This document shows, piece after piece, positions 1-64,000 of a DNA stretch of 64,000 bases. Below the pieces are notes generated by a model. That model worked only from the letters and a program-made list of their open reading frames with translations, made no database searches and had not been told where the DNA came from. Every line of letters begins with the position of its first letter. The first letter of the stretch is position 1. The DNA is from Candidatus Latescibacterota bacterium (GTDB lineage Bacteria; Latescibacterota; UBA2968; UBA8231): positions 2,304,001 through 2,368,000 of the forward strand of contig OZ244561.1 in NCBI GenBank assembly GCA_965217585.1, read 5' to 3'. The translations under genes and the position numbers were made by a program.

Positions 1-408
1 CTGGCCGGCCGGTACGTGATCGGGGTCGCCGAGGGCCAAGCGGCCAGCGAAAGCATCGGCAAAGTCGAAGTCCCTTGCCAAGCGGATGGCGAAAGGCCCT
101 TCCTTGGATGCAATGACTACGAGGGTGTTGCCGAGGAGATCGACGCGAGTGTCTTGCTCAATGTGCTGGCGCGCTTGGAGGTAGTCCATCCACTCGGCAT
201 TGGCGGAAAAATAAATGTCGGCTGGCGCACCTGCGGCAATTTGTTTGGCCAAGGTCGAAGAACTGGCAACGGACAGGCGCATCCCCTCGTAGTGGGTGGC
301 TAGCTCTGCGAGTGCGGAACTTAGGCTGGCGGCGGCGAACACGCTTTGGGCCGCTGCTAGCGCGGGGCAGAGCAAAAGAAGTAAAATGCTAAGTGTGCGT
401 AGGGTCAT
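1..408 (-). CDS. modA: Molybdate ABC transporter substrate-binding protein (5' part; runs off the window start)
   Basis: Not in the ORF track. Manual translation from ATG at 408: MTLRTLSILLLLLCPALAAAQSVFAAASL...SSSTLAKQIAAGAPADIYFSAN...LLGNTLVVI...LALGDPDHVPAG. Signal peptide plus ModA motifs AAASL, SS.LA.QI..GAPAD and GDPDHVPAG. Confidence 0.9.
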   Translation of the reverse strand, partial: MTLRTLSILLLLLCPALAAAQSVFAAASLSSALAELATHYEGMRLSVASSSTLAKQIAAGAPADIYFSANAEWMDYLQARQHIEQDTRVDLLGNTLVVIASKEGPFAIRLARDFDFADAFAGRLALGDPDHVPAGQ

Positions 409-2767
409 GGTGCCAAAATTCGGCCAGCGACTGGGCGATATGGGCTGGGTTGCGGACGGAATGCACCGGGTGCCAAGAGGAGGGAAAGAGCTGGCGGTAG
501 CGGCTTTGCGCAAAGCGGCGATCGACGAGGAGGATCGCGCCGCGGTCGCTCGCGGTGCGGATGACGCGACCGGCGGCCTGTAACACGCGGTTCATGCCCG
601 GATAGACGTAGGCGTACGCAAAGCCGGGAATCTCGCGCTCGTCGAAATAGTGGCGGATCAGGTCGCGCTCCAAGCACAGTTGCGGCAGCCCAACGCCAAC
701 GACCACTGCACCGACCAGTCGCTCGCCGACTAAATCGATCCCCTCGCCAAAGACGCCGCCCATTACCGCGAAACCCACTATGTGCTGCGCGGGCTGTAAT
801 GGCTCCGCGTCGAAGACGGAGAGGAATGCCTCGCGCTGGTGGTCGGACATGCCGCTTTCTTGGACGAGGAGGTCGATGCTCGGGTGCGCTTCGGCAAAGC
901 GCGTGGCTACCTCCTCCATGTATTTGTACGAAGGGAAAAAGGCGAGGTAATTGCCCGCGCGCTGGCTGACGAGGGCGGCGATGGACTCGGCGATGTCGTC
1001 GTAGCTCTCGCCGCGCTTTTTGTACGTCGTCTCAATGTGGTCGGCCAGCAGCAGGCGCAGGTGCTCGGGCGGGAAAGGCGAGCCAAGGCTCAACAAGGTA
1101 TCCCCTTCCTCGCCACCGAGCAGGTCGCGGAAGTACGCCAGCGGCGAGAGCGTGGCCGAGAAGAACACGGCCGCGCAGCCGCGCCCTAGGGCTTGGCGGA
1201 TATTGGGCGCTGGGTCGAGACAGAACAGCCGGAAGCGAATGTCCCGACCCTGTTTTTCGGTGTACGTGGTGTAGTGTTCGTCGAAAAGCTCGCCGATGCG
1301 CTCAAAGCCCAGTGCCCGGAAGTAGCACTCGATCAATTCGTCCCAAAAGGGCAAGGCCGCGCCCTGCTCTAGTACCTTCTCGGCGGCGCGAAGGACGTTG
1401 TGGACCAGCGCCATCAGATCCGTCGGCAACTGCGGGCTGATCCAGCACTCGCCGTCGCCTTCCTGCTCAACCTTCTTGCCGAGTTTGGCAAAGTAGCGGT
1501 TGAGGGCGTCGAGTTGCTTGCTCAGGTCGGGATGCGTCTTGCCGACTAAGCGCTTTAGTCCTGAGATCTCGGTTTTGCAGAGATCGGCCGAAAACATCTC
1601 GCGCGCCCGATCGACGAGATTGTGTGCCTCGTCAATCAGGAAGGCGTATTGTCCGCTGACGTCTTGGAAGAAGCGCTTGAGGAAGGCGCGCGGATCGAAG
1701 ACGTAGTTGTAATCGCAGATGATGACGTCGGTCCACGGCGCGAGATCGAGCGAGAACTCAAAAGGGCAGACGCGATGCTTTTGCGCGCATTCCTCGACGA
1801 GAGAACGGGTGAAGGCGTCGTGGGTGAAGATGTCTTCAAGCGCGTCGTTGATGCGGTCGTAGTAGCCGCGGGCAAACTCGCATTGGTCGGGATCGCAGGT
1901 GCTGCCGCCGTTGGGTTTGAAGCAGATTTTGTCGCGGGCCGTCAGCGTCAGGCTCTTGAGACGCGCGCCTCCCCCGCGCAGGTCGTCAAGGGCCTTTTCG
2001 GCGATTCTGCGTCCGCTGGTCTTGGCCGTCAGGTAGAAGATTTTTTCGGCATGACCCAAGCCGAGGGCCTTGGCGGCTGGGAACAGGGTCGAGATGGTCT
2101 TGCCGATGCCGGTGGGTGCTTGGGCAAAAGCCCGACCGCGGGCGTCGATGGTGCGGTAGGTGACCACGGCCAGATCGCGCTGGCCGGGCCGGTACTCGGC
2201 AAAGGGAAATTCGAGCGCCTCCAGCGAAAGGTCGCGCTCGGCGCACCACTGGTGATAGATTCGCGCCCAATGCAGGTAGCGCTCGATGAGATCGGAGCAA
2301 AACGCCGCCAGTTCGTCGCACGCAAAGGTGCGGCGGTCCTCGCGGCGCTCATGGGTATCTAATTGCAGGTAGGTTAGCTGGATGTCGATGGCGTCGAGGC
2401 CACTTTGCTCGGCGACCATAAAGGCGTAGAGCTTGGCCTGTGCCCAGTGCGCCGGGTTGTCGGGAGCGATCTCGTCGAGGTCGGCCTCGGTGGTCTTGAT
2501 TTCCTCGATGAGCACGGCGTCGTCTTCGACGAGCAGGCCGTCGATGCGACCGCTTATTTCGAGGGTGATCTCGTCGGTCTCGACTAGGTAGGAGATGGGT
2601 ACTTCCGCCTGATAGTCGGCGGGGCGGGCGCGCTGGACTTGCTGGTGGCCGCGCGTGCCTTCCACTAGGCGGTCGGGGCGGGAAAAGCCGCCGGACACTA
2701 GATCGCCGGAGCGCAGCACGAAGCCGATAAGTTCGCGGACCGAGGTTTTGAGCAGACGCGGGGGCAT
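389..2767 (-). CDS. Rad3/DinG-family Fe-S DNA helicase with N-terminal PD-(D/E)xK nuclease domain
   Basis: N-terminal GRIDG...IEEIKTT nuclease motif; Q-motif YRPGQ; Walker A APTGIGKT; Fe-S cysteines; DEAH; SATLSP; motif VI QAAGRVIR. Confidence 0.9.
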   Translation of the reverse strand: MPPRLLKTSVRELIGFVLRSGDLVSGGFSRPDRLVEGTRGHQQVQRARPADYQAEVPISYLVETDEITLEISGRIDGLLVEDDAVLIEEIKTTEADLDEIAPDNPAHWAQAKLYAFMVAEQSGLDAIDIQLTYLQLDTHERREDRRTFACDELAAFCSDLIERYLHWARIYHQWCAERDLSLEALEFPFAEYRPGQRDLAVVTYRTIDARGRAFAQAPTGIGKTISTLFPAAKALGLGHAEKIFYLTAKTSGRRIAEKALDDLRGGGARLKSLTLTARDKICFKPNGGSTCDPDQCEFARGYYDRINDALEDIFTHDAFTRSLVEECAQKHRVCPFEFSLDLAPWTDVIICDYNYVFDPRAFLKRFFQDVSGQYAFLIDEAHNLVDRAREMFSADLCKTEISGLKRLVGKTHPDLSKQLDALNRYFAKLGKKVEQEGDGECWISPQLPTDLMALVHNVLRAAEKVLEQGAALPFWDELIECYFRALGFERIGELFDEHYTTYTEKQGRDIRFRLFCLDPAPNIRQALGRGCAAVFFSATLSPLAYFRDLLGGEEGDTLLSLGSPFPPEHLRLLLADHIETTYKKRGESYDDIAESIAALVSQRAGNYLAFFPSYKYMEEVATRFAEAHPSIDLLVQESGMSDHQREAFLSVFDAEPLQPAQHIVGFAVMGGVFGEGIDLVGERLVGAVVVGVGLPQLCLERDLIRHYFDEREIPGFAYAYVYPGMNRVLQAAGRVIRTASDRGAILLVDRRFAQSRYRQLFPSSWHPVHSVRNPAHIAQSLAEFWHHDPTHT

Positions 2768-2786
2768 GGTGTATAATATAGGGTGC

Positions 2787-2922
2787 TATAGCAATCCTAC
2801 ATCATTTACAAGGTGATCCGCAGATGGACGCAGATAGACGCAGATAGACGCAGATAGACGCAGAATAGGATGTACAAGACGATCCACTGCTCGGATCGTT
2901 CAAATCATGCCGCATTGCTATA
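2787..2922. mobile_element. MITE-like element with imperfect terminal inverted repeats and TA ends
   Basis: Left end tatagcaatcctacatcattt (2787-2807) matches the reverse complement of the right end aaatcatgccgcattgctata (2902-2922) at 17/21 positions. No coding capacity. Confidence 0.5.
2819..2864. repeat. Tandem repeat of 10-bp unit cgcagataga, about 4.5 copies
   Basis: cgcagatgga cgcagataga cgcagataga cgcagataga cgcaga, read directly. Confidence 0.95.
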
Positions 2923-2956
2923 TCAGGCACTTGCATTCTCACAGGAGGAGATGATG

Positions 2957-3829
2957 ATGAGTCAATCTGTAGTCTTGGGCGTCATCGGTGGGTCGGGGTT
3001 GTACCATATAGAAGGGATCGAAACGGTCGCCGAGCACCGGCTAGACACGCCCTTTGGCGCGCCCGCGGACGCCATTGTCGAGGCGCGAATCAGCGGGCAC
3101 ACGGTGCATTTCCTGCCGCGACATGGCCGGGGGCATCGGCTGCTGCCGACCGAAGTGCCCGCTCGCGCCAATATCCACGCGCTCAAGCAACTTGGTGTGA
3201 ACCACGTTTTGGCCATCAGTGCCTGTGGGATCATGCAGGAGGCGATTCGGCCTGGGGATATGATCGTGCCCGACCAAATTTTCGACCGCACGCGCGGACA
3301 ACGCCCATCGACGTTCTTCGGCGACGGGATCGCCGGACATGTGATGTTTGCCGACCCGTTCTGTGAGACATTGCGGGGCGTGGTCATTGCTGCGGCTCAA
3401 GCGGCGGGTGCCAACGTCCACGAGGGTGGCACCTACCTCTGCATGGAGGGACCGGCCTTTTCCACCCGCGCTGAGTCGCATTTCTACCGCAACGCCGTGG
3501 GCGCGGCCGTGATCGGCATGACCGCCCTGCCCGAGGCTAAGCTGGCGCGCGAAGCGGAAATGTGCTATGCGTTGCTGGCGACGGGTACCGACTACGACTG
3601 CTGGCACGAGGAGGAGGAGGACGTGACCGTTGATCAAGTGTTAGCGGTGCTACGGGCCAACAGCACCTTGGCCAAGCAGATCGTCTCCGAGGTTGCCACG
3701 CGCCTGCCGGCTGAATCCGCTTGCCCTTGTTTGCGCGCCGCCGAACGCGCCATCATCACCGACCCAGCGGCGATTCCTCCAGCGGCGAAGGAGCGGCTGC
3801 GGATGCTCTACGGGAAATATTGGAATTGA
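2957..3829 (+). CDS. mtnP: S-methyl-5'-thioadenosine phosphorylase
   Basis: Motifs GVIGGSG, FLPRHGRGH, EGPAFSTRAES, GMTALPEAKLARE and TDYDCW. RBS aggagg at 2944-2949 precedes the ATG run at 2951-2957. Confidence 0.93.
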   Translation: MSQSVVLGVIGGSGLYHIEGIETVAEHRLDTPFGAPADAIVEARISGHTVHFLPRHGRGHRLLPTEVPARANIHALKQLGVNHVLAISACGIMQEAIRPGDMIVPDQIFDRTRGQRPSTFFGDGIAGHVMFADPFCETLRGVVIAAAQAAGANVHEGGTYLCMEGPAFSTRAESHFYRNAVGAAVIGMTALPEAKLAREAEMCYALLATGTDYDCWHEEEEDVTVDQVLAVLRANSTLAKQIVSEVATRLPAESACPCLRAAERAIITDPAAIPPAAKERLRMLYGKYWN

Positions 3830-3861
3830 CCGCTTCTAAGAGCGGCGAAAGGACGAATGAC

Positions 3862-4914
3862 ATGGCTACGGTGAAAGTGAATTGGACGAGAAAAATCTTC
3901 GGCGGCGGTCGCGGCTGGCACGTCGGCAGCTTGGTGCGCTGGAAGGGCGCGTATCACGTATGCTTTGTCGGTGGCAGTGGCCACGGCAGCGGCGATTCGC
4001 AAATCCGCGTCTGCTCGTCTGCAGATCTGGAGACTTGGACCAGCCAAATCGCCCTAGGCGCGAAGACCATCGACCCGAACCTGCTGCCCGTGGGCGACCG
4101 GCTCTTGGTGTACGGAGTGCGCCTCAGCCGCGAAGAAGCCGCAGGGGAAGCAGAGCCTGAGTACGGCTTCACATCGCAGCAAATAGTCGCCGCGACGACC
4201 GACGGGAAGGTTTGGAGTCCGCCCCGGCGCTGCTTTGTGATGAATCACGACTTCTGGCATCCGGTGGAGCACGAGGGCCGCTATTGGGTCGCTTGCGACA
4301 CGGTCGGCCACACCCCCCACGCCAGCCACAATTCGGTCGATTTGCTCGTTTCCGACGACGGGGAACGCTGGCAGTGGGTCAGCGAAATCATCCACGGTAC
4401 CACGCACCCTGAATACCGCGACACAACCGGCCTCGAATTTGGCGTGCAAGCGCCGAGCGAAACGTCTCTTTGCTTTGGGGAAGACCAGCGCCTGTTGGCC
4501 GTCACCCGCGCCCGAGGCTACTGCGCCCTGCTTTCCACCGCACAACCGCCCTACGACCAATGGGAGCGCACCTTGTCGCACGAATCGCGCTGCTACGGCT
4601 CGGCCATAGCCCAAGTAGGCCGCCACATACTCGTCACCGGCCGCAGCTTCAACAACGAAGGGATTCGCGCCACGGCCGACCAATTCAACGAACCCTTCAG
4701 CCCGCACGACCAGACCCAACTCCGCACCGGAGTTTTCCTCTACGAAGACGGCGATATTCAGTTAAAGGCCGTACTGCCCAGCGGCGGCGACACGGGCTAC
4801 GGCGGCATCTTGCCGATGGGCGACGATCACGCGCTCATCGCGTACTACTCGACCTACGAATCGCCCGACGGGGAGTCTTGCGTCTATTTGTCTTCAGTAA
4901 CCATTGAGGATTGA
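3862..4914 (+). CDS. Sialidase-like/BNR beta-propeller protein
   Basis: Asp-box-like motifs (SADLETW, TTDGKVW, SDDGERW); C-terminal LPSGGDTGY...YYS; RBS aagga upstream. Confidence 0.65.
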   Translation: MATVKVNWTRKIFGGGRGWHVGSLVRWKGAYHVCFVGGSGHGSGDSQIRVCSSADLETWTSQIALGAKTIDPNLLPVGDRLLVYGVRLSREEAAGEAEPEYGFTSQQIVAATTDGKVWSPPRRCFVMNHDFWHPVEHEGRYWVACDTVGHTPHASHNSVDLLVSDDGERWQWVSEIIHGTTHPEYRDTTGLEFGVQAPSETSLCFGEDQRLLAVTRARGYCALLSTAQPPYDQWERTLSHESRCYGSAIAQVGRHILVTGRSFNNEGIRATADQFNEPFSPHDQTQLRTGVFLYEDGDIQLKAVLPSGGDTGYGGILPMGDDHALIAYYSTYESPDGESCVYLSSVTIED

Positions 4915-4930
4915 CCACGGAGATTTGCCC

Positions 4931-6007
4931 ATGGCGGAATGTTTTAGAATAGCGGTCGTCGGCGTCGGCCGGATTGGCGCATTCCACGCCCGCCACGTCC
5001 AAGAGCTGGCCAGCGAGCGGGGCGATTGCGCGTTGACCGCCGTAGTGGACGGCTACGGCGACTTGGCCGCCGAGATCGCGGCCCAACTACAGACAGGCCA
5101 AGAAACGGCGATTGGTGTCTTCAAAGATGTAGAGGAACTGGTCGCGGCTAAGGCAGCCGACGGCGCGTTCATTGCCTCGCGCACTGAAAACCACTACCGC
5201 GATGCGCAGACCTTGATCGACGCGGGCTGGCGCGTTTTGATGGAAAAGCCGCTGACGCACTCGCTGGCCACCGCGCGGGAGTTTGCCGCCTATCTAGACG
5301 CCGACGATTTTCGCCGCACGGCGCTGATGCAGGCTTTTATGCGCCGCTTCGACGCCCCGCTGTTATGGGCCAAAGTCCTGTTGGATCAAGGCGCTATCGG
5401 CGCGCCGTTCAAGATCGTCTCGATCCTCGAAGATCCAGTGCCGCCGCCCGACGGGTACAATAGCTCCGGCCTACTCTCGGATATGGCGGTCCACAATATC
5501 GACGAGATCCTCTGGCTCGGCGGACAGCGGCCCGAGCGGCTGGCTGGCTTTGGTAGTCTGCTTTACAACCAGCAGCACACGGACGTCAAAGAGGATTTCG
5601 ACGATGCCCTCTTACAGATGTACTTTCCCGAGAACTTAATCGGCCAAGTGACGGTGAGCCGCAATCACGTGGCTGGGTATCGCAATGAGACGTGGGTTTA
5701 CGGGACGGAGGGGTTGGTGCATGTGGGGGCCTTTAGTGCCGACTCGCTCTTGGTGGAAGTGGAGGCCTTTGGGCGGCGGGGCTTAATCGAGCGGCGGGAA
5801 TTCGCCCTGCGCGATTACGGCGCAGAAGTGCTGTTTTTTATCGAGCGTTTCGGACCGGCGTACAAGGCCGAGGTGGCCCACTATATCGACCAGTGCCGCG
5901 CTGGAGCGCCCTTTGCCGTTGATCACCGCGATGGGCTGAGGGCGCTGGAGATCGCGATGGTGGGGAGTGGGGCGTTGCAGGGACGTGAGGGAGGCGTAGC
6001 GGTATGA
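4931..6007 (+). CDS. Gfo/Idh/MocA oxidoreductase (inositol dehydrogenase-like)
   Basis: GVGRIG Rossmann motif, EKP, FMRRFD, DMAVHNID. Confidence 0.88.
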   Translation: MAECFRIAVVGVGRIGAFHARHVQELASERGDCALTAVVDGYGDLAAEIAAQLQTGQETAIGVFKDVEELVAAKAADGAFIASRTENHYRDAQTLIDAGWRVLMEKPLTHSLATAREFAAYLDADDFRRTALMQAFMRRFDAPLLWAKVLLDQGAIGAPFKIVSILEDPVPPPDGYNSSGLLSDMAVHNIDEILWLGGQRPERLAGFGSLLYNQQHTDVKEDFDDALLQMYFPENLIGQVTVSRNHVAGYRNETWVYGTEGLVHVGAFSADSLLVEVEAFGRRGLIERREFALRDYGAEVLFFIERFGPAYKAEVAHYIDQCRAGAPFAVDHRDGLRALEIAMVGSGALQGREGGVAV

Positions 6008-7164
6008 AAGTCACGAGGATCGAGACCCTGCGGGCCAGCCGCTTTATCTACGTGCGGGTGCACACTGACGAGGGCATAGCGGGGGTCGGCGAGTTGCACC
6101 CCGCAAGCGGTACCAGCGGCACGCCGTTTGCGCCCATTGCGGCGGTGGAGTACTGCGCCGAGTACCTAATCGGCAAGGATCCCCTCCACATTGAGCGCAA
6201 CTGGCAGCATCTGTTCCGCCGCTGCGTGTTTCGCGGCGGCGCAGACACTATGGCTGCGATCGGTGCAATCGACATGGCGCTGTGGGACATCAAGGGCAAG
6301 GTAGCCGAGTTACCCGTTCATTCGCTGCTGGGCGGTCCCACGCGGGAGCGCGTACGCGTGTACTCCCATCTGCAGGGCGACTCCCCGGCGGAGTTGGCCG
6401 AAGACGCCCGGCGCATGGTCGAGGGCGGCTACACAGCCCTGCGTCTCTATCCGTTCGGCGCCTTTGCGTCCGGCGAGGGCACAAGCCTAGAGCAACTGTC
6501 GTTTCGCGGCATGGCTAAGCACGCCGCGGCTACCTTGCAGGCGGTGCGCGACGCCGTGGGCGACGAGATCGATCTCATGGTCGATGTAGTCAACCGCCTC
6601 ACGCCGCCGGAGGCCATTGAGGTGGCCAAGGCGCTTGAGCCCTATGGCCTGTTTTTTTTCGAGGACCCTATCGAGCCTGAAAACATGGATGCGTGGGGCC
6701 ATGTCGCGGCCAATATGCCGGTGCCAGTGGCCATGGGCGAGCGGCTCTACACCACCTACCAGTTCCGCGAGTTGCTGGCCCACAAGGGGGCTTCGTACCT
6801 CCGGCCGGACTTGTCGCTCGCCGGTGGAATCACGAATTGCAAAAAGATCGCGGCGCTGGCCGAAGCAAGTTACGTGGGCGTTGCCCCGCACAACCCGCTG
6901 AGTTGCGTCCTGACCGCGGCGTGCGTGCAACTCGACGCCGCCATCCACAACGTCGCCATTCAGGAGTACCCGAGGGACGAGTACGATGCCCCGAAACGAG
7001 ATCTGGTCGAGATGCCACTGCGGTGCGAGGGCGGTTTCCTGATTGTTCCGCAGACTCCCGGCATTGGGATTGAACTGAACGACGAAGCGTTCCCGCACTA
7101 TCCGCCTGTGCCCTATACCCGGGCGCCGGTGATTGGACCCGACGGCGCCCTGCGAGACTACTGA
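6004..7164 (+). CDS. Mandelate racemase/enolase superfamily acid-sugar dehydratase (galactonate dehydratase-like)
   Basis: AIDMALWDIKGK, LLGG, FFEDP, GERL, APHNP, PGIGIE; ATGA overlap with the upstream gene. Confidence 0.88.
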   Translation: MKVTRIETLRASRFIYVRVHTDEGIAGVGELHPASGTSGTPFAPIAAVEYCAEYLIGKDPLHIERNWQHLFRRCVFRGGADTMAAIGAIDMALWDIKGKVAELPVHSLLGGPTRERVRVYSHLQGDSPAELAEDARRMVEGGYTALRLYPFGAFASGEGTSLEQLSFRGMAKHAAATLQAVRDAVGDEIDLMVDVVNRLTPPEAIEVAKALEPYGLFFFEDPIEPENMDAWGHVAANMPVPVAMGERLYTTYQFRELLAHKGASYLRPDLSLAGGITNCKKIAALAEASYVGVAPHNPLSCVLTAACVQLDAAIHNVAIQEYPRDEYDAPKRDLVEMPLRCEGGFLIVPQTPGIGIELNDEAFPHYPPVPYTRAPVIGPDGALRDY

Positions 7165-7199
7165 TTAAAGCACCTCTGAACGCGGTCTCAGGCAGACTA

Positions 7200-8174
7200 C
7201 TAGCGCATTGTCAGTTCGGCGAGGTAGATGGCTGTGCTGCCTTCATGGCTCGAGTAATAAGACAACAGTCCTCGTTCTGCACTCAGCGCCACAAACCCAG
7301 GATAAGAGCAGTCGCCACCGCTCGGCAGCTCTGCTGCTTCGTGCAGCGCGTCTTCGTGCAGCCAGTAGAGCGAGGTCGCCGCGGTGTCGTCTGCCTTGCG
7401 TTTGCGCCCTCCTACGAGGCAGCGGTCGCCCCAGCGCGCCAGCAAGGGGCCGCCGACATTGCGGTCGAGGGATACGGATGTCCAGACCGTCCAAGGGGGT
7501 GCCGAGCGGCAGATGCGAGCCTGCGCTTCGCCGCCGCCGCGAACCAGCGCCACCGCAGAATCATCTGCGTCGAACAGGAACGCGGTTTCATCGCCGAAAT
7601 CCCCGACGAAGAGAGACCGGAAAGACCACACTAGGCCGTCAGCACTTTCGAGCATCGCCGCCTCGATCGACTCGGGCTCCTGCTCGTCCGCTATGCCGGA
7701 CGCGTACGCGCGCCGCCGCCGGCCGCACAAGAACGCGCGGTCGCCGTGCGCGGCCGCCCGCCAGATGTAATGGCCGTACGTGCCCTCCATCTGCGTCGGT
7801 CCGCTCCACTTGGATCCGTCCGCGGTCCACGCAGCGTACCCGAGATGTTCGTTGAGGTTCAGGGGGAGGCCCGCCTCCGGCAGCAGCCAGGTACCGGTGT
7901 AGACGAACAACGATCCCTTGAAGACGAGGAAGTGGGGGTCGCGCGTGTCGCGACCTGGGACGCAAAAGGTGAATGCCTCTGACCAACGGCGACCGTCGTC
8001 GCTTTTGAGGACGACGACCCAGGCGGAACTCGAGATGCCGTGGCCGTCGGGAGAGCTCCGGAAGGTCAGGTAAAATCTGCCTGCGTAGGAGCAGAGATCT
8101 GTGAAGGCGTTGTGGTTGGCATCCTTGCGAGCGGTTGTTAAGGTTTCGACCTGAATGGTCGGCAAATGAGACAT
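7200..8174 (-). CDS. Sialidase-like beta-propeller protein
   Basis: HNAFTDL, SDDGRRW, RDPHF, SADGLVW, ELPSGGDCSYPG...YYSSHEG. Confidence 0.65.
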   Translation of the reverse strand: MSHLPTIQVETLTTARKDANHNAFTDLCSYAGRFYLTFRSSPDGHGISSSAWVVVLKSDDGRRWSEAFTFCVPGRDTRDPHFLVFKGSLFVYTGTWLLPEAGLPLNLNEHLGYAAWTADGSKWSGPTQMEGTYGHYIWRAAAHGDRAFLCGRRRRAYASGIADEQEPESIEAAMLESADGLVWSFRSLFVGDFGDETAFLFDADDSAVALVRGGGEAQARICRSAPPWTVWTSVSLDRNVGGPLLARWGDRCLVGGRKRKADDTAATSLYWLHEDALHEAAELPSGGDCSYPGFVALSAERGLLSYYSSHEGSTAIYLAELTMR

Positions 8175-8214
8175 TGTCGTTGTGCCTTTCTCGGGAGCGG
8201 TGGTAGAGAGCTTC

Positions 8215-9360
8215 TCAGGCGCCCCCCTCGACTTGGCGCGCCATCTGCGCCATATAGGCGGCTCGACCCATGAGGTCTTTCTTGTAGTTCCAGCGCATCT
8301 TTTCCGGGTACATCACTAGGGAGCGGTCCGCCAAGGGCAGGGACACCCGGGCGCCGCCCTGCCGGTGCGATTGGCGCAGGGCCACGGCCAACTCCAGGGC
8401 ATGGCGCAAATCGTCGCCGCTGGTGATTGCCAAGTCTCCGCCTTCTTCGAGGACGCGGACGATATCCTCGACAATGGCCCGCATCACCGGCCCGGGATCC
8501 TGCCAGCCCTCGTCGTCGTACCCCCTCTCCTCCTCGGTGTATTGCTCGAACACCCCTTCCACCTCGACCAAAGGGGCCCCTCGACCGCTGTGCTTGAACA
8601 GGCGCAAACCGAGGGCCGTATTGTTCCAATTGCAGATCAGCCCCTCGCTGCCCACCACCTCGAGGCCGCGCCAGGTCGGGCCCGGGAAGCTGCTGAAGCA
8701 CTCTATGCCATTGCCAAAGCGAATGTACCCGCCCACGCCGCCGAAACCAGTGGCTCCTTCCTCGTAGGGTTCCTCGTGATCGCTATGGGGATCGCCCTCG
8801 ACCCGGCCGACGACCCACTCCGCCGGCACCTTGGCGGCGAACTTGCGCGCCAAGTTCAAACCGTGGCAGCCACCTTGGCCGTTGCCGCCGTACAGATTGA
8901 TGCGCTGCACTTGGCCAATCGCCCCCCCCGCGGCCAACTCGTAGGCCCGGCGGTAGTCTGGATGGCTCGACACCATGACGCCCGAGGCCAGATACACGCC
9001 CCGCCGCTGGCAGCTCTCCACCATGCGGTCGGCTGCGGACAGCCGGGCCGTCAGCGGTTTTTCGCAAAAGATGGCCTTGACCCCGGCCTGGGCCGCGGCC
9101 ACCACTGCTCCGGCGTTGGCTCCCACCGGCAGCACTGGCATGGCGATATCGATCGACTCGCGTGCCAACATCTCCTCGTAGGTGGCGTAGCCGGGCACCC
9201 CGAAGCGGCGGCAACCCAGCGCCAGATTTTCCGCATCCGTATCGGCAATGGCCACCACCTTGCACAAGGGGTGCACATCAAAGGCCCGGGCCCGGCTGGT
9301 GCCGGCCCGTCCGCAGCCAATGACGCCGACCCGGTATTTCGCTTTTCGCTTTTCTTTCAT
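8215..9360 (-). CDS. Gfo/Idh/MocA oxidoreductase
   Basis: GVIGCGRAG Rossmann motif and IFCEKP. Confidence 0.85.
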   Translation of the reverse strand: MKEKRKAKYRVGVIGCGRAGTSRARAFDVHPLCKVVAIADTDAENLALGCRRFGVPGYATYEEMLARESIDIAMPVLPVGANAGAVVAAAQAGVKAIFCEKPLTARLSAADRMVESCQRRGVYLASGVMVSSHPDYRRAYELAAGGAIGQVQRINLYGGNGQGGCHGLNLARKFAAKVPAEWVVGRVEGDPHSDHEEPYEEGATGFGGVGGYIRFGNGIECFSSFPGPTWRGLEVVGSEGLICNWNNTALGLRLFKHSGRGAPLVEVEGVFEQYTEEERGYDDEGWQDPGPVMRAIVEDIVRVLEEGGDLAITSGDDLRHALELAVALRQSHRQGGARVSLPLADRSLVMYPEKMRWNYKKDLMGRAAYMAQMARQVEGGA

Positions 9361-9460
9361 GGAGATCTGTCCCAGTTATTGGATAATAGAATCGGGTTAA
9401 TGATAAGGTTGCAAAGTGTCCTTGCCCAGGCCTGGCGTCGATTGCAGGCATTGGGGGCCA

Positions 9461-10646
9461 TCACTTGGGAAAATAGGGCAGTTCGAGACCGGATATGTGC
9501 TGCAGGATGCGGATCACCTGGGCGCTGTAGCCGTACTCGTTGTCGTACCACACGTACAACACGCAGCGTTTGCCCTGGGTAATGGTCGCTCCCGAATCGA
9601 CGATGCCGCTTCTCTCATTGCCGAGGCGCCCCGCGACCCCGCCGCTCGTGCTTGTGATAGTTGTCGATGAGATTCTGGTCGTTGGTGTAGGAATGGCAGG
9701 TCTCGATGTGGCCGCTGGCGATGCCGTAGCGGTCGTGCACGACCTTGAGCACCGGCACGATGGCATTGGTAGTACAGCTGCCGGCGGAGAGGATCCGTTC
9801 TTCCTCCACAATGCAATCGTCGTTGATGCCGTAGACTATATTGGGGACATCGCCCTTGCCGGGTGCGGTCAGGACGACCTTGGCGACCCCCGGGGCTTGG
9901 AGGTGGCGCTCGAGGCCCTCGCGGTCCCGCCAGACACCGGTGTTGTCGAGCACAATGGCGTTTTCAATGCCGTAGGCGCTGTAATCTACGCCCTCCGGGG
10001 TGTCCGAGTAGAGGACGCGGATCATGTTGCCATTGGCGACGATGGCGTTTTCTTTTTGGTCTATGACGATGGTCCCCTTGAAGGGGCCGTGAATGGAGTC
10101 TCGCCGCAGCAGACTGGCCCGTTTCACCAAGTCGCCCTCCAAGCCCGTGCGCACCACCACGGCCCGCAGCCGCCACTTATCGCCCCCGCCGCTGCGTGCG
10201 ATCAGGATCCGCGCCAGTATGCGTCCGACTCGGCCAAAGCCGTAGAGCACCACGTCCTGCGGCTTGTCCAGCCGCGTCTTGCCGCCATTGATCTCAGCCA
10301 GTTGCTGGCGCACAAAAGCGTCCACATCCATGTTCGCGTTACTTCTGTGGAACTTGGTGGTCAACTTGCCGATATCTATCCGCGTCGGGGCCAGATCCAG
10401 CCGGGACAGGGCCTGGAGGACCACAAAGCTCGAAGACACGGAGAGTTCGTCCTTGATCACCTGGCGAGCAAAGCGATGGGCTTTGAGGATATCAATCGTG
10501 GAGTTGTGCACCAGGGAGCGGCCGTAGATCGTGGTGACCACGCCGTAATCCCGGTAGAGTTTGCCGATGAGCGGGACCATGGACTCGGCGACCTCCTCCC
10601 GCTTGGCCCAATCGGCAAAGTAGCTTTCCATCTTCTGGTCGATCAT
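9461..10646 (-). pseudogene. gap: Long-type glyceraldehyde-3-phosphate dehydrogenase with internal deletion and frameshift
   Basis: Frame 1 has LYGFGRVGR, catalytic SAGSCTTNA and HSYTNDQNLIDNYHK..RRGR, then stops at 9615. The C-terminus (GIVDSGAT...LYVWYDNEYGYS) is in another frame at 9461-9620. The intervening LNMV..TGAAKAV...RVPTPNVS segment is absent. Confidence 0.85.
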
Positions 10647-10728
10647 CTGTTCAATTCCTTGAGACCGCCACCACGTTGATCCGCCCGACACTGGCGCGGC
10701 GGGTTTATTAGTACATATTGTAAGAAAA

Positions 10729-10809
10729 TTTGCGGAGGATTGTCCATGTCCACTACCAAATCTGGGGCCGTCGGCGGCGCTATCCCCGGATGTTCTTCGA
10801 CGATCCCAA
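10729..10809 (+). repeat. Degenerate direct repeat (collapsed copy) of 12918-12946 plus 13238-13296
   Basis: 10729-10757 vs 12918-12946: 27/29 identical. 10751-10809 vs 13238-13296: 50/59 identical. Confidence 0.85.
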
Positions 10810-10914
10810 CCTCCAATATCGGCGGCGAACTCCGCGATACCGATTTTGCTCATGGGGGGAAGACCAGCAGTGTGGAGGGGTATTGAGAAACAACTGATGA
10901 AGGACTGAACGAAG

Positions 10915-12903
10915 ATGGCTCGTCAAAAAAAGAAAAGTACCAAGCAGAAAAAGCCCAGCGATCCTTTCTCAAAACTCACTTGGGAAGACCTAGAGGAATG
11001 GGCGGAAAACCGCATCGTCGCCCGGGGACGCTCCTATCAGAGAAGCGGAGCCGTTGGGGACTTGGGACGCGCCGAGGACGGGGCGTTGGTAGCCTGGGTA
11101 ATGGGAACCCGGCGCTATGCCACCCGGGTGCGCATTGAGGGAAGGAAAAACCTAGAATCCGAATGCACCTGTCCCTACTGGACGACCTGCAAACACGCGG
11201 TGGCGGTGGTGCTGGAATACTTGGAAAGCATCAAGACAGAGAGTGCTATTGGCCAAGTTGAGGAGGACGATCCGCGCCTGCTGGAACTAGAGGCGATAGG
11301 GGAAGAGTCCGACGAGTTGGAGGAATTCGATGAGTACGAGGACGGCTTGGAAGAGGCGCGTTCCGGACGCTCGAAATCCAAAAAGTCCAAAACGGCATCC
11401 CTGCGTCCGTACCTCCAAGAGCAGACCAAAGCCGAACTCGTGGCGCTGGTGATTGAACTCGCGGACGCGCACGACGAGGTGCGCCAATTGCTCGCCGACC
11501 GCCGCGACTTGACCTCGGGCCAGACGCAAAAAATTCTCCAGATGATCCGCCGCGAGCTCCGCGACTTAGAAGAGCCGACATGGGGCGACTACGACTACGC
11601 TCCCCCTGCGATTAACACGGATCGCCTCAAGGCGGCCCTCAAAGGGCTGATAGAAGCCGGACAGGCCGACGCAGCGGTGCAACTGGGGCCGGAGCTATTG
11701 GCCGCGGCCAACCAAGTGCTACAGTACGATCGCGAGGGCGAATCCGACGCGGCGTTCTCCGACTGCCTCGATGTCCTTTTTCAGGCCCTAGATACGGCTT
11801 CCCTGTCGCCAGCGGACCAGATAGAATGGGCCATAGATATGGAGCAGGCCGACGAATACAGTCTGTGCGACGCTGGCTTGGCCCACCTCTGGAAAAGGCC
11901 CTACGCCGAAAGCGATTGGTCCGCGGTGAGTGATCGGCTAGCGCAGCGTCTCGAGACCTTCAAGGCTACTGAGGAAGAGTTGCGCTACAAGCGGGACCGA
12001 CTGGCCGACTGGCTGATTCGCGCCTTGGAAAAGGCCGGCCGCCAAGACGAGATCATCCCGCTGTGCGAGCGCGAAGCACCCATCACTTTTAGCTATGAAC
12101 GCTTGGTGGATCGCCTGCTGGCCAAACGCCGCTGGGAAGAGGCCCGCCGCTGGTGCCATCAGGGGATGGAGGCGGTTCACTCCCATTATCCGGGCATTGA
12201 AGCGAGGTTGCGCCATCAGCTACAGACGATTAACGAGCAAAGCGGCGACCCGCTCGCCGGGTTGGCCATTCAGGCCGAGGAGTTTTTTGTTGCGCCTGGT
12301 CTGGCCGGTTTTCAGGATTTGTGCAAAGCCGCTCGCAAGGTGCGCCTCGGCAAGGGCGTCGATGCTTGGGCGCGGCACTATCTGGAAACTGGTCGGCGGC
12401 CCGGTGTCGGTCGGAAACGCAAGAGTGATCCGAAGGTAGCTTGGCCCCTGCCGGCCTCTGAAGTCGAGGTGCGTACTCATCACCAAGCAGCGGAGGCACC
12501 TATGACCGGGACACTAATCCGGTTGGCTATTGCCGAGAAGAAGCCGGATGAGGTGCTCAAGTGGTACGACTATGCCAGCCGCAAAAAGGGTGGGTTGGGA
12601 CTGTCTGACTTCCTCGTCAACCCCACCGAGGTGGCCGAGGCCATCAAGTCGGCCCACCCGGATCGGGCGATAGCCATTTGGCAGGAAACTGCGGAAAGAC
12701 AGATCGCCCAGGTGCAGGTGAGTGGGTACGAGGCCGCGGTTCCCTCTTTGCGAAACATGAAAAATGCGCTCACGCGGACCGGTCGCAAGCAAGAATGGGA
12801 AGCGTATCTGGCTTCCTTGCGAGAGCAGAATAACCGCCGGCCGCGGTGTCTGGAGGTGCTGAGCCGGTTGGAGGGAGGACGTCGGCGAATTATCGACACG
12901 TAA
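10915..12903 (+). CDS. SWIM zinc-finger protein with helical C-terminus
   Basis: ARGRSYQ..G.V, V.GTRRY, SWIM motif CTCPYWTTCKH, acidic linker, helical/TPR-like remainder. Confidence 0.85.
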   Translation: MARQKKKSTKQKKPSDPFSKLTWEDLEEWAENRIVARGRSYQRSGAVGDLGRAEDGALVAWVMGTRRYATRVRIEGRKNLESECTCPYWTTCKHAVAVVLEYLESIKTESAIGQVEEDDPRLLELEAIGEESDELEEFDEYEDGLEEARSGRSKSKKSKTASLRPYLQEQTKAELVALVIELADAHDEVRQLLADRRDLTSGQTQKILQMIRRELRDLEEPTWGDYDYAPPAINTDRLKAALKGLIEAGQADAAVQLGPELLAAANQVLQYDREGESDAAFSDCLDVLFQALDTASLSPADQIEWAIDMEQADEYSLCDAGLAHLWKRPYAESDWSAVSDRLAQRLETFKATEEELRYKRDRLADWLIRALEKAGRQDEIIPLCEREAPITFSYERLVDRLLAKRRWEEARRWCHQGMEAVHSHYPGIEARLRHQLQTINEQSGDPLAGLAIQAEEFFVAPGLAGFQDLCKAARKVRLGKGVDAWARHYLETGRRPGVGRKRKSDPKVAWPLPASEVEVRTHHQAAEAPMTGTLIRLAIAEKKPDEVLKWYDYASRKKGGLGLSDFLVNPTEVAEAIKSAHPDRAIAIWQETAERQIAQVQVSGYEAAVPSLRNMKNALTRTGRKQEWEAYLASLREQNNRRPRCLEVLSRLEGGRRRIIDT

Positions 12904-12934
12904 TCCCATTGGCAACTTTTGCGGAGGATTGTTT

Positions 12935-13117
12935 ATGTCCACTACCTATTGCCCCCAATGCCGCCGCGTCACCAACACGCGCGTTGTCCTTGAGCCCCCG
13001 CGCCGGACGCCCAAAGGGAAGGAACCGGGCCTGCGGGTCATTCATTGTACCCTTTGCAATGGTTTTATTCGCAGCGAGGAAGTGCCCCGCGCCGAAGAGA
13101 AGGATAGCGTACCGTAG
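12935..13117 (+). CDS. Small zinc-ribbon protein
   Basis: RBS ggagga; CPQC...CTLC pairs in 60 aa. Confidence 0.55.
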   Translation: MSTTYCPQCRRVTNTRVVLEPPRRTPKGKEPGLRVIHCTLCNGFIRSEEVPRAEEKDSVP

Positions 13118-13755
13118 CTGCGACTCTACAAGCGTGCTGGTCAGCCGGGCCTGCGGGTACGCCGTCCCAGACGACTCCACTTTGAGACGCATCAAGCCCT
13201 CCGAGAATTGGAAAAGAGCCTCAAGACCTTGGAGCGGCACCACCAAATCCATAGCCGTCGGCGGCGCTCTCCCCGGATGTTCATCGACGACCCTAAGCCC
13301 TTCCTCGACAATATGGATCAGCGCCTATCGCGGCTGGAAGAGATCGACGTCAAATAAAAGAACCGGGCCATGTGCGCCGTTGTCGGTCCAGGCCATGACT
13401 TGATAGCCTGTGAAAAGTGTATATGTTGTCGTCAAATTATTGTGAAAAATGGCGATACATAGTCAAGTTCGCGGAAAGAGAACCAGAGCCTACACAGTCA
13501 ACGACTTCGCTCATTCTCTTGACGGGCGCGGTGGCGTTCCTTTCCTTGCGGACGAAACGTGCGGTGGCGATGGAGTTGATGATGGAACAGCTTTAGGGAC
13601 AGGATACACCTCGGCAAGTAACCTTGAAATCGCGCCTAGTCATGCGGGAATCCTGCGGGGCGATAAAATGTTTACTCATGGACCCGCGACCGCGGTCTGA
13701 TAGAAGGACCAACGGGTAGAGAGACATTTTTGAGCGGTCAATAGAGGACGAAATC

Positions 13756-14889
13756 ATGTCAGGTGATCTAATTAGCGCATTGGGGCGCTGGATTGACAAT
13801 TCGGCGTTCCGAACTGATGCAGTCAAGTTTTTGTCTTTATCTCAAGATGCCGTTGACAAGCTCGCGGCTCTCATCGAGAAGCACGCAACGTTTGACGTCC
13901 CGGCGAGCGAAATCGCTGAATTCGAGAGCGCTTGTGGAAGCGATGGGAATGGACGTGGCATATTGGCAGCCGCACAATTGATCCGTTCATCCGTTCGACG
14001 TATTGACCAAGATGAACGAAGAGAGAACTTGATCAATTTTGCTGCGTTGGTAGGAGTCGAACCATTCGTACCTGAACACTTTTCGGCGTTCTTCTCGTCC
14101 CGACCGGAATTGGACAACGAGGAACTCAGGACCAGCGCCATTGCGATTGCTCCAACTCTAGCAGACGTCAGCCTAAATAGCGACCTCCGCGTTGTGTCGG
14201 ACCCAAATGTGGAGTGCAGGCTTGTTCCCGTTGTCTTTGCCCGGTTGGAGTTCGACGAACCCGTAGCCGGACAACGAGCGCTTTTCATCCAGATCACGGA
14301 AGACTCGCTCGCAGAACTGGAGCAGGAGATCAAAAAAACGAAGGAAATTTTGCAAATCGTTCGTAGTCGATTTGGATCGGATATACTTGCCCGAGAGGCG
14401 GGTTCCTATGTGATGAACTCCGCAGTGAAAGCAGTTTCTCAGACGGCGGAAGGTCCCTATGTGACGGACTCCATGGGGTCGATTGATTGGTCGTTATTCA
14501 AGATACATTTCTTTTCCGCTCCTGAAAGGAAAGCGAGGTTGACTGGCCCGGTCCAGTTCATCAATAAACTCTTGGAAACTTGGCACCTGAACTCTGAAGA
14601 CGCCGTGCCATTGCTCGGGCATGAATCGTCGGAAAAGTCATATGTCTCAGACCTGTTGAATGGACGCACTGCTCTCAAGGGACGCGACACCAAGGACCGA
14701 ATCGTATATCTCTTTCACATCCGAAAAACGTTGTCCGCGCTGTTTCTGAGTGAGGACGACGAGAACAAGTGGCTCCGTGAGCAGCAGGCGACGTTGGGCG
14801 GACAGACGCCGATGCAACGGTTGCTGGAGGGATCGATGGAAAACCTGCTGCTCGTGAAGGAATTCGTTGAAGAGGCGGCGGGCAAGTAG
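13756..14889 (+). CDS. Two-part protein: N-terminal helical plus COMM-like domain, C-terminal Xre/MbcA/ParS-type antitoxin domain
   Basis: C-terminus (LFHIRKTLSALF...ENKWLRE...LGGQTPMQRLLEGSMENLLLVKEFV) fits the MbcA/ParS toxin-binding domain and lies directly upstream of a RES gene. The N-terminal domain call is by pattern only. Possible internal start at 14410/14413. Confidence 0.7.
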   Translation: MSGDLISALGRWIDNSAFRTDAVKFLSLSQDAVDKLAALIEKHATFDVPASEIAEFESACGSDGNGRGILAAAQLIRSSVRRIDQDERRENLINFAALVGVEPFVPEHFSAFFSSRPELDNEELRTSAIAIAPTLADVSLNSDLRVVSDPNVECRLVPVVFARLEFDEPVAGQRALFIQITEDSLAELEQEIKKTKEILQIVRSRFGSDILAREAGSYVMNSAVKAVSQTAEGPYVTDSMGSIDWSLFKIHFFSAPERKARLTGPVQFINKLLETWHLNSEDAVPLLGHESSEKSYVSDLLNGRTALKGRDTKDRIVYLFHIRKTLSALFLSEDDENKWLREQQATLGGQTPMQRLLEGSMENLLLVKEFVEEAAGK

Positions 14890-14891
14890 AA

Positions 14892-15476
14892 GTGCTTGAA
14901 TCGATTCCGATCGAGTCTCGGCAGGTCGCGGTATACCGACTAGCGAGCTATCGCGAGGACGAAGAGTTTATGCATGAACTCGGATTGGATCAGGAGGGCC
15001 GAGACGAGCTCATGGATCTGCTGGAATCGAAAAACGCTAAGGATTCGCTTGAAGCGCTTCTCGATGAACCGTTCAAACGTAAGCCTAGACTCGATAGGAC
15101 AGGATATGGTGTCTCGCGCTTTTCGGATGGTTCGTTCCGCGTGTTTTACTGCTCCACGGAAGCCAATACGGCGGAAGCTGAGGCCCGGCACTATCGTTCC
15201 AAACTTGTCCGTGACCTACCCACACGGTACATGCGTTTTGCGTGCGATTTCGACGGGCGCGTCAAGGACCTGCGGCCGAAGAAAGATGAATGGCCGGAGC
15301 TGACATACGACACCGACTACGGGTTTTGTAACGAACTAGGATCCGAGGCGGTGAAGACGGGTCTGGACGGACTGCTGGCTCTCTCGGTGCGACGGGTGGG
15401 GGGAACGAACATTCCGGTATTTAAGCGGTCTGCGATCAGCAACCCCCGCGATCTTGAGGAGGTAACCGACCTGTGA
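14892..15476 (+). CDS. RES-domain toxin (NAD+ phosphorylase family)
   Basis: SRFSDGSFRVFYCS...TAEAE (R and E) and GLLALSVRR.GG.N..VF (S). Confidence 0.85.
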   Translation: MLESIPIESRQVAVYRLASYREDEEFMHELGLDQEGRDELMDLLESKNAKDSLEALLDEPFKRKPRLDRTGYGVSRFSDGSFRVFYCSTEANTAEAEARHYRSKLVRDLPTRYMRFACDFDGRVKDLRPKKDEWPELTYDTDYGFCNELGSEAVKTGLDGLLALSVRRVGGTNIPVFKRSAISNPRDLEEVTDL

Positions 15477-15656
15477 CACTTCAACTTTCTCGTCAATGGG
15501 GATTGTCGTCTGCAACGAGCGCGATGGCGGGCGTTCTGCAGGTGTCCCGGGTTAAGCTTCGCAACGGGACCGGGACGAGTGGGTGGTTGAACTACGTCCA
15601 TGTCGAGCCATAGGGCTGATCCCGGACGGTCTCGCCCCAGCGAGCGTATGACGAGC

Positions 15657-15694
15657 AAGGCGTCGTCGCGGAGATTCGCGTCGTCGCCTTTTTA
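15657..15694 (+). terminator. Putative intrinsic terminator at a convergent junction
   Basis: Imperfect hairpin aaggcg..cgcg gagatt cgcg..cgcctt followed by a T run. Confidence 0.45.
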
Positions 15695-17665
15695 TTTGAT
15701 CAGAACCATCTTCTGCATCCGAGAGACCTGGTCAGCCCCTGTCAGCCTGCACAGGTAGACACCCGAAGCCCGATCCGAGGCATCCCACGTCGCGGAGTGA
15801 CTCCCGCGGCTCCTGGTCTCGCTGAACAGCGTCTCCACCAGCTGCCCCGTGAGAGTGTGGACCGACAGCGTCACGTGCTGCAACTCCGAGAGCGTGAAGT
15901 GGATCGTGGTGACCGGATTGAAGGGATTCGGGTAGATGCTATCGAGCCTCGTCTTCTGGGGTGCCACCTGGTCCGAGGCAGCGCTGGTTATCGATGTCGC
16001 CACGTGGCCGTCGACCTCTATGGGCCAGCCCTCCAGCAACTCGTGCCAGGGTGCGACGGGCAGATTGCCGTCTTGGTCGCGGGCATACCCGAACATGCGC
16101 CACCTTCCCCCGAGGGCCTGATCCGACACCCTGAATCGCGCTGTGAGGTGAATGCGGTCGCGGCCGTCGGTTCCCCAGGCCGTCTCTGTGCCGTCGACGT
16201 ACAGGCCCTCGATCCCCGTGCGGTCCGTCCAATCCGCTGAACCCTCCCCCTCTCTCGAGTACACGGACCCGCTGGCACCTCGAATGAAGTAGCTGTCGCC
16301 GGCTGAGAACTCCTCCAGAGCGATGCGATCGCCGGTGGCGGAGGCGAGGCGCCTGGAGTTGATGAGCTGGACGCCGATCTCGGCGATGTCATTCGCTCCC
16401 TGAGGGTCGACGGCCAGCGCGTGCAGGTCGTACCAGGTGTTGGTCTCGAGGGTATCGACGCGCTCCTCTGCGCCGGGCAGGGTGACATACATGTGTCCAA
16501 CGAAAGGACTGGGGCTCGAGTCCGGGAAGGGATGGCGGGGCGCAGAACTCAGGGCGCTGTTGTACTTGAAGAGCCGGCCGTCGACGAACAGGTTGTAGGC
16601 CACGAACTTCGTCTCCCCCTCGTAGTCGTAGTCGTCCACCCACAACAGCCGGCGCCACGGATCCGTGGCGTTCACGTTGTCCCCTATGTAGATGTTGTGG
16701 AGCACGGCTTCGGCGATGTGATTGCCGTTGTGCGTTGGATCGCCGAAGTCCAGCATCCGGGAGTACCCGCCGACCGAGTAGTCTCCGCAGCCGGGATCGA
16801 AGTAGTTCCCGGTGATCTCCAGGCTGCCGCTCTTGAAGGCCATGGGCCGGGTGCGCTCGAAGATGTTGTCGCGGACCACGGCTCGAATCGCGTACCCGCC
16901 CTGGGGATGGGTATCGACGCAGGCCTGCCATTGAACTAGGTCGTTGTCGTGGAAGTAGTTGTTCTCCACGGTGAACCGGGTCTGCGGGCTGTTGGAGGCA
17001 ATGGAATGGCGGTTGAAGGTGAATTCGTTGCGCGCTATGGCGACCTCGGAACCGCCGGTGGCCATGGTCGTCCCCGTAATGCTGATCCCATAGCCGAAGC
17101 CATTGCGATAGTTCTCGTGCAGGTAGCTCCCGGTGACCACGCCCCCGCGGGAGTTCATGAAGTCGATGCCCTTGCGGAAGCGGGTGATCTCGCAGTTGCC
17201 GATCTCGAGCTGGTCGTGCCCGACAACGGCGATGCCGTCTCCGGTTCCCGCCTCGTGGGTAATGGCCCCCACGAGCTTGAGGCTCTCGAAGGTCACGGCG
17301 TCGCTCGCCACGTGGAACAGGTCGAGGTCGCTGTCTTCGGTGTAGCACACGGAGGGAGGAGAGTCCCAGTACGGCGGGTCATTCGGCTCTCCCGGCTCGA
17401 CCTCGCCCACGTCCACGAGTTCGGCCGCGCCGAGAAGGGTGATGCTCCTGTCGATGACGACCGTCTCGGTGAACAGGTACTCTCCCCCTATAAACACCAG
17501 TGTGTCCCCTGCGGAGGCTCTGGACACGGCCTCCTGAACCGCCGCGCTGGTGAAGCCCTCCACCTGCAGGCCCTGGGCGGGAGCCACGAGGGCTGGCAGA
17601 AAAGCCACTAGCCACGCACGGACGGCGGCTGTCTTTGCCCTGGTCTTCTCGTTCCTCGTCTCCAT
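15692..17665 (-). CDS. Secreted parallel beta-helix (pectin-lyase-like) protein with C-terminal FlgD-Ig/T9SS-type-A-like domain
   Basis: Signal-like N-terminus; VQEAV..A..GDT; Asn-ladder repeats (ENNYFHDN, RDNIFE, TGNYF); C-terminal YPNPFNP..TI.F...G.LV.TL...W...ASGVY. Confidence 0.8.
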   Translation of the reverse strand: METRNEKTRAKTAAVRAWLVAFLPALVAPAQGLQVEGFTSAAVQEAVSRASAGDTLVFIGGEYLFTETVVIDRSITLLGAAELVDVGEVEPGEPNDPPYWDSPPSVCYTEDSDLDLFHVASDAVTFESLKLVGAITHEAGTGDGIAVVGHDQLEIGNCEITRFRKGIDFMNSRGGVVTGSYLHENYRNGFGYGISITGTTMATGGSEVAIARNEFTFNRHSIASNSPQTRFTVENNYFHDNDLVQWQACVDTHPQGGYAIRAVVRDNIFERTRPMAFKSGSLEITGNYFDPGCGDYSVGGYSRMLDFGDPTHNGNHIAEAVLHNIYIGDNVNATDPWRRLLWVDDYDYEGETKFVAYNLFVDGRLFKYNSALSSAPRHPFPDSSPSPFVGHMYVTLPGAEERVDTLETNTWYDLHALAVDPQGANDIAEIGVQLINSRRLASATGDRIALEEFSAGDSYFIRGASGSVYSREGEGSADWTDRTGIEGLYVDGTETAWGTDGRDRIHLTARFRVSDQALGGRWRMFGYARDQDGNLPVAPWHELLEGWPIEVDGHVATSITSAASDQVAPQKTRLDSIYPNPFNPVTTIHFTLSELQHVTLSVHTLTGQLVETLFSETRSRGSHSATWDASDRASGVYLCRLTGADQVSRMQKMVLIK

Positions 17666-18052
17666 CGCTCGCCATACCTTCCCTGAAAGCCCGTTGTAGG
17701 CTCGTTGTAGGAATATTGCATATGGCCCTTATTAGGACAATTGATATAAGAAGCTCAAGTTGCACGCTCGCTGATCGACAGCATTCGCCACCCAACGGTC
17801 GTCCGCGACAACGCAGCCCGGCAAACCTTTCCGCACATTCGGCCCCAAGGGGTGCGCGAGGCCATCGCAAGTGCGCTTGGCAACGAAGGCCGCGAATGCG
17901 CTGCAACGCATTGGGCCGATGCCCTGTCGTCCAGCGGCGCTGCCCGCGATTGGGGCGGCGTGCGCTTTGGCAACGCCTGTGGAGGAACGTGGCGCATGAA
18001 GCTGTTGTAGCGAAGGTCTGCGAAGGGAAGGCGACGGTGAGGAGAATTCTTT

Positions 18053-18598
18053 ATGATAACGAAAATTAACCAAACGTCCCTCGCGCTTGTGCGTGGGGAT
18101 ATTACACGGGAACAAGTCGATGCGATCGCCAACGCTGCCAACGAGCAACTCATGGGCGGCGGTGGCGTCGATGGTGCCATTCACCGCGCTGGGGGACCGG
18201 CCATAATGGCGGAATGCAGCGCAATCCGCGCCGAGCAGGGCGGTTGTCCCACGGGTCAAGCCGTAATCACGACGGGGGGCAACCTTCCCGCCAAGCACGT
18301 CATCCACACTGTGGGGCCGATCTGGCGGGGCGGAACCGCTGGTGAACCCGAACTTCTTGCTAGCTGTTATCGGGAAAGTTTAAGGCTTGCAGTGGAGCAC
18401 GGCATCAAGACGATTGCCTTTCCATCCATTAGCACCGGCGTGTACGGTTATCCGGTCGCGCAGGCGGCGGTCATCGCGCTCCATGCGGTGAAGCAATTCC
18501 TCGAAGCACACGATGGTCTCGATGAAGTGCGTTTCGTCCTCTTCGACGATGCGACGTACGGCGCTTACGAGAACGCCCTTGCGAAAATGAACGTATAA
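18053..18598 (+). CDS. ymdB: Macro-domain O-acetyl-ADP-ribose deacetylase
   Basis: GDIT, NAAN..LMGGGGVDGAIHRAGG, VIHTVGP, AFPSISTGVYGYP. Confidence 0.92.
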   Translation: MITKINQTSLALVRGDITREQVDAIANAANEQLMGGGGVDGAIHRAGGPAIMAECSAIRAEQGGCPTGQAVITTGGNLPAKHVIHTVGPIWRGGTAGEPELLASCYRESLRLAVEHGIKTIAFPSISTGVYGYPVAQAAVIALHAVKQFLEAHDGLDEVRFVLFDDATYGAYENALAKMNV

Positions 18599-18607
18599 CG
18601 GCGACCG

Positions 18608-20260
18608 CTAGCTCGTCGGGCGGACGCGCGGACCATTCAGCAGTCTGCCCAGCCAGGTGTAGCGGACGAGAAATTGGTAGATCAGCAATAGAAGGCCGGT
18701 GACTGCGAGCAAAACTAGGAAGTACTTTACCCCTGAAGAAAGCGGCCAATCGCGCACCGCCAATTGAGCGCCAATGACCAGCGGCACATGCGTCACGTAC
18801 AGCCAGTACGACGAATCCGACAAGTAGCGAATGGTTTTGTTTTCGCAGACGCAGAGTTTGCGGAACAAGCCAATGAACCCAAAGGGCATCATCCAAGCGT
18901 AGATCGCCTGCAACGCTACTGCTGCGGTACGGGCCATAGCCGGGCCGAATATCTCTTGGCGAAATCCAAATGTACCCGTTGCAAATTCGAGCCCGAGTGG
19001 GAAGACGATGAACAATCCCGAGGGAAGGGCTAGCCACCACCATCTTCCGACTCGGTCGTCTGGATCGTCGCAGTCGAAATACAGGGCACCGAAAGCGAAA
19101 AAGAGGGCGTGGTAAAGTAATATGTGCGGCATGGGTAGAAGGCCCAAGGAGGTATCCGGTCCAAAACTGGGCACGACCAGTCCCATGAGCGACTGTGGGA
19201 TCATGGTCAGGGGGATCAAATAGAGAAATCGAACCGGTGAAAGAACCAGCCACTTGGGCGGTCCCTGCCATTGCAGCCAATCAGCGAGACGGGCGTAGAG
19301 TGCGAAGACGAGGACCAACCAGCAGAGGAACCACAAGAACCAAAGGTGGTGAAAAACCGGCACGGCAAAGATCGGCGATGCCATCGCTTTGAGAAACCCG
19401 ACCGATTTCTCCTCTGCCTTGTCGGTTTTTTCCCGACCGTCGCCAGCAGAGGATTGTTCGAACAGTCTGCCGATTTCAACGCGACCGTCCTTGACTTGTC
19501 GTTCATCGAGCTCAATCTGCAACAAGCCCGCCAAATACCGAGTCAATTCCCAATCTGCCTTCAAAGCTGCCCGAGGCGTCACCCCGTTGTTGTTTTTTGC
19601 CTCAATATCTGCTCCGTGCTGAAGCAGCAATTTGGCGACTTCCATCCGTCCCAGGAAAGCGGCCGCGTGCAAGGGCGTTCCGCCATCCTTGGTGCGGCCA
19701 TTAACAGCGGCCCCGTTTTGCAGCAGCCAATCGACGGTTTCAGCCCGACCGACCAGTGCGGCCCATACGGGGGGAGTTTGCCCAAACACCGGATCAATAC
19801 CATCGATATCGGCTCCGTTTTTCAAGTGCCGTTCAATGGCGGCGAGGTCCCCGTTTCTGGCTGCGCTCCAGATACTGTCTTCCTCGGCTTTGGCCACAGT
19901 GGCTTCAAATGCGGATGCAATGGTCCAGCCGCTGATCCAGTTTACCGCGGGGATGACTGTCACCAGCCCGAGTAAGAACGGCAGGAACACGCGGAACAAG
20001 CGATGGGAGAGCAAGGCTTTCAAGCCGCGCCCGCGCCAAAGCATGGCCGTGAAAAAACCGCTCAACACAAAGAACACCGGCATGCGGAAGCCGTGAATTG
20101 CGGTGAATAACAGTCCGAAGAAACCGCTTTGTTGTGTATCCTGAACCGGCCAGGGAAACGGGGTGAAGGATAACCCCGCGTGTAATACGATGCCGAGCAA
20201 CATCGCCGCGGCGCGCAGGGCGTCGAGGTCGTAGCGGCGAGGGTAAGAACCTTTATTCAA
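18608..20260 (-). CDS. Acyltransferase_3 (OpgC/MdoC-like) membrane acyltransferase with inserted ankyrin repeats
   Basis: RRYDLDALRA, HGFRMPVFF..SGFF, HHLWFLW, SYWLY..H; internal ankyrin repeats (GQTPPVWAA, GGTPLHAAAFLG...LLQHGAD). Confidence 0.88.
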   Translation of the reverse strand: MNKGSYPRRYDLDALRAAAMLLGIVLHAGLSFTPFPWPVQDTQQSGFFGLLFTAIHGFRMPVFFVLSGFFTAMLWRGRGLKALLSHRLFRVFLPFLLGLVTVIPAVNWISGWTIASAFEATVAKAEEDSIWSAARNGDLAAIERHLKNGADIDGIDPVFGQTPPVWAALVGRAETVDWLLQNGAAVNGRTKDGGTPLHAAAFLGRMEVAKLLLQHGADIEAKNNNGVTPRAALKADWELTRYLAGLLQIELDERQVKDGRVEIGRLFEQSSAGDGREKTDKAEEKSVGFLKAMASPIFAVPVFHHLWFLWFLCWLVLVFALYARLADWLQWQGPPKWLVLSPVRFLYLIPLTMIPQSLMGLVVPSFGPDTSLGLLPMPHILLYHALFFAFGALYFDCDDPDDRVGRWWWLALPSGLFIVFPLGLEFATGTFGFRQEIFGPAMARTAAVALQAIYAWMMPFGFIGLFRKLCVCENKTIRYLSDSSYWLYVTHVPLVIGAQLAVRDWPLSSGVKYFLVLLAVTGLLLLIYQFLVRYTWLGRLLNGPRVRPTS

Positions 20261-21519
20261 GGCTTGGTCTGCTCTACTCTTCTCAACGTCCCCCCATCCT
20301 GCACAGCTTCGTAAATTTGGGCGAACTCGCGGCTGCCGTCATCTTCGACGGGGAGGCATTCAGAGCCGCTTTCGCAGATGGGCATGGCGTCGCGGGGATA
20401 TTCGCTGTGGAGGTCTTGCTTGGAGCAGCCATAGTAGGTGACTTCGCCGTTGGCGCGGGCGTAGCGATAGACGTGGCGGGGCGGATCGACCCAACTGTAA
20501 TCCACTCGATATTGCTCTATGGCCTGTAGGTCAATCTCGACGCCGAGGCCGGGTTGTTCTGGAACTCGGTAATAGCCGCCGCGCAGTTGGATGGGGTCGG
20601 CCAATAGCTGGCTCTCCCAGATGTTCATGCAGGTAATGGCTGGCCACTTGCTCTGGGGGCAGACCGCGCCCAAGTGGGCGGCCCACGTGGTGGTGATGCC
20701 CGTGCCGACGAGCTGGAGCCAGAAGGGCTTGTTGGCCACGTCCGCGACCGCGGATTGCTGCGCGATGCCGTGGGCCCCAACGCCGACCACAAAACCGTCG
20801 GCGACGTCTTCTTGCAGGGTGGTGAGAATTGGCGGCGAGCCGTAGTGCATGGCCAGTGGACGGCGGATGTGGTTGCGGATTTGGGCGTTGCCGGCCACAT
20901 CGGTTTGGGGGATCGGCGACTCAATCATGGCCACCTGCGGGTATTGCTCCAAGGTCGCCAAAAACTCGACGGCGCTGGCGGCGTTGGCGAGCGTGCCGTT
21001 GAAGTCCAAGTCGAGCTTGAACTGCGGGGGAACGGCCGCGATGATGGCTTGGATGCAGGCGTGCAGGTCGCACCAAGTCCGCGCCTTGAGCTTGGCGGTG
21101 GTATAGCCTTGCGCGACGGCGTCAGCACACTGGCGCGCCCAGTCGGCGGATGGCATGTCCATCGCCCACCACGATAGCGGACACCACGTGCGGACCTTGG
21201 TGCCCAACAGACGATAAGCCGGAGCACCTAAGACCTTGCCAACCGCGTCGAAAAGCGCCTGCTGGACCCCAGCACCCAGCGCATCCTGCCACAGCAGATC
21301 GCCGACGGCATGGCCGACGATGCGGTCTTCAATGTCTTCAGGGACCTTGGCCCACGTGTAATTGGGGATGGTCTCGCCCCAGCCTATAGTGCCGTCGGCG
21401 AGGGTGATTTTGCAGAGTTGGACGATGCGCCAGTGCGGCAGCCAGTACTTCATGTGCTGATTGGTGTGGGAGGTAAACGGAACGTCCAAGTGGATGAGTT
21501 CGACGGATTGGACCTGCAT
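20257..21519 (-). CDS. Mandelate racemase/muconate lactonizing enzyme family protein
   Basis: ALFDAVGK, KLK, DFN, IESP, VPEQPGLGVE; RBS aggag before the ATG at 21519. Confidence 0.8.
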   Translation of the reverse strand: MQVQSVELIHLDVPFTSHTNQHMKYWLPHWRIVQLCKITLADGTIGWGETIPNYTWAKVPEDIEDRIVGHAVGDLLWQDALGAGVQQALFDAVGKVLGAPAYRLLGTKVRTWCPLSWWAMDMPSADWARQCADAVAQGYTTAKLKARTWCDLHACIQAIIAAVPPQFKLDLDFNGTLANAASAVEFLATLEQYPQVAMIESPIPQTDVAGNAQIRNHIRRPLAMHYGSPPILTTLQEDVADGFVVGVGAHGIAQQSAVADVANKPFWLQLVGTGITTTWAAHLGAVCPQSKWPAITCMNIWESQLLADPIQLRGGYYRVPEQPGLGVEIDLQAIEQYRVDYSWVDPPRHVYRYARANGEVTYYGCSKQDLHSEYPRDAMPICESGSECLPVEDDGSREFAQIYEAVQDGGTLRRVEQTKP

Positions 21520-21606
21520 TGGAGACTCCTTTTGGAAGGGGTGGGGTGGGCTAGATACGGCGGGCCGAGCCAAGTGTCAAGGCGGGGAATGCGTTATATT
21601 CCCGGC

Positions 21607-23778
21607 ATGGAAATTCGCCAATTTGCCGAGCAGGTGCTTTTCGGAACGCGCTGGGAAGACAAGCTGGTCGTCCTTGATCGCCACGAAGACCACGCGCCCG
21701 GTGCGGGGATTAAGACCCCCAGTGCGCCGGGTCGCCCCCCCGGCTTGGGGCTGGACGAGTGGCATCATCGTGAAAAGCTCCGCTTCCGCGATGTGCGCCA
21801 CTTCCACAGCGAAAAAGAGCGCGGTCTGGTCTTGCACTTTTTTGCCAACCACGAGCTGCTCGCCTTGGAGCTGATGGCACTGGCCCTGCTCAAATTTCCG
21901 CAGGCACCGGAGAAGTTTCGCCGCGGCTTGGTGCAGACGCTCAAAGACGAGCAGGAGCACGTGCGGCTCTACCAGCAGCGGATGCAGGAGATTGGGGTGG
22001 AGTTTGGCCAGATTCCGGTCGGCGACTTTTTCTGGAAGGCCATCGGGCCGATGGAGACCCCGATGGACTTTGTAACGGGCTTGAGCCTGACCCTTGAACA
22101 AGCCAATCTCGACTACGCGCGGCACTACGCCCAGGTCTATCGGCAGTTGGATGACCCGGAGACTGCGGCAATTCTGGAGCGGATCTACCGCGACGAAATC
22201 GGCCACGTCAAACACGGACTGACGTGGTTTAGGCGCTGGCAGGAGGCCGGACTGAGCGAATGGGAAGCCTATCGTCAGACGCTGCGCTTCCCACTGGGGC
22301 CGGCGCGAGCCAAGGGCATTGGCTTCAATCGCGCGGGTCGGCTCCAGGCCGGGCTTTCTGCGGACTATATCGACGAACTGGAGCTTTTTTCGCAGTCGCG
22401 GGGACGCTGCCCGGCCGTGTATTGGTTCAACGCCAATTGCGAGGAGCAGGTGGCCTTGGGGCGGCCGGGTTTTACGCCGACGCGGCGGGTGGCCGAGCTG
22501 GAGGCCGATTTTCAAGCGCTGCCCATGCTGCTATGTGCTCGTGACGATGTGGTGCTTCTACACGAGAAGCCTTCGTCGGCCTTTTTGCGGCGGATGCAGG
22601 AGTTGAGCTTTGCGATTCCGGAGTTCGTCGAGTGCAGCGCAGATGGCCTAGCGGCGCTTGCCGAGCGCAAGGTCAACGCGCTCAGGCCTTGGGGCTGGAG
22701 TCCAGATAGCGCCGAGTTGTTAGCGCCGTTGGTCGCGGGCTTGCCTCGCGGGGGAGAAGGGCCTTGCTGGAGCGCGACGGTCCGGCAGTTCTACGCCAAG
22801 TCTTGGAGCGCGGCGCGGCTGGGCGAGTTTCTCGCGGTGGAGCAGGCCGACTATTTCTGCGGGACGGATGTGGTCGGCACGGCTTGCGCGACGACAGAAC
22901 AAGCCCTGGCAGAGATGGGACGTTTGGCGGAGGCGGGTTTTGACGCGGTGGTCGTCAAGGCCATCTACGGCTCTTCGGGCCGTGGCCAAATCCACTGCCG
23001 TGGAGGACAACTGCGCACAGAGCAGCGCGGTCGGTTGGAGAACATGTTGCGGCAGCAAGGCCAAGTTGTAGTAGAGCCGTGGCTCGACAAGGTGGTGGAT
23101 TTGTCGCTGCACTTCGATGTGGGAGTGGAGGGTGAGGCGGTGGTGGTCGGCTGGACGCGATTTCTCACTGATGGACGCGGACAGTATCGCGGCTCGTTCG
23201 TTGGCTCGCTTACCGCTGGCCTCGACGAGGAAGTGAAGCGGTTTCTCTATGGCGATGGGCGCGATGCACGCCGCTTGGCGCGGTTGGGCGAGCAGCTTGC
23301 CGAATGGCTCGCCGAGCCGTTGCGCGCTGCTGGTTATCAGGGGCCGGTTGGCGTGGATGCTATGGTGTACCGCGACCATGATCGTCTGCGACTAAAGCCG
23401 ATTGTGGAGGTCAATCCGCGCACGACGATGGGGCGAGTGGCGCTCAAGTTGCAACAGGCGGTTAATTCGGCGCGCACGGCCTTGTGGCTGGTACTCAGCC
23501 GCCGCGAGGTAACGGCGGCCGGGTTTGCTAGCTTGGCCGAATGTGCCGCTGCGCTGGAGGCCGCGCATCCGGCCCGGATGATGCCCGATGGCAAGCAGTT
23601 GAGCGGCGGGGTGCTCTTTACGACCGATCCGGCTCAGGCCCGTTCTTTTGCTACGGTGTTGCTCGTCGGTGAATCGCTGGCCGAGTGTGAGGGCTACCTG
23701 CGAGGAGCGGGATTGGAGTTGACTCAGTTAGGAGAAATCAAGTTGAGAAAGTGCGTTTTTTCTTACGATTCCTCGTAG
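21607..23778 (+). CDS. DUF455 ferritin-like di-iron domain fused to an ATP-grasp-like domain
   Basis: HFFANHELLA, DEQEH, EQANLD, DEIGH metal ligands; C-terminal PWGW, VVKAIYGSSGRG, VVEPW, GVDAMVY, VEVNPRTTMG. Confidence 0.8.
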   Translation: MEIRQFAEQVLFGTRWEDKLVVLDRHEDHAPGAGIKTPSAPGRPPGLGLDEWHHREKLRFRDVRHFHSEKERGLVLHFFANHELLALELMALALLKFPQAPEKFRRGLVQTLKDEQEHVRLYQQRMQEIGVEFGQIPVGDFFWKAIGPMETPMDFVTGLSLTLEQANLDYARHYAQVYRQLDDPETAAILERIYRDEIGHVKHGLTWFRRWQEAGLSEWEAYRQTLRFPLGPARAKGIGFNRAGRLQAGLSADYIDELELFSQSRGRCPAVYWFNANCEEQVALGRPGFTPTRRVAELEADFQALPMLLCARDDVVLLHEKPSSAFLRRMQELSFAIPEFVECSADGLAALAERKVNALRPWGWSPDSAELLAPLVAGLPRGGEGPCWSATVRQFYAKSWSAARLGEFLAVEQADYFCGTDVVGTACATTEQALAEMGRLAEAGFDAVVVKAIYGSSGRGQIHCRGGQLRTEQRGRLENMLRQQGQVVVEPWLDKVVDLSLHFDVGVEGEAVVVGWTRFLTDGRGQYRGSFVGSLTAGLDEEVKRFLYGDGRDARRLARLGEQLAEWLAEPLRAAGYQGPVGVDAMVYRDHDRLRLKPIVEVNPRTTMGRVALKLQQAVNSARTALWLVLSRREVTAAGFASLAECAAALEAAHPARMMPDGKQLSGGVLFTTDPAQARSFATVLLVGESLAECEGYLRGAGLELTQLGEIKLRKCVFSYDSS

Positions 23779-23814
23779 TTAAATGGATCGTCCCAATCTT
23801 GGGCTTGGGATGTC

Positions 23815-24269
23815 TCATTGAGTGGTTTTGATCGCCCACAGCAGCGTCCATGCGAGCAGGCCGATGAGCAAATGCAAGCGGGGCGGGTGGGTCAGGTGGG
23901 TATCCTGCAAATTAAACCCTTTGGACTTCAAAAAGCCAAACGTCGTCTCAATAGCCCAGCGTTTTCCATACAGAGCCAGCACCTGCTTGAGGTCGGTTCG
24001 GTTGGTGATCAGCAGGAGGTGCTCTCCCTTGGCCGGACGATGACAGACTAGATGAAGGGTCAACCCGTTATAGAGGGTGGTGCCGGCGTTCCTCGGTATT
24101 GGAGTTGCCCGACTTTTGTAACGACTGATATTCCAATGGAATAGACACGCCTTGGTAGACCAGTCCTCAACACAATTAGGTTCTGATCGGTGCGCCCGAA
24201 CTTCCAATGGGTCCGATCCAAGACCAACACCTGAGGCTGGCCGGGTGCAACCAGCTGAGAGCGGATCAA
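23815..24269 (-). mobile_element. Degraded IS4-family (IS10/ISAba1-like) transposase remnant
   Basis: LVLDRTHWKFG in one frame and LLITN...YGKRWAIETTFGFLKSKGFNLQDTHLT in another; far shorter than a full transposase. Confidence 0.8.
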
Positions 24270-24285
24270 CGGTTAGATTTCGCGG

Positions 24286-24747
24286 CTACCGCACTAGCCG
24301 CTCGTCAAGCAGGTACGGTTCAACCGCCGCGATTTCCACCTCTTTCATATCCGAATGCGCTGGATTGATCAGCACATTGTAGTCGCCTTCGACTACTGCT
24401 GAGGGCACGCGCAGCAGCAAGGACCGCCTTTCCTCCACCCAACGGGTGCCGATCTCCTCTAGCTCGACAGGGGCCGGATGTCGCCGCCAGTTGTTTGGCA
24501 ACATCTCCTCGGTAATAGTCTCTGCTGACGCATCATCGGGCACCGCAATAATCGCGATGCTCAGATTTTTCGGTACCCCCACCAAAGGCACATGCACTAG
24601 GTATTCCACCGTGGCCAATGCCCGACTAGGCGAGGTGTAAAGCAAGCCCACCCCGACGCGATTCCACCGACCACCGTTGGCACGGGCACCGACCCCCGAT
24701 AGATCGTTTATGTAGTGGGTCTTGGCGATGCGGAAAAGCCGCATCAA
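24286..24747 (-). CDS. RES-domain toxin
   Basis: GARANGGRWN, LYTS..RALA..E, LRVPSAVV...NVLINP.H. Confidence 0.92.
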   Translation of the reverse strand: MMRLFRIAKTHYINDLSGVGARANGGRWNRVGVGLLYTSPSRALATVEYLVHVPLVGVPKNLSIAIIAVPDDASAETITEEMLPNNWRRHPAPVELEEIGTRWVEERRSLLLRVPSAVVEGDYNVLINPAHSDMKEVEIAAVEPYLLDERLVR

Positions 24748-25181
24748 GCGAATACTCCGTGCTCTATCCGGCCCAGCTCATCCAAAACGATATCTGCGCC
24801 GAAACGCGAGTTGAGCAATTCGAGCGGCACTTTGTCGCCTATTGCCACGCAGGGTTGTTTGAGCCAATACAGGAAATGATCGCGGTCCTCAAAGACAGCT
24901 ACCCCTCTGGCAGCGACGCTGGCGATCTGGAGAACCTGCTCGGAGACGGCCCGACTGAATGGTTTGGCGTCGCCGTGTCGCTGCACCGTACGTTCGCTAA
25001 TGGGTAGTAGGCGAATGAGCTGTCCCGGCGATATAGCGAGGTATTCCGCTAGTTTTATCAACTCTGACCGCGCAATGCCTCGATTGCTCATTTCAATTAG
25101 GTCGAAGCCATTGTGCAGCCTATGGCGCACCCCGAGAATCTGCGCCGTTTCCCCTAAGGGTGCCGTCGTGGCAGTGGTCAT
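24744..25181 (-). CDS. Xre/ParS-type antitoxin
   Basis: HTH ISERTVQR; WLKQP..AIGDKVPLELL...G...V..ELGRIEHG; 4-nt overlap with the RES gene. Confidence 0.92.
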   Translation of the reverse strand: MTTATTAPLGETAQILGVRHRLHNGFDLIEMSNRGIARSELIKLAEYLAISPGQLIRLLPISERTVQRHGDAKPFSRAVSEQVLQIASVAARGVAVFEDRDHFLYWLKQPCVAIGDKVPLELLNSRFGADIVLDELGRIEHGVFA

Positions 25182-25312
25182 GGCATGGCTCGCTTTCTTT
25201 GTATGGCGACGTATGTCCTATAAAATACGACAAAATGCACCTACATTGTCAAACTTGCCATCGGCGCGAGTGTGTATCTACTTATAGAAGCCCTTTGCGA
25301 GAGGACGAGACC

Positions 25313-27103
25313 GTGCAAACGCTAAAAGGCCAAGCGCCCACTGCACCGCCGTTATGGGCGGTCTTGGAGCGGCGACTGATCGACGCGATCGACGAGGCGG
25401 CACCGATTTTTCTCGAGAAGTACACCCGCCCCGGCGGCAGCCTGATATGGATGGAAGGAGACCCCGGAGACGGGGTCTGGGCCGACGACCTGTACGAGTC
25501 ATTCTTCAACTGGCCTCACTACTATGCTCTAGGCGGCAGCGAGTATACGGGCGTCAAAGCCCTAGAGCAGTGGAACGCCATTACTCGACAGCTAGAGCAC
25601 GACTACGGCCGCGTCACCCGAGAGTTTATCAACGACGACGACTGGTTCCACAACGCCGAAAACTACATCTACTTCTATCACTTGGGGATGGCCGATCCGG
25701 CCAACGCCGAGACGCGCCGCCGGGCGCAGCGCTTTGCCGGATTGTACTTGAACGACGACCCGGCCGTGCCCAACTACGACCCCGAACACCGCATCGTGCG
25801 CTCGCCCTGTAGCGGCAGCAAGGGGCCGCTCTTCCAGATGCGGCGCGGCGAAATCCACTACGACCTCACCCACGACCACGCCACGTTGGGGCCGGGCTTT
25901 GATTTGCCCGCTAACTGGTGGGAGGACCCCGAGACCAAACGCCGCGTTGAGGAGCAATTTGACCAAGTGGTCATGCAGAGCGACGTGACCGTCAACTTAG
26001 GCGTCACAGCACTGGTGGCAACGGCATTTCTCCACACCGGCGAGGCGCGGTATCGGGAATGGATTGAGGAATACGTGGGGGCTTGGCTAGAGCGCACCGA
26101 AACCAACGGCGGCATCGTCCCGGACAACATCGGTCCCAACGGCATCGTCGGCGAGATGCGCCAGGGGCAGTGGTGGGGCGGGCTGTATGGCTGGACTGGG
26201 CGCTATGGACATGGCATGATGGCCCACGCGATCACTGCGGCGGTGGAGGCCGCGCTGTTGGTCACGGGCGAAACCAAGTATTTGGACCTGCTCCGCATGC
26301 ACATGGACACGCTAGTCGAGCACGGCCGCGAGCAAGGGGGGCGGCTGCTCGTGCCCTACAAGCACACGGACGAGGGTTGGACCGACTTCAATCCCATCAA
26401 TCCCAATGCGCCGATCCACTTGTGGGCCGCGTCCATGGAAGAGCGGGACTGGCAGCGGCTGGAGACCTTGCGCCGAGGTGCCGCAGACGAGTGGGAGCAG
26501 GTGGGACAGCGCGGGCCGCGCTCGCTCGACGACCGCGCCTGGACCCGCTTTCTCGCTGGCGAATCCCCGGATTACCCCGAGCGCATCTTGCAGGCCAACT
26601 ACCGAGAGGTCTGCGACCGCATCGCCAAGGTCATAGACGACGAACAGGATCTGACCCAACTCGACGTACACTGGTGGCAGCAGGTCAACCCGGTGGTCAC
26701 CGAAGCCTTGGTACAGCTAACGACCGGCGCGCCGCAGACCATCTACTGGGGTGGGTTGGCGCAAGGGCGGGTGCGCTATTTCGACAGCGAGCAGCAGCGA
26801 CCGGGTTTGCCCCCGGACGTAGCAGCCTTGGTGACCGGCCTCAGCAGCGAGGGTGCAGAGCTGACGTTGGTCAACTTGAGCACGAGTCGCACCCGGCAGG
26901 TGATCGTCGGCGCTGGCAGCTTTGGCGAGCACTGCTTTGGCCGGGTGCGAGCCGGCGACGAGGTCCTCGACGTGGATAGCACCTATTTCCAAGTCGAACT
27001 GGCACCGGCCAGCCAAGTCGAATTGTCGCTCGCCATGCGGCGTTACAGCCAGCAACCCAGCTTTCGCCTGCCTTGGCACGGCGAGCGGGTTCCATATCGC
27101 TAA
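25313..27103 (+). CDS. Uncharacterised protein, probable (alpha/alpha)-barrel enzyme
   Basis: Long open frame with coding-like composition; RBS gagg before the GTG; DDLYE, DWFH..E and PDNIGPNG motifs. Fold is inferred. Confidence 0.7.
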   Translation: MQTLKGQAPTAPPLWAVLERRLIDAIDEAAPIFLEKYTRPGGSLIWMEGDPGDGVWADDLYESFFNWPHYYALGGSEYTGVKALEQWNAITRQLEHDYGRVTREFINDDDWFHNAENYIYFYHLGMADPANAETRRRAQRFAGLYLNDDPAVPNYDPEHRIVRSPCSGSKGPLFQMRRGEIHYDLTHDHATLGPGFDLPANWWEDPETKRRVEEQFDQVVMQSDVTVNLGVTALVATAFLHTGEARYREWIEEYVGAWLERTETNGGIVPDNIGPNGIVGEMRQGQWWGGLYGWTGRYGHGMMAHAITAAVEAALLVTGETKYLDLLRMHMDTLVEHGREQGGRLLVPYKHTDEGWTDFNPINPNAPIHLWAASMEERDWQRLETLRRGAADEWEQVGQRGPRSLDDRAWTRFLAGESPDYPERILQANYREVCDRIAKVIDDEQDLTQLDVHWWQQVNPVVTEALVQLTTGAPQTIYWGGLAQGRVRYFDSEQQRPGLPPDVAALVTGLSSEGAELTLVNLSTSRTRQVIVGAGSFGEHCFGRVRAGDEVLDVDSTYFQVELAPASQVELSLAMRRYSQQPSFRLPWHGERVPYR

Positions 27104-27123
27104 CAAAATTAGGAGATAAGGCG

Positions 27124-27870
27124 ATGGACCAAGCCGACCGCGATTTCTTTGCCGCCAACGGCTATCTCAACCTAGGACAGGTGCTCGACGACGACGAGGT
27201 GCAATACTTCCGCGACATGTTCGATGGGGATATGGAAAAGTACCCCTATTTCTGGCACCGCTACGGTCACCACCAGCACGCCAACTACGAGGCGTTGATC
27301 ACCTCGCCGCAGTTCGACGAACTCATCCGTCACCCGAAGATATACCCGACGATCGAGGCGCTGATGGGCGGGCCGCTCTGCTTTGGCGAGATCGGGCTGC
27401 GGATGATGCGGGCCTACGATGGCCCGTTGCACCAAGGTTGGCACCGCGACAGGCAGCATTGGGACGAGCATCCGCTCCGCATGGACTACATCCAACTCAT
27501 GGTCTATCTGGCCGATGTGGACGAGGGAACGCATTGTTTTTCGCTGTCACCGGAGCCGGTAAGCCAGTCGGTACTCGAAGATAAGGAGGCACAGCTCAAG
27601 CGGGGCGGCGAGTATCACTTGCATGGGCCGGCCGGGACCTGTGCACTGTTTAACGTAGCGGTGCTGCACACGGCGACGACGCGGCCCACGCAGGCAGAGC
27701 GACGGACCGTGCAGATTTACTACGGGCATCGCAGCCGGGCACCGCTGGCGAACGATTCGAGTATTCCGGCGGCGTTTTGGCGGGATAGCGAAGATGCGGA
27801 GACGCGGGCTTTTTACGGAGTTTTGAACGAGCGCACCAGGGTATATTTGGCGGCGTTCCCCGGAGCGTGA
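27124..27870 (+). CDS. Phytanoyl-CoA dioxygenase (PhyH) family Fe/2OG enzyme
   Basis: FF..NGYL, WHRD, distal LHT, R. Confidence 0.85.
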   Translation: MDQADRDFFAANGYLNLGQVLDDDEVQYFRDMFDGDMEKYPYFWHRYGHHQHANYEALITSPQFDELIRHPKIYPTIEALMGGPLCFGEIGLRMMRAYDGPLHQGWHRDRQHWDEHPLRMDYIQLMVYLADVDEGTHCFSLSPEPVSQSVLEDKEAQLKRGGEYHLHGPAGTCALFNVAVLHTATTRPTQAERRTVQIYYGHRSRAPLANDSSIPAAFWRDSEDAETRAFYGVLNERTRVYLAAFPGA

Positions 27871-27916
27871 CCCATTCCCTTCCTTTAGGGCGGAGAGCTG
27901 GCGAGATCAGGTTATT

Positions 27917-29089
27917 TTGTACACATCCCTTTTGGATATCGCACCCACTGATCTGGTGGACATTGCAGTCGTCGGTTTGCTGCTTTGGGGTCTAGTGGTT
28001 TGGACCCGCCGAGCGCGAATGGCCCTGCTCGGTTTGGCTTTTTTGGGCGTCTTCTACCACCTGATAGCGCAGCAATTCAAGTTGCAGCTAACGACTTGGA
28101 TCCTCCAAGGCTTTTTCGTGTGGTTAGTGGTGGTGGTGGTGGTGGTGTTCCAGGATGATTTGCGCCGGCTCTTTGAGCAGATCGCCACGCTCGGTCTACG
28201 CCGCAAGGCTCCGCGCCCGGACCCCTCCAGCTTGGGAACGCTGACCAGGGGGTTGCATGAGTTGGCCAAGAAAAAGCGCGGGGCCTTGGTGGTCCTGCCG
28301 GGGCGCGAACCGATAGAGCGGCATTTTTTGCAGTATGGGACCCCTTTGGACGCGGAGATCAGCGAAGAACTTCTCGACAGCCTTTTCGATCCCGGTTCGG
28401 CTGGGCACGACGGCGCGCTGGTGATGCAGAATAATAGGATCAAGGAGTTTGGAGTGCATTTGCCGCTTTCCGAGAATAGGGATGAACTGAAGGGAGGTGG
28501 TACGCGGCACGCGGCCGCGTTGGGACTAGCCGAACACAGCGATGCCCTGTGTCTAGTGGTCTCAGAGGAGCGCGGCACCATCGGGATCGCAGCGCGGGGG
28601 CAACTCGAGATTCTGGACGATCCGGACGCGGGCAAACTGGCGGACAGGATCAGAAGCTACTTGCAGCATACAGGGACCCAGGTGAACGCACGCCGCGAGT
28701 GGCGTCGGTGGGGGCGGCGTCTAGTGGAAGGTCTTTTGTCCTTCGCCTTGGCCTTGGGCGCGTGGCTAGCCTTCGTACCGGGCGCAACGCTCGAGGAAGC
28801 AGTGCTCCAGGTGTCCGTAGCCGTAGAGAACATGCCCGAAGGATATGCGCTCGAGGACGTTAAACCTCCAGAGGTGGAGATCGCGGTAGCAGGACCGCGA
28901 CGGGACATGTTTTTGGCGAGCAATGCGGATTTCCAAGTCGTCATTGACGCCAATCTCGTCAAGCTGGGGCGGAGGACCTTTGAGGTATCCGCCCAGTCCG
29001 TGCGCCATGCAACCGGGTTGGAGGTCAAAAGCATCAAGCCAGACAAGGTGAAACTAACCGTGCAGAAAGCGCGAGGAGATGCGCGATGA
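27917..29089 (+). CDS. cdaA: Diadenylate cyclase (CdaA/DisA_N) fused to a YbbR (CdaR-like) domain
   Basis: N-terminal TM helices, FQDDLRR, HDGA, GTRHAAALG, VVSEERG; further TM helix then YbbR-like P.EV.I.V.GP. Confidence 0.88.
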   Translation: MYTSLLDIAPTDLVDIAVVGLLLWGLVVWTRRARMALLGLAFLGVFYHLIAQQFKLQLTTWILQGFFVWLVVVVVVVFQDDLRRLFEQIATLGLRRKAPRPDPSSLGTLTRGLHELAKKKRGALVVLPGREPIERHFLQYGTPLDAEISEELLDSLFDPGSAGHDGALVMQNNRIKEFGVHLPLSENRDELKGGGTRHAAALGLAEHSDALCLVVSEERGTIGIAARGQLEILDDPDAGKLADRIRSYLQHTGTQVNARREWRRWGRRLVEGLLSFALALGAWLAFVPGATLEEAVLQVSVAVENMPEGYALEDVKPPEVEIAVAGPRRDMFLASNADFQVVIDANLVKLGRRTFEVSAQSVRHATGLEVKSIKPDKVKLTVQKARGDAR

Positions 29090-29266
29090 AAATCGCCTTG
29101 CACGATAGCGGCGAAGAACATTTGCAGCTTATGCGCCAACTGGGCGTCGAGTACGTGGTTAGTGCGGTAGGGCCGGGGCTTCACCGCGCCTTTAGGCGTG
29201 ACAATCTGGTGCCCTTACGACTTGGGGTATCTGAGGGCGGTACTGCAAACCATTGAATCGCTGTGA
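29086..29266 (+). pseudogene. Collapsed remnant of a mannonate dehydratase (UxuA)-like gene
   Basis: N-terminus MKIAL...LQLMRQLGVEYVV followed about 50 nt later, in a shifted frame, by YDLGYLRAVLQTIESL*, resembling UxuA termini. Confidence 0.45.
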
Positions 29267-29276
29267 GAGGCACGGC

Positions 29277-30011
29277 ATGGTATTGAGCGAGCAACAGATC
29301 GCGTTTTTTAAGCAGCAGGGTTATTTGATTCTGGAGAACTTCATCGCGCCGGAGCAGATAGCCGCTTGGCGCGAGCAGTTCTGGCAGCACGTGGGTGGCG
29401 CTCCAGCAGACTCGGCGAGTTGGCCCGATAGCTATGTGATCGACGGGTTTGCGGTCGAACCGGCCTTTGGGCAGCTTCCGCAGATGCAGGCGGCGGTCGA
29501 GGCTATGGGCGGGGGGCAGTTTCGCGGCGGCGGCGGGTCCATGCTGGTGCAGTGGCCGAGCTTGGGAGAAGCGTGGGACTGGCCGGCCCAAGGGCATATC
29601 GACGGCTACGGGCCGGGTGGCTGGAGCGGCGGTTTTATGCTGGGGGCGACCGCCTATCTCGACGATGTGGAAGCAGGCGGCGGGGCCTTTGTTTACTGGC
29701 CGCAGAGCCATCTGCCGACCCACGCATATTTCCGCAAGCATCCCGCCCACATCGACGGCCGTTTCCGCGACCGCGAAGATTGGGAACCGCGTCAATGGGG
29801 GTTGTTTTCAGACCGCTCGCCCCAAGGGCCGGAGCAATTTGTGGCACGGGCCGGGGACGTGATTTTCTGGCACTGCTTTATGTGTCACACCGGCTCGACC
29901 AATATCCGCCCCCAGCCGCGGCTGGGGCTTTTCGCCCGCTGGCACTACGCCGAGCGCGAGGCCATGCGCTATGAGGTGCCAGAGGACCTGTGGAAGTACT
30001 GGGCGATCTAG
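29277..30011 (+). CDS. PhyH family Fe/2OG dioxygenase
   Basis: FKQQGYL, GHID, AGDVIFWH...CHT...R. Confidence 0.85.
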   Translation: MVLSEQQIAFFKQQGYLILENFIAPEQIAAWREQFWQHVGGAPADSASWPDSYVIDGFAVEPAFGQLPQMQAAVEAMGGGQFRGGGGSMLVQWPSLGEAWDWPAQGHIDGYGPGGWSGGFMLGATAYLDDVEAGGGAFVYWPQSHLPTHAYFRKHPAHIDGRFRDREDWEPRQWGLFSDRSPQGPEQFVARAGDVIFWHCFMCHTGSTNIRPQPRLGLFARWHYAEREAMRYEVPEDLWKYWAI

Positions 30012-30128
30012 AACGCCGTCCTGCGGGGCTACCCCAGCCACCGTTGAAATTTGCCCGTTTTGGCAAAATCGTATAATTTTTGTAACACTTTGTCCGCTAC
30101 TATTCACCTTTCATCCTCGGGAGCTACC

Positions 30129-30374
30129 ATGGCTAAGTCGATGTTTTCTCGGGAAGTCGCCCTCAAGCTGGAAGGCGAAATCAACGCCTTTCAAGCCTGT
30201 CGCAGCCTGTCCCACCGCGCACGAGACATTAACATAGAGCGCAAATTGCATGAAGCCGAAGGCGCAATTCCCGAAGAAGATCAGCCCAATTCGTCGGCCA
30301 GTGCCATGCTGGACTTTGCCGAGGGCCGCATCACCCTCTTGCCAGAAGAGAGTGCGGACTCAGACGAGATCTGA
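30129..30374 (+). CDS. rpoZ: RNA polymerase omega subunit-like protein
   Basis: N.F...LS.RARDIN...P....AM.DF.EG.I pattern of omega; 81 aa; RBS ggag. Confidence 0.6.
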   Translation: MAKSMFSREVALKLEGEINAFQACRSLSHRARDINIERKLHEAEGAIPEEDQPNSSASAMLDFAEGRITLLPEESADSDEI

Positions 30375-30487
30375 GCCCGCCGCTAAGCTACAGCCCACCT
30401 ACGCTTCGCTGCCGTCTCCAACAAAAAATCATCGCACTATCGGTCGCGTAGCTGTGCTTGCTGACTGAGCGGAGGCTGGGAATCGGG

Positions 30488-30508
30488 CCGCCTGCTCGGC
30501 GGGTTTTT
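30488..30508 (+). terminator. Possible intrinsic terminator
   Basis: ccgcc tgctc ggcgg g ttttt. Confidence 0.4.
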
Positions 30509-30595
30509 ACGTTTTCTGCCCTCGGTGCATAGTGCTTTCACCCTTTGCCACAGCGCGAAAAAGGCGCTTCCACTAAACGCCCTAAAGGAGGCGTC

Positions 30596-31534
30596 ATGGA
30601 CCTAGGAAAAAACTGCTGTCCCCGCCGCCGTTGGGGCAAGACCGAGCTTTCCATACCCGTGATTCCATTCGGGACGCAAGGCTTTGGCGGTCACTTCGGG
30701 CCGGTCAACGACGAAGAGGCCATGGCCCTGATGCGCCGGGCCGTCGATTTGGGCGTCAATCACTTCGACTGCGCCCGCTGCTACGGCGACTCGCTGCACA
30801 AGCTGGGTCGAGCGATCAAGGAAGGCGTTATCGCCCGCAACGAGATCATCATCAGCGGGCGCGTATGCTGCCACAGTGCCGCCGCGTGGGGCGGCTACGG
30901 CGAGGGGCGGCCCGACTACTCGGCGGCGCGGGCCTTGGCCGATGTTGAAGACCAGCTAGCAATTTTGGGGATCGAGAAATTCGACGGGCTTTTCCTCCAC
31001 GATCCGCACGAGATAGAACCAACCCTTGAGGCGGGCGGCGCGCTCGAAGGGCTGGAACGGGCGCGCCAGCAGGGTGCCGTGGATTTCATCGGCTATGGCA
31101 TGAGGCCCCACGATTTTCACCTCGCGCACATTGCTTCGGGCCGCACCGACGCGATGCTGTGCTTCAACGACTACAACTTGCTCCGGCAGAGCGCAACCGA
31201 CGCTATCCTGCCCGCGGCCGCGGCTGCCGACCTCGGAGTACTCAACGGCTGGTCGATCATGCGCGGCTGGCTGACGGGCGTGCCCGTGGAGCACTTTATA
31301 CCACGCGACAAGTGGGGCGAAGATCAGCATCGGGCCGAGGCCATGCGCTTGTGGTGCAGCGAACAGGGCATCGACATGCTGGAACTGACGTTGCAATTTT
31401 GCCTACGAGAGGAACGGATCCACGGCAACCCAATCGGCTCGCTGAACATCGAGCAGCTAGAGCGAAACGTCGCGGCTGCCATGGCCACTGTAGCGGACGA
31501 AACCATTGCCGCATTTAGGGGCGCGGCGCTTTGA
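30596..31534 (+). CDS. Aldo/keto reductase
   Basis: R.WGKTEL, GVNHFDCARCYG, FLHDP; RBS aggagg. Confidence 0.85.
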   Translation: MDLGKNCCPRRRWGKTELSIPVIPFGTQGFGGHFGPVNDEEAMALMRRAVDLGVNHFDCARCYGDSLHKLGRAIKEGVIARNEIIISGRVCCHSAAAWGGYGEGRPDYSAARALADVEDQLAILGIEKFDGLFLHDPHEIEPTLEAGGALEGLERARQQGAVDFIGYGMRPHDFHLAHIASGRTDAMLCFNDYNLLRQSATDAILPAAAAADLGVLNGWSIMRGWLTGVPVEHFIPRDKWGEDQHRAEAMRLWCSEQGIDMLELTLQFCLREERIHGNPIGSLNIEQLERNVAAAMATVADETIAAFRGAAL

Positions 31535-31552
31535 ACAGGAGAAACCACGCGC

Positions 31553-32323
31553 ATGAGCGCTGCTGAAGAGTACTACGCGCAGACGATGGAGTTGTTGCAA
31601 CGTCTGCGCGACACCCAAATGGACTCTATAGACCAAGCCGCCGAAATCTGCACCGAGAGCATTGCCAACGGCGGGTTGGTCTTTCTCTTTGGTGCCGGAC
31701 ACTCGCGGATGATGTGCGAGGAAATGACGCCGCGCCAGGGATGTTTCGTGGGCTTTTTTGCGTTGGTCGAGCTAGCAGTATCGACCCATGCGTCAATCGT
31801 CGGCACCAACGGATTGCGCGGACCGCTCTTTTTGGAGAAGTACGAAGGCTACGCCGAGGAGATTCTGCAAGGATTCGAGTTCGGGTCGCACGATGCCTTT
31901 ATCTTGATTTCGACCAGCGGCATTCGGCCCCTGATCGTCGAGATGGCCATGGGCGCTAAGGCGCGCGGCTTGCCCGTGGTCGCCATGCTGTCGAAGCCGC
32001 ACGGCGACCAGTCGCCGCCAGCGCACTCGTCGGGCCAGAAGCTGATGGATCTCGCCGACGTCGTCCTCGACAACCAGTGTCCGCCGGGAGACTGCGTGAT
32101 CGAACTAGAGGGGCTGGAGTGGCGGACCGGGCCGGTATCGACGGTGACCGGCGCAATGATGATGAATATGCTGCGTTGCGAGGTGGCCGAGCGGTTGTTG
32201 GCGCGGGGGATAAAGCCGGAGCTATTGCCGAGCCATCAGTTTGTGGGCAATACAAGTGCAGAAGAGCAGCTAGAGCGGTTTTACGAGGGCTACCGCAAGA
32301 GCCTCAAGCATTTGTACGAGTAG
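31553..32323 (+). CDS. SIS-domain sugar isomerase family protein
   Basis: FLFGAGHS, ISTSG, LADVVLDN..P.GD, GPVST. Confidence 0.88.
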   Translation: MSAAEEYYAQTMELLQRLRDTQMDSIDQAAEICTESIANGGLVFLFGAGHSRMMCEEMTPRQGCFVGFFALVELAVSTHASIVGTNGLRGPLFLEKYEGYAEEILQGFEFGSHDAFILISTSGIRPLIVEMAMGAKARGLPVVAMLSKPHGDQSPPAHSSGQKLMDLADVVLDNQCPPGDCVIELEGLEWRTGPVSTVTGAMMMNMLRCEVAERLLARGIKPELLPSHQFVGNTSAEEQLERFYEGYRKSLKHLYE

Positions 32324-32375
32324 TAGTCAATTTCCGTTCCAACGCCTCATTTACAAAACCCCTTTCCACCGAACC

Positions 32376-33155
32376 GTGGGCACTCTCGAGAACAAGGTTT
32401 GTCTGATCACCGGCTCTACCGGCATCGCCGAAGCCACGGCTCTGCACGCAGCCGAGGAAGGGGCCAAGGTATTCGTCACCTCGCGCACGGAAGACCATTG
32501 TAAGGCACTCGCCGAAAAATTGGGTGCCCAAGGGGCGCAGCGGGCAGCCGATCTGACGCAATGGGAACAGGTCGCCGCAGCCGTGGGGGCCTGCGTGGAG
32601 CAGTGGGGGCGGATCGATGGGTTGTTCAATGTGGCGGGGATCAGCGGGCGGCGCTTTGGCGATGGGCCGCTGCACGAGTGTACTGAGGAAGGGTGGGACG
32701 CGACGTTGGATGCCAACGCCAAGAGCATGTTTTTGGTGTGTCGCGCCGTGCTGCAACAAATGTTGACCCAAGAATTGCGCGAAGACGGAGCGCGGGGGGC
32801 GATCCTCAACATGGCCAGTGTGTTGGCCTTTTCACCGGAGCGGAAGTTTTTTGCCTCGCACGCCTATGCGGCCAGCAAGGGGGCCATTGTGTCGCTGAGC
32901 AAGGCCATGGCCAGCTACTACGCGCCGCACGGGATTCGGGTCAATGCCATTGCGCCGGCGCTGGTGGAGACGCCCATGAGCCAGCGGGCTGGAGAAAACG
33001 CGGAAATCATGGCGTTTATGCGCGATAAGCAGCCGCTCGGGGCGATGATGAGCGCAGCGGATGTGGCGGGGATGGCGGTCTTTTTATTGGGGGACCGAGC
33101 GCGGGCGATTACCGGAACCGTGGTGACCGTGGATGCAGGTTGGTGCGTGAGTTGA
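32376..33155 (+). CDS. Short-chain dehydrogenase/reductase
   Basis: TGSTGI, NVAG, YAASK, IRVNAIAP. Confidence 0.92.
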   Translation: MGTLENKVCLITGSTGIAEATALHAAEEGAKVFVTSRTEDHCKALAEKLGAQGAQRAADLTQWEQVAAAVGACVEQWGRIDGLFNVAGISGRRFGDGPLHECTEEGWDATLDANAKSMFLVCRAVLQQMLTQELREDGARGAILNMASVLAFSPERKFFASHAYAASKGAIVSLSKAMASYYAPHGIRVNAIAPALVETPMSQRAGENAEIMAFMRDKQPLGAMMSAADVAGMAVFLLGDRARAITGTVVTVDAGWCVS

Positions 33156-33169
33156 CACAAGGAGGGCGC

Positions 33170-34147
33170 ATGAAAGAATACGTCATTGGCTTTGACGTGG
33201 GCGGCACCCGGGTCAAAAGCGGCGCGGTGACTCGGCGGGGGCGAATGCTGGCACCGGGTATCAACCCGTCGGGATTTGCGCTGGGCATGGGCAATTTGCT
33301 CAAGACGCTCAAGGAGGAGGTCGCGCGGATTTCCAAGCGGCTAGGCGGCAAGCCGCAGGCCATTGGCTTGGGTTTTCCCGGAGCCGTGGATCCCGAGGTC
33401 GGCGTGGTGTACATGCCGGGCAAAATTAAAGGGCTGGAAGGCTATCCGATAGTCGAGCGGCTGGCCAAGGCTACAGGTGTGCCGGTCATCGCCGACAACG
33501 ACGGCCGCATCTCCATCTACGCCGAGCGCTACTACGGCCTAGCGCAGGATGTGGACTGGGCGGTGACCATCACTCTCGGCACCGGCGTCGGCTCCGGGGC
33601 CTTGCTCGACGGCAAAATCCTGCGCGACCCGCATCTCCAGTTCGGGACGCAGATGAGCCATATCGTCATGCAGGCCCTCGGCGGACGGCTGTGCCTGACC
33701 AACGCGCGGGGCACCGCTGAGATGATGTGCTCGGCCACGGCCCTGACTCAGCAGGTGCGGGACGGGCTGGCACGCGGCATTCCCTCGGTCCTGAGCGACC
33801 AGTACTTCAAAGACCCTAGCTCAATTGATTTCAAGGCCGCGATCCGTGGCGTCAAGCGCCAAGACCGGCTCTGCATGGACGAACTGGAGCACTGGACCCG
33901 CAACTTGGGCTGGCTGCTGGTAAGCGCGGTACACGTGTATGCTCCCCAGCGGATTATCCTCAGCGGCGGGGCGACCAATGCGGCCGAGCACTTTCTTGAA
34001 CCGCTGCAAAAGCAAGTTGACAACCACTTGTTCCGCTATCCGGCGGGCGCAGGCGTGCCAATTGTCCTGTCCAAGCTGCGCGACCACGCCGGCGTTTTGG
34101 GGACGGCGGCAATCGCTTGGGAAAAGGCGGATGGAGAAAAGACGTGA
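33170..34147 (+). CDS. ROK family sugar kinase
   Basis: DVGGT, GFPG, DND, TLGTGVGSG, SGG. Confidence 0.9.
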   Translation: MKEYVIGFDVGGTRVKSGAVTRRGRMLAPGINPSGFALGMGNLLKTLKEEVARISKRLGGKPQAIGLGFPGAVDPEVGVVYMPGKIKGLEGYPIVERLAKATGVPVIADNDGRISIYAERYYGLAQDVDWAVTITLGTGVGSGALLDGKILRDPHLQFGTQMSHIVMQALGGRLCLTNARGTAEMMCSATALTQQVRDGLARGIPSVLSDQYFKDPSSIDFKAAIRGVKRQDRLCMDELEHWTRNLGWLLVSAVHVYAPQRIILSGGATNAAEHFLEPLQKQVDNHLFRYPAGAGVPIVLSKLRDHAGVLGTAAIAWEKADGEKT

Positions 34148-35172
34148 AAGAGCAGCCCTTACGCACCACCGTTATCGGCTCCTACCCCTTCCCAAGCTGG
34201 CTCGAATACGCATCTGAGCATCTAGCGGCCTTCGGGCCGGACGATATCGCCGAGATGCAGGACGACGCGGTCGTTGCCGCGCTCGGCGACCAAGTGCGCG
34301 CCGGGTTGGACGTAGTCACCGACGGCGAGCAGACCCGCTTTGACTTCAACCTCTCCTTTTACGGCTATCTCCAAGGCATCGACCTAGAGTCCGCACCGCC
34401 TAGGCACTTCGGCCCGCCCGCCCACGACCAGCGGGGGCGTCACGCAATCACTGGACCGCTGCAAGCGCCGCACGGCTTGGGCGCGGTGGAGGAGTTTGCG
34501 CGGCTCAAGCGGCTAGCGCCAGCAGGGCCGACGCTCAAGGCCAGTGTGCCGGGGCCTTATACGTTGAGCGGCCGGCTCGTCCCCAACGATCAGTATCCGG
34601 ACCGCTGGGCAGTGACCGAGGCGCTGTTGCCGATTGTGCGGAGCGAGCTGGAGGCGCTCTGTGCGGCGGGTTGCACGGAACTGACCGTCGATGAGCCGTC
34701 GATGAGTTGCTATGCCCACCGCGAGGATCCAGCGCGCTTCGTCGATATCTTCAATCGCACGGTCGAATCCGTCGCCGGGCAGTGCCGACTCTCGACCCAT
34801 CTGTGCTTCGGCAACTACAAGGGCCGCGCCGTGGGGTTGCGCCGCTACGCGCCCATGTTCCCGGCCTTCTTGGACATGCAGGTCGATGAAATGCACGTCG
34901 AGATGGCCAGCCGCGAATTCGCCGAACTGGAGACCATCGGCCCGATCGCCGCAAAGATGGACGTGGCCGTGGGGATCATCGACGTCAAGAGCTATTACAT
35001 TGAAACCGTAGAGGACATCGCGGCGCGGGTCGAGGCGTGCTTGGAGTATGCCCCGGCCGACAAGCTCTCTTTCGCGCCCGATTGCGGGCTGAGCCAAACG
35101 GCGCGCTGGGCAGCGAAGCAAAAGCTGGAGAACATGGTGGCTGGAGTGCGCGCCGTGCGGGAGAAGCTGTGA
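34144..35172 (+). CDS. Cobalamin-independent methionine synthase II-like protein (catalytic domain only)
   Basis: IGSYP, TDGEQ.R, PGPYTL, DEP; Zn ligands HLC...E...PDCG; no N-terminal folate-binding half. Confidence 0.88.
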   Translation: MKEQPLRTTVIGSYPFPSWLEYASEHLAAFGPDDIAEMQDDAVVAALGDQVRAGLDVVTDGEQTRFDFNLSFYGYLQGIDLESAPPRHFGPPAHDQRGRHAITGPLQAPHGLGAVEEFARLKRLAPAGPTLKASVPGPYTLSGRLVPNDQYPDRWAVTEALLPIVRSELEALCAAGCTELTVDEPSMSCYAHREDPARFVDIFNRTVESVAGQCRLSTHLCFGNYKGRAVGLRRYAPMFPAFLDMQVDEMHVEMASREFAELETIGPIAAKMDVAVGIIDVKSYYIETVEDIAARVEACLEYAPADKLSFAPDCGLSQTARWAAKQKLENMVAGVRAVREKL

Positions 35173-35197
35173 GAGGATTGCCAACGCGGAGGAAGAA

Positions 35198-36175
35198 ATG
35201 AGCTATAAACCAGTGGCTGCCCAGCGGCCCGATCGCTATAAAGTCTCCACGGCGGAATACGCCCAGTACCAGAAACAGGGGTTCCTCGTTGTCGAGCGCT
35301 TGGTCGATATGGAGGAAGTGGAAGAACTCAAAGCGCATGTCATGGCCATGCTCAAGGGCCAAATCGACGTTCCCGGCCAAGAGCCTCCAGCCCCGGAGGC
35401 GACGGATGCAGAGTTGGTACAGCGTTTCACGCGGGTACACCAACTGCACCGCTGGGACGCCACCTGCGAGCGCTTTTTACTGCACCCGCGCATCTTGGAC
35501 GTTTTGGAGGCGCTCATCGGGCCGGATGTGCTGGCTTTGCAGACCATGCAGTTTTTCAACGCGCCGGGCATGGGCGGACAGGGTTGGCACCAAGATTCCT
35601 ATTACATCACGACCTACCCGGATACCCTCATCGGCGCTTGGTTGGCCTTGGAGCGGGCCGACGAGGAGAATGGCTGCCTGTGGGTCGCGCCCGGGTCGAA
35701 CCACGAGCCTATTTATCCCGATGAAGGCCGGGGGCACCTAGTCCACGCCGAGGGGGCCTTTGACGAAATTGAGGTTGTAGAGGGGATTAGCCATCTCGAC
35801 GACGAGGTCAACACGCTGTCGGGTGTGGCGCGGCGCTACGGAGACGCAGTGCCAGTGGTGGTGGAAGCCGGCGATGTGGTGTTCTTCCATCCGCATCTCC
35901 TGCATCGCTCCCATCCCAATCAGTCGCCCGATCGCTGGCGGCGGGCTTTTGTCAGCCATTACTGCAACGCCCGCTCCTGGGTTCCGTGGAATCACGGGGC
36001 GGCCTATGAGGGACCGGCGGCTAATTACAAGCACATCCTAGCGCGGGGGCGGACCCATCTGCCCTTTGCCCGTCCCGCGTTCGGCACGCCGTGCGCGGCA
36101 TTGGCGACCGATGCGAATGGCGCTCCCGAGCGCATGGTGGCGAGCGGGGGCGATATGGAGAAGCAGGAGGCCTAG
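35198..36175 (+). CDS. PhyH family Fe/2OG dioxygenase
   Basis: WHQD, ENGCL...PGS, GDVVFFH..LLHRS..N.S...RR. Confidence 0.9.
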   Translation: MSYKPVAAQRPDRYKVSTAEYAQYQKQGFLVVERLVDMEEVEELKAHVMAMLKGQIDVPGQEPPAPEATDAELVQRFTRVHQLHRWDATCERFLLHPRILDVLEALIGPDVLALQTMQFFNAPGMGGQGWHQDSYYITTYPDTLIGAWLALERADEENGCLWVAPGSNHEPIYPDEGRGHLVHAEGAFDEIEVVEGISHLDDEVNTLSGVARRYGDAVPVVVEAGDVVFFHPHLLHRSHPNQSPDRWRRAFVSHYCNARSWVPWNHGAAYEGPAANYKHILARGRTHLPFARPAFGTPCAALATDANGAPERMVASGGDMEKQEA

Positions 36176-36978
36176 GGCGTATGATCCGTGTCGATGGGTG
36201 CTTCGTCCTTATCTAGAAAGCGCTCGGTGGTATTGTGGGTCGCCGGGCTAGTGCGGAAATCGGCGATCCAAGGCTGGCGGAAATAAGCCTGCTTTTCGCG
36301 CGACAGGCTGTGCAGCACCACCGGGGGGATCTTCAGCCGGTGCCAGTGAGTAGCCAAATGCGAATAGGCGTTTAGTACGGTTACGCGCGGGGTGTCGCGG
36401 TTCCACACCGGTCCGGCGTGGCACAAATTTTCGGTGAAAAAAACCGCGCTGCCGGCCGGGCAGGCGTATGTGGTGAGGAAGGGACTGCGCTTGCCCTCTT
36501 CCAGCGACCGATGGTCTTCGTGGATGGGGAATTCCGACTTGTGGCTGCCGATTAAGAAATGGGTGCTCTGGTCTTCTAGCGCAATATCGGTCAATTCAAA
36601 AATAACCCGCACCATACCGGCGTGGATGCGTCCGTTTTTCACCCGATAGCCAAAAATGGGATCGGCTTGCCCAGGGCCGCCCCCGTGCAGCGCGCCGTGC
36701 TCCTCGCCCTTTTTGCGCCAGACGCAGCTACAGCCTTCCAGCCTTATATCGGGTCCAATTACTTCCCGAATCACATCGACCACTTGGGGATGGTCGATCA
36801 GTACGCTGGCCGGACCGCCGGGCACGTCGCGGTGTTCGGGTGGCAGCGATTGGGGGTCATGTTTGATGCGGTCGATCTGATCGACGATAGCGGCGACTTC
36901 GTCGGGCTTCAAAATGGCGGGGCGCACCAAAAAGCCGGTGAGGTCAAAGCGGAAGCGTTCTTCTTCGGTCATAGCCAT
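36172..36978 (-). CDS. PhyH family Fe/2OG protein with non-canonical HxG motif
   Basis: FDLTGFL, LHGG, GSHKS, AGSAVFFTE.LCHAG...R. Confidence 0.8.
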   Translation of the reverse strand: MAMTEEERFRFDLTGFLVRPAILKPDEVAAIVDQIDRIKHDPQSLPPEHRDVPGGPASVLIDHPQVVDVIREVIGPDIRLEGCSCVWRKKGEEHGALHGGGPGQADPIFGYRVKNGRIHAGMVRVIFELTDIALEDQSTHFLIGSHKSEFPIHEDHRSLEEGKRSPFLTTYACPAGSAVFFTENLCHAGPVWNRDTPRVTVLNAYSHLATHWHRLKIPPVVLHSLSREKQAYFRQPWIADFRTSPATHNTTERFLDKDEAPIDTDHTP

Positions 36979-37054
36979 GGGAATATCTCTCGGGAAGCGT
37001 TTTTCTAGTGAGTATAGGAGACGGGCCGGTCTTGTGAAGCCAGGACCGCCGGCC

Positions 37055-38188
37055 TCAGTTGACCCTCTGCATGAGGCGTTGGGTGATGGAGCCTTCCTGG
37101 GTCAGGGCGTAGATGATCACGTTGACCGCCATCTGATTGTAGCGCGGGTTGCTGCCCCAGCCTATGCCGCCAATACCGACCATCCGGCCGCGGATGAAGT
37201 ACCCGGTGACGATGTCCCTCCAGTCAATATGGCCCCCAGTACCACCTTTCAGAGAGAAAAAGGCATTGAAAATGGGATGGTCCAAGAGTAGGCGTTCGGA
37301 CCAGAAATCATACCCGTCCACTAAGCCACCGTACTTTACCAAGGCTTCGCGATGGTAACCTCCCAGAACGAAGCCCCCGGACAGCATATAGCGGGCATAG
37401 CTTTCCATATCGCTCTCGTTGAGGGACCCCTGAGGAATGAGAATGGGCAGTTCGAGTAGGCGGTTGTCGTTGTAGGTGATCGTGCCGATAAACTCGGCTT
37501 CGAGTCCGGTGTACTCATTGATAACGTCGCACAAAGCATCAATTGAGTACAGATTCAAATTGTTGTAACCCGCCAATTGATCGGTAATGCCGCGGCCCGA
37601 AATCACATGGGCTATTTTGATGAAGCCCTTGATCGCCTGGGGATCGCCGGGGTTCTGGATGACCATGGCCCGGTAGCGACCGGTATCCATGCTGTTGACA
37701 TCGAGCATTTCCAAGGCCATGTCGATTTTGTGCTCCGGCATCCGCGTACTGGTCACCGAGGTGGAGACGAGCTTGGGCTCGAGTATAAGGCTGTTCGTGG
37801 TGTTATCGGTAATCGGCTTGAACAAGCTAATGCCCGAGTTGCCGACGTGGCTGGAAATCAACGAGCGGACATTGAAGTTAGTCGTGGCCTGCACTTGATC
37901 TAGACGGGCGGCGGCCAAGTGGACTTGGCGGCGGGCTAGTTGGCGCTTGGGCTTGGGGATTTTGCGCAGTTCTAAGGGTTTGGTCAGACGGGGTTCGCGT
38001 TTGATGAATTTGGTGCTGAGAGGCCTAGGAGCTTTGGTCTCGACTTGTTGGAAGGGATTGAGGGCAACGAAGACCAAAATGAGACCGACGGCCAGCGCCA
38101 AGGACAGGAGGAGGCCTCGGCGTTGGCGAGCGACCAACTCGGCGAGATCGAAACCGGAAGCGGGAGAATTAAAGCGGGAAGAACTCAT
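37055..38188 (-). CDS. Membrane-anchored protein with Pro/Lys-rich linker and C-terminal DUF4159-like domain
   Basis: N-terminal TM helix; KREPRLTKPLELRKIPKPK; C-terminal YMLSGGF, DHPIF..FF, M.VNVIIYALT. Confidence 0.7.
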   Translation of the reverse strand: MSSSRFNSPASGFDLAELVARQRRGLLLSLALAVGLILVFVALNPFQQVETKAPRPLSTKFIKREPRLTKPLELRKIPKPKRQLARRQVHLAAARLDQVQATTNFNVRSLISSHVGNSGISLFKPITDNTTNSLILEPKLVSTSVTSTRMPEHKIDMALEMLDVNSMDTGRYRAMVIQNPGDPQAIKGFIKIAHVISGRGITDQLAGYNNLNLYSIDALCDVINEYTGLEAEFIGTITYNDNRLLELPILIPQGSLNESDMESYARYMLSGGFVLGGYHREALVKYGGLVDGYDFWSERLLLDHPIFNAFFSLKGGTGGHIDWRDIVTGYFIRGRMVGIGGIGWGSNPRYNQMAVNVIIYALTQEGSITQRLMQRVN

Positions 38189-38274
38189 CGCGCCCTCCTG
38201 AGTGGAGGTTGAAGAGATCAGCCGACAACTTGGTGCTCAAGATATCCCAATCCACCACTGCAATCAAGCACGGC

Positions 38275-38538
38275 TCACTCCCGATTGCAGAAATCCAACA
38301 GGAACTGGGTCGCCTGTAGCCGCGAGGCCCGCGACGGCGAATGACCCGGAGAATCCACTACGTGCAGTTGGCTCAGCAAGGTGTCTTGGGGCAGGGTCCG
38401 GCGCTGCTCGGCAAAGAGCTGCATGGCAAAGCGGACGCAGGCTTCAGTATCGACCACGTCGTCCTGGCTACCCACGCTCAAGTAGGTGCAGCGGAGCTGT
38501 TGGTCGCCGGCGGCGACGGTGAATTCTTCGGTATTCAT
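38275..38538 (-). CDS. Hypothetical protein
   Basis: 87-aa ORF with plausible composition and no recognisable motif. Confidence 0.4.
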   Translation of the reverse strand: MNTEEFTVAAGDQQLRCTYLSVGSQDDVVDTEACVRFAMQLFAEQRRTLPQDTLLSQLHVVDSPGHSPSRASRLQATQFLLDFCNRE

Positions 38539-38692
38539 ACGGGCATAATGTAAAACTCCAACCGCTGATTGGAGAAATCAGTTGGGCCAATAATTTGGTG
38601 GTTATGGGGCGCTGCAAGGACCGCTGGAGCGGGAATTCTACATCCGCATGACCTGCAAGTTCGGCTGGACGAAGAATGTCCGCATCCACCAA
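38538..38692 (+). pseudogene. Fragment of a YhcG/DUF1016-family nuclease gene
   Basis: YGHNVKLQPLIGEISWANNLVVMGRCKD, then a 1-nt frameshift to PLEREFYIRMTCKFGWTKNVRIHQ; typical DUF1016 N-domain sequence. Confidence 0.75.
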
Positions 38693-40123
38693 TCACTGCT
38701 GCACAAAGCTGTATAAGCACGCGTCGCGCAAGTAGAACTTGAGGCGAATCACGCGGCCCTGCAGAGCGCCATACGAAGTCCGTCGCCAAGTCACCTGATG
38801 ATCGACCGAATCGCCGTCGAAGAGCGCGCAATCCATCCGGCCAAAGCCCTCGTGCTGGACGCCCGCCTCGTCGAGCACAGCCACCGCCACTAGGCCGCCT
38901 TTGGCCGCAGCATTGATGTGCAGCGAATCCCCTCGGCAGATAAAGGGCTTGGTGATGAGCGTGCCCGTTTCTGCGCCAGCGTTGACCGACACAAAGCCAT
39001 CGACGCGCAGCTTGGCCAAGCAGATGGGGCCGCTGCGTCCGGTGGGACCGTGCTCGATGGGGCAGGGCGAGTAGTAAAACCACAACTCGTCGCCCACGGA
39101 CACCGGCGCATGGGCCACGTACACTTCGCCAGCGTCGATGCTGTTGGGCGGGCCGTTGGGAATAAAGGCTTGGCGATCCCCTACTCGCTCCCAAGAAATG
39201 CCGTTGCGGCTGATGGCCAATTGCACGTCAACAGGGCCAAAAAAGCGGATGTGGGGTTCTTCGGGCGGGGTGTGGTAGGCCAGCAGTTGGCCAATGTACA
39301 GGCCCTCGTACTTGAAGACCTGCATGTTGTAGAATTGCAGGCCCTCGGGGTCTTGCCCGTCGGGTTCGAGAATCTCCTCGGGGTCGGTCCAGTGGATGAA
39401 ATCGTCGCTGACCGAGCGGCCGACGCGGCGGATCTTATTGCCCTCGTGGAGCGAAGGGCGGCAGTACGCCACGTATTGGCCGTGCAATTCGTCCCAGCCC
39501 AATAGCGTATGCGAGTCGCTGGCCCGGGTAATGACCGGATTACCCGGATACTTGGTCCAGTGCAAACCGTCGGACGAAAAGGCCACGGAGACGCCATCGC
39601 CTTCGTTGGAAGTGCCGTCGGCAGCGCGCGATTCGTAAAACAGCGACTTGTAGCGCCTGTCGGGGTCGGGGTCGTGCGGGTCGCAAATGACGTTGCCGCC
39701 GGCCGCGTTGATGAGCACAATATTGGTGTCTTTGCTGCCTTCGTACGCGACCAACCCCAAGTTGGGTCGCTCCCAAAAGATGCCGTCCTCGGAGGTGGCA
39801 AAGCAGGTGCTATAGAGCAGGTTCTGCGGGTCGAACCCCATAGCGGCCCACTTGGAGGTATTCTCAGCGCCCATCTGGGCCACGCCCATGCGGCCCAACC
39901 CCGTGTACCACATGCGGAAGTGGCCGCTGGCCGGGTCGCGCAGGACGGTGCCGTAGAGTTCGACCCGGCCCTCCCAAGGGTAGAGGGGAAAGAAGAGGGG
40001 GTTGCCGACGTATTTGGCCGGCTGATTCAAGGTGCGAGCCACGGCGTGCGTCTGGGCGATGATGTGGTCGTCGACGAACAGTTGCTTAGTGGTGCCGATG
40101 TCGAGGACGGTTTCGCGTTCCAT
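38693..40123 (-). CDS. Five-bladed beta-propeller glycoside hydrolase-like protein (GH32/43/130-like)
   Basis: KQLFVDD; Asp-box-like motifs SEDGIFW, SSDGLHW, SDDFIHW, SRNGISW; LRVDGFVS. Confidence 0.75.
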   Translation of the reverse strand: MERETVLDIGTTKQLFVDDHIIAQTHAVARTLNQPAKYVGNPLFFPLYPWEGRVELYGTVLRDPASGHFRMWYTGLGRMGVAQMGAENTSKWAAMGFDPQNLLYSTCFATSEDGIFWERPNLGLVAYEGSKDTNIVLINAAGGNVICDPHDPDPDRRYKSLFYESRAADGTSNEGDGVSVAFSSDGLHWTKYPGNPVITRASDSHTLLGWDELHGQYVAYCRPSLHEGNKIRRVGRSVSDDFIHWTDPEEILEPDGQDPEGLQFYNMQVFKYEGLYIGQLLAYHTPPEEPHIRFFGPVDVQLAISRNGISWERVGDRQAFIPNGPPNSIDAGEVYVAHAPVSVGDELWFYYSPCPIEHGPTGRSGPICLAKLRVDGFVSVNAGAETGTLITKPFICRGDSLHINAAAKGGLVAVAVLDEAGVQHEGFGRMDCALFDGDSVDHQVTWRRTSYGALQGRVIRLKFYLRDACLYSFVQQ

Positions 40124-40212
40124 GGTTTTTCAGACAGCTTCTAAGTGTTGTTCAAGTGAATTTCACCAGCAGTATCCATGCAATCCACATGCCCAAGTAA
40201 AGGAAAGGAATT

Positions 40213-41019
40213 GTGAAGATCGACAAAGACAAAGGTGCTGCCAAGCGCGATTTGGGCCGGGGCTTTGAGGGCCGCCGGATGGACCTAAACGTGGGGCATT
40301 TTTTCTACTGGGTGCGGGCGGGGGCCGCCCCAACCCTAGTGCTGATACCGGGCAGCTTTAATGACGCCTATGCCTTAGAGGGCATTATTGATGGACTCGA
40401 TGAGAGCATGCAGGTGGCAGTCATAGAAGTGCGCGGCCACGGCGGTGGTTGGCCGCCCCCGCGAGGGGGTTCAATTGAGCAATTCGCCCAAGACGCGCTG
40501 CGCGTCATTGATGAACTGGGACTCGATTGCTGCTATGTGGGTGGCCACAGCATTGGCGGTATGATCGCCCTAGAGGTGGGCCGCGTGCAGCCGCAAAAGG
40601 TCCGGGGCATCATTTCTATGGAGGGCTGGACCAGTCACCATGTCCTGGCCAATGCGTTTGGCAGCGATGTCTCCAGTACGCTCTCGCCGCGGCAACAAGC
40701 GCGCCATGAGGCCCTGCGTCGCCGGGTGCTGGGGCGCTGGACAGACGCGCAAATAGCGGAATTTCGCACGTACTGGAAAAAGTGGGATGGGTACGATTTT
40801 CTTTGCCGCACCGAGTTGCCCATCTTGGAATTGTACGGCGACCGGGGCCGCAACAGACCCAGTCTGGCCCAATTGCGCATTCCGGCGCGGGCCAATATCC
40901 AAGTCCAGTGGATGGCCCACGTATCGCACAATTTGCAGCTTGAATGCCCCCGGGCCGTGGCCCAGGCGTGCCGCGATTTTATCGCTCGGATCGAACGCGA
41001 GACTGGCTCGGGTCAATAA
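40213..41019 (+). CDS. Alpha/beta hydrolase
   Basis: RGHG, nucleophile elbow GHSIGG, C-terminal His. Confidence 0.85.
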   Translation: MKIDKDKGAAKRDLGRGFEGRRMDLNVGHFFYWVRAGAAPTLVLIPGSFNDAYALEGIIDGLDESMQVAVIEVRGHGGGWPPPRGGSIEQFAQDALRVIDELGLDCCYVGGHSIGGMIALEVGRVQPQKVRGIISMEGWTSHHVLANAFGSDVSSTLSPRQQARHEALRRRVLGRWTDAQIAEFRTYWKKWDGYDFLCRTELPILELYGDRGRNRPSLAQLRIPARANIQVQWMAHVSHNLQLECPRAVAQACRDFIARIERETGSGQ

Positions 41020-41030
41020 TTGCGCTCCGA

Positions 41031-42062
41031 TTAACCCACTCTCAGCGGATACACCCAACAGGTGCTGCCGCCCAGTTCGCAGGGCGCGCCAAAGGGTTCG
41101 AGGCGGCCGATCTCGTCAATGCGGTAGGAGACCAGCCGCGTGGAGCCGTCGCCACCGCCGTACATGAACTTGCCTTCGGGTTCAATGGCAAAGGGGCGCG
41201 GGGTGGCCTCGCCGGGCTGTTGCCCCAGCGAGCGGATCAGGCCGGTGTCTGGATCAATGGCGAACATCGCGATGCTGTCGTGGCCTCGGTTGGAGGCGTA
41301 GATCGACTTGCCGGAGGGGTGGATGTGGAGCTGGGCGTTGCTGTTGGCTTCGCGGCCGGGAAAATCTTCTTCGGGTAGGGTCGATACGGTCTGTACCGCC
41401 TGTAGGGTGCCTTGGTCCGTGTCGAAGCGGTACACGGTGACGCTGGAGCCTTGCTCGTTATCGGCGTACATCACGTCGAGGTTGGGGTGGAATGCTAGGT
41501 GGCGCGGGCCTTCGCCTTGTCCACAAGCCAGAATGGGTACAGCCGGGTTGGGGCTTAGTTTGCCGGTATCGGCGTCAAAGAGGAATTGATAGATCGAATT
41601 GGCCGACTCGACATGGGGCACAAAGGCGTAGCGGTTGGAAGGATCGGTGGCAATGCAGTGGGCGAAGCGCTCGGTCTTGTAGGTATCGACGGCCGGGTCC
41701 TGCAAAGCGCCGTCGCCACCAATGGAGTGGACCGTGGCCATGCCGCCGAGGTAGTAGGCGGCCAAAAGAAAGCGACCCGTGCGGTCGGTGGACAAATAGC
41801 AGGGCATGGCCGCGACCGGCACTTCGCCGGTGGGCGTCAAAGCCCCGGTGGCTGGATCGATGGCGTAGCTGCCAATGGCGTGATCGTCGCCGTCTCTCAA
41901 GCCGACGTACAGGTATTGGCGCTTTGGATCGGCGGCAACCGCGAAGCCGCTTTTGTTCAGGGTAATCTGGTGTTTGCGTTCGAGTTGGCCCGAATCGACA
42001 TCCATGGAAAAGACTAGCAATTGGTTCTCTGTCGAGATCGGCACGTAGAGGTAGTAGTTCAT
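41031..42062 (-). CDS. Lactonase family (6-phosphogluconolactonase-like) beta-propeller
   Basis: PCYLSTD, AH.I..DP, GPRHLAFHP, YASNRGHDSI, PRPF. Confidence 0.9.
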   Translation of the reverse strand: MNYYLYVPISTENQLLVFSMDVDSGQLERKHQITLNKSGFAVAADPKRQYLYVGLRDGDDHAIGSYAIDPATGALTPTGEVPVAAMPCYLSTDRTGRFLLAAYYLGGMATVHSIGGDGALQDPAVDTYKTERFAHCIATDPSNRYAFVPHVESANSIYQFLFDADTGKLSPNPAVPILACGQGEGPRHLAFHPNLDVMYADNEQGSSVTVYRFDTDQGTLQAVQTVSTLPEEDFPGREANSNAQLHIHPSGKSIYASNRGHDSIAMFAIDPDTGLIRSLGQQPGEATPRPFAIEPEGKFMYGGGDGSTRLVSYRIDEIGRLEPFGAPCELGGSTCWVYPLRVG

Positions 42063-42159
42063 GGTGTGATAGTCCTCTCTTCGTTAGGTTTCCGGTGAAT
42101 TGCCCTGATAAACTATGCAGCGCAGCCTGCGGAACCAATTTAACCCCCTGGAGGAAACT

Positions 42160-43728
42160 ATGACAGAGCGAACGGCCGCGCCCGACTACGGCATCATGTA
42201 CAACTGGGACGGTGCGCCCCACGGCTACAGCGAATACCCCCAATCGCTGGCGCAGTTCCTCGACAAAGTGTACGCGCCCCTAGCCGATACTCAGGTGGGG
42301 GCTTTGTGCTGGTGCGTGGGCGTCCACGAAGTGCCTTGGCCCTCAGAGCAATTGGATGTGGTAGGAGCATCGACCGAGCGGCACTACGATTCGGTGCAGA
42401 CTATGCGCCACACCGAAAACATTCGCGCCCTTTTCGAGCGGGGGGACGATTTGTACGGAGCACTGGTGCAGCGCGGGCGCGAACTGGGCATGGCGGTGCT
42501 GCCATCGCTGCGCATGAACGACAACCACTTCTGGGATTTGCGCCCGGGCGATCTAGGCGGCTTGCAACGGGCCGAGCTAACGCCGCTGCGGCAGCAGCAC
42601 CCCGAGTGGCTTTTGGGCGAGGAGCAGGCACCGGGCTGGGCCTCGACTTCGTGGAATATGGCCATCCCCGAAGTGCGGGCCTACATCTTGCAGCGCGTCG
42701 TCGAAGCCTGCCGCTTGGCCGACTGGGATGGCGTCGAGTTGGATTGGCAGCGGCACGCCTTTCACTTGCCAGCCGACGATGCGTACCGCTTGCGCTACGT
42801 TTTGACCGATCTCATGCGAGCCATACGAGCGCAGACCGACCAGATAGCCGAGGAGCGGGGGCGGCCCTTTCACGTGGCCGTGCGAGTGGCCACGACCTTT
42901 GAAGCCTGCCGCCGCATTGGCTACGATGTGGAGACTTGGGTGCGGGATGGATTGTGCGATGTGGTTATCAGCGGCGGCAATTCGGGGACCGATCCAGGGG
43001 CCGAGGTCGAGCGTTTTGTCGAGTTGTGCCGTCCTCACGGCGTGCGCTTCTACGCTGGCTTTGACTCGGACGGGCGGCAGCAGGCGCGGCGCTTGCTGCC
43101 TCATGGAGCGTGGCGGGTGGATTGGTTCCGCGGCTTGGCCCAAGACCAGCTAGCGCGTGGAGCGGACGGCGTGTATGTCTTCAACTGGCACGGCCATGCC
43201 CAGACGCACCGACCATTGCTCACTACCATGGGATCGGCAGCAACACTGGCCGGCTTGGACAAAGTGTACACTGCCCTGCACCGTAGCATTGGTCCCAAGA
43301 CCGGGAACCGAGTGGATGCCGAGCGCGACGACCGCCTGTACGGCGAGGTACCGGTGACGCTGTATCCCACCCTGACGGACAGTGGCCCGAGCTTCCACGT
43401 CCGCGTCGGTGACGAGGTCGAGACCGAAGGCGAGTTGGCAGCCGCCGAATTGCAGATCGAAATAGCCCACTGGTCGTCCGCCGACCGGATCGAAGTGATG
43501 TTGGACGGAGTCGCGTTGGCAGCGCCGGTGGTGCGCGATGCCGCGGCCGAAGATGCATCCGATCCAAGCGATGTGTCTGAGAACGCTTGGCTTTGCTGGC
43601 GCTTGACCGCGGCACAGGTGGGGCGCGGCGTTCACCAAATCCGGCTGCGTCTGTTAGAGCGGGATGCGCGGCTGCGGGTACCCTTGCGGGTCGAGCAGGT
43701 GGAAATCTATTTGCAGTACCACCGGTAG
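42160..43728 (+). CDS. GHL10/DUF187-like TIM-barrel glycoside hydrolase-like protein
   Basis: YNWDG, SLRMND.H, HPEW, A.PEVR, DGVELDW, GADGVYVFN. Confidence 0.7.
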   Translation: MTERTAAPDYGIMYNWDGAPHGYSEYPQSLAQFLDKVYAPLADTQVGALCWCVGVHEVPWPSEQLDVVGASTERHYDSVQTMRHTENIRALFERGDDLYGALVQRGRELGMAVLPSLRMNDNHFWDLRPGDLGGLQRAELTPLRQQHPEWLLGEEQAPGWASTSWNMAIPEVRAYILQRVVEACRLADWDGVELDWQRHAFHLPADDAYRLRYVLTDLMRAIRAQTDQIAEERGRPFHVAVRVATTFEACRRIGYDVETWVRDGLCDVVISGGNSGTDPGAEVERFVELCRPHGVRFYAGFDSDGRQQARRLLPHGAWRVDWFRGLAQDQLARGADGVYVFNWHGHAQTHRPLLTTMGSAATLAGLDKVYTALHRSIGPKTGNRVDAERDDRLYGEVPVTLYPTLTDSGPSFHVRVGDEVETEGELAAAELQIEIAHWSSADRIEVMLDGVALAAPVVRDAAAEDASDPSDVSENAWLCWRLTAAQVGRGVHQIRLRLLERDARLRVPLRVEQVEIYLQYHR

Positions 43729-43788
43729 AGTTGTGCATTTATTGATAGTCAGTTCACTTTGCCCGATCCCACTGGAGTGGACCACTCG

Positions 43789-46140
43789 ATGCTGGGAATA
43801 GCTATATCCGCTGTTCTGGTCATAGGCCTAGTACTGCCGACGCACGCCCAAATTGAAAAGAGCGACCTCTATATCGGTCTGTTGCTCGATTTTGAGACCG
43901 AGGCAACTGATGACGAAAGTGAGCTGATCCTCCTGCAGGAGGAAATCCACAAGGTGCTAGGGGTCGATAAGTCGGTCCATTTCCTCCCCGAGCATCTGCG
44001 TTTCTCCGCCGATTACGAAGACTATCTATCCCTAGCCAACGACCCGGCGGTCGATCTGATCATTGCCGCCGGGCCAGTAAGCGCCGCAATGTTGGCCGCC
44101 CAAGGCAACCTGCCCAAACCGACGATCGCCGTGGGGATACTGGACGTGGAATTACAGCGAATGCCCCTAGTCGAGCCCGGCGTCTCCGGGGTGCACAATT
44201 TTACCTACGTTCTCAGTACCCACCCGATCCAAAAGGACTTGGCGGCGTTCCACCGCATCCATCCTTTTGCGCATCTGGCCGTTATCATCAGTGAAAACCT
44301 GCAAGGCACGCTGGATTTCGAGGGCTTCTTCGCCGGCCTCGCAGCGCCTTACGAGGCCCAGGTGGAGTTGGTTTTTTGGGAGACAGAAGCGTCTCTCCCG
44401 GCGCTGAGCGACGCGGTTGACGCGGTCTATCTAACGATGGTCTTCGAGCGCTCACCCGAGGAGGTCGCCCTGCTGGCCGAGGCCCTTGCCGAGCGCAAGC
44501 TGCCTTCCTTTGCCATGAGCCGGCCGTATGTGGACGCGGGGATGATGGCCTGTATCGGCGACGAAAACGGCCGCGACCAGATTTTCCGCAACTTGGCCCT
44601 GATCGTCGAGGGAGTCGCGCTGGGAGAAGAGCTGGCGGCGATGCCCGTGCGGCGCAATCTCGACGAGCAATGGGTGCTGAATGCCGCAACAATCCGACGG
44701 ATCGGTCTCGACCTCTCTTTTGCAACGCTGTTTTCCGCCCGTTTTCTCAAAGCCGACGAACCCGCTACCGATCGACGCCTGAGTTTGCAGGAGATTATCG
44801 CCGAAGGCTTGCAGCGCAACCTCGACCTACGCATCGAAAAACGCAACGTCGATTTGGCCCGCCAAGATATGCGCCAGGCCAAATCGTCCCTCCTGCCCAC
44901 TGTAGAAACCTCGACCACTCTGTTGCAGGTGGACCCAAATGTCGCCGAGCGCGCCTTGGGTCAACAGCCCGAGCGCACCGGCGCGGGCACGGGTACCGTA
45001 CAGCAGGTACTATTTTCCGAGCCAGTCTTCGCCAACGTCCAAATTCAGCGATATCTAGCCGAAGCCGCCCGCCATCGATCCGATCTAGTCGCACTCGACT
45101 TGGTGCTGAACCTAGCGACGGCCTATTTCGACATCTTGCTGGCCAAGACCGGGGTACGCATCCAAGATGAAAATCTCGAAGCCTCGCGCCGCAACTTGAA
45201 GATCGCCCGCACCCGCAATGCCGTCGGCTACGCTGGCATGGCCGACGTATTCCGCTGGGAGAGCGAAGTGGCCCGCGCTACCCAAGCCTCGATTGAGGCT
45301 TTCAACAGCCTCTACCTTGCCAAAGTGCAACTCAACCGATTGCTCAACCGGGCGGATATCGGCGCGGAGTTCGAGGTGGAGGATGCCCGGCTTTCCGACG
45401 AACTCTTTGGTCGCTTCGATCCGACCCGCATCGGTCCCCTGATTGACCGCGCCGGCGATGTGGAGATCCTGACCGACTTTCTCGTCGCAGAGGCCCTTAA
45501 AAACATGCCCTCGCTCAAACAGCTAGCGGCCAATATGAAAGCAGCCGAACGCCAGCAGCAGATGAACCGCCGGCTGTACTACCTGCCTACCGTGGCTTTG
45601 CGAGGACAGGCCGACTACACCTTCTGGCGCGCCGGCAAGGGGATGCCGCCCGTCTCCGCCGCTCCCATCGACGGCACTTGGAATTTGGCCCTTCACTTCA
45701 CCTATCCCCTCTTTCAGGGCAACCAGCGCAAGATTGCCATCGACCAGACCGCAATCCAGCAGCAGCAACTCCGCCTCCAAGAGGAGAGTTTGCGCCAGCA
45801 GCTATCCCAAGCCGTCCGGGTGCGAATGACCAACTTGGTGTCCAGGCGCACCAACATACACTTTGCCGAGGTGGCGGCGGCAAGCGCCCAAAAGAACTTT
45901 GAACTAGTGCAGGACGCCTATCAAAAGGGCCAACTGGAAATCACCCAACTGGTGGATGCCCAACGAGCCGCCCTTTCCGCCCGCCAAGCCGAGGCCGGGG
46001 CCGTTTACGAATACCTAGTCAGCTATCTCCAGTTGGAAAACAGCATCGGAGGCTACACCATGTTCATGACCTCAGAGGAGCAGCAGGCCTTTGTCGGGCG
46101 CTTGACGGCCTTCTTCTCCAAAAGAAAAAACGCACCATGA
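43789..46140 (+). CDS. TolC-family outer membrane efflux protein with N-terminal ABC-type substrate-binding-like domain
   Basis: About 320-aa N-terminal alpha/beta domain (VDLIIAAG, DAVYL, KLPSF, W.LN..T.RRIG), then TolC repeats (N.DL, AYF..L, YPLFQG, Y..G.....L.DAQ). Confidence 0.85.
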   Translation: MLGIAISAVLVIGLVLPTHAQIEKSDLYIGLLLDFETEATDDESELILLQEEIHKVLGVDKSVHFLPEHLRFSADYEDYLSLANDPAVDLIIAAGPVSAAMLAAQGNLPKPTIAVGILDVELQRMPLVEPGVSGVHNFTYVLSTHPIQKDLAAFHRIHPFAHLAVIISENLQGTLDFEGFFAGLAAPYEAQVELVFWETEASLPALSDAVDAVYLTMVFERSPEEVALLAEALAERKLPSFAMSRPYVDAGMMACIGDENGRDQIFRNLALIVEGVALGEELAAMPVRRNLDEQWVLNAATIRRIGLDLSFATLFSARFLKADEPATDRRLSLQEIIAEGLQRNLDLRIEKRNVDLARQDMRQAKSSLLPTVETSTTLLQVDPNVAERALGQQPERTGAGTGTVQQVLFSEPVFANVQIQRYLAEAARHRSDLVALDLVLNLATAYFDILLAKTGVRIQDENLEASRRNLKIARTRNAVGYAGMADVFRWESEVARATQASIEAFNSLYLAKVQLNRLLNRADIGAEFEVEDARLSDELFGRFDPTRIGPLIDRAGDVEILTDFLVAEALKNMPSLKQLAANMKAAERQQQMNRRLYYLPTVALRGQADYTFWRAGKGMPPVSAAPIDGTWNLALHFTYPLFQGNQRKIAIDQTAIQQQQLRLQEESLRQQLSQAVRVRMTNLVSRRTNIHFAEVAAASAQKNFELVQDAYQKGQLEITQLVDAQRAALSARQAEAGAVYEYLVSYLQLENSIGGYTMFMTSEEQQAFVGRLTAFFSKRKNAP

Positions 46141-47243
46141 AGCGAGGTATCATGCCAAAGCGAAATTTCGCAGCCATCGGGGTCCATATTCTGGCAATGG
46201 GCCTGTGGGTTGGTTGTGGCGGCGAACCACAGGTCGCCGAACCCATTCGCCCGGTAAAATACGCCGAAGTCCGTCCCGCCAGCGCCGTCCAGAGCCAGCG
46301 TTTTGCCGGCACCGCCAAAGCCGGCATCGAAGCCAAACTCAGCTTTAGAACGGGCGGACTCATCGAAGCGATCGGCGTAAAGGTGGGCGACCAAGTCGAA
46401 GCAGGTCAGCGCATTGCCACACTCGACAACCGGGATGCAGTCCTCGCACATCAACGGGCCAAGGCGGCGCTAGAAAACGCCCGCGTGCAAAAGGCCAATG
46501 CCCAGTCCAAGCTCATTCGCGTACGGCAGCTCTACCAAGCCAACAATGTCTCCCTCGCTGAGTACGAACAGGCCAAAAACGGCTTTGCCTCGGCCACGTC
46601 CAGCTACGAATCGGCCCAGAAGAGTTTGGACTTACAGGAGCGCCAGCTAGGCTACAATGAGATATACGCCCCTGTCGCCGGCATAGTCACCGCGGTCCAC
46701 AACGAGGTCAACGAAGTGATCCAAGCCGGCGCGCCCTTAGTGGAGTTGAGCGCGGGCGAGGACATCGAAATGGAGGTAGGGGTGCCCGAGGGCTATATCG
46801 CCCAAATCCAGACCGGAGAACCGGTGAGCGTGCGTTTTTCAGCTCTGCCCGGACTGGATTTTGCGGCCCAAGTGCGCGAGATAGCATACGCACTCGACGC
46901 CTCCAGCACGTATCCGGTCATTGTGCGACTCGACGCCCCTGCTCCCGCCATCCGGCCCGGTATGGCCGGCGAGGTGGAATTTCGCTTTGGCACCGATGGG
47001 CCATCGGACCCGCTCGTGGTACCCGTCAAAGCGGTAGGGGAAGACGCCAAAGGCCAATATGTCTTTGTGATAGACGAGGTCGCCAAGGGCCTAGGTACTG
47101 TCCACCGCCGGCCGATTCGCATCGGCAAGCTGTTGGCGGACGGTTTTGTCGTGGAAGAAGGACTCGCCGAACGGGAGTTGGTCGCGACCGCGGGCCTCAG
47201 ATCGCTCTTGAACGGGATGAAGGTGCGTCTTTTGCAAGAGTGA
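46137..47243 (+). CDS. RND efflux periplasmic adaptor subunit
   Basis: LSFR.GG.I, VKVGD.V..GQ, IYAP..G, VP..AV, GL. Confidence 0.92.
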   Translation: MKRGIMPKRNFAAIGVHILAMGLWVGCGGEPQVAEPIRPVKYAEVRPASAVQSQRFAGTAKAGIEAKLSFRTGGLIEAIGVKVGDQVEAGQRIATLDNRDAVLAHQRAKAALENARVQKANAQSKLIRVRQLYQANNVSLAEYEQAKNGFASATSSYESAQKSLDLQERQLGYNEIYAPVAGIVTAVHNEVNEVIQAGAPLVELSAGEDIEMEVGVPEGYIAQIQTGEPVSVRFSALPGLDFAAQVREIAYALDASSTYPVIVRLDAPAPAIRPGMAGEVEFRFGTDGPSDPLVVPVKAVGEDAKGQYVFVIDEVAKGLGTVHRRPIRIGKLLADGFVVEEGLAERELVATAGLRSLLNGMKVRLLQE

Positions 47244-47271
47244 GACGCGCCCGGCCTGAACGGACTATGCT

Positions 47272-50200
47272 ATGAACCTCACCCAAATTGCCTTGGAAAA
47301 TAACCGCGTCACCATCGTGGTCTTGCTCGTCGTTGGGCTGCTGGGCCTGGCTGGCTATCAGACGATGCCGCGCGACAGTATGCCCCCGTACACGGTCCGC
47401 GTCGCCTCGGTGGTGGCCAGCTTTCCCGGCGCTGGTCCCGAGCGGGTCGAGGCCCTGATCACCAGCAAGATCGAAGAAGTCGCGCAAGAGTTGCCCGAGC
47501 TGAAAGCCGTCGCTAGTGAGTCGCGGACCGGACTGTCGGTAGTGTCGGTAGAACTCAAACAGGAAGTACCGCCGGACGAACTCCAAGCCGTATGGGACCG
47601 ATTGCGTCGCAAGATTGAGACCATCCGCTCGGATCTGCCCGAAGGCATCTATGGCCCCGAGGTCAAGGACGATGGGATCGGGGTGGTGTACGGCATTGTG
47701 ATCGGCCTGACAGGAGATGGTTTCACCTTTGCCGAACTCGAGACCTACGCCAAAGACCTGCGCGACGACCTGATCAAGCTACCCGACGCTGCCGAGGTCC
47801 AAATAAGCGGCATCCAAAAGGAGCGGATATACCTGCAATTCAACGACGCCCGGCTGGCCGAGTTGGGCCTTTCGGCTCAAAAGATCAAGAACAGCATCGC
47901 CAGTACCAATATCGTTTTTTCCGGTGGCGAGGTTAGCCTAGAGGATGAACGCCTAGTGCTCGAACCGACCGGCAGTTACGCCGGGCTGGAAGATCTGGGG
48001 AGGACGTTGATCGCGGTGGGCAAGGGCGGGAGCGTGTACCTCGGCGACATAACCCGCATCGTGCGAGACTATGAGACGCCCCAACAGCGCTTGGTCAAAA
48101 TCAACGGTCAGCCGGGACTGTCGCTCTCGGTAACGCTCAGCGAAGGGGCCAATATCATCAAGCTGGGCAAGGAGATCGACCAACTGGTAGCCCTCCACCA
48201 AGCGCGGCTGCCGCTGGGGATAACCTTCAACAGAGTGGCATCCCAAGACTTTGAGGTAGAGAAATCGGTCGCCAACTTCACCAACAATCTCTTGCAAAGC
48301 GTCACTATCGTGCTGTTGTCCATGCTGATCTTTTTGGGACTGCGCACCGGTCTGGTCGTGGCCAGCCTCATTCCCATGACCATTGTCGCGACCCTTTTCA
48401 TCATGGGGGTGCTCGATATCGGTCTCAACCAAGTGTCGCTGGCGGCGCTGATCATGGCGCTGGGCATGTTGGTGGATAATGCCATCGTGGTGTCCGAAGC
48501 CATTATGGTCAAGATGGAAAAGGGCACCGACGCCAAAGAGGCCGCCATTGAATCGGCGCGGGAACTGGCCGTGCCGCTCTTGGTCTCTTCGCTGACCACT
48601 TCAGCCGCGTTCTTGTCCTTCTTTCTCGCCGCGTCCATCATGGGCGAGATGATGGGGCCGCTCTTCAGTGTGATTACCATAGCCCTGCTCTCTTCCTGGT
48701 TGCTCTCCCTGACCATGGTCACTTTGTTGGCGGTGTTTTTCATTCGGGTGAAACAGCAGGCCTCTCAGTCCGAGAAAAGCACTTTTATCGGTCGCCTCAA
48801 CGGCCAGTATAAAGAGCTGCTCCTCAAGGCCCTTGAGCGCCCCTATTCATTTATGGGGATCATCGCCGGTTTGTTTGTATTGTCGCTTTTCGGCTTTGGT
48901 TTCTTGCCGTTCATCTTCTTTCCCGACAGCGAGCGCAATCTGTTGACAGTAAATCTGAATTTGCCCTTGGGCACCAAGATCGAGACGACGGCTGCCCGGG
49001 TGGAACGGCTCGAGTCGTATATTGCGGATAGCCTCTTGGTGAGCACACACCGCCAGCGCGGGGTAACGGACTGGGCGACCTTTGTCGGCGAGGGGCCGCC
49101 TTCCTACGACCTAGGTTATCAGCCGGGTGAAGCCAATTCGGGTTACGCCCATATACTGCTCAACACTAGTTCGGGCGACGATAACCAATGGGTAATCGAC
49201 CGCCTAGATGCCTTTTGCTTCCGCTCCTTTCCAGACGCCGAAATACGGGTTTCGCGGTTGGCGGGGGGCGGAGGTGGCAGTGACGTGGCCGTGCGGATAA
49301 CAGGGCCGGATCCCAACGAACTGTTCGGTCTCGCCGACCGCATCAAGCAAAAACTCAACGAAATATCCAGTACGCAGAATATCGGCGACGATTGGGGGCC
49401 TAAAATCAAAAAAGTCGTCGTTGACATCGACCAGTCCAAGACCCGGAATGCCGGCCTGACCAATCAGGATATCGCCCTTTCGTTACAGACCGCGCTCACA
49501 GGGTTCAATACGGGTGCTTTCCGCGAGGGCGACCAGAGCATCCCCATCGTCCTGCGCAACGAAAGCAGTCAGGACGTCGATGTGCGACAGCTAGAAAGCA
49601 TCAACATCTACGCCCAAGGTTCGGGCAAAAACGTGCCCCTGGGACAAGTGGCACAGATTGTGCCCCAATGGCAACTCCCCAAGATTAAACGGCGCGATCT
49701 GTACCGCACCTTGACGATAACCTGCGACGCCAAAAGCGGTTTTACGGCGCAGGATATCACCGACGCGCTCATCCCTTGGCTCAAAGAAGACAGCGAATCT
49801 TGGAAACCGGGGTACCGCTACGAGCTAGGCGGCGAGTCGGAGCAGAGCGGCGAGGCCATGAGCGCGGTCGTCGCCAAACTGCCTCTGTCCGGCTTTATCA
49901 TTCTGGCGCTGTTGATTGTTCAGTTCAACTCCTTCCGCAAGACCTTTATCGTGCTGAGCACCATTCCTCTCGGTCTGATTGGGGTTATCGTCGGATTGCT
50001 TATCTTCCGGTCATTCTTTGGCTTTTTCGCCTTTCTCGGATTGATCTCGCTGGCCGGTATCGTCATCAACAACGCGATCGTGCTCATAGACCGCATACAA
50101 ATCGAACTGGATCGGGCCGGGCGGGCGTCTATTGAGGCGATTGTCGCCGCGGCTCAGCAGCGTTTTCGCCCCATCTTGCTGACCACCTGCACGACGACGC

Positions 50201-50346
50201 TGGGGCTTATTCCCCTCTATTTGGGCGGCGGGCTGATGTGGGAGCCGATGGCGGTGGCCATCATGGTGGGCTTGCTTTTTGCCACCGTTATCACCTTGCT
50301 GTTCGTGCCGGTGCTCTACAAAATTCTCTTCGCAGTCAAAAACTGA
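47272..50346 (+). CDS. RND efflux permease (AcrB family)
   Basis: 1024 aa; GMLVDNAIVV, GIVINNAIV, RFRPILLT. Confidence 0.95.
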   Translation: MNLTQIALENNRVTIVVLLVVGLLGLAGYQTMPRDSMPPYTVRVASVVASFPGAGPERVEALITSKIEEVAQELPELKAVASESRTGLSVVSVELKQEVPPDELQAVWDRLRRKIETIRSDLPEGIYGPEVKDDGIGVVYGIVIGLTGDGFTFAELETYAKDLRDDLIKLPDAAEVQISGIQKERIYLQFNDARLAELGLSAQKIKNSIASTNIVFSGGEVSLEDERLVLEPTGSYAGLEDLGRTLIAVGKGGSVYLGDITRIVRDYETPQQRLVKINGQPGLSLSVTLSEGANIIKLGKEIDQLVALHQARLPLGITFNRVASQDFEVEKSVANFTNNLLQSVTIVLLSMLIFLGLRTGLVVASLIPMTIVATLFIMGVLDIGLNQVSLAALIMALGMLVDNAIVVSEAIMVKMEKGTDAKEAAIESARELAVPLLVSSLTTSAAFLSFFLAASIMGEMMGPLFSVITIALLSSWLLSLTMVTLLAVFFIRVKQQASQSEKSTFIGRLNGQYKELLLKALERPYSFMGIIAGLFVLSLFGFGFLPFIFFPDSERNLLTVNLNLPLGTKIETTAARVERLESYIADSLLVSTHRQRGVTDWATFVGEGPPSYDLGYQPGEANSGYAHILLNTSSGDDNQWVIDRLDAFCFRSFPDAEIRVSRLAGGGGGSDVAVRITGPDPNELFGLADRIKQKLNEISSTQNIGDDWGPKIKKVVVDIDQSKTRNAGLTNQDIALSLQTALTGFNTGAFREGDQSIPIVLRNESSQDVDVRQLESINIYAQGSGKNVPLGQVAQIVPQWQLPKIKRRDLYRTLTITCDAKSGFTAQDITDALIPWLKEDSESWKPGYRYELGGESEQSGEAMSAVVAKLPLSGFIILALLIVQFNSFRKTFIVLSTIPLGLIGVIVGLLIFRSFFGFFAFLGLISLAGIVINNAIVLIDRIQIELDRAGRASIEAIVAAAQQRFRPILLTTCTTTLGLIPLYLGGGLMWEPMAVAIMVGLLFATVITLLFVPVLYKILFAVKN

Positions 50347-50382
50347 CCTGCGGTTTTTAACGACCAAACCATAGGAGGCGTC

Positions 50383-51633
50383 ATGAAAGTCACCGATATA
50401 GAAGTACACGAAATCAGCTTAGAGTACCAAGACTGGATCGCCTATCCGGTCAGCCACTATCAAGGCGTGACCCGGCGCACGGTGTACGTAGCCCACACCG
50501 ATACTGGTCTGATCGGCCTAGGCGAGGGCCGCACCGAGCCGCAGGAAGTCATCGACCAGTATGTGGGCAGCAATCCCTTCGAGTGGATGGGCGACGAAGT
50601 CTCCATCGGGCTAGGCACGGCCATGTACGATTTAATGGGCCAAGCCGCGGGCGTGCCGGTGTACAAGCTCTTCGGCCAGAAGTACCGCTCGTGGGTGCCG
50701 GTGGGCAGTTGGACCGTGTCGAGCGCCCCCCACCACATGGCCGAGGCCGTGGAGCGCTACGCCGCCCAAGGCTACACTTGGCTCAAGTTCCACCTGTCGC
50801 CCTTTGAGAATGTCTTCGACCAGACCGAGGCCATGCAGGCCGTGGCCCCGCCCGGGTTCAAGATCCACTACGATTTCACTGGCGGCGGCACCAATGACTA
50901 CGTGCCGGATCTGCTGGCGAGGTTGGCCCAATATCCCATTGCCGGCTGCTTTGAAGACTCGCTCAATGCCGGCGACACCTTGGCGTCGATTGACTTGCGC
51001 CGGCGCATTCCCCTGCCCATCGTGCGCCATCAAGCGCCGCTGGATGCCACGTACGAGGTGCTGATGGGGGCGGGAGACGTGTACATGCGCGGCCATCAGA
51101 AATTTGGCGAGGCGATCCGCGCCGCCGGTCTGTTCGCCGCTGGCAATATACCGTTCATGCTGCAAAACGTGGGCGGCACGATCACCCGGGCCATGGTCTG
51201 CCATATGATGGCGGCCTTTCCCTCTGCCACCTTTCACTTTATCGACAGCAGCGAAATTCTCAAGGATGAGGTGGTGAACGAGCGCTTGGATCCAGTCAAT
51301 GGACTTATTCGAGTGCCGGAAAAGCCGGGCCTAGGCCTGACTCTGGACCGCGACGAGTTGGAACGGCTAAAGAACCGGGAATTGCCGCCCATCAAGCCGT
51401 GGATCGTCAAATCGCAATTCGCCAATGGGACGCGGATGTACAATAGATACGATCCCCTGACGACGCGCCATTTCCTGATCCGGCCCGACTGGACCCGGGG
51501 CGGGATGCCCCACAGCTACGCCGCGCCCATTGAGACGGAGTACTGGGATGACGATGGCACGGCCGAATTTGCTCAGATGATGGCGCGGTTGGTGGACGAG
51601 GGGACGGTATTGGAGCCCCCAAGTTCCGTATGA
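50383..51633 (+). CDS. Mandelate racemase/enolase superfamily protein
   Basis: AMYDLMG..AGVPVYKL.G, KFH, DF, FED, VPEKPGLG; RBS aggagg. Confidence 0.8.
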   Translation: MKVTDIEVHEISLEYQDWIAYPVSHYQGVTRRTVYVAHTDTGLIGLGEGRTEPQEVIDQYVGSNPFEWMGDEVSIGLGTAMYDLMGQAAGVPVYKLFGQKYRSWVPVGSWTVSSAPHHMAEAVERYAAQGYTWLKFHLSPFENVFDQTEAMQAVAPPGFKIHYDFTGGGTNDYVPDLLARLAQYPIAGCFEDSLNAGDTLASIDLRRRIPLPIVRHQAPLDATYEVLMGAGDVYMRGHQKFGEAIRAAGLFAAGNIPFMLQNVGGTITRAMVCHMMAAFPSATFHFIDSSEILKDEVVNERLDPVNGLIRVPEKPGLGLTLDRDELERLKNRELPPIKPWIVKSQFANGTRMYNRYDPLTTRHFLIRPDWTRGGMPHSYAAPIETEYWDDDGTAEFAQMMARLVDEGTVLEPPSSV

Positions 51634-51697
51634 CGGTAGGAATCGGGCAGACAGACCACTAACTACGAACTTATTGGCGGGTTAGCGCCCCCACTCA

Positions 51698-53269
51698 TTA
51701 CACCTTGCGCTCAGAAGGTCCCAAGTCTGGATCGACATAAGCGCGGTGGAAATTCCTACCCTTGAGGTACTTAGTTTCCAACTCAACATCGGTCAGGGTG
51801 CAGAAGGGATCGGCCAAATCCGCGTCGCGCTCCAACAGCGTCACTTCAATGCGGTTTTTGCCTCGCACCGGCCAGTGCGCCGCGTCCAATTTGAAAATGT
51901 GCCAGTACCCACCCATCACCCGGTAGCGCGGGCCATCCATGTTGTAGAGCGAATTGATCTTGCGCCGCAGGTCGTCGGGCAAAATTTGGCCGTTGAGCGC
52001 AAACTGAATGCGATCAGTCTCGACATTGCCGTGAATGCGGAAGCGCAGCAAAACTTCGTGGACGCGGCCGAACTCCCCCCATTTTTGCAGGTCATCGGCA
52101 ATGGTCACTTCCAATTCGACGGGTTGGTCCAAATTCAATTGACGTGGTAGCGGATTAGGACGGCTGACCGGCAGCCCCCCCTCGGTGGCGGTAGGCAGGA
52201 AATAGTATTTGTCCTTGGCCGCCATAATGCTGGGGTAGGGCAGTTCCCTGAGCTTTTCGTAAAAGGACGCCTCGTACGGCCACAAGTGGAACCACTCGGA
52301 GACGTACAGGCCGTCAACGCCCTGATCCCAAAAATTGCAGACCGCGGCCCGCAGCATGGACAGGGGCGCGTCGAGCAGGCGGTCGGAAAAGACCATGCTG
52401 TTCAAGGGGGCCAATAGACGGCAGGGCGTCCCTTGGGTGAGGCCGATGAATTCGGCGTAGTCGGCCTGCATTTTCAGGCGGTAATTCTCGCCGAAGTTTT
52501 CCGCGACGACACCATCGACCAAACCCCGTTTGACCCATTCCTCTGGGTCGAGTCCGGTGCGGGCGCAATCTTCCAGGCGGTCGGGGATATGCACCACCAG
52601 CTCTTTGTCGGGGCCGCTTTGTTTGACCGCTTCGTGGACCCGGCCGATCCAGTCGGTCATCAGGGCGCGCCCAGCGTCGATTTCGTCGGGGTGGAAGAAA
52701 TAGGGCATTTGGTTGAGCTGTAGTTCAAAGCCGTCGGTCGGATACTCGCCCATCACTTCTTCGACAATGGCAAAGCGTTCGTCGCGGACCTCCGGGTGCT
52801 TGAAGTCGAGGCCGTCCAAGCCGGGGTAGTCCGGATCGAGATCGCCGGCCGCGCCAATTTCGAGGTGCTGGTTGTCAATGCGAAAATTGGAACAGCGCAC
52901 CGAGGCGTGGTCAACGCCGCCGCGCTGTACGATTAGGGTGGGATAAACCTGGATCCCCAACTCGTGGGCCCGGTCGCAGACCAAGCGCAGCGGATCGTGG
53001 CCAGCGTCGATGAGGGATTGGGCGTTTTGCCAAGCGCGGCGAAAGACGTGGTGATCCCAGACCTCGACATTGTGCCCCATTAACTCGCTGGCCCGGGTGT
53101 CGTGCAGCATGGTGCGGCCCTCGCCCAAACAAAAGGCGATGGCTTCGACCGTGGTGCCGGCCAATTCATCGACCAAGGCGATGTATTCCTCGGGGGCCAT
53201 GGGCGGCTCGTAGCGGTAGATGTGGGGATGCCGGCCGTCGTGGTAGTACATGATTTTGGGTTGATTCAT
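51698..53269 (-). CDS. GHL10/DUF187-like glycoside hydrolase-like protein
   Basis: YYHDG, DPL...DRAHELG, LDF.HPEVR, DGFEL, GVDGLY; paralogous to 42160-43728. Confidence 0.7.
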   Translation of the reverse strand: MNQPKIMYYHDGRHPHIYRYEPPMAPEEYIALVDELAGTTVEAIAFCLGEGRTMLHDTRASELMGHNVEVWDHHVFRRAWQNAQSLIDAGHDPLRLVCDRAHELGIQVYPTLIVQRGGVDHASVRCSNFRIDNQHLEIGAAGDLDPDYPGLDGLDFKHPEVRDERFAIVEEVMGEYPTDGFELQLNQMPYFFHPDEIDAGRALMTDWIGRVHEAVKQSGPDKELVVHIPDRLEDCARTGLDPEEWVKRGLVDGVVAENFGENYRLKMQADYAEFIGLTQGTPCRLLAPLNSMVFSDRLLDAPLSMLRAAVCNFWDQGVDGLYVSEWFHLWPYEASFYEKLRELPYPSIMAAKDKYYFLPTATEGGLPVSRPNPLPRQLNLDQPVELEVTIADDLQKWGEFGRVHEVLLRFRIHGNVETDRIQFALNGQILPDDLRRKINSLYNMDGPRYRVMGGYWHIFKLDAAHWPVRGKNRIEVTLLERDADLADPFCTLTDVELETKYLKGRNFHRAYVDPDLGPSERKV

Positions 53270-53326
53270 GGCGCGATCCTTTTCGTTAGCGATGCCCGGC
53301 CTTGCGCAAAAAAGCGGGCCGATCCC

Positions 53327-54220
53327 TCAATGGACATCCACGCCCACCTTTTGCGCCAACTCGTGAATGTAATTGCGCGCCCGAGTGTTTTCCCAGTCTG
53401 TGTCGGGGTAATTGACGTACACCGGCGAGGCGACCGTCCCCGAAACGCCGACATCTCGGTAGTGCTCTATGGTGAGCAGCACGTCCTCGTCCAGTTCGCC
53501 CAAGCGTTTCAGATAGGTCTCGTAGTCGAGCTGGCCCATCCCTATGGGGACCTCGTCGAGTTTGGTCACCCAATGGGAAGTATCCAAGGACACATCCTTG
53601 GCGTGGGCCGCGATAATGTCCGAGCCTAACAAATCGAAGGTGGAGTCGAGGAAGGCCGTGGTATTGTAATAGGTCCGGTGGGTGGTCATATTGACCGGGT
53701 CGAGGATCACTTTGAGCCTCGGCGAGGCCACGTCGTCGAGCAAGCGGCGCAGTTGCGCGGGCGCATCGAGCGGGCCGCGATTACCGGGGTGGACACCCAA
53801 ATCGACGCCTAGGTTTTCGGCGTCGGCCGCCACTTCGGCCATGCCCTGTACCAGCCGGTGCCAGACCTCGTCGGACCACAGGTCGCCTTCTTCGGGACCG
53901 TTGGCAATGACGCTGACGCCGACGCAGTGGGCCTTGAGGGCACGGGCGGCGCGAAAACCTTGGGACAAGGATTCGCTGGCTTCTCGGCGGATATCGGGAT
54001 CGAGGTTAGCTAGAGGCCAGCCACAGTGGTACAGAGTGACTTCGCCGACAAAGCAGCCCTGTGCTTCGACCGCGGCTCGGCACCGCTGCCATTGTTCCGG
54101 GTGCCAGTTGTGCGCGGCGATATGGCCGAGTCCTTTGACGCCTATACGGGCGAGGCGCTGCAAAGTCTCGTCGATGTTGTCGGGGTTGACGCCGCTCCAG
54201 AATCCCACGCCCAAGCGCAT
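53327..54220 (-). CDS. Sugar phosphate isomerase/epimerase (xylose isomerase-like TIM barrel)
   Basis: LDPVN, AHAKD, G.G.LDY, TIEH. Confidence 0.85.
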   Translation of the reverse strand: MRLGVGFWSGVNPDNIDETLQRLARIGVKGLGHIAAHNWHPEQWQRCRAAVEAQGCFVGEVTLYHCGWPLANLDPDIRREASESLSQGFRAARALKAHCVGVSVIANGPEEGDLWSDEVWHRLVQGMAEVAADAENLGVDLGVHPGNRGPLDAPAQLRRLLDDVASPRLKVILDPVNMTTHRTYYNTTAFLDSTFDLLGSDIIAAHAKDVSLDTSHWVTKLDEVPIGMGQLDYETYLKRLGELDEDVLLTIEHYRDVGVSGTVASPVYVNYPDTDWENTRARNYIHELAQKVGVDVH

Positions 54221-54497
54221 AGTTTGTACCCTCTGTTGGAATTGGACCTAATATTGCGCGATTGGTCACCAGAGACAAGCCAGGTAGGGGGAGCGGCTTA
54301 CTCGCTTTCGGTGCGACTGCAACCAGAGGATCGCGGCGTTTGACTTTCTGCGCGAAAATATCTTGAATACCGAGTTGCCCTCAGCGCACTAAGTGCTCTG
54401 CGGACAAACTGCATTTTTCGCTGGGTAGCCCACGCGGTCACCCAACATCCAAGGGCTATCGAACCCAAAAAGCCAGCTAAAAGGAGGACTGAGTTCC

Positions 54498-55337
54498 ATG
54501 AGCGAGTCAAAGAGCGATGCAACATATACGATGGGACGCACCCAGGAGGAAGAGGATCGTCTGATTCAGCAGTCGCAACTGTACGACGCCGTAACGCGGC
54601 GCTTTTTTAGAGAAGCGGGCATCAGCAGCGGGATGAAGGTGCTCGACATTGGCAGTGGCCCTGGGGACGTGGCCCTGACAGCCGCCGAGTTGGTCGGGCC
54701 AGAAGGAGCCGTCGTGGGCGTGGATGTAAATCCGGCGATTCTCGAAACGGCGCAGGCACGGGCGCAGGCAGCCGGATTTACCAACGTCGAACTCGTCGCG
54801 GGGGACGCCCGGACCCTAGACATAGGAAACGATTTCGACGCCATAACCGGCCGGCTAGTCCTCATGTACATGGCCGACCCCGCCGACGCCCTGAAACAAC
54901 TAGCGACCCGCTTGCGTCCGGGAGGAATCGCAGCCTTTCAGGAAGCTGATTTTACCCCGTATCAGCAAATGCCTCACTCTCCAGATACGCCCCTAGCAAA
55001 CGAGCTGATCGGTTGGATCCTCGAAGTATTCGAGCGTTCTGGGGCGCATATCGACATGGGCTTCAACCTGTATCGCGCTTTTGTCGAGGCGGGCCTGCCC
55101 GAGCCATACATGCATTGCGAGTATCCGGTCGGCGGTCCAGATGGTTGGGCTGGATATCAATACGCTGCCAACAGCTTGCGCAGCGTACTCCCACTCCTCG
55201 AACAGTACGGGATCACCACAGCGGAAGAACTTGACGTGGACACCCTAGCCGAGCGGGTTCGGCAAGAAGTGGTGACGTCGAAACGCCCGATTCGCTTAGC
55301 GCCCCATGTAACCGCTTGGGCACAGCTTGCGAGCTAA
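54498..55337 (+). CDS. Class I SAM-dependent methyltransferase
   Basis: VLDIGSGPG, VGVD, FDA..GR.VL, LRPGG; RBS aggagg. Confidence 0.92.
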   Translation: MSESKSDATYTMGRTQEEEDRLIQQSQLYDAVTRRFFREAGISSGMKVLDIGSGPGDVALTAAELVGPEGAVVGVDVNPAILETAQARAQAAGFTNVELVAGDARTLDIGNDFDAITGRLVLMYMADPADALKQLATRLRPGGIAAFQEADFTPYQQMPHSPDTPLANELIGWILEVFERSGAHIDMGFNLYRAFVEAGLPEPYMHCEYPVGGPDGWAGYQYAANSLRSVLPLLEQYGITTAEELDVDTLAERVRQEVVTSKRPIRLAPHVTAWAQLAS

Positions 55338-55340
55338 ATA

Positions 55341-56417
55341 ATGAGCAAGTGGAAAATCGCCGGGATCAACTTCGACCATCTGCACATGGGCGACAATTTG
55401 CGCATGGCCTTTGAGCACTCAGATGTCGAGATCGTCGGCATCTGCGACGAGCAGCCCGAGCGCATGAAACAGGCGTGCGAGGATTTCGCCATTCCAGCCG
55501 ACCGGGTTTTCAGCGACTACCGGGCGTGTCTGGAAAAGACCCGGCCGGACATCGTCCTTTTGTGCCCGGCCACCGCCGAACACGGGGAGTGGACCGAAAA
55601 GGTCGCGCCTTTCGGCGTGCATATTATCATGGAAAAGCCCTTCGCCGCCACCCTCGCCGAGGCAGATCGGATGCAGCAAGCCATGGAGGGGACGGGCAAA
55701 CTGTTGGCGATCAACTGGCCGCTGGCTTGGTATCCACCGCACCGCACGGCACAACGGCTCATCGCCGCAGGCGAGATCGGCGAGGTGATCGAAGTCCACT
55801 ACTACGACGGCAACCGAGGACCGCTGTGGCACCTCGCCGACAAAGTGGAGCGCACCGCCGACGTCGTCGAGCGCGAAAAGCCCACGAGTTGGTTTTACAA
55901 AAAGGCCGCGGGCGGTGGCTCCCTGCTGGACTACCTAGGCTACGGCACCACACTGGGCACCTGGTACATGGACGGCCAAGCACCAATTGAGGTAACTGCC
56001 ACCGTAGATCAGCCCCAAGGGCTCGAAGTAGATGAGCACTGCATTGCAGTGGCGCGCTACGAGCGGGGCCTGTCGAAATTCGAGACGCGCTGGGGCACTT
56101 TTACCGACCCCTGGACCCTGCAACCCCAACCCAAGTGCGGCTTCGCGATCGTCGGCAGCGAGGGCACGATCACTTCCTACGACTACGAGGAGGTAATCCG
56201 CGTGCAGACGCGGGCGCGGCCAGCAACCGAGGAACGGCCGGTGGACGCGCTCGAACCGCCCTTCCAGAATCCCGTCCAGTACGTGATTCACTGCATCGAA
56301 GAGAACCAACCCATTGAGGGACCGCTCTCGCCGGCACTGTGCCGCATCGGCCAACAGATCGTCGATACTGCCTACCAGAGCGCCGCGCAGAAGCGCACGT
56401 TACCTCTAATTCAATAG
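55341..56417 (+). CDS. Gfo/Idh/MocA oxidoreductase
   Basis: EKPFA, NWP, GGGSLLDY..YG. Confidence 0.88.
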   Translation: MSKWKIAGINFDHLHMGDNLRMAFEHSDVEIVGICDEQPERMKQACEDFAIPADRVFSDYRACLEKTRPDIVLLCPATAEHGEWTEKVAPFGVHIIMEKPFAATLAEADRMQQAMEGTGKLLAINWPLAWYPPHRTAQRLIAAGEIGEVIEVHYYDGNRGPLWHLADKVERTADVVEREKPTSWFYKKAAGGGSLLDYLGYGTTLGTWYMDGQAPIEVTATVDQPQGLEVDEHCIAVARYERGLSKFETRWGTFTDPWTLQPQPKCGFAIVGSEGTITSYDYEEVIRVQTRARPATEERPVDALEPPFQNPVQYVIHCIEENQPIEGPLSPALCRIGQQIVDTAYQSAAQKRTLPLIQ

Positions 56418-56419
56418 CT

Positions 56420-57538
56420 ATGGCAGAAAGCCAAGACAGCGGCTATGGCCGAGGCAAGACTGGATCAGAAGCAGAAGTAGCAGCCCCGGACTTGCCCTAC
56501 CAGCCGCGTGATCCGGTGACCTATCGTCCGCAGATTGGCCTAATCGGCTGCGGCGGCATCTCCGAGATGCACTTGCGGGCCTATAAAAACGCCGGCTATG
56601 AGGTCGCGGCCCTGTGCAGCCGCGATCGGGGACGCGTCGAGCAGCGGCAGCGGGAATTCTACCCGGCGGCCGACACCTACCTCGACTATCGAGAGTTGCT
56701 CGCCCGCGACGATATCGAAGTGGTGGACCTTACACCCCATCCGCAAGAGCGGCTGCCGATCCTCGAAGCGGCTATTGACGCTGGTAAACACGTCCTCAGC
56801 CAGAAGCCTTTTGTGCTCAACTTGGATGTGGGCGAGGCGCTCATTGCACGGGCCGAGCGGCGCGGCGTGCAACTGGCCGTCAACCAGAATGGCCGCTGGG
56901 CACCGCATTTTAGCTACATGCGCCACGCGGTGGCCGCTGGCTTGGTCGGCCAAGTGCAGAGCGTCGAGTTCGCCGTGCATTGGGACCACAACTGGATCGC
57001 CGGCTCTGCCTTTGACGCGGTGGAAGATCTGGTGCTCTACGACTTTGGGATGCACTGGTTCGATATGGCGGCGGTGCTCTTAGGCAGCGAGACGCCGCAA
57101 AGGGTCCACGCTTCGGCCCGGCACGCAGCCGGTCAGGGAGCCAAACCGCCGCTTTTGGCCCAAGCGGCGATTGAGTGCGCGGGAGCGCAGGCAACGATCT
57201 TTCTCAACGGCAACACTCGCCAGGGACAACAGGACCGCACTTATTTGGTCGGCACGGAGGGCACGATAGAGGCCAGCGGCGTAGATCTGACAGCGCAGGA
57301 AGTCGCGCTATACACCGCAGCGGGCGTGGCCCGACCGCAGCTTGTGGGGACGTGGTTTGAGCAGGGGTTTCACGGGACCATGGGCGAACTGCTCTGCGCC
57401 GTCGAGGAAGGCCGCGAACCCAACAACAGCGCCCGCGCGAATCTCGCGAGCTTGGCGCTGTGCTTTGCAGCCGTGGCCAGCGCCCACCGTGGTGAGCCGG
57501 TGGTGCCGGGAGCGGTGCGGCGACTGCCCGGCCATTGA
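56420..57538 (+). CDS. Gfo/Idh/MocA oxidoreductase
   Basis: GLIGCGGI, QKP, NQNGRW, DFGMHWFD. Confidence 0.88.
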   Translation: MAESQDSGYGRGKTGSEAEVAAPDLPYQPRDPVTYRPQIGLIGCGGISEMHLRAYKNAGYEVAALCSRDRGRVEQRQREFYPAADTYLDYRELLARDDIEVVDLTPHPQERLPILEAAIDAGKHVLSQKPFVLNLDVGEALIARAERRGVQLAVNQNGRWAPHFSYMRHAVAAGLVGQVQSVEFAVHWDHNWIAGSAFDAVEDLVLYDFGMHWFDMAAVLLGSETPQRVHASARHAAGQGAKPPLLAQAAIECAGAQATIFLNGNTRQGQQDRTYLVGTEGTIEASGVDLTAQEVALYTAAGVARPQLVGTWFEQGFHGTMGELLCAVEEGREPNNSARANLASLALCFAAVASAHRGEPVVPGAVRRLPGH

Positions 57539-57614
57539 GCCGCCTACACTTTTGCCGCCTTGCAGTCCGCCCTCAGTACTGGGGGCGCGACGGCAATTCT
57601 CTTGGAGGTTTTCT

Positions 57615-58463
57615 ATGGATTCGACCTGCCTGCAACACACCTTGACCGAGGAGGAGCGCCGCCAATTTGCGGAGGACGGCTTCTTCATCGTCCGCGATGT
57701 GCTACCTCTGGATTTGGTAGCACAGCTCATCCCCATCGTCGATCGACTCGCTGCCGAGTACCGGCCGAAAAAGGGGCTGGAAAAGCACCAGATGCACAAC
57801 TTGTTCGACTTTATCGGCAAAGACGAACTCTTTCTGGAGTTGCTCGACTGGCCAAAGACGTTCGCCAAGGTCTTTGGGATTTTGGGCTGGCATATTCAGC
57901 TCTACCACTCGCACTTGATCGTTACTCCGCCTTTAGACGGCGTCACACCCAAACGCAAGCGGCTAGGCTGGCATCAAGACAGCGGACGGCTCAACCTCGA
58001 CCTGGAGACTCATCCCCGACCGAGGGTCTCGCTTAAGGTGGCGTATTTTCTCACGGACTGCACCGAGACCAATCGCGGCAACTTCCACGCCGTGCCCGGC
58101 TCGCACCTGAAAAACAAGCTGGAAATGCCAACGGACGAAGACTTAAACCCAGCGGGCGCGGTGCCGATTCAAGTGGCGGCGGGTGACGCGGTCTTTTTCG
58201 ACCGGCGGATTTGGCATGCGGCCGGCCACAACTTCTCGCCCGACGCGCGCAGGGCGCTGTTTTACGGCTATAGCTACCGTTGGTTGCGGCCACGCGACGA
58301 CATGACGGTAGAGCACCTGATGGACCGCTGCGATCCGATCCGGCAGCAACTACTCGGTGCCGGCCCGAGCGGCGGGCACGGCTACACTTCGCCGAAAGAA
58401 GAAGACGTGCCGCTGAGAGAGTGGATTCGCGAGCATCTGGGTGACGAAGCGGTGGTGCAGTAA
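57615..58463 (+). CDS. PhyH family Fe/2OG dioxygenase
   Basis: F.EDGF, WHQD, VPGSH, GDAVFFD...WH...N....RR; RBS ggagg. Confidence 0.9.
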   Translation: MDSTCLQHTLTEEERRQFAEDGFFIVRDVLPLDLVAQLIPIVDRLAAEYRPKKGLEKHQMHNLFDFIGKDELFLELLDWPKTFAKVFGILGWHIQLYHSHLIVTPPLDGVTPKRKRLGWHQDSGRLNLDLETHPRPRVSLKVAYFLTDCTETNRGNFHAVPGSHLKNKLEMPTDEDLNPAGAVPIQVAAGDAVFFDRRIWHAAGHNFSPDARRALFYGYSYRWLRPRDDMTVEHLMDRCDPIRQQLLGAGPSGGHGYTSPKEEDVPLREWIREHLGDEAVVQ

Positions 58464-58546
58464 ATCCAAAGACTAATATGTCTGACCTAGCTGATCGGGG
58501 TACTGCTCTTGTTCTGATTGCTTGAATATCCAATAAGCCATCACAT

Positions 58547-59482
58547 CTAGTATTCTCTGTTTACAACCCAGTCTATTCTCGGCTCTAGCCAGTTAATCAA
58601 GTCATGGCGAAGGGTATCCGGCACCCATTTACTCTCAGATACGTCATGTGCAAGTAGTCTGTACCGATCAAGGAGTAGACCGCCGGCCCGGTTGCTCTGC
58701 CGACGCATCTCTCTATCATCAAGGGAAAAAGGAAGCGAGAATGCCTTGCTGGGAACTGCCGCGAAATCGATGATTTTTGTCCACTCGTTTATGTTGGGCT
58801 TGCCAACTTTGTCGACCCAGTTCTTTCCACTGGCGCACTGGGCAAGGTACACCGGAGCACCACCTCGACTATCGGCAAAAGGCAGATGCCATACTAGATC
58901 GACTCCAGCTTCATTCGCTTGGTCGGAGGCATAGTCATCGACATATCCTATCGGCTCGTTGATGTGCGACGTGATCTTACGTACGACATCCGGCAGCTTC
59001 GAAGTCTCGTCTTTCCTCCAACCCGTATGGAGAAATTGCCACCCACTAAACCGCACTTCCATCGCAGTCTTTGTGACAAGCTCAAACAACTCGCCTTGCT
59101 CTGTGTAGTCTGGCCCAAAATAGTCCTCCCAGCCGTCGTACCGCGGTCCAAAGGACACAACCAGGCAAAAACTATGGGCTGGGACTTCTTTCCAGTCCGA
59201 GCACCTCATCATCCACCTGTCATCGAAGCTAATGGGGGAGTGACAACCAAGCCATGATAAGCGGCCTTTAAGGTCAGCCCATCTAGACGAGACATATGCT
59301 GACGCGAAATCTTGGTCGTCGTATAGCTGTTCTTCGATCAGGTACTCAATGATGTCTGTCGGCGAGAGTTCCTCCTCAGCGATCAACGTAGTTGCCTCCA
59401 CCCAATCAAGAAACGTCTCATCATCAATGTTATGGGCATTTACCGACCGTTGAAATCCGCGAGGAATGCTAAGCATCGTCAT
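58547..59482 (-). CDS. Putative PD-(D/E)xK-fold restriction endonuclease-like protein
   Basis: GELFE helix, EAGVDLVW..PF.D.R, LAQCASG.NW (variant D...QxK motif); start overlaps the stop of the ParB-like gene. Confidence 0.65.
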   Translation of the reverse strand: MTMLSIPRGFQRSVNAHNIDDETFLDWVEATTLIAEEELSPTDIIEYLIEEQLYDDQDFASAYVSSRWADLKGRLSWLGCHSPISFDDRWMMRCSDWKEVPAHSFCLVVSFGPRYDGWEDYFGPDYTEQGELFELVTKTAMEVRFSGWQFLHTGWRKDETSKLPDVVRKITSHINEPIGYVDDYASDQANEAGVDLVWHLPFADSRGGAPVYLAQCASGKNWVDKVGKPNINEWTKIIDFAAVPSKAFSLPFSLDDREMRRQSNRAGGLLLDRYRLLAHDVSESKWVPDTLRHDLINWLEPRIDWVVNREY

Positions 59483-60596
59483 CAGTGCCTCGTCGCATTC
59501 CGATTTTCTCTGCAATGCTAGGGAACTTCAACACAAGCTCTTTGGCATTCAGGGCTAGGCGTAGCATCGCTTTCTGAATTGACTCCGAATCAAGATGTAG
59601 ATGCACTCGACTTAGAGCGAGTTCCATTTGATTACTTGCTTCCTTGAGCTGATTTTCGATCTCCTCATCCTCTATGCCGGCTTTCTGTAAGGCCAACTCA
59701 AAGCTGGGATCAGGAACTGATCGAAGGTACTCTATGGCTTGATCGCTTGACAGAATGCGAGCAAAATTCCCAACATCTCGGGAATCTGTAAATAGGGGCT
59801 TGCTACTGTTAGATCCGAACAGCCACGCCACAAAGTCTGATAGGTTCTTCGTGTTGTCCTCAGGAACAGGTGTCTGAGCTTCTTCAGGCTCAGCCCTAAT
59901 GTCAACGCCGAGGAAACTCTGGACGCCCGCTTCTCTCAACGAGAGGAAGAGCACACTAAATCGTTTGTCAAGCCCCTCTTCAGATATGTCAATTTCAAGG
60001 TCGTCAATCTGGTGAAGGATTCGATAGGCGATGTAGTTGCGTCGTACGATGTCGGTTCGGCTTCCAATCTGCTTTCGGATGGACTCGTACGACATGTTTT
60101 TCTTATCCACCATCCGCGCGATGAACTCGGCCTTCTCGGCAGGGTCCCACTGTTTGATTCCAGTAACGTGTCTGAAGCCGATAAAGGCAGTGACTTCCTC
60201 GCGTGAGTGAGCAAGTATATAAGGCACCTTAGTAAATAGATTGTTGTCCGGCTGAACTCCTTCGGCAAGTTGTCTCCATATCCGTGGCACCGGTTCGCCA
60301 GCTACCGCCTTCTTCAGGTATTTAAGTGCTGCAATACGGCGATTGCCTTCTACTACCACTAGCGTGCTAGGTCGCCCATACAACTCCTCTGCCACAACTA
60401 TAACGGCTTCTTGCGGCCAGAACCCGTTTTCTAGGAAGGAGATTGCCAACTCATCCAGACTCCAAGTTCGCATGAGTTCCATCAGACGTTCCTGAGTCGC
60501 TGATGGCTCTGAACGGGCATCTCCTAACCTCGGATTGCGAGGATCGAGAAAGAGCTTCTCGAGTGCAACAAACTCAATCGAGTGCGATGGTGACAT
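59469..60596 (-). CDS. ParB/sulfiredoxin-like N-terminal domain protein
   Basis: LDPRNPR, SF.ENGF, VVVEGNRRIAAL (GxxR box), RHVTG.K.W...KA, then HTH-like YESIRKQIG. Confidence 0.8.
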   Translation of the reverse strand: MSPSHSIEFVALEKLFLDPRNPRLGDARSEPSATQERLMELMRTWSLDELAISFLENGFWPQEAVIVVAEELYGRPSTLVVVEGNRRIAALKYLKKAVAGEPVPRIWRQLAEGVQPDNNLFTKVPYILAHSREEVTAFIGFRHVTGIKQWDPAEKAEFIARMVDKKNMSYESIRKQIGSRTDIVRRNYIAYRILHQIDDLEIDISEEGLDKRFSVLFLSLREAGVQSFLGVDIRAEPEEAQTPVPEDNTKNLSDFVAWLFGSNSSKPLFTDSRDVGNFARILSSDQAIEYLRSVPDPSFELALQKAGIEDEEIENQLKEASNQMELALSRVHLHLDSESIQKAMLRLALNAKELVLKFPSIAEKIGMRRGTDDDA

Positions 60597-60732
60597 AGCT
60601 CTTGCCTTTCTTCAGAAAATACATACCAAATACCGAGGCTTATAGCTCGGCCTCCTGTAAATCGCATATACGCCAACGGCCGGTCGAACGTCTATCGTTA
60701 TGTGATTGTTAGAAACAACCATATGAACACCC

Positions 60733-62100
60733 TTAGTCAATGCTGACAGTAGTTGGGTGTCTTATGCTTTCGACGTTAGTCTCTCTGGTCCGGAGAAGTC
60801 TTGTGGCAATCTCGTGAACGACATCAACATGTACCGCGTTTCCTAACGCCTTGAATGTCGAAGTCCTAGAGGCCGGAACGTGAAAGTCGTCTGGAAAGCC
60901 CTGTAAGCGCAGTCCCTCGGTCCGTGACAGGTGTCGTTGTTCTGGACCGAGGATAGGGATCTGCGTGTTAGTCATTGCGACTAGCGATGGACTGTTCGCG
61001 TATCTCTTGACGCGCAGCCCGGAAGGCCTGAACTGAAGGATATGTTTCCAGAGATCCCTCTGCTCACCCTGGCAGTTCCACTCAAGCTTGCGGAGGGAGG
61101 GCGGAAATGTGCGAAGGCCACTGATCCATTCTGATGGGAGCTCATCCCGGATCGTGGAAAGCCAAGTCCGGTTAGACTTGATGAATTTCACTTTCCACTG
61201 TGGAAATGTCTCGACCTCTGTGCGTGCGTAGCTGGGCAAAGCCTCAAAGCTCTCTTGGGCAGGAGATTTCCCGTTCCTGCTGAAGGCGGAGCCATTTGTC
61301 GCAGCAAGCACTTGAGCCCATGGAGTGATCTCTTCATAGGAGTAGGTTGCATCAATCTCGTCTCCCCATATCGGAAATGACGGTAGGGCAATCTTCTCTT
61401 CCGGTAGTGCATCTAGGAAAATGTTCCAGTGCTCTATGCAGCGACGGTGCTGGTCCACTATACGTGTCTCATTATGGTCTCTCTCTGACAACTCGTCTCT
61501 GGGCTGGACGATGTGTGCCATGGATGTTGATGCCCTTCGGTTCCTCGGAGGGAAGGTATCCGGCGGGAGGCCCTCAAGCGAAGCAACTGCGAAGAAGCGC
61601 TCTCTGTGATGTGGCCGTCCGATATGGTGTGGGGAGAGCAACCCTGCGCCACCGCTCGTTATATGTTCTGTTCCACTGACCTCATAGCGGAGACTCTCTA
61701 GGCTAGACTTGACGATATGCCATGTTCGTCCTTCGTCGTGCCGTTCAAAGTTCCCAACATTTTCCAAGATCACAAAGCTTGGCCTGTGCGTTTCCAAGAT
61801 CTCTAGTATCTCGTGAAAGAGGGTTCCAGTCGTTTGGTCGCTCAAACCGGCCTGTGCCCCTGACTTCGAGAAAGGTTGGCATGGAAATCCGGCGCACAGC
61901 AAGTCGTGTGGTGGCACATACCCCTTTGAAAGCCGGATGTCTCCATGGATCGGAGGGCCAGCAGGGAAGTTGCGGTTGTACACCTCTTGAAGTTGACTAT
62001 CTATCTCCGAAGCAAAAACACACTCATGTCCGAGTCGCTCAAGAGCAAGTCGAAAACCACCAAGGCCAGCAAACAGATCAATAAATCTCATTGCCAGCAT
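60733..62100 (-). CDS. DNA (cytosine-5)-methyltransferase
   Basis: Motif I DLFAGLGG, IV GFPCQPFS, VI ENV, VIII PHHRER, IX RLQGFP, X GNAV; long variable region. Confidence 0.95.
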   Translation of the reverse strand: MLAMRFIDLFAGLGGFRLALERLGHECVFASEIDSQLQEVYNRNFPAGPPIHGDIRLSKGYVPPHDLLCAGFPCQPFSKSGAQAGLSDQTTGTLFHEILEILETHRPSFVILENVGNFERHDEGRTWHIVKSSLESLRYEVSGTEHITSGGAGLLSPHHIGRPHHRERFFAVASLEGLPPDTFPPRNRRASTSMAHIVQPRDELSERDHNETRIVDQHRRCIEHWNIFLDALPEEKIALPSFPIWGDEIDATYSYEEITPWAQVLAATNGSAFSRNGKSPAQESFEALPSYARTEVETFPQWKVKFIKSNRTWLSTIRDELPSEWISGLRTFPPSLRKLEWNCQGEQRDLWKHILQFRPSGLRVKRYANSPSLVAMTNTQIPILGPEQRHLSRTEGLRLQGFPDDFHVPASRTSTFKALGNAVHVDVVHEIATRLLRTRETNVESIRHPTTVSID

Positions 62101-62778
62101 CCTGATACGAGATAAAAGGATTCGAGGGCGACCAGATCATTGCGCGGTGATCACCAGACGAAACCTGGGCCTTAAGGACAATGCGCAGTCCCTGGCACTC
62201 TGAATCCGGTCCATAGGTTCGTTCGGAGGAGGGGTGAACAGGGTATCTTGTACGCCGACCTCTAACTGGCCACTTTGATGTGCGTTCACGGCAACTGTAA
62301 CCCTCAAGACGACTCTGCTTGTCGCTTATACTGGGCGATAATCTCATTGAGCTTTCTACTAATTGTCTTCCTCCAAGTGCTGCTCGGGCCTTGAGCCATC
62401 GACACAGATACCGGTCAACACGGATATTGGTTGGTCCGGCGCAGCCACGTTGAGACACCACTGAAATACCTCGTTCGCCCTTGTGCATGGAAACTCTACA
62501 GCGACGTAATAAGACACTTTGGGGACCCTCTGTCAAAGCGCTGAAAACACGTAAGGGGCAGGGCAGGTGGCGAACTTGAACTGTGGCTGAGGCGGGCCCC
62601 TCGTCGAGGTCACCATCGGCAGTCCCACTCCGAGCAGATAGCAACGAATCGAAGAAGGAATGGCTTCTAATCAACGTCGTCCTTTGGCCCCGACCGCGCG
62701 CTTGCGGTGCCTGCAAAACGCCCGATGCCAGCGAGACATCGGGCGCTTTGCAGGGGTCGAGGGCAGGGCCTATTTGAG

Positions 62779-63183
62779 TTAAAAGTCGCCGAATCTCAGC
62801 GCCGGGTTGACTGTGATCATAGCTTCCGGCAGTTGCAGCGCGGTAATCGCCGTACCAGCGGTGTACGCTTGGTCTGCGACCGCCCCGGTGAAAGCAAAGG
62901 CCATCCCGCCGTCTTCGATCCTCCTGATTGTGTACGTGGTGCCGTGCAACTTGAAGTCGTCGTCGGATAGAACATTGGAGTTGCTGCACTTTATGCTGAC
63001 GGGGTTACTGTGGGAACAACCGAATTCGTCCTGGGCGGTATTCAGGGTTTTCACGTCCAGATCGGCAGACCAGATGGTCACGTCTTGCGCGGAGGCCGGC
63101 GGCGCGATGACGAGCGAGGCCGCGAAGAGGACGCCGCAGAGGACCGCGGCGAGGGGCCGGTGGCCGGTCGATTTCAAATCCAT
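62779..63183 (-). pseudogene. Truncated secreted protein with a collapsed Ig-like (He_PIG-type) repeat
   Basis: RBS aggag; signal peptide ...PPASA/QD; F.G.VADQAYTAGTAITALQLPEA jumps straight to ITVNPAL.FGDF*. Confidence 0.55.
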
Positions 63184-63284
63184 GGCAACGTCTCCTTTTC
63201 TATCATGAAGGTCGGTTGAGGACCGCCGGTGCCCGGCTCGACCCCGGTCGAGGAGGAGGCAAGCCGGCGGCCCTCGGGCCGGGT

Positions 63285-64000
63285 CTACTCGAGGTAGAGC
63301 ATGCGCCGGGTATGCACGCCGCCCGGATAGTGCAGGCGCGTGAAGTAAATCCCCGTGGCCACGCTCCGAGCCGCGGCGTCGCGGACGTCCCAGCGCACCC
63401 GGTAGGTGCCGGCCTTCTGCACCTCGTCCACGAGGGTGCGTATGCGCTGCCCGAGGATGTTGTAGATGACCAAGCGCACGGGTCCGGGCGCATCGAGTCG
63501 GTAGAGGATGACGGTGTTGCCGTTGAAGGGGTTGGGCGCGTTGGGCGCCAGGCCCGGCGGCCCGTCCGCGACCGCCGGCTTGGACGACGACTTGATTTTT
63601 TTGACCGTCAGCTCGTAGTAGCCCCACTCGAACGACTCGCCGCTCGCCGCGATGTAATAGGTGCCACCGGCATGGGCGTGAAACGTCACCCGGAACAGGT
63701 GGTGGGAGATTGATTCGTCGCGGGACCGCGTGTTGACAAGGGACTCCCCGTCCGCATCGTAGATCGCGTTGATCTGCGGGAGGCGCAGGGTGAGATCGTT
63801 GGTGGGAATCGCGCCCTTCATGTCGATCCGGTAGGTCCGGCCCTTCTTCAGCTCCACCGCGAACCAGTCGGTGTCGAACTCGTAACCATCTACGTCGTTG
63901 CCGCCTGTTCTTTCCACGAAGATCGGTTTGTAGATGGTGCTCCTGGCCCCGTCCCCGCCCACCTCAACCATGCTGGTGGTGGTCGTGTTGGCGGGCAGGT
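63285..64000 (-). CDS. Secreted protein, 3' part: PPC-like domain plus C-terminal FlgD-Ig/T9SS-like domain
   Basis: Frame is open to the window edge (LPANTTTTS); DTDWFAVEL..GRTYRID...GTYYI; NAPNPFN..T.I.Y...IYNILGQ.IRTLV...WD...VATGIY. Confidence 0.8.
   Translation of the reverse strand, partial: LPANTTTTSMVEVGGDGARSTIYKPIFVERTGGNDVDGYEFDTDWFAVELKKGRTYRIDMKGAIPTNDLTLRLPQINAIYDADGESLVNTRSRDESISHHLFRVTFHAHAGGTYYIAASGESFEWGYYELTVKKIKSSSKPAVADGPPGLAPNAPNPFNGNTVILYRLDAPGPVRLVIYNILGQRIRTLVDEVQKAGTYRVRWDVRDAAARSVATGIYFTRLHYPGGVHTRRMLYLE

What the first reader, a model, noticed from the sequence alone, without database searches (positions are those of the whole stretch)
13756..15476. COMM(D)-like domain joined to an Xre/MbcA antitoxin upstream of a RES toxin
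Seen: the antitoxin ORF is 377 aa, whereas the canonical antitoxin at 24744 is 145 aa. The extra ~215 aa are a helical region followed by PTLADVSLNSDLRVVSD...LVPVVFARLEFDE...RALFIQITEDSLAELEQEIKKTKEIL (aa ~133-205). That reads as three beta-strands and an amphipathic helix, the layout of the COMM domain, with a helical N-domain as in COMMD proteins. Established: eukaryotic COMMD proteins oligomerise into rings via COMM domains, and RES toxins such as MbcT degrade NAD+. Inference: an oligomeric COMM-like sensor or scaffold controls an NAD+-depleting toxin, e.g. for abortive infection. I know no described TA module with this architecture. The cassette is AT-richer than its flanks.
Basis: partly seen in the sequence, partly recalled or inferred. 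Interest (0 to 1): 0.8.

Follow-up and report, generated by a model that had tools for sequence, protein, structure and literature searches.

The report
COMMD-like gene fused to NatR-type antitoxin
A bacterial relative of the eukaryotic COMMD ring proteins is the conserved first gene of a three-gene NAD-degrading toxin-antitoxin cassette, and in this genome a 194-base deletion has welded it to the antitoxin, giving these function-unknown bacterial proteins a first testable job.

Summary
In detail: a 377-aa ORF (13756-14889) sits 2 nt upstream of a RES toxin (14892-15476) in an AT-richer island. The COMM guess also holds. An AF2 model of aa 1-213 best matches human COMMD subunits and a solved bacterial COMMD-like octamer. 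A family profile also reaches COMM-domain proteins by sequence.

The 377-aa protein is not a native architecture. In all relatives the COMMD-like protein (~217 aa) and the antitoxin are separate genes, coupled by overlapping stop and start codons. The window carries a clean 194-nt in-frame deletion. One run's contig supports the fused allele; two other studies hold only the unfused form.

Toxin and antitoxin are NatT/NatR-like: Flap-bearing RES with conserved active-site residues, and a NatR fold. Gene order COMMD-like, antitoxin, RES holds in 6 of 6 loci with downstream sequence, in 5 unrelated contexts. The link is modular. The same toxin-antitoxin subfamily occurs without the COMMD-like gene. 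More distant COMMD-like genes precede pairs of small hydrophobic proteins instead.

The role of the COMMD-like protein (accessory scaffold or regulator) is inferred, not shown. The literature I could search calls bacterial COMMD-like function unknown and mentions no toxin-antitoxin link.

The parts
13756..14889 (+). Fused ORF of 377 aa plus stop: a COMMD-like protein lacking its last 4 residues, joined in frame to a NatR-type antitoxin that lacks most of its N-terminal extension
   Evidence: ORF list. DNA alignment with L002 shows the 194-nt deletion. A GAGGA Shine-Dalgarno-like motif lies 7 nt before the ATG at 13756 (sequence).
13756..14148 (+). HN-type all-helical domain of the COMMD-like part (aa 1-131)
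   Evidence: AF2 gives 8 helices with block pLDDT 78-93. Full-length Foldseek alignments to COMMD chains. The A3 profile hits the HN regions of COMMD4 and COMMD10. Pfam COMM_HN matches 4 of 52 family members at E<=1.
14149..14394 (+). COMM-type domain (aa 132-213): three strands plus a long helix. It contains the family's most conserved motifs (D143-L-R145-V, V157-P-V159, F166-D-E168, A171-G-Q173)
   Evidence: AF2 secondary structure, with pLDDT only 42-68. COMM-only structures 6bp6_A (TMt 0.58) and 8esd_F (TMt 0.61). Profile positions 136-214 match the COMMD9 COMM domain at E 3.2e-3. Invariant columns.
14394..14395 (.). Deletion junction. Relative to L002, 194 nt are missing: the last 4 codons and stop of the COMMD-like gene, the overlapping antitoxin start, and about 61 codons of the antitoxin's N-terminal extension
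   Evidence: Alignment A2. X1 record 5 (194 nt, 0 differences, depth 10.8) bridges the junction with 45 and 149 nt. Unfused variants with 222-232 nt at this point occur in X1 (depth 5.5), X5 and X8.
14395..14532 (+). Remnant of the antitoxin's N-terminal extension, now a probably disordered linker (aa 214-259). It contains the in-frame GTG 14410 and ATG 14413, preceded by GAGAGG, so a possible internal start
   Evidence: AF2 of the stand-alone antitoxin: residues 1-40 mostly pLDDT <50. Sequence.
14533..14886 (+). NatR/MbcA/ParS-type antitoxin core (aa 260-377): helical HTH-like part plus the C-terminal toxin-binding domain
   Evidence: pLDDT 93-97. Foldseek: NatR 8qnl_A/B E 2e-4, TMt 0.71-0.77, then VPA0769, MbcA 6fkg_C and P. 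putida Xre. PF09722.
14892..15476 (+). RES-domain toxin of 194 aa, NatT-like, starting with GTG 2 nt after the antitoxin stop
   Evidence: PF08808 E 2.3e-18. The cassette RES profile hits NatT 8qnl_C at E 4.6e-4. R76, Y86, E97, Y143, S165, R167 and N173 are invariant in 4 cassette toxins. They stand opposite NatT R82, Y93, E104, Y162, S184, R186 and N193 (the numbering offset of 13 is my inference, consistent at all these positions).
14949..15101 (+). Flap-like acidic helical insertion of the RES toxin (about aa 20-70)
   Evidence: Aligned to the NatT segment that the paper calls the Flap (residues 26-66), which clamps NatR. Conserved in L002, L004 and L006.

Best explanation
This is a horizontally acquired three-gene toxin-antitoxin cassette. 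Gene 3 is a Flap-bearing RES toxin of the NatT type. It most likely depletes NAD+/NADP+ by phosphorolysis. Gene 2 is a NatR/MbcA-type antitoxin. By analogy with NatR, its C-terminal helix would plug the toxin's active site and its helix-turn-helix part would repress the operon. It carries a variable, probably disordered N-terminal extension. Gene 1 is a bacterial COMMD-like protein with an HN helical domain and a COMM domain. In relatives it is a separate ~217-aa protein whose stop codon overlaps or abuts the antitoxin's start, so the two are made together.

In this genome a 194-nt deletion removed that boundary and fused gene 1 to gene 2 in frame. Only such in-frame deletions leave the antitoxin translated, which explains why three independent fusions are seen.

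Inferred mechanism: the COMMD-like protein forms COMM-mediated dimers or rings, as solved bacterial relatives do. It acts as an accessory scaffold or regulator that gathers antitoxin-toxin units and tunes when the toxin is released. It is not needed for neutralisation itself.

Shown: gene content, folds, deletion, allele in reads, conserved order, start/stop coupling and conserved catalytic residues. Inferred: enzyme activity, oligomeric state, physical contact and biological role.
For: Anatomy. ORFs and domains. Split relatives: 27 stand-alone ~217-aa clusters and separate antitoxins among 118 hits. Clean 194-nt deletion. The fused allele is bridged by an identical contig in X1, and unfused forms occur in X1, X5 and X8.

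COMMD-like identity. Foldseek E 3.4e-6 to 8f2r_E and 8.8e-6 to bacterial 9q6a_A, with 13 matches at E<=1e-3, all 11 listed being COMMD entries. The A1 profile links to 135 representative clusters, many full length. The A3 profile hits 9za1_A at 9.3e-7 and COMMD4, COMMD9 and COMMD10. Pfam COMM_domain is the commonest family among members, 9 of 52 at E<=1.

NatRT-like pair.

Linkage. The order A-antitoxin-RES holds in window, L002, L003, L004, L006 and L007, that is 6 of 6 loci with downstream sequence. Flanks are unrelated except between window and L002. All three genes diverge to a similar degree, 50-62% identity.

Coupling. The antitoxin frame is open from gene A's stop to the core in 4 of 5 loci, with ATGA or GTGA overlaps in L002 and L006.

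Recurrent in-frame fusions: the window, P0010 and P0015. The last two lack the COMM domain, so it is dispensable for keeping the toxin in check.

Acquisition. Low GC. Not found in 24 same-genus genomes with the protein query nor in 30 with the profile.
Against: No direct evidence of contact between the COMMD-like protein and the antitoxin or toxin.

The same Flap-RES/antitoxin subfamily stands alone, with no COMMD-like gene in the genome, in G368 and G553. So the pair works without it, and the antitoxin's N-terminal extension is not specific to COMMD-linked cassettes.

More distant COMMD-like genes are not next to Xre-RES: 0 of 4 (L009, L021, L022, L023).

The family is rare (2 of 168, 2 of 401 and 2 of 401 genomes), so the number of independent cassette lineages is small, about five contexts.

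L003 and L007 show broken frames in RES and/or gene A. These may be decay or assembly errors.

The COMM-domain part of the model has low confidence (pLDDT 42-68). Oligomerisation was not tested. Global TM-scores to COMMD chains are only 0.28-0.42.
Confidence: 0.6

Rival explanations
1. First reader's reading. The COMM-like domain covalently joined to the antitoxin is the native, selected design. An oligomeric sensor-antitoxin releases an NAD+-depleting toxin on phage infection (abortive infection).
For: The COMM/COMMD likeness is real. The fused allele is the deeper of the two forms in run X1, 10.8 against 5.5. Both frames are intact and the catalytic residues are kept. RES toxins deplete NAD(P)+ (passages).
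Against: All relatives have two genes, and the window differs by one 194-nt deletion. 0 of 118 database hits is a comparable full-length fusion. Two other studies hold only the unfused form. No PADLOC match. No defence or mobile genes beside the cassette in L003, L004 and L006. No copies in viral contigs, phages or plasmids.
Confidence: 0.1
2. Chaperone-addiction model, like toxin-antitoxin-chaperone systems. The COMMD-like ring binds and stabilises the antitoxin through its N-terminal extension. When the ring is occupied or disrupted, the antitoxin is lost and the toxin fires.
For: The extension lies directly after the COMMD-like gene and is translationally coupled to it. It is predicted disordered. 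All three natural deletions remove the extension together with part of, or the end of, gene A. That is what a chaperone-addiction region would allow. The tripartite TAC precedent was seen only as a search listing (PMC9098466).
Against: Antitoxins of the same subfamily carry a similar basic extension in genomes without any COMMD-like gene. The extensions are not conserved between lineages.
Confidence: 0.15
3. Decay or hitch-hiking. The COMMD-like gene is merely a co-transferred neighbour with no functional tie. The window's fusion, like P0010 and P0015, is a step in the erosion of a selfish cassette.
For: Three independent deletions occur at the same boundary. L003 and L007 have broken frames. 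The Xre-RES pair works alone elsewhere. A random deletion has a 1 in 3 chance of being in frame, and out-of-frame ones would be lethal, so in-frame survival needs no benefit.
Against: Order and close spacing are kept at only 50-58% protein identity in five unrelated contexts. Exact 4-nt stop/start overlaps are kept in two lineages. Gene A shows 27 invariant columns over 28 sequences, so it is under purifying selection.
Confidence: 0.15

Closest known systems
NatR-NatT of Pseudomonas aeruginosa (PA1029/PA1030; PDB 8QNL, 8QNQ; PMC11535050, passages read)
   Same: RES toxin with a Flap insertion. The residues that the paper names for the active site and the phosphate sites are conserved. The antitoxin has the NatR fold. 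The antitoxin gene lies directly upstream of the toxin.
   Different: Sequence similarity is weak: profile E 4.6e-4, and phmmer finds nothing. The antitoxin has a 43-115-aa N-terminal extension. There is a third, upstream COMMD-like gene. In the window, gene 1 and gene 2 are fused.
[quoted passage not shown] 2026, PMC13392464; abstract and sections 6, 10, 11, 12 read; supplements not seen)
   Same: ~215 aa with an HN helical domain plus a COMM domain of three strands and a helix. The match holds by fold and by family profile. Usually a single copy per genome.
   Different: The paper reports T6SS-like neighbours in Myxococcota and calls the function unclear. Here the neighbours are a toxin-antitoxin pair. 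The oligomeric state of this subfamily is untested. The model has 8 rather than 6 HN helices.
Eukaryotic COMMD1-10 of the Commander complex (PDB 8F2R, 8P0W)
   Same: Best structural matches over the full length. The profile reaches COMMD4, COMMD9 and COMMD10.
   Different: 11-17% identity. No Commander partners exist in bacteria. A single gene rather than ten paralogues.
Tripartite type II systems (TAC toxin-antitoxin-chaperone; HipBST). Seen only as search listings; details are recalled
   Same: A third protein encoded in the operon that modulates a two-part toxin-antitoxin core.
   Different: The third component here is a COMMD-like protein, not a SecB-like chaperone or a split kinase domain. 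It lies upstream. Binding is not shown.
Canonical two-gene RES-Xre (COG5654-COG5642; MbcTA, P. putida Xre-RES; the second pair in this window at 24286-25181)
   Same: The same two Pfam families and the same gene order.
   Different: No detectable similarity between the window's two pairs. The canonical pair has no Flap, no extension and no third gene.

Membership tests
COMMD-like proteins (Liu et al. 2026) | N-terminal all-helical HN domain | tested here: met
   AF2 helices to aa 131, pLDDT 78-93. Foldseek alignments of 187-213 columns to full-length COMMD chains. Profile hits to isolated HN-domain entries 9zmz_A, 9zmy_A and 9zn0_A.
COMMD-like proteins (Liu et al. 2026) | C-terminal COMM domain: three-stranded antiparallel sheet plus extended helix | tested here: met
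   Strands 135-149, 152-166 and 176-178, and helix 182-212 (low pLDDT). 6bp6_A TMt 0.58 and 8esd_F TMt 0.61. Profile positions 136-214 against the COMMD9 COMM domain, E 3.2e-3.
COMMD-like proteins (Liu et al. 2026) | Intertwined COMM dimer assembling into a homo-octameric or decameric ring | not tested
The low monomer confidence in the COMM part is compatible with this feature but is not a test.
Pfam COMM_domain PF07258 | Score above Pfam's gathering cut-off for this protein | tested here: not met
   No PF07258 hit for the window protein at E<=1. 9 of 52 wider family members hit at E<=1, best 1.1e-5. Two longer members fall just under the cut-off, 21.8 and 17.7 bits against 22.4.
RES toxins (PF08808), NatT-like subgroup | RES domain above the cut-off, with the conserved Arg, Glu and Ser | tested here: met
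   67.2 bits against 23.2. R76, E97 and S165 are invariant.
RES toxins (PF08808), NatT-like subgroup | Flap insertion between the first strand and the catalytic Arg motif | tested here: met
   Profile positions 35-75 align with NatT's Flap segment.
RES toxins (PF08808), NatT-like subgroup | NAD+/NADP+ degradation and growth arrest | not testable with these tools
   Needs expression and NAD(P)+ assays.
Xre/MbcA/ParS antitoxins | C-terminal toxin-binding domain PF09722 | tested here: met
   25.0 bits against 24.5, which is marginal. PF09722 is precomputed on most homologues. NCBIfam NF049845 gives only 20.7 bits against 90.
Xre/MbcA/ParS antitoxins | Xre-like helix-turn-helix domain before the toxin-binding domain | tested here: inconclusive
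   Pfam PF20432 is not hit. However, the fold matches full-length NatR (TMt 0.71-0.77) and MbcA. DNA binding is untested.
Xre/MbcA/ParS antitoxins | Gene directly upstream of its RES toxin | tested here: met
   2-nt gap in the window. Same order in 6 of 6 loci.
Known anti-phage defence systems (PADLOC-DB 2.0) | Match to a model of a described system | tested here: not met
   0 families for both window proteins at E<=1.
Tripartite toxin-antitoxin with accessory protein | The third protein physically engages the antitoxin or toxin | tested here: inconclusive
   Genetic coupling only. The one structural prediction gave no verdict.

The most novel reading that the evidence does not exclude
Bacterial COMMD-like rings may be general accessory adaptors or regulators of toxic effector modules. 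In one subfamily they are translationally coupled to a NatRT-type NAD(P)+-degrading toxin-antitoxin pair. In more distant members they precede pairs of small membrane-type proteins (4 of 4 loci seen here). In Myxococcota they sit in T6SS-like effector clusters (published). If so, the ancestral job of the COMMD fold, later recruited into the eukaryotic Commander complex, was the handling of toxins in conflict systems.
Probability: 0.2. Interest if true: 0.85.

Novelty: new variant of a known kind. Interest (0 to 1): 0.6.

Why it matters
[quoted passage not shown] A small, portable three-gene cassette puts such a protein in a fixed translational relationship with a well-understood kind of toxin-antitoxin pair. 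That offers a simple genetic and biochemical handle: toxicity rescue, NAD(P)+ assays and pull-downs in a laboratory strain.

For toxin-antitoxin biology it adds a candidate accessory factor to NatRT-like systems. The authors of the NatRT paper explicitly ask which auxiliary factors control activation. Nature has also provided the controls: split, fused, COMM-deleted and COMMD-free versions of the same module.

Tried and rejected
1. Complex prediction of two copies of the COMMD-like protein with the antitoxin as partner: score 0.00, no verdict, controls not run. It counts neither for nor against binding.
2. The close-family profile A1 alone against PDB sequences found nothing significant. phmmer of the RES protein and of the antitoxin against the PDB found 0 hits. 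The antitoxin profile A5 gave only E 0.11 to P. putida Xre.
3. PADLOC: no hits for the window proteins. Among neighbours of divergent loci there was only a weak ZorC-like hit, 21.7 bits.
4. Sigma-70 promoter and terminator scans of the window and of L002 gave counts within shuffle expectation. There is no inverted repeat in the L002 inter-domain stretch. I draw no conclusion on an internal promoter or operator.
5. L008 (Dechloromonas) was rejected as spurious: the match is antisense within a TetR-family gene.
6. Viral contigs, phage records, plasmid records and BFVD structures gave no relatives of the COMMD-like part.
7. I tried pairing gene A, antitoxin and RES database clusters by equal 'longest contig' length. 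It gives some trios (for example 145,435 nt and 11,802 nt). It is unreliable for absence, because the toxins of the 7.0-Mb and 7.4-Mb contigs do not appear under those lengths. I did not use it as evidence.
8. Extra domains fused to longer COMMD-like family members: none found.
9. Rfam, tRNA scan and folding of the 94-nt repeat upstream gave nothing.
10. Earlier notes of this scan: nothing to show.
11. Protein Atlas: only unnamed clusters at 0.92-0.93, and one cluster with COMM_domain in 23% of members at 0.82. This is a lead only.
12. Neighbours conserved with the cassette (SWIM protein, beta-helix protein, macro-domain protein): none outside the window's own lineage.
Full report
**What is in the window.** On the + strand a 377-aa ORF (13756-14889) is followed after 2 nt by a 194-aa ORF (14892-15476). 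Pfam places the second in the RES family (E 2.3e-18). It places the last 45 residues of the first in the Xre/MbcA/ParS toxin-binding family, just above the cut-off (25.0 against 24.5 bits). The first ~300 residues match no profile in Pfam, NCBIfam or PADLOC. GC is 0.50-0.55 over the cassette and 0.59-0.66 in the flanks. The 'canonical' comparison pair at 24286-25181 is real and is unrelated in sequence to this pair.

**The long ORF is a fusion made by a deletion.** A search of 5.8 billion protein clusters returned 118 hits.
- 27 are stand-alone ~217-aa proteins covering only the first 55-58% of the query, at up to 92% identity.
- 89 are antitoxin-type proteins covering only the last 30-55%.
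- Two (P0010, P0015) are partial fusions.
- None is a full-length fusion like the window's.

The closest stand-alone proteins end four residues after the point where the window reads on into the antitoxin. Aligned with L002 (90% protein identity), the window DNA lacks exactly 194 nt between 14394 and 14395 and is otherwise collinear.

Public reads show the fused form is a real allele and not an assembly slip. In run X1 a 194-nt contig identical to the window bridges the junction with 45 and 149 nt (depth 10.8). X1 may be the sample the window came from, so this is not independent support. The same run also holds a variant with 222 nt at that point (depth 5.5). Runs of two other studies (X5, X8) hold only unfused forms, with 222 and 232 nt. 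In an RNA library (X16), contigs identical to the window cover the antitoxin/RES boundary (14740-14935) and the RES 3' end. This is only a weak hint of expression, because DNA can be present in such libraries.

**What the deletion removed.** In 4 of 5 related loci the antitoxin's reading frame stays open from the stop codon of the upstream gene all the way to the conserved antitoxin core (43 to more than 115 codons). A start codon overlaps or abuts that stop: ATGA in L002, GTGA in L006, a 14-nt overlap in L003, and a start 2-5 nt after the stop in L004. L007 is decayed. The database antitoxins of the close relatives begin exactly there. I therefore read the 'spacer' as a variable N-terminal extension of the antitoxin that is translationally coupled to the upstream gene. 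The deletion removed the last four codons and stop of gene 1 and about 61 codons of this extension.

P0010 (gene 1 cut after its first strand) and P0015 (gene 1 cut after ~88 residues) are independent in-frame deletions across the same boundary. Deletions here that did not keep the antitoxin translated would free the toxin. Survival of in-frame ones alone is therefore expected and needs no benefit of fusion. These two variants also show that the COMM domain is not needed to hold the toxin in check.

**Gene 1 is a COMMD-like protein.** An AF2 model built on 28 sequences (mean pLDDT 76) has eight helices to residue 131 with high confidence. It then has two long strands, a short third strand and a 30-residue helix with low confidence (42-68). 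Against the PDB there were 13 Foldseek matches at E<=1e-3, and the 11 that were listed are all COMMD entries. They are human COMMD subunits of the Commander ring (best 8f2r_E, E 3.4e-6, 205 columns) and the solved bacterial 'octameric COMMD-like protein MBK5214510' (9q6a_A, 8.8e-6). Isolated COMM domains align with TM 0.58-0.61. Global TM-scores are modest (0.28-0.42), which I attribute to the different hinge between the two domains.

By sequence, the close-family profile finds 135 representative clusters at E<=1e-3, mostly 200-230 aa and many matched end to end. A profile of 52 of these hits a PDB 'COMM domain-containing protein' (9za1_A, E 9.3e-7, positions 17-195). It also hits COMMD4 (4.1e-5), COMMD10, and COMMD9 including its isolated COMM domain. 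COMM_domain and COMM_HN are the two commonest Pfam families among the members, 9 and 4 of 52 at E<=1. The window protein itself does not reach any Pfam COMM model. The defining dimer and ring were not tested here.

**The toxin-antitoxin pair is NatRT-like.** A profile of four cassette toxins hits only P. aeruginosa NatT in the PDB (8qnl_C, E 4.6e-4), and the match includes the helical insertion at about aa 20-70. The NatRT paper (passages) describes NatT as an NAD+/NADP+ phosphorylase. Its Flap (residues 26-66) clamps NatR, and conserved residues include R82, Y93, S184 and N193, with E104, Y162 and R186 at phosphate sites. With a constant offset of 13 between paper and chain numbering (my inference, consistent at every one of these positions), they stand opposite cassette R76, Y86, S165, N173, E97, Y143 and R167. 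All of these are invariant in the four cassette toxins. The antitoxin model has a disordered first ~40 residues and a confident helical core (pLDDT 93-97). Its best structural matches are NatR (E 2e-4, TMt 0.71-0.77), then VPA0769, MbcA and P. putida Xre.

**How tight is the link?** The order COMMD-like, antitoxin, RES holds in the window, L002, L003, L004, L006 and L007, which are all 6 loci with downstream sequence. L005 ends at the contig edge. Flanks are unrelated except between the window and L002, which belong to one lineage. That gives five genomic contexts, in MAGs labelled Chloroflexi, Spirochaetia and Vicinamibacterales. The three proteins diverge to similar degrees, 50-62%. Neighbours are ordinary or unknown genes.

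The cassette was not found in 24 same-genus genomes with the protein query, nor in 30 with the family profile. COMMD-like hits are rare: 2 of 168, 2 of 401 and 2 of 401 genomes in three phylum samples.

The link is not general in either direction. Full-length Flap-RES toxins with their antitoxin occur in G368 and G553 (one lineage) without any COMMD-like gene in the genome. There the gene upstream is unrelated and divergently oriented. Four more distant COMMD-like genes (L009, L021, L022, L023) are followed not by Xre-RES but, in 4 of 4 cases, by two closely packed small ORFs with hydrophobic segments. These ORFs belong to no known family and show no mutual similarity.

**Mechanism.** Toxin and antitoxin most likely work as in NatRT and MbcTA: NAD(P)+ breakdown, held in check by the antitoxin's C-terminal helix, with autoregulation through the helix-turn-helix part. 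This follows from the families and is not shown here. For the COMMD-like protein I favour an accessory scaffold or regulator role. It is made in step with the antitoxin and, by family precedent, oligomerises into rings. It would gather antitoxin-toxin units or set the threshold of toxin release. It is dispensable for neutralisation. A chaperone-addiction variant, a sensor or abortive-infection variant and plain hitch-hiking remain open. The one complex prediction I could run gave no verdict.

**Literature.** Liu et al. [quoted passage not shown] They report T6SS-like neighbours in Myxococcota and call the prokaryotic function unclear. The words toxin, antitoxin, operon and DUF2384 do not occur in the main text. 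Dataset S1 may list this subfamily, and the context tables and figures may bear on the claim. A 2026 preprint repeats 'unknown functions'. Searches for COMM domain with toxin-antitoxin, COMMD-like with bacterial, COMMD with RES domain, and RES-Xre with tripartite or three-component terms found no description of this cassette. Makarova et al. 2009 treat COG5654-COG5642 as a two-gene module (passages).

**Verdict.** The COMM reading is supported. The 'fused architecture' is a strain-specific deletion allele. The underlying three-gene cassette appears to be an undescribed variant of RES-Xre systems and a first functional lead for bacterial COMMD-like proteins.

Noticed in passing
L009:3-1132; L021:2812-4693; L022:3942-5551; L023:3387-4721: Four divergent COMMD-like genes (14-40% identity to the window's) are each followed directly by two small ORFs with hydrophobic 19-aa windows (72+220, 235+135, 99+220 and 77+144 aa). 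These ORFs have no known family and show no similarity to one another. In L009 an ORF I took by eye for a type I restriction-modification methyltransferase follows; it was not annotated. This may be a second kind of COMMD-linked three-gene module.
   Followed up: partly
window 18053-18598 (+): A macro-domain protein (PF01661, E 8.2e-50) lies 2.6 kb downstream of an NAD-degrading toxin whose relatives make ADP-ribose-1''-phosphate. It is not conserved beside the cassette in the other loci, so it is probably coincidental.
   Followed up: partly
window 24286-25181 (-) and 23815-24207 (-): A second, canonical RES-Xre pair (153 and 145 aa), unrelated in sequence to the first. It sits next to an ORF that looks by eye like a transposase fragment; that ORF was not annotated.
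   Followed up: partly
window 13570-13663: A ~94-nt element just upstream of the cassette has two further copies in this genome at 87% identity. It shows very high contig depth in metagenome runs, and other strains carry 201-213 extra nt at 13663/13664. No Rfam or tRNA match and no unusual fold.
   Followed up: partly
window 13500-15700 in run X5: In X5 the RES gene and downstream sequence (14834-15700) are identical to the window, while the COMMD-like and antitoxin genes on the adjoining contig differ. There are 37 differences over 13736-14395 and 17 over 14400-14835, and the spacer is present. This suggests mosaic alleles or recombination near the antitoxin/toxin boundary.
   Followed up: no
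window 14896-15384 in runs X1 and X5: One contig per run joins 14896 to 15384, skipping 487 nt of the RES gene with 7 other letters between (depth 14.8 and 27.6). It was laid at 85% likeness with a short side, so it may come from another organism or from a RES-deleted variant.
   Followed up: no
P0041 (375 aa), P0115 (581 aa), P0055 (349 aa): The same antitoxin core occurs fused to other N-terminal parts: HD-type domains PF12917/PF13023, a 440-aa unknown region, and PF03683. This antitoxin subfamily seems prone to N-terminal additions.
   Followed up: no
L003:6186-6757; L007:5001-6397: RES in L003 is split over two frames. In L007 gene A is split over two frames and only the C-terminal part of RES is matched. 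These are either decaying copies or indel errors of the assemblies.
   Followed up: no
window 10915-12903 (+) and 15692-17665 (-): The cassette is flanked by a 662-aa SWIM zinc-finger protein and a 657-aa beta-helix protein with a C-terminal secretion sorting domain (Por_Secre_tail). The latter is also beside the cassette in L002 at 90-95% identity, though that contig is labelled as another phylum. This raises a question about that bin's label.
   Followed up: partly
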